20,000 bases of DNA from Atractiella rhizophila (Eukaryota), in NCBI GenBank assembly GCA_021432655.1, contig MU271373.1, forward strand, positions 59,325-79,324, given 5' to 3'. Made by a program: the position numbers and the translations under genes. Shown here one piece after another: positions 1 through 20,000 of this stretch. The notes beneath the pieces were generated by a model that had not been told where the DNA came from, searched no databases, and was given only the letters and a program-made list of their open reading frames with translations. Every line of letters begins with the position of its first letter. Within the stretch, counting starts at the first letter, position 1.

Positions 1-2396
1 AGACAAGGGGCGTACCTTGATTATAAGACATTGAACCTGATTCGATATATCTGAAAATTTTCGCCGATACTTCCCCCAGACGAATTCGGGTAAGATCAAA
101 GCTAAGCTCTGTATAGACGTTATCGGCATAACAAGGACGGGTGGTCGTCGTGAAAGGAAGCTCGGCATCGTTGCAGTTGAGCGGGACGATAATTTTGCGT
201 TCCAACCCCAGTTCATGGCGCATGTTGTTTATGGGACGATGCGAACAGACATCTTCATACTACCCCACAATCATCATCAGCCAAGTAACAGACTCGAACA
301 ACTCTACTGACCCACTGGAAGTTATAGAACAGCCAAAGGCACATCTCCCGCTTCTGTGTGTTGCTTCCCGGCGGTAGCCCTTTCGAATCAGCTGGCATGG
401 CAGAGACATCTTGTGCGAGCCGATGATATTCGAGTTGTTTGCAAAGCCGTATGCCAGCAGCAATGCGGTGTTTCTGGGTACCCTCTCTAATCACAGGAAC
501 ACCTGTACGCATTGACCTGTCACTGTGTAGAAAAGACTGATATCAGCGATGTTTCGATGTGTTAGAACGAGATTGCTCACAAAGGAATGAGAAGGGCAAA
601 AGCGAGACAAGCAAAATAACTAGGAGTTTCTTCCCATCTCGCGATTTCGAGAGCCATTGTGCTTGCTGCATGGTATACGATAGGGAGGGAGGCATAATCC
701 TCCTCCTCCAATACTCCAGGTAACGCTTCATCCTTTCCAGGCAAGTAACAGACCATACCCAGCGCGAGAACACCTGCTAGGACAGCAAGGAAGCAAGGTT
801 CGATCTTCCACAACGCCGTCAAGGATGGCAAATGAGAGGAACAGAGCCAAACACACACTTCATCCCTTAATCCACCTTCTACCAATACCCAATACTCATG
901 GTACCATGACTGCCACGAAGGAACGTGGATGATATGGTGACATAAAAATCGTTCAAAATACAGTCCCACGATCTTATCCATCGTCGTTCTGTCCTTGGGA
1001 AACACGGACCATATATTAGCCCGATTCTTCGCTTCTTTGTCTAGGTCCATCCGCTCAAGAATGTTTTGCATACGACCTTTCCTTGCTCCGCCTATCGTTG
1101 TAGAGGGATCCCTCAGAATTGCGAACGACATATTGGACTCTTTCAGGGTCGGTTGTGAGGACAGTGATTCATCAGCTTCACTTAGGCTTATTGCTGTTTC
1201 GCCGAGATGAATTTTGTCACATCAGTAATCAACATGCGTACCCATGTCCTCCAGCGTTTGTATGGTATCAGATTGTTCTCCTTTCACCTTCTCTGCCCCT
1301 CCGGTCATCGATACCGCACGAAGAAGTGACTCCAGCTGCGGCGACTCGAGCAAACCTTTCGGCTCTGACACATTTCGAACAGACCCTTGCTTCGGCGACG
1401 AAAGCTCGTTGGAGGATATCGATTCTGACTGAATATGTGACGGGATTCGGCGCAAATTTTGTTGTTGAAGCAATGCTTCAAGACGAAGAAGGCGCGTTTG
1501 CAGAGCGTGAACTGCGCAAACGTCTTTCAGCTTGTCACATTGTACTTGTCAGATAGAGGCGAACGATCGGATACGAGAGCGAACTATGTCGTTTGGGTCA
1601 GTGGAATTCAGTTCCAGATGGAGAGAATCTCACAGGCTGAGGCGCCACTTCCTGCGGAGTTTGCATGAGCCACAATCAAATCTCGAACTGCTGTGGGGTG
1701 CCATACCTTCTTCGTTTCCTAAGGACTTGATACATGAGCGCGCAGGGACAAAGGAGCGGAGTAACAAACCTCCCAATGGCATTTTTCATTTTCTCCTCTC
1801 TCTAAAGATCTCATGAAAGGGAGGCAGTGAATCGAGAAGAAAAAGGACGGACTAATGCAAGCGGTACAGGGCAGTTTGCCTGGTAATGAGAACATTTTAG
1901 CACTATCGGCAGCGTCAAAATTTGCAGACTCACGGTCGCACTGGATCGAAAGAATGAGCTATGAATGCAAGAAAATGTGATAGATGAGCTTACCTTTATT
2001 TTCCGTCTGAGAAGTAAGAAGGCATAAGCATATTCTACCAAAAAGCAGAGTGGAAATACGAACCGCTTGCATTCCTATCATTCACAATCAGTCACCATGT
2101 TCAACCTCTATGACCATTCTAATAATAATAAACTCACAGTGCTATTGCTCAATAGCAAATTGTCAGCAATGCCGCACTGCAAGCAGCACGGGAAACGACT
2201 TGCCAGCTAAGAACCTGTCTAAAGAGATACCAGAAAATTCGAGATTTCGGTCTGACAATACTATTACAAAGTAATTTACCTACCTATTCCTCTTCCGCTT
2301 TTGAGTTTCCTCGCTGGTTACATGTATCAAGTTCTCTTCTGAGCCCTGCACGAGATGATTGGAAAATGATTCATCGTCCTGAAAGATGTGCTCCAT
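1..2396 (-). CDS. Zn(II)2Cys6 fungal transcription factor with fungal-specific middle homology region (multi-exon, 3' end beyond window)
   Basis: Manual splicing from ATG 2396 gives MEHIFQDD...KRKRNRQVLSCTECKRRKIKCDRKLPCTACIKRGENEKCHWEETKKEVAPQPFALVSDLHALQTRLLRLEALL. This contains a complete C-x2-C-x6-C-x5-C-x2-C-x8-C cluster and a coiled-coil dimerisation helix. Downstream exons (ORFs 577-1131 and 255-512: LYFERFLCHHIIHVPSW, FLAVLAGVLALG, GIRLCKQLEYHRL, KREMCLWLF) resemble the Fungal_trans region. Confidence 0.9.
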
Positions 2397-2448
2397 ATGT
2401 ATTCCACAGGAATGTCGTTGATCGTTCCTTGCTGTGAGTGGTGATATC

Positions 2449-2490
2449 GGTTCAAGTTGGTTTAAGCCGGGGTTCCAGCCGGTTTAAGTT
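2449..2490. repeat. Four degenerate copies of a 10-mer (GGTTYMAGYY) just upstream of the TF start codon
   Basis: GGTTCAAGTT 2449-2458, GGTTTAAGCC 2459-2468, GGTTCCAGCC 2471-2480, GGTTTAAGTT 2481-2490. Confidence 0.6.
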
Positions 2491-2738
2491 CGTGCAGAGT
2501 CCATAGTTCAACACCCAAACTTCTTTCTTCTTTCGCAGTAAACCGTATCTTATTTCAAACCCGAAACTACGGTCCCTGTTGCAAAACTATGTCACCTTTT
2601 CGCTTCCCTAAGCAGTCTTCTTCTTCGTCGATAAAGGAATACTGTTGAGAACAGCTGATGACAACATAATATAGTTATGTGCCACCTTTACAGAGCAGAA
2701 CTTCCATACATGATCATATGGACAAGGTCAACAATCGT

Positions 2739-4348
2739 CTAACCATCGATCTTCGGTATCCTCTTCTCCAACCATTCTGCCATATCGTCCAATTCCTCCT
2801 GCGAAGCAGTATGGACCACACCTAAACAATCAAACAACAGGCAACAAGCAGCAGATGAGATCACATGCAGAGATTGCGAAGGAGAACCGAATGGAAAGCC
2901 AAACGTACCATCATACCCTCTAAAATCGATATTCTTCATCTTCAACCTCTCCCGCATCCTGTGTCCCACATAACACGCATCACATTTCATCAGCACCCGC
3001 CAAGTCGAGCTGTTAAGGAATAGAACGGGGAGACAGACAAGGAAACGCTCATCTCTGCCCATTGGTATTTGATCAATGGATCCGCCTTCCCATGTCCCCA
3101 AAACACCTGCAGGTTCCTCGCGTGATCCGTCGCCAACTAATTGAGATTTCATAAGTGACGCAGTACAACAACGCAAAGCATGAGCTCAACATATATTGGA
3201 GAGCAGAAGGGAGGACGGACGTTATGGACGGTTTTGAAGAGAGGCAACCTTCCAGAGAGACTGACCTGACCTGCGAGTTTGAGCTCGGAGGTGATAGCGG
3301 CTAGCGAAGTGATAGTTGCGCCTTGCGCCCGCCCACCAATCTCTCTCAGGATCCTCAAACGAATTTACAAAGGGGAGGAGAGGGATACCTTGACTGAACC
3401 CGCCAATGACGACTCTGTCGCTCGGGATACCAGCCTCAACTTCGAGCTTCACTAATTCGATGATGGTCCTCGCGCTCTTCAATGTCCCATCTTCGTCATC
3501 CCTATCCCGTATGTGGAACTGGCGTCAGGGAGAGAGGGAAGAGGCACTGATTTACTCGATTGGAATCGAGACTGACTGGTAACTGTCGAGGGATGGACCC
3601 GTCGGTCCGAAGGAATAGATGTCAAACCTGTATCCAGTGTGATCAGGAATAATGTGGATGAGAATAAAGGAAATGAATGGAGACGGACCAGGAGTTCATC
3701 GCCATTCCTCCGTTCACTGTTACCTTGGCGTGCGGCCTACCAATCCACAATTATAAATGCAGTCCGACTCCGAGATAGATATATCACAGACGCGTTGGGT
3801 AGGATCCTTTGTCGCACGTTAGCATCCATGGAGGTAAGAAAGGAAGGACATGCCATTTAACGTGCGGGAACTTGTCCCCTAGATAATCTTTGAGGAATAT
3901 CCACCCATCACTCGAATCTCCTAGTCCCTTTCATCACTTCTCGTCAGGCTGCTCTTATTTCTTCAACGTTTTTGACAGAGCTAACGCACATGTGCAAAGA
4001 TCACGGTTGCAGTGTGTTTCTCTTTCGACTCAAAAGTCAAAGTCCTCGTCGCTGTTGTCATCGTCAATATGACATCCAGGAAAGCTTAATAATTGAAGCA
4101 CCTTTGTGAAAATGGTCCCCCGGCACCTCCAACAGAGGTTGTTTGGTGGGTGGTCTGCCTGGGAAGGAAAACATAGTTGTTGTTCTGGCGGATGGTGTGC
4201 TTGTGACTGATCTGCTAGCCCAAGCGGTGGCGATGCGGGAGGCCAGTTGGGTGGAAGGGAAGGTGCGTAGGCGGACGAAGAAAGCCAATGCTGCTGTGAG
4301 AATGAGAGCAAAAAGAACAAAGGGAAAGCGTCGTCGTTGGGCCATCAT
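2739..4348 (-). CDS. Acyl-protein thioesterase 1 / lysophospholipase-like (phospholipase/carboxylesterase family), multi-exon
   Basis: Spliced motifs: KHTATVIFAHGLGDS, PHVKWILPNAP, VTVNGGMAMNSWFDI, GGFSQG (nucleophile Ser), FWGHGKADPLI (Asp), GVVHTASQEELDDMAEWL (His). Stop at 2739. The start is uncertain (4348, 4174 or 4061). Confidence 0.9.
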
Positions 4349-4467
4349 CGGACAGTCCCTTCGGCCTTGCCGAATTCGGGCGAAAACTTTCACAACCATT
4401 GCCAACCACAACCAACTCCTTCATTATTTTGCCAGGGCTTCGTGAGCCAAAGCATACATAGACAACC

Positions 4468-5374
4468 ATGCGTCCCACACTGCCAGCACTCGGGAAGAAG
4501 GCCAGGAAGTTTCCCATGTCGCCAAAACATGGGAACAAGCATTTTTACAAGGGTTCGTATCTCCCACTCCTCCCCTTGCTGCCCATAATACCAGCCATAA
4601 TATGATGTTTGTTGACTTTCTAACGATGGGATTTATTTGGTACAGGAACGGGTACATTTCCTGGTCTTCCTCCCAAACGACAAGGAAGGCACGGATTCTC
4701 CAAGAATCCGGGGGCATATATTCTCATGCCAGAGCGCATGAACCGTTTCGTACCACCTCAAGACCCCGATTGGGAGCAGTCTCGCGTACGTCTCGACCAT
4801 CTGGCGCCTTCCTCTCTCCTCAATCAATCCTCCTCAATTCACCAAATGCTGACTTTAACCATTTTTATGCTGTCGTGGACGTTAGCTGCGACCTTACGTT
4901 TCCAAGATTGTCCCGGTCTCGTCTGAACTGGCCAGAAGAGAAGATGCCTATCCGGAGTGGCCGTATGCGTTTCGGAAAGAGATATCGAGGTACGGCGGTG
5001 TGGAAGAAGGAAAGAGCAAGAGCGTGCGAGGATTCATTTCCAAGTTGGACATGAAGGGATATGACGCTGCTTACCATCTTCAGGTCCGTTCCTTATTTCT
5101 TTCTGACGTGCGCCACGTTCTGATGTATGTGCTATGTGTTGCGCTGCGCATGGAACAGCTCGTTCAGAACCATAGGAAGAAGTATGGAGAAGAAGGACAG
5201 TCACTAGAAGGTCTGCTGAACGAACACGACCTCTTAGTAGAGGAGGGAGAGAAGGGAGGGAACTCGAGCGAGAAGGGAAATGAAGAGCGGAGAATGGAGG
5301 GCTCCGGTTTAATTCCACCTGCCTTGGAGGGAGAAGGTGTGAGGAAGGAGGGGACTACCACTTCCGCACCATAG
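4468..5374 (+). CDS. MRPL27: Mitochondrial large-subunit ribosomal protein mL41 (yeast MRPL27-like), 4 exons
   Basis: MRPTLPALGKKARKFPMSPKHGNKHFYKG|TG...GRH...YILMPERMNRFVPP...|LRPYVSK matches the mL41 signature (K-x-GNK-x-FYKG, GRH, LKPYV). Introns are GT-AG; stop at 5374. Confidence 0.85.
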
Positions 5375-5608
5375 ATTGGTTTGCGTCCATCTTTTGTATG
5401 GTCTCCTTTGCTTATTTCTCAGTTAATTCATCCTCTATCCTTCATGCATTCACGTCTCATCAATCTCATTGCTCCATATTTTACGTCTCAATGAAACTTT
5501 CTCTCCTCTTCGTCAGCAAGCACTTCTATGGACGATTGCGCACGCTGTGCGCTTACACTTCATATTCCTAAAACGGTAGATTGTCTATCCATCCCAACCG
5601 TCCCTCGG

Positions 5609-8600
5609 TTAGAGGTATCGAACTTTGATTCTCAAGGCCGCCAGAGCGGCGAGCCTATACGCAACAACAACAGCCATCATGATCCTACACACGCATCCAC
5701 AGTGTCAGTATTCTCCTTCCAATGATGAAGGGAAAGGGCAAGGAGGAGAACTGACCCGATAAATTTACCAGTGTTTCGATCTTTGATCGAAAGGGTATCT
5801 AGCACCTGTTCACCCGTCACTTTTCCGCGATTCGAATCAGCGAGCGTCTTCCAATACAGAGGAATGGAGGATTGACGAATACTGACAAGCTAGACATTGT
5901 CCATTCGCGATTTGGTCCTGGGTACAATTGAATCGCAGCCCAATCATCTCATTGATAATCTGTATCCGCGAACTGATCTTGATCACTGCTACCCAAGCGA
6001 TAGCTTGGAACCAGGTGGGCACGTTAGCTGATACGATGCCAGAGATTATCGCCATCGTTGACAGTGCTATTCCGAGAGTCACACCATTAACGACCTTTGC
6101 TTGGCCGATGAAGGAGAGAGTGGACGTGCCTGAAGAAACGAGAGAGACCGAAAGACCGCCATTTTCGACGAAGGTGGAAAAGACGATCTGGATATCCGAG
6201 AAATAAGAAGTGAGATCAGGGAAGAAAACGTATACGCACCCCGATGCTCTCGCCCACAGATATGAGGGCCCAGCAGGAAGTAAAATATTCAAAGAAAATG
6301 CGCGGCGTCTGCGCAGTGTTCTCAACTTCAACTTCGCCAATAACAAAGGGAAAAGTAGGCTCACGTGTTGGAGGTCCATTCCATAGATGAAGATGATGGC
6401 ATAAAGCAGGGAGGCAATGACTTGAAAGGGGAGCTCAATAGCTGTATAGCTAAGGAGAAAAGTCTCTGGCGAGTATCGCGAAGTACTGGACCATTCATAA
6501 AGGAACAAATTCCTTTCGTTCGGATAGATTGCCATGGATGATAACATTCCGACGAACTGAAGAGCACTGTTTTGCTGGAACAAGCCGATGCGATTCTGCG
6601 ATCCGGTTGGACCGAGAGAAAGACGTTGATAGAAAAACCAAAAGATAAGAGCGAGGAACGGAGGGTTCACAGCCCTAACTGGAAAGACATCAGGTTGCCG
6701 TCGCATATTCTTCCAGCTTCGAGAGATGACCGTAGGTAACGCATAGCGCATTGGCGCAGATTTCGTATCATGTGCGATAACTGCGTCGTTGGCAGGTTGG
6801 CGTTCAGACGTTTTCGAAGCAAACGAGATTTGCTGGCTCCAGACATCGAGCATTTGGCTCAAACGTTTCGATGAACGATGCTCATCTTCCTTTGTACGCT
6901 TGTTGATGCTGATGGCGTCGATGAGAAAATCGGCTGGGTTGTAGTCTATATGGATCGTCAGACTAACTCTCGGCTCAAGATGAGCTTACCTTTGGGACAT
7001 TCCAGACCAATAGAAGCGAACGTTGGAAGAGCTTCGTCCTTCGGACCCCAGAACACTGTCTTGCCACCCTTGGCGAGCAAAAGAACAGAATCGAAGAGAT
7101 CCCAGATGTCCGAACGAGGTTGATGTATCGAAATGATGACGGTTCGCCCCGAACGTGCGATAGCAGAAAGGCACTCCATGATGTTGCGGGCAATGAAGGA
7201 ATCTAGACCAGACAGTGGTTCATCCGCTACTATCACTGGCGGATCGCTGAGTAGTTGGATCGCCAAAGACAGGCGCCTGCAGACACCTTAGTCTTCCTCA
7301 TGAGGATGTGCTCTTGACACACCTTTTTTCGCCCCCGCTGATGCCTGTATAGTTCAGTCAACGAGAGCGCGAGAAGCAGACGCAAATCTACCTTTGATCA
7401 AGTCACCTCCCACCAAGTTATCCGCACACTCTTTCAAGCCCAACCTATAAAAAGTCTGATTTTATGGTGGCGACAACAGAGAGAGAACTCACATCCTCAA
7501 AACCTGTTCTGCCCTGGCTGCTTTTTGTCGTTTGGTCATGTTTCGGAGCTTCAATACTGCAGCATATAGCAACGTTTCTCGCACCTATGGGAAACTATGA
7601 TCACCATCGCCAGTCTGAGATCATTGCTTACAGTGAGGGCGGGGAGAAGATGTTTATCGCTCTAGAAAGATAAACGATCAGTCTGGCCAAGTGTTCGGAA
7701 ACCAACGCACTTGTTCAACGAAACCACAGATATTTCGATGGTTATCGGCGGCATGTTCATTGAATTTAATCGATCCTTCGCACTTCCATTTAGATATTGC
7801 GCCTTCCTGGAGCTGGCCAGCAAGAAGTTGCAGAAGGCTACTCTTTCCAGCACCACTGGGTCCCTGTTCTGAAGTAAGCATCCTGGATTAATTTATTCTG
7901 GATACTTACCATGACGGCAGTGACTTTGCCAGGCATGAATTCTCCGAAGCACTCGTCGAGGATAACTTTTTCCTTCGATTCTTTTGGATGGACGAAAGCC
8001 TTCTGGATGACTGAAAGCCGTAAATGCTCCACGGAAACTTTGATGCCGTCCCTCGTCCGCTGGCTTTCAAGTTCTTGCAAGCTTGTTTTTTCTGTTCGTT
8101 TTAACTCAGCTTCATCCGTGTATCGCGCTCGTGCATGTTTGACGCCTCCAGGGTGATGCCACTGAAGAAGGATGAAGGATATCCTGTACAGCGTTAAGCA
8201 GAGCAATGAGTGACAAGACGCAACCATGAGAAAATAGCTGACGTGAACAAAAGAGTACAGAATGCCAGGATCCCCAACGGCCATGCTAGCGTTTCTGATC
8301 AGCATGATCTTGTAGAACGGATAAAGCATACCGTAATCGGGAATGCTTCCGTTGATTTTCATTCCTATAAGCACGTTTTCCCCTATGCATTGATTGGCCG
8401 CAGGTCCAGTAATCCCTGCAAAATTGTTCAGATCCCGTCACTCTTGTAAACCGAAGTCAAATACCTTTGCAGGCAAACCGTCGATCCTCGAATTGAGATG
8501 TTGCGAGCCAATGGAAGCCGTAATAATACGGACTGATCCACCTTGCCCATTTGCTTTCGGGCATGGTAAGTCTTGTGCAGTAGAAGAGATTAATTTCTTA

Positions 8601-11490
8601 CATGTAAACCGGGACATCAACCAAGACATATCCGGCAGTAAGAAGGAGAACTATTGAAGAGGCTATCCGAGTTGTTAGTCATCAAATCTGCCAAATTTTA
8701 TTGCTCACAATTTCCAACTAAACTTGCACGAGCGAAGGATCGACTTGTCGCCGCAGAAACGAGACCATAGCCGAAACTTGCAATTTGTTGGAGGATATGC
8801 TGTTGATATAGATAAGTTTGACGTTTGGTAAACGAAGCGACCTCCGTACGTTTGGCCATGAAGCAGCAAAAAAATGGTAAGCGAGATCGTCTTTTCGCAA
8901 TCCCGTCATAAAGTAGACGATGATGGAGTATACCGTGGGTCTAGTAATCAGTTTTAACATTTATCAAGATCAAAGGAGTAAACGAACGCTATCACATTGA
9001 TGGGGAGATATGCTAAATTAATAGCTACCAGGTAAGGCAGGGTTCCATAAAGCCCGTCCTCGCGCTCATAATCAAAAACGCGGAATTCAGAGCAAAGGAC
9101 GAAGGTGTAGACCATAAGGAGGAGATAATAGTTCATCACGTTGACGAAATAGCACCTGTGCAGCAGTGATGTAATAAGTTACCTTCTCAGTTATTAGGCA
9201 GTGACGCACAGCGTCTTGATAGATTGAATCCCACCTGGATTTTCTGGTAATTGGTAGAATGCGGCCCCAATTACAACAGCCATGATGATGGTCTGTATAA
9301 AGAATCCAGCTGTCTGCCCATAATTCCTCAGAACGTTCAGCAGGGCTCGTCTTGTCAGCACGATAGTTTGTCGCCACCACGATGGACGCTTGCCGATAAG
9401 CTCACTTCCTTCTCCAAAAGACGAGAACCGCTCAAGCTCATCGTTTTGATCTTTCTTGATATCTCCAATCGGTGACGGATCCTCCAGTGGGTACTTATCA
9501 TCTAAAACAGATGAAACTCGTTTCTCTGGGTCGACGTAAGTCGACATCTCGTCTAACGGCTCCTTCTCCAGTGAAGATCGATTCGAGGAAGCTTTCGCTT
9601 CCGTCGAAGGTTCATGGTTCGAACCCTTTGAATGTCCTGCCTTCTTTCTCCACTCTTCCTTCAGCTTCTCCACTCTCTCCGTGCTCTCTCTTTCGAGATC
9701 ATCGTCCCTCGTGTCGACGCTACTTAAATCGATGACCCAATCAAGAGGGTTCTGCTGCTTCAACAAGGGCTTATGACCAACGCTCCGGAAATATGACATG
9801 ACATCTTTTGTCGCACCAGCGTAGACGAGAGACCCTTTCGTGAGGACCGCTAGGCGGTCGAAGATTTTGAACACTTCTGAGCGAGGCTGGTGGATACTCA
9901 AAATAATTGTACGCCCTCGACGGGATAATTGCGATAACGTGGAGAGGAGTTGATACGACGAGAAGGCGTCCAGCCCTGTTGTGGGTTCATCCAAGAGGAG
10001 GACAGAGGGGCGGGTGACCATGACACAACCAATGCTTAATCTGCATGTTATTTAGTTCCGGTCATCCATTAAAGGATGAGAGGAGGGCACACCGTCTGCG
10101 TTCACCACCTGAAATTCCCTGCACATTGACACGTTAATCACGCAGAGCTCAGTTGTAAACGAGGGAATGGCAGCAAACCTTCCTCCCCCACCCTCGTCCA
10201 CCTTCCGCTCCAACAATGGTTTCCGCCTGTTCTTCCAGACCCAGCTCGTTCAAAGTCTGTTGCACAATCTCAGCGACAATGCTCGCCGGCGCGTCCGATG
10301 GCAATCTGAGTGCAGCGGCAGTTTCCAAAGTTTCCCTTACTGTCCATGCCAACCAACCACGTCAACTGATCCAGGATTTCAAGAAAGTAAAGGTGTGAAG
10401 CGCACCAGTCAGATACGGCAACAAACTCGGGTCTTGTTTCACATATCCCACGATCTTGCTAATCCCTCGTGGATGTTTGTGCTCTTTCGAAATTCTCAAA
10501 CCTCCGGACACAGATGGACCTGAAGAGCGAGGGATAAAGCTGATCTCGCCGGAATCCATTTCGAGATTGGCCAGACGACCGGCGAGTGAGGAAAGAAGCG
10601 TGCTCTTGCCGCTTCCTGAGCCCCCAATGCTGAATGACTATCAGTGTGGTTCTGGGACTCTTAACTCCTGAGAAGAGAGGACATATTTTCCTGTCAGCTA
10701 AAGGGCAACTACTAACACTAGCAATTGTACCCAATGGATATTAACATTGTCAACTTTACTAGCAGTGGAATTGGACAGGAAGGTCCGTAGCAATTGTACC
10801 CAATGGATATTAACATTGTCAACTTTACTAGCAGTGGAATTGGACAGGAAGGTCCGAAATCCTTATTTCAGTTCATGAGGTCGTCGAAATCTCTGCTCGA
10901 GTCCGTGGTGCTTCGAAATTGTGCATTTAGTGTTGCTTGTAACAGGGAAACACCGCCTCCACTGCGATGCGGTCTTTGCGACTCGACAGAAGTCTCTCTG
11001 CAGCACTGAGAGCTTCAGACAGCTTAAGAAAGGCTCAGTGCCAAAGCAGCTATAATGCGCTGCAGAAAAGAGAAATCTCCATTGGAGCTACTGTGACAAT
11101 AGGATTCAAGATGTTTCCGTTCCCTTGCAGCTGATTATATCGCTAGAGTGTTAAGCAACCCAGAAGAGCTTCTTTGGAGAATCAATAACAATGTTAGGCA
11201 AAGCATTCCGTTTGACAATGAGCAAAAGCGCTCGCGATCATCTTTCCTCTAGCAAACACACCGATTCGCCGAAGGCAGACAACAACTCACATGGCAAGTA
11301 CCTCGCCTTTCTTGCACGTAAGACTAACATTGTCCAACAATTTCCTCTGCACTCGCTTCTTCCCAAACCAATTTTCAGGCAGATTAACAGTGAAGGGTAT
11401 CAGCGGTATCCTCTGCGTCCCTGGCGGTGGAGAGATCGTCAACCCTTGGACTTTGACGTCGAAGGAAGGTGGGGAGGGCAAGCCTGGCAT
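5609..11490 (-). CDS. Full-size ABCG-type transporter (NBD-TMD-NBD-TMD), YOL075C-like, many introns
   Basis: NBD1: IIGGSGSGKST, GYVKQD, GISGGERRRLSIG, LLLDEPTTGLD, ILSIHQPRSE. NBD2: GPSGAGKSS, GFVEQ, GISGGEK, VADEPLSGLD, ISIHQPRSD. Two ABC2-type membrane domains. Spliced C-terminus ...YRLAALAALRIKVRYL with stop at 5609; first in-frame ATG at 11490. Confidence 0.92.
10719..10856. repeat. Perfect 69-bp tandem duplication inside ABC transporter intron 1
   Basis: TAGCAATTGTACCCAATGGATATTAACATTGTCAACTTTACTAGCAGTGGAATTGGACAGGAAGGTCCG occurs at 10719-10787 and again at 10788-10856. Confidence 0.97.
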
Positions 11491-11571
11491 GGCAGCTTGA
11501 GGGCTGCTGAGGCTAGGCTGAGGTGATCCTGGGACAGCGTTGATACTCCTCAGACCCAGGAAATCGTTGTC

Positions 11572-12290
11572 TCATTTTATGGCAACATGTTTGCCGACGG
11601 AATCACGACAAGATTGAACCCGATGGCAAAATAAAGTCCACGAGGAACATCTTACAACAACTTCCCCATTGTTCAACACAAAACAAGGAAACACCTGTCC
11701 ATCAATGACAAGGAATGGCGATGTATGAAGAATCGAAGGGAAAGGTAAAGCAATAAAGAATGGCTCTGTTCTGTTAGACCACCGCTCAGTCAGAACGAGA
11801 GAGCCGTCCTGAACTTACGAGTGCGCCCACGGATTGCTATTTGAAAGCTTTGGTGAAACATCTTCGACGAACTCTTTGACAAAATCGGCTCTGTTTCTCC
11901 ACTGAGATACTGGTAGCAATTCGAGCAAAGGCCAGCCACACACCGCTCATCCAGATATCTCTCTACTTGTTCTTTGCTCTCCCACCCCTCCACAAGTGTC
12001 CATTCCTCCGAAACGTTCGAATAACTAATTCTCGTTTCTTCCCACGTGAACTCCGAAGAACACGCAAAATCTATCAGTTCCACAGGAAGGTTGATGCAAG
12101 GAACGGTGTTCGCCTGAAGAAAAGCAAAGGTGAAACAGAGACGGCGCTTGGTGATACGAATAGATGTAAGAGGAGGTCCAACCGAGGAATCGGAAAGGGA
12201 ACGTGTTATGGTGGAAGGAGGGTTTGTTAAGCGTGAGCTACCTGTGACTGTGCCGAAGCGTCTGGCATTGGAAGGACTGTTAGAGGCCAT
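11572..12290 (-). CDS. Hypothetical protein (probably 2-3 exons)
   Basis: Long minus-strand ORF (11790-12368) with an ATG at 12290 in an ideal GCCACCATGG context. A GTAAGT donor at 11818 and CTGAC/CTAAC..CAG acceptor signals allow extension to a stop near 11572. No recognised family. Confidence 0.45.
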
Positions 12291-12508
12291 GGTGGCTGGT
12301 GAAAGCATAGAAAGCATAAAGCGATGAAGAAACGAAAATCGAATGGACTGGAAAGGGAGAAAGGACAAGGAGCTCGCATTCAGGTTGGGTCAACTTTACG
12401 TCTTCAGACTCAAGCTGGCGACGCAGCATGGATAATGCAAAAAGAATGATAAATTGATTACAATCAAAAAGTGTCCATCATAAGAGTTCTCCGTGGTCAA
12501 GACTTCCT

Positions 12509-13139
12509 TTAAGCAGTGTTTCCGCAATCCCCATTAGGACGCCCAGCACATTGATCACCACCAGTCACTCTGGTGGTAAAAGTAGGAGCGGCTGCTTTGA
12601 AAGAGATGCGCCCATCCTGCCCATCCTGATACTCAGTGATCACGATTTGCCATTGAACCCTAAACCGTTTCTCAGCCGACTTCAACTGTAGCAAGGAGAA
12701 AGGCTTACTGAAGGTTGGTAGGGACATCAGCAGGAGAGGGAATGTTAAAGAAGGTCGAGATTGGCGTGTCCTTGTCCTTGGATGTGATTCCAGTCGCTAC
12801 TCGATAGGTCTGCCCATCCGGCACGCTCTTATCGATGAGATCAATGTCGACTAAATTGAATCATGTCACTCCAGACGCATTCAACCGCAGGGAGAGACGT
12901 ACTGTATTCCGTGTAGAATCCTTGATCACCATTCACACGCGAATATTGCACTTCAACGCCATCAATATCTCTGCAGGAGTGTTAGGAGTTATGTCCGGGG
13001 TAAAAAAGTTGACATACCGGATGACAGTTGAATCCGTGGGTGTCTGAAGCACGCCGCTGGGACCAGCACGCTTGATGAATTTGACGGGAGAAGCAAGAGC
13101 AGCCGAGGCGGCGAGGAGGATGCTGAGTGTGAACTTCAT
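12509..13139 (-). CDS. Small secreted protein (~160 aa, 4 exons), unknown function
   Basis: Signal peptide MKFTLSILLAASAALA-SP followed by a KR dibasic site. Three GT-AG introns join in frame to ...VQWQIVITEYQDG...DQCAGRPNGDCGNTA-stop at 12509. Confidence 0.85.
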
Positions 13140-13240
13140 TATGTATGTTTATGTTTGATTCGTGGGTGTGTTCGTAAAAGGCTTTGAGTGTTGTTAATAA
13201 TGTGGCGGGTTGATGGAGAGAAAGACGAAAGTCATGCCCC

Positions 13241-13248
13241 CTTTTATA
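13241..13248 (-). promoter_or_regulatory. TATA box of the secreted-protein gene
   Basis: TATAAAAG on the minus strand about 100 bp upstream of ATG 13139. Confidence 0.6.
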
Positions 13249-13999
13249 GCTTAGCTAGAAAGTAGACGGCTGTAAGACAGCGCACTGGACAGACCCGATG
13301 TTCCGCCACTTGCACCAAACGGATGATCATCATGAGATGAGATGCTGCTCGAATCGCGTTCAAAGCCGCCGACCCCACACACACCGAGAAGGCAGTAGTT
13401 AGCCGTGATCTACTCATTCCCGTAAGACCTTCACGGCCACAGAAAATTGCTGTTGACGAGTGAACATGGGCTTGTTTGTACGGGCAACGGGATGTAATAT
13501 GTCCGTTGATGCCGTATATTCGTCACTTCTCGTGATGACGTGGATCACAAGAAACAATTGTGTGAAGGCATCCATCAGCTGTAACCCCTCGCACGAACGC
13601 GCTCGCAGGATCGCTGTGGCAATCCTTTACCTGGGATGTTCAGGTAGTTGTCCGTAAGAGGCGAGGAACATCCACGAATAGCTCGCTCGTTTCCCTTTCC
13701 GAAACGTTGTTCGTCCTGATTGGTGTAGTATTCGTGTAAAGAAAATCTTTAACGTTGCATTTGGACTTAAGCATTAGCGTAAATGAATATAATCCTATAA
13801 ATAGCATTATCAGAGGCAGAAACGGCGGTGCGAGTTGAACGGAACAAGAATGTCGAAACTGAGCGAGGAAATCCTGAACCAACCCCACCTCACATTGGAT
13901 AAATGAAACATGTCATGGCACAAACTCTTGTCCACATATAAATGCCAAATGATTGATCCTTCAGTTGACAATCTTTCTGGACCAGACTCAGACCTGATA

Positions 14000-14025
14000 C
14001 AAGTGTTAGTTGCAAGTGTTAGTTG
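14000..14025. repeat. 13-bp perfect tandem repeat (CAAGTGTTAGTTG x2)
   Basis: Copies at 14000-14012 and 14013-14025; each contains ACTAAC on the minus strand. Confidence 0.85.
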
Positions 14026-14291
14026 TATCAATTGTATCTCTATACAGGATAATACTACGGCTGACAGGTCCAGGGCAACTTGTACCTGCACTCTTCTGGC
14101 TCCATAGTATTCAGGGTGGTGGCACTCGAGCAGGTTTGTAAGTATAAGCAGATGTTGGATTGAAAAATACAGCTATCCAAGATAGTCCATGCGTTGCTAA
14201 TGCGAGATTATCTACACCACTAAACCGATTCGTCTAAAGTGAGGGAGAGAATTCTAAAAGTACATCATCACAAACGTTATATCATCCATTA

Positions 14292-15867
14292 TCACTTCTT
14301 CAAGATGTCATTGCTCCTCGTACTATCCGTATCCCTTTGCGCGGACTCAACCGCTCTATGAAGCATCACCTCATTAGCCTCTTCTACCTCCTTCTCTTCT
14401 GCGAGGGCGTCGACCATAACATCCGAAATCATCTTCCAGGCCTCCACGCGGGCCTTATTATTAATTTCCCTCTGCCTCTTACTCCACAGCTCCGGTTTGG
14501 CGTCGAAGGCATGTCCGACCTGCTCAAAATTCCTATGCCGAACTTTCACTCCTAGATCCTTCAACCGGTCGGAGAAATCGTCCGCTTCTTTTGCCAAATA
14601 GTCTCGCTGTGCCGAACAGACGACGGTGGGGGGAAACTTCTCTAGCACGACGTTGGGAGCGAGAGCAGGAGAGAGTGCGAGATCGGTTGTGAGACGAGGT
14701 GGGGGGACGTAGCATCGGAGGAAGAGGAGAGACATCCATGATGGCAGTCCTTCCTTGCTCGCAACCATCATCGATAGTTTGTCTCCATAAGGGATGGAAA
14801 GATTGAGGACGGGGTAAAGGAGTGAACAGGAAACAATCTTTGCGCCAAAGGGAAGTGGTTGGAGGATGGACAGAACGGTGAGGGAGGCACATAGGTTGGA
14901 ACCTGCCGAGTTTCCGAGGAGGGATATGCGTTGGGATGTGATCAGTGGCCGTATAGCAGGTGGAAGGTGTGGGAGAAGTGCGCCGGATGAGAGCCACTGA
15001 AGTACGGCATGAAGTTGAAAGATTGCGTGTGGATACGGGTAGCGGGGTGCTTTGCGATAGTCCGGCCTGGGTTTGTTCTCAGTGGATGCGGCAAGTAGAG
15101 AGCAGAGAGACGAACGCAATCACCACCGTTTCAAGCTCGTCCGCCATGTGGCGACAAAGAGTATAATCTACGTGCGGTCGACATCTACGCGATTCGTATT
15201 AGTTTCGGAGACTGTACACAAGAGAGAAACATACATTGTCCATCCACCGCCGTGAAGACTCATGACAATCCCCCTCTTCCCCTTTCCATCAAGGCCATAA
15301 GCTGAGGTGCCATTCTCAATCCTCTCGAGTAGTTTCTTCTTATTCGGAAGCCAAACCTATCCGCCTTGTAGTTAGCATTAAAGCCACAAGTTTGGAGTAA
15401 GGATGTTACCAGACAATTGCATTTCCCGGTATCCCCAGTATCAATGGATATTTTGATCATGTCCCGAAAGGGAAAGATGTATAAAGAAGAGCAAAGGATA
15501 TCGAAGCCGGCACGAATGAGAAATCCACCTATCCCAAACGCCATGAATCAGTAACGTCTCCTTCCGCGGCTTTTCATCAAAGCAAAAATCTGGGTGAAAA
15601 TCGCCTGGACTCACTCCACATAACCTTCCTCTTCGCCTTCTCCTCCATATCCCAGTGCGTCTTCAAACCAGCTCTGCAATACTCTCTCATGGCATCCTCC
15701 ATCGTCGCATGTCCCTCCCTATACCCCTGAGAGCCCTCCAAGCCACTTTCATTTTGCAAAAGAGCCAGCGAATCCGCAAGGGAAACCACAGAGTCAATAT
15801 GTTGAGGCAGAGTTCGAGAGAGCCGCTTCGAATGGCGGGAGGAGGAAGTGTTTTCGCGTCTTGGCAT
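14292..15867 (-). CDS. Alpha/beta hydrolase, hormone-sensitive-lipase-like family (Abhydrolase_3), 5 exons
   Basis: Spliced motifs: SLHGGGW, VVIAPDYRKAPRYPYPHA, LLGNSAGSNL, LLYPVLN, LSP, FPPTVVCSAQRDYLAKE (Asp), VGHAFD (His). Stop at 14292. Confidence 0.9.
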
Positions 15868-16168
15868 TTGGGTCGTAACTTGGGAGGATGTGCAGGTAGA
15901 GGGGGAATGCAGAAAGGATCAGATAGAAGAAAGGTGAAAGGGAGGCAGCAATGGTTACGCCACTTTATGGCAATCGGTCGACTCGCCGGGAACGAAGGTT
16001 TAAACATAGTACAATTGTTCAAACCTTACTTTCAGAACAGGAATACGCCTTTGACATCTTCCACACAGCCACAGGACGCTTCAAGGTGGCTCTGGTAAGG
16101 ACGCAATCATAACATTAAACAGCTAAACTAGTAATACAGAGAGCAAAAGACGATTAAAAGCTCTTTTC

Positions 16169-18061
16169 TCAGTGTTGCGACCTGCAATGACCTTCATTAG
16201 CTCTTGCCCCTAAACTAGCGGAAGACTGAAGAGAGCTCACCAATTGATGGTCTTGAGGTCAATGCCTTCCTGAACCATTTCCCAAAGCGGCGAAAGGTCC
16301 CTGAGCTCTACAATCCAGCAAAGATGCACAGTCAGCATCCTATCATGCGCACAAGACAGAAAGGAAGCACGCACTCTCGACAACTTTGACCAGTTTCTCG
16401 ACAACAAAGTCTATCTCCTGCTCCGTTGTAAACCTTCCGATTCCAAAACGGATGGACGAGTGCGCCGCATCTTCTTCAGCCCCTAAAGCGCGGAGGACGT
16501 AGGACGGCTCGAGCGAAGCAGAGGTGCAGGCTGAGCCGGAGGAGAGAGCGATGTCTTTTAGGGCCATGAGAAGGGATTCACCTTCGATATAATTGAAAGA
16601 AAGGTTGACACTAGATCCCCATCAAGAAGTACATGAGTACCTGTGTTGAAGGAGTAAATATGAGGGAGAAGAATACGTACCATCCCGGATACCCATTGAC
16701 ATCTCCATTCCTCACGATATGGGTACAGCGACTCATGACACCGTCGATAAGTCGCTTCGACAGCCTCTCCACATGCTGTCTATCCCTCTCCATCTCCAAC
16801 TTGGCGATCCTACACGCCTCTCCAAACCCAACCACTAAGGGTGCAGGGACGGTTCCACTCCTCAGCCCCCTCTCTTGTCCACCTCCAGAAATGATCGGCT
16901 CCAATCGAACGCGGGGTCGGCGTCGAACGTAGCAGGCTCCTATTCCTTTGGGACCATACAGCTTGTGTCCTGAAATGGACATCAGGTCGATCTGCGACTT
17001 GTTCACGTCAAGTGGGATCTTTCCAACCGCTTTGGAAGAAATTGTTAGAGTCGCAATTGGGAGGAAGGACGAAAAGGTCGCACCTTGAGCTGCATCTGTG
17101 TGGAAGTAGACCCCTTTGTGCCTCTTGATAATTTCACCGATTTGATCCAGCGGCTGGATAACACCAATCTCATTGTTGACCGTCATGATCTGCTCCACAT
17201 CATCAGATTGATGTCTTCTCCGCTTGTTACAGCGAATGAATAAAAAGACCAATGCAACATACCGAAACGCAGACAGTATCCTCCCTAATCGCATCTTCCA
17301 GAACCTTTAGGTCCACCAGTCCGTTCTGCAACACGGGAAGATATGTGACATCGAAACCTTCGTCTTGAAGCGCTCTGCAGGAGTCGAGAACGCATTTATG
17401 CTCCGTCTGCGTGGTGATTATATGCTTCTTCTTGCCTTTATGAAACCTCGCAATGCCTTTAATAGACATGTTGTTCGACTCAGTGGCGCCGGAGGTAAAA
17501 ACAATATCCTTCGCATCAGCGCCGATGACTGAAGCAACATGCTGGAATATCGAGGAAAAGAAGGTTAGATGATGAGAAATAGGCCTATGCCGGGAGATGA
17601 CATACTGCTCGTGCTTCCTCGACTGCCGCCTCTGTCTCCCAACCGTAGGCATGGGTGCGAGAATGTGGATTCCCATAGTAAGTGGTCATGAAGGGGAGCA
17701 TTTTGTCGACGACTCTGGGGTCCATAGGAGTTGTAGCCTGTTCAACACAATACAATTAATTAGCAAGACTGCAAATGAAACTTGAAACAAAAAAAGCATC
17801 ATCAAGCTAAGAAGAGGTTCGAACCTGCATGTCAAGATATATCGGCCGTCCCTCCACCTTCGGCAGTCCCATCTTTTCAACCACCTTCTCCTGCTCCTGG
17901 ACAGAGAACCCCAGCATGGAGGCCGAAGGGGTCAAAGTGTCGTTGACATTGACATTGACTGCAGTCGCGTTTCGGACAATTGGCGAGCGACTGGAAAATG
18001 CTCGCACTGAGCGGGGAGATGTGCGCGAAAGCAAACGAAGGGCGGCAGGTGAACGTAGCAT
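16169..18061 (-). CDS. NFS1: Mitochondrial cysteine desulfurase
   Basis: Arg/Ser-rich presequence [75 protein letters not shown] (PLP Lys), [30 protein letters not shown] (catalytic Cys). C-terminus [12 protein letters not shown]-stop. Confidence 0.97.
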
Positions 18062-18596
18062 GCTCGAAGGCGGAAGGAAGAAGTGCTCGTCGTGGCGAAT
18101 GGATGACAAAAAAATTGAGGGGCTCAGATCCGCACTTGGGGGGTGAGACACGTGACGAGACTTCCTTTGGGTCGCAAAATTTGCCTGAACTTCTCGAACA
18201 ATATGGGATTCTGAGCGTAGAAGAGTTATAGCAGGGGTATTTTGAGCCGTGTGGAGGAATGGCAGTCGTAATCTCAGTGTGCCGCTATCGCGCGATATCC
18301 ACCCAAAAAACGCTCACGCTCCTCTTCATCCGCTCCGTCAGGAGTCAGGATAGTTGTGATAGGATTGACAATAAAATATTAGTTATGCATTAAAATGCTG
18401 GAGTCGTTGTGTGGAGGGGATTGATACTGAGGGAATTGAAACTGTACCGGGAGCTAGGCTTAGGGGAACAGTGGTGTCACACAACGGAGAAAGTGCAGAG
18501 AGCATGCGTGTACCATGGATGTTTTGCATAGACGAAATTGGCACATAGGAAGAAGTAGGTGATATGAGGATAGGCGGGAGAAACCAAAACAATCGC

Positions 18597-19341
18597 TTAG
18601 ATTGTGGTGTCGTAAGCAACAGGGGCGAGGGTTTCCGGGATGTTTGATTTTGTGGAAACGGTACGAGCCTCCCTGGGTGCGAGAGGCAGACGCTTGAGGA
18701 CGATAGTGTCTGATCATCCATCCGTCAGCTCACATTTTGATGAATGAAGAAAGGGGGGAAAGGCCTGAACAAAGACTCACTTCCAGCTTCCTTGGCCTCC
18801 TTCTTCTTCTGGGCATTGGACTTGACGCGCTGCAAAAAGTCGTCTCTGCACTTGGAGTGCTTAACGTGCTCAACCCTGAGGTTGACTCGCTTCTCGAGGT
18901 ATCGGTTGCCGACGACTTTGTAGACGATCACTCCGACTGAGCTCTTCGTGACGTTGTAAACAACGCCGGTACGGCTTTATCCACACACGTATGCCTCTCA
19001 GGTTCTCGAGCACCAACATAAGATGTAACGAAACATACCCGTGGTAGTACTTGTGTGGCATACCACGCTGAGTAGCAGCATTTGCCTTGATGTCAACAAT
19101 ATCTCCAACCTTGTAAACCTTCAGGTAAGTCGATAGCTTGATCGGTCCATGTTCTTTGAATCCCCTCTTGAACATGTCCCGCGTGCGGGCACGGTAACCG
19201 CTATAATATCAGCATGTGGTCAGCGCATCGTTTGGTGGAGAGATGGGAGCATTGAAGTGAGGAAGGAAACTAACAAGGAGTGGGGCACTGGAAAGAGAAA
19301 CAGTCAGCATCTCAACATCCATAAGAGCATAAGAACGTACT
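18597..19341 (-). CDS. RPL21: 60S ribosomal protein L21 (eL21)
   Basis: Spliced [19 protein letters not shown]...[41 protein letters not shown]...[16 protein letters not shown]...[17 protein letters not shown]. The start codon is split A|TG by intron 19288-19340. Confidence 0.97.
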
Positions 19342-19511
19342 CTTGAAGGGGATGAAAGAGAAGAGAAATGGGACTTAGCCTGAGAACTGAATCGTCGTGA
19401 GCAGACAAAACCAAACCTAGGGGGCCAGGTTTATTTTCCGAAAAATACGAGAGCCACACAAAGCAGGCAGAGGAACATTTTAACGAAGAAGCGTCCAACG
19501 TAAGTAGTATC
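19342..19511. promoter_or_regulatory. Bidirectional promoter/5'UTR region between RPL21 and RPS9
   Basis: Only 170 bp separates the divergent start codons. Confidence 0.75.
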
Positions 19512-20000
19512 ATGCCGAAGGCTCCAAGGAACGCTTCAAAAACGTACGCCATCATGCTCCTCCCGTCCACTCTGATGTTATTAATTTCTCTGTCGGCAGC
19601 TACAAGGTCCCTCGTCGACCATTCGAGGCTCCCCGTCTCGACTCCGAGCTTCGTCTCGCTGGAGAATACGGTCTCCGAAACAAGCGAGAGATTTGGCGTA
19701 TCTCTCTCATCCTGTCCAAGATTCGACGAGCTGCTCGTGAACTTCTCAAGTTGGAGGACAAGGATCCCAAGAGGCTCTTCGAGGGTAATGCGTTGATTAG
19801 GAGGTTGGTCAGGATCGGGGTGTTGGATGAGAATAGGATGAGGCTCGACTATGTGCTTGCCCTCAAAATCGAGGATTTCATGGAGAGGAGGCTCCAGACT
19901 CAGGTCTTCAAGTCCGGTCTCGCGAAGAGCATTCATCACGCTAGGGTCCTCATCAGGCAGAGGCACATTCGGTCCGCAACTTGCTCATTCATACAAGCAT
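19512..20000 (+). CDS. RPS9: 40S ribosomal protein S9 (uS4), 5' part
   Basis: [45 protein letters not shown]...[69 protein letters not shown]. Intron 19544-19599; a second intron starts near 19972. Confidence 0.97.

Follow-up and report, generated by a model that had tools for sequence, protein, structure and literature searches.

The stretch examined here holds the 5' part of Atractiella rhizophila gene BT69DRAFT_296121, which codes for a Gal4-type Zn2Cys6 transcription factor of this member of the Pucciniomycotina (public protein P0003, 812 aa). The window, that is the whole 20,000-nt stretch of DNA that was analysed, covers only this 5' part, as the minus-strand gene exits at the window start. 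Residues 1-518 of P0003 match the exons in the window letter for letter, save for two residues that depend on the choice of 15 + 4 nt or of 19 nt discussed below, and tblastn placed residues 1-40 at 2396-2277. The gene has 15 introns in all, and 11 of these (50-65 nt) divide the DNA-binding domain and the linker. The exons are as follows.

Exon 1, 2284..2396, minus strand: 113 nt, ATG at 2396, donor GTAGGT; the first 37 residues of P0003.
Micro-exon 1, 2204..2218, minus strand: 15 nt, predicted from homology, splice signals and the spliced search; followed by the GC donor GCAAGT at 2203.
Micro-exon 2, 2138..2141, minus strand: candidate exon of 4 nt (CACT) with acceptor AATAG and donor GTGAGT; not in the public model.
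Micro-exon 3, 2064..2074, minus strand: 11 nt; spliced search and public model.
Micro-exon 4, 1994..2006, minus strand: 13 nt; spliced search and public model.
Micro-exon 5, 1934..1940, minus strand: 7 nt; spliced search and public model.
Micro-exon 6, 1853..1879, minus strand: 27 nt; spliced search and public model.
Micro-exon 7, 1770..1801, minus strand: 32 nt, holds the sixth Cys; spliced search, public model and, for 30 nt, an X5 RNA contig.
Micro-exon 8, 1707..1718, minus strand: 12 nt; X5 RNA contig and public model.
Micro-exon 9, 1634..1651, minus strand: 18 nt; X5 RNA contig and public model.
Micro-exon 10, 1565..1583, minus strand: 19 nt, end of the linker; X5 RNA contig and public model.
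Exon 12, 1242..1511, minus strand: 270 nt; an RNA contig piece covering 1242-1511 and public model.
Exons 13-16, 1193-859, 804-581, 522-312 and 259-16, minus strand: middle region of the transcription factor; RNA joints and public model.

The original prediction had assembled the domain from ten minus-strand micro-exons that were absent from the listing of open reading frames, and in this it was borne out. All ten were recovered at the positions it gave, with lengths of 15, 4, 11, 13, 7, 27, 32, 12, 18 and 19 nt (158 nt in total), separated by nine introns of 62, 63, 57, 53, 54, 51, 51, 55 and 50 nt. Ten micro-exons, six of them of 15 nt or less, are thus packed into 654 bp. Between exon 1 and exon 12 lie 772 nt of genomic DNA, of which 158 nt remain after full splicing. 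Each of the ten acceptors is a YAG, and the donors comprise nine GT and the single GC at 2203. Exon 1 ends in phase 2 and its last two bases open an Arg codon that micro-exon 1 completes; the sole open frame of the joined micro-exons is frame 2 and yields, with the two bases of exon 1, R plus 52 residues. Spliced with the 4-nt exon, whose bases finish the codon for the first Cys among the zinc ligands, this peptide contains all six cysteines at a spacing of 2-6-5-2-8, in agreement with the Zn2Cys6 pattern C-x2-C-x6-C-x5-12-C-x2-C-x6-9-C. The exon following position 1565 begins at 1511 behind a CAG, both in the public model and in an RNA contig piece that starts at 1511; an in-frame GAAAG acceptor at about 1524 was rejected for this reason. 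At the start of exon 12 lies a leucine-rich stretch, probably a dimerisation coil as judged from its sequence.

An independent view of the chain was obtained by a spliced dynamic-programming search of positions 1450-2450 on the minus strand, using a position matrix from 73 homologue segments and allowing GT/GC..AG introns of 45-130 nt. Unprompted, this search returned exactly the first seven micro-exons with a score of 97.1 bits. None of 60 dinucleotide shuffles (maximum -8.7) and none of 34 tiles of 1 kb taken from elsewhere in the window, on both strands (maximum -1.0), came near this value, and a chance arrangement is excluded by these 94 controls. The tiles likewise revealed no other Zn2Cys6 gene with equal Cys spacing in the rest of the window, and tblastn found no paralogue within its 20,000 nt. 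A metagenome scan with an alignment of the two paralogues gave 582 pattern matches and no relatives; one of its two patterns lies inside exon 7, so that genomic or spliced copies would already be caught. As to the origin of the introns, an introner-like burst and a tandem duplication were both ruled out: the mean local score of the 105 intron pairs was 11.44 against 11.27 after shuffling, with a maximum of 18, whereas the 99.9th percentile of the shuffles lies at 22, and a search for a tandem repeat with the period of an intron plus an exon found none.

Spliced transcripts of the gene are present in four RNA runs. Runs X1-X4 entered with small shares, and X1-X3 were used solely for the joints given here and not to draw conclusions on habitat. 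Spliced contigs of X5 support micro-exons 8-10, part of micro-exon 7 and five introns further downstream. In contig record 9 of this run, exon 12 from 1511 is preceded by 79 nt, which equal 19 + 18 + 12 + 30 nt, i.e. micro-exons 10, 9 and 8 and 30 nt of micro-exon 7, and the bin depths fit this reading. The X5 joint 1653->1769 leaves 9 letters between its flanks and, once 3 adjoining letters that could belong to either flank are added, corresponds to the 12-nt micro-exon 8. Downstream, X5 shows the joints 1193/1242, 804/859, 522/581 and 259/312 (four introns, CT..AC), three of which recur across X1, X2 and X3 with one or two per run. If a micro-exon is defined as an internal exon no longer than about 30 nt that is shown by RNA, this class takes in the exons of 12, 18 and 19 nt and the greater part of the one of 32 nt, while the other six are predicted from homology and splice signals, five of them being contained in the public model as well. 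No RNA contig piece found a place within 1828-2175, the interval of micro-exons 2-6, where exon lengths of 4-27 nt offer too little sequence for placement, so the contigs do not bear on that stretch. Arithmetic on the bin depths gives a weak hint: a single contig with a depth of about 121.7 would account for three stretches, one of 44 nt at the ATG, one of 18 nt at micro-exon 1 and one of 32 nt in exon 7. A length of 18 nt fits 15 nt plus 3 bases matching by chance and is hard to reconcile with 19 nt plus 3.

The domain, termed hidden in the original prediction, turned out to be present in the public annotation. P0003 includes nine of the ten micro-exons and scores 24.8 bits with Pfam Zn_clus (PF00172; cut-off 21), aligned over profile positions 4-35 of 39. 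Nor is P0003 a protein recognisable by Fungal_trans only: Fungal_trans (PF04082) gave no match in it at E<=0.01, and none at E<=1 for single exons. In the Mixia osmundae relative P0012, which aligns over residues 27-671 at 31% identity, PF04082 reaches 39.9 bits against a cut-off of 23. Further relatives come from Meredithblackwellia and Rhodotorula. The broader statement that gene predictors often miss Zn clusters stands; it is backed by PMC8396895 (A. nidulans) and PMC11121469 (Xlr2), and fits the public models of the relatives, 13 of 31 of which have damaged Zn clusters.

The sole difference between the public model and the chain described above concerns the first Cys. In the public version, micro-exon 1 is extended to 2200 (19 nt) and the GT at 2199 serves as donor of a 125-nt intron, with the result that W-Q takes the place of C-T, the first Cys is lost and only five of the six cysteines remain. 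This form might be the true main isoform, running from 2218-2200 directly to 2074, and a number of observations speak for it. Both of its splice sites are canonical GT-AG, it has no need of a 4-nt exon and it still exceeds the Zn_clus cut-off. It is also the best path of the spliced search when only GT donors are allowed (87.9 bits) or when the first-Cys columns of the profile are made neutral (88.3 bits), which means that the 4-nt exon rests on arguments from homology and splice signals. Four public models of this family in A. rhizophila (P0003-P0006) share the W-Q reading; however, they stem from one annotation run and are not independent. The species contains several near-identical copies, and the public models of P0005 and P0006 are truncated. 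P0006 reads through the intron preceding micro-exon 4 and ends in the sequence of that exon, which implies, as far as the sequences tell, that the paralogue copy shares the acceptor of micro-exon 4.

Against the public form stands, above all, the zinc ligand that it drops. Among the homologue matches with Cys2-Cys6, the first position is Cys in 106 of 108, and W is found only in the models of A. rhizophila itself; the same five residues surround the first Cys in several relatives. The paralogue pair (BT69DRAFT_296121 and BT69DRAFT_296154) is identical at 57 of 58 positions over the micro-exon part compared to 561 of 775 elsewhere, showing that the domain is under strong constraint. The splice signals point in the same direction. 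In the reference set of 13 introns of this gene (48-65 nt), G occupies position +5 in all 13, and their donors score between 3.7 and 8.9 on the donor matrix of the gene. The intron of the public model, 125 nt long, begins with GTCGTT, a donor with T instead of G at +5 that scores -2.2, below all 13. The two introns around the 4-nt exon, by comparison, measure 62 and 63 nt and carry G at +5 in each case, with a CTNAY motif 21 and 13 nt from the acceptor. Against the version with the 4-nt exon counts that GC donors are rare and that GCAAGT reaches only 1.1 on the gene's own donor matrix. An HMM of our own, built from 106 homologue segments, assigned 69.6 bits to the form with the 4-nt exon and 62.5 bits to the public form, a comparison that is partly circular since the sequences were chosen for having all six Cys. 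A search for the first-Cys version in short, transcript-derived database proteins gave three matches among 38 candidates: a metagenome relative and two truncated A. rhizophila models, both of which follow the public reading. Taken together, homology, intron length and donor quality favour the version with the 4-nt exon over the public model, which we regard as unlikely to be the main isoform. The W-Q reading of P0003 and its paralogue is probably a two-residue annotation error that removes a zinc ligand.

We therefore think it likely that BT69DRAFT_296121 is an expressed Zn2Cys6 gene in which short introns cut the domain and the linker into ten micro-exons, that its six-Cys cluster needs the 4-nt exon and that the public form is an error of annotation rather than the main isoform. 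The micro-exons are presumably constitutive, a term to be read with the proviso that contigs cannot reveal minor isoforms. Intron-definition splicing is usual for short fungal introns, and most likely the introns of this gene are removed singly in this way; exon size would then not be limiting. A complete six-Cys cluster would arise only if 2141-2138 is included, with removal of a GC-AG intron before it and of a GT-AG intron after it; the public model spans both introns, together with the 4-nt exon, by its single intron. That the public form stays in frame would be a coincidence: relative to the GCAAGT donor its GT is shifted inward by 4 nt, and the exon it omits also has 4 nt.

A different function was assigned to this structure by the original prediction, namely that of a regulatory device in which condition-dependent skipping or retention switches the regulator off by frameshift. 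In an in-frame variant, the GC donor with the 4-nt exon would alternate with the GT 4 nt downstream, leading to a form with impaired zinc binding, and the splice choices at 2203 and 2199 are indeed both in frame. The frameshift argument holds in part: loss of any of the six micro-exons of 4, 11, 13, 7, 32 and 19 nt results in a premature stop, whereas those of 15, 27, 12 and 18 nt are skipped in frame, and retention of seven of the 11 bounding introns (11 of all 15 introns of the gene) leads to a premature stop as well. A frameshift is, however, expected on skipping any exon that is not a multiple of three. A precedent is Xlr2 of Trichoderma virens with a 20-nt micro-exon that is included only without glucose (PMC11121469). 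On the other hand, about 9% of the gene models of Coprinopsis cinerea have a micro-exon of 15 nt or less (PMC12230235), micro-exons being common in basidiomycetes without known regulation. The RNA contigs of the present gene, blind as they are to minor forms, show the spliced form only wherever they cover it. We consider a regulatory role of this kind very unlikely. The more specific proposal that the 4-nt exon and the two donors, GC at 2203 and GT four bases further on, together make up an in-frame two-way choice conserved in the paralogue, with one route leading to the six-Cys protein and the route of the public model to a dimerising, non-DNA-binding off or dominant-negative isoform, is hardly more probable. 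That the structure arose by chance or is a decaying, functionless pseudogene copy, as suggested at best by the several near-identical copies with truncated models (P0005, P0006), deserves practically no credence: the spliced score greatly exceeds that of each of the 94 controls, the reading frame stays open for 518 residues, transcripts are spliced in four runs and the domain is strongly conserved between paralogues.

Among described systems, Xlr2 offers the closest parallel, as zinc-ligand cysteines of a Gal4-type domain are encoded by a micro-exon in both cases. According to PMC11121469, the 20-nt micro-exon of Xlr2 codes for two Cys of the Zn2Cys6 domain and is missing from the JGI consensus model, and without it there is no working DNA-binding domain. 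Xlr2 has one micro-exon, with glucose-dependent inclusion established by experiment, while the gene of A. rhizophila, a basidiomycete, has ten consecutive ones, the smallest of 4 nt, and is known here from sequence and RNA contigs. Very short internal exons, introns of about 50 nt and gene models that break when such exons are omitted are shared with micro-exon genes of Agaricomycetes, with internal exons down to 1-3 nt in a long-read annotation of Coprinopsis cinerea (PMC12230235) and micro-exons of 2-10 aa in P450 genes of Phanerochaete (PMC1184071). Both sources tally genes that contain one micro-exon or more, and ten in a row over a whole domain are not among the cases described in their accessible portions. 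In plants, micro-exons of up to 15 nt have been misannotated in the same way (PMC8831610), and they too are recovered with a profile of the surrounding coding sequence in which GT/GC..AG introns count as permitted gaps; the plant cases differ by long introns, an exon-definition context and the lack of a link to Zn2Cys6 domains. The encoded protein itself is ordinary: it shares with Gal4-type PF00172 factors the 2-6-5-2-8 Cys spacing, a basic stretch between Cys 2 and 3, a linker and a leucine-rich segment, and the gene structure alone is unusual. Long runs of consecutive micro-exons also occur in the micro-exon genes (MEGs) of Schistosoma. Their lengths are divisible by three, and alternative splicing recombines them into varied secreted proteins. 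In the present gene, six of the ten are not multiples of three and the run encodes a conserved fold. As a micro-exon gene it is extreme in degree and ordinary in kind.

For the public record, a small correction of the annotation, in which the 4-nt exon restores the first Cys, is the likely outcome, and the understanding of how Zn2Cys6 regulators work is unchanged by these findings. A conserved fold encoded throughout by micro-exons puts gene prediction and spliced alignment to a hard test. If confirmed, the 4-nt exon, with a GC-AG intron on one side and a GT-AG intron on the other, would be a clean natural substrate for studying how two spliceosomes act only four bases apart. Milder than a splice choice at 2203, and likelier, is the idea that the micro-exon structure is ancestral to an entire subfamily of Zn2Cys6 factors in basidiomycetes, all sharing this linker motif, and systematically corrupts their public models. 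With damaged clusters in 13 of 31 models of the same subfamily, the number of Zn2Cys6 factors counted in basidiomycetes rich in introns may be biased.

Reading of the minus strand over 1-3600 and extraction of the ten predicted segments between 2218 and 1565 gave an exact match and confirmed the run of ten micro-exons. These are 15, 4, 11, 13, 7, 27, 32, 12, 18 and 19 nt long and are separated by nine introns of 62, 63, 57, 53, 54, 51, 51, 55 and 50 nt, with YAG at all acceptors (10/10) and GT at the start of nine donors; the donor after 2204 starts with GC (GCAAGT). The joined string of 158 nt has one open frame only, and the spliced product carries, in frame as predicted, the six cysteines of a zinc cluster at a spacing of 2-6-5-2-8, followed by a linker. 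No single frame in the ORF listing holds the domain, again as claimed. The first exon supplies two bases of an Arg codon:

2396 (ATG) to 2284, minus strand: exon 1, 113 nt, donor GTAGGT

Among 5064 candidates, the 203-residue exon 583-1191(-) matched two longer database proteins, both from Atractiella rhizophila: P0003 (BT69DRAFT_296121, 812 aa) and, on the same 79-kb contig, its paralogue P0004 (BT69DRAFT_296154, 832 aa). Both have Pfam PF00172 on record. Residues 1-518 of P0003 are reproduced without any difference by the public splicing of the window:

2396-2284, minus strand: exon
2218-2200, minus strand: exon
micro-exons 3-10, minus strand: as predicted
1511-1242, 1193-859, 804-581, 522-312 and 259-16, minus strand: exons

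This letter-perfect agreement identifies the window as the P0003 locus, with the gene running off the window start. The original prediction called the domain hidden, but not so in the public annotation: P0003 already holds 9/10 micro-exons, and the predicted product differs from it in two residues only, 43 (C versus W) and 44 (T versus Q). Nor is P0003 a protein with Fungal_trans only: Pfam returned Zn_clus at 24.8 bits (cut-off 21, alignment beginning at profile position 4) and did not find Fungal_trans (PF04082) at E<=0.01, nor in the single exons at E<=1. A relative from Mixia osmundae (P0012) carries PF04082 at 39.9 bits and aligns to residues 27-671 with 31% identity; since it aligns across the middle of P0003, this region (16-1193(-) in the window) is probably a divergent Fungal_trans form. 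As a protein, it is a conventional regulator of Gal4 type: zinc cluster, linker and a leucine-rich segment, with which exon 12 begins, precede a large middle region. It is the gene structure, not the protein, that is unusual. Two short public models of the same species match the N-termini of P0003 and P0004 almost perfectly:

P0005: 84 aa, other contig, reads into intron 6 and then stops
P0006: 72 aa, other contig, reads into intron 3 and then stops

The intron reading of P0005 differs from that of the window by small indels. The assembly therefore contains both paralogues a second time, as another copy or haplotype, and the two models reflect the difficulty of the gene for the predictor.

A spliced dynamic-programming search was run with a position matrix derived from 73 segments of homologues that share the Cys spacing (own-species models excluded), allowing GT/GC..AG introns of 45-130 nt with a penalty on each. 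The best path on 1450-2450(-) scored 97.1 bits and joined the end of exon 1 to exactly the first seven predicted micro-exons; the 12-nt exon was skipped at the weakly constrained tail of the profile. Sixty dinucleotide shuffles had a mean of -24.5 bits (sd 6.3, maximum -8.7), and 34 tiles of 1 kb from elsewhere in the window, taken on both strands, reached at most -1.0 bits. The micro-exon zinc cluster is recognised far above both controls.

Five sequencing runs were found, and contigs of four (X5, X1, X2 and X3) were matched to the window. X5 covers 0.40 of the sampled words, approximately the exon-only expectation. Its contigs are spliced at 259/312, 522/581, 804/859 and 1193/1242 with CT..AC ends, equivalent to GT..AG on the minus strand, and three of the four joints were also found across X1, X2 and X3. 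One intron sits within an apparent single ORF (577-1221), the reading of which would add 18 false residues:

805-858, minus strand: in-frame intron of 54 nt, GTGTGT..GGAAG, removed in X5 and X3 contigs and in the public model

X5 record 9 (929 nt) covers 581-804, 859-1193 and 1242-1511 plus 79 further upstream bases, which equal 19+18+12+30, namely micro-exons 10, 9 and 8 and 30 nt of micro-exon 7. An X5 joint 1653->1769 carries nine letters between, which together with three flanking letters fitting either side make up the 12-nt exon. Arithmetically, the depths of bins 1480-1566 and 1567-1653 are 37.9 x 34 and 37 bases, matching pieces 1480-1511, 1565-1583 and 1634-1653. Transcript sequence therefore backs micro-exons 7 to 10 and the acceptor at 1511. 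Exons of 4-27 nt are too short for contig placement, and 1828-2175, where no piece was placed, is hence neutral. Loose contig ends at 1769 and 2397 translate to P0004 (start M-V-M-E-H; 12-nt and 18-nt exons that differ by synonymous changes); on our reading of these ends, the paralogue is therefore also expressed, with the same splicing at these junctions. Three single-base differences from the window were seen, 670 (A>G) and 689 (G>T) in the X5 contig and 205 (A>G) in the X1 contig; they may reflect an allele, the second copy or another strain.

The two residues that separate the predicted from the public product depend on the 4-nt exon, for which there are two in-frame models:

Model A, minus strand: 15-nt exon, 62-nt GC-AG intron, CACT exon (2141-2138), 63-nt GT-AG intron; as predicted
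Model B, minus strand: 19-nt exon (2218-2200), 125-nt GT-AG intron; public

Model B, by which the public form with W-Q instead of C-T is the true splicing, has canonical sites and one intron fewer, and it stays in frame only because two lengths of four bases coincide: the distance of its GT from the start of the GCAAGT donor and the size of the exon that it skips. The spliced search returns it when run with GT donors only (87.9 bits) or when the four profile columns surrounding the first Cys carry no preference (88.3 bits); no GT-only path in this search restores the first Cys. However, model B removes a zinc ligand: the residue three before Cys2 is Cys in 106/108 outside-species matches to the Cys2-Cys6 pattern (the remaining two have M and A, in one case where the N-terminus is truncated), and many relatives have the same five residues around it. 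The paralogues are identical at 57/58 positions in residues 33-90 versus 561/775 elsewhere, which indicates strong purifying selection on the domain and makes loss of a ligand implausible. Moreover, the model B donor GTCGTT, with T at +5, comes out at -2.2 on the donor matrix of this gene, under all 13 reference donors (3.7-8.9), and its 125 nt compare with 48-65 nt (mean 53.9, sd 4.3) in the other 13 introns, which have G at +5 in 13/13. The model A donors score 1.1 (GC donor, C at +2 penalised) and 7.6, and a CTNAY motif precedes the acceptor of both introns, by 21 and 13 nt. Bin depths of 61.5, 25.2 and 58.3 fit one contig of depth ~121.7 covering 44, 18 and 32 bases. Here, 18 bases correspond to the 15-nt exon plus three chance-matching upstream bases, and a 19-nt exon with these three bases would need a longer first piece than the bin allows; this gives a further, weak hint for model A, from rounded figures and a contig of the paralogue. 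Taken together, model A is very likely correct, and the public model should probably be corrected to include the 4-nt exon.

In fungi, each short intron is recognised as a unit, a mode called intron definition, which PMC11121469 cites for S. pombe. The introns of this gene are most likely recognised in this way, and exon length is then not limiting. A recent introner burst as the origin of the introns was rejected, since over 105 pairs they are no more alike than shuffles (mean 11.44 versus 11.27; maximum 18, below the shuffled 99.9th percentile of 22) and no tandem repeat with the period of an intron plus an exon was found. This kind of feature is already known: according to PMC12230235, Coprinopsis has micro-exons down to 1-3 nt, and exons of <=15 nt occur in ~9% of its gene models. 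On runs of consecutive micro-exons, no fungal paper was among the 8 of 11 literature matches listed.

The interpretation put forward with the micro-exons is partly supported. Skipping was said to frameshift the protein for many of the exons; it leads to a premature stop for six micro-exons and is in frame for the other four. Retention gives a stop for 11 of the 15 introns of the gene, the four exceptions (57, 54, 51 and 54 nt) reading through. Such a pattern is expected of any such gene and is not evidence of control. Splicing as an on/off control of the regulator is a testable possibility that is unsupported here; no alternative splice form was seen in the contigs. A true precedent for micro-exon regulation of a zinc cluster is Xlr2 of Trichoderma virens, in which, as described in PMC11121469, a 20-nt micro-exon encoding two cluster Cys is included only without glucose and is missing from the JGI model.

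The neighbouring genes all lie on the minus strand and have, by eye, short introns:

2739-3600 (fragment 3222-3482), minus strand: Abhydrolase_2 (phospholipase/carboxylesterase) gene, just upstream
5840-10051, minus strand: ABC-2 type transporter
14295-15119, minus strand: Abhydrolase_3 gene
16614-17685, minus strand: class-V aminotransferase

Frames run on without interruption over long stretches in several of them; the micro-exon run is therefore a local feature of the 5' part of the regulator gene.

P0003 was compared by phmmer with 1.84 billion representatives; 1393 matched at E<=0.001, and the best 150 of these were listed. Named relatives come from Mixia, Meredithblackwellia, several Rhodotorula, Sporothrix and Lactarius. 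The linker motif is present in 33 stored proteins from outside the species; upstream of it, the six-Cys cluster is intact in 18 and not in 15. Exclusion of two of the 15, motif matches far from any N-terminal domain, leaves damaged zinc clusters, either truncated or with internal deletions, in the public models of 13/31 motif-bearing relatives (P0013, P0014, P0018, P0019, P0026, P0028, P0029, P0032, P0038, P0055, P0102, P0141 and P0143). P0008, likewise damaged, has no linker motif and is not in this count. The five residues of the 13-nt exon are missing, exactly or within two bases, from P0014, P0019 and P0039, the four residues of the 12-nt exon from P0008, and the whole cluster from P0028. 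Deletions that match single micro-exons suggest that the split gene structure is shared across the subfamily, and the damaged models likely represent the same annotation problem in other species.
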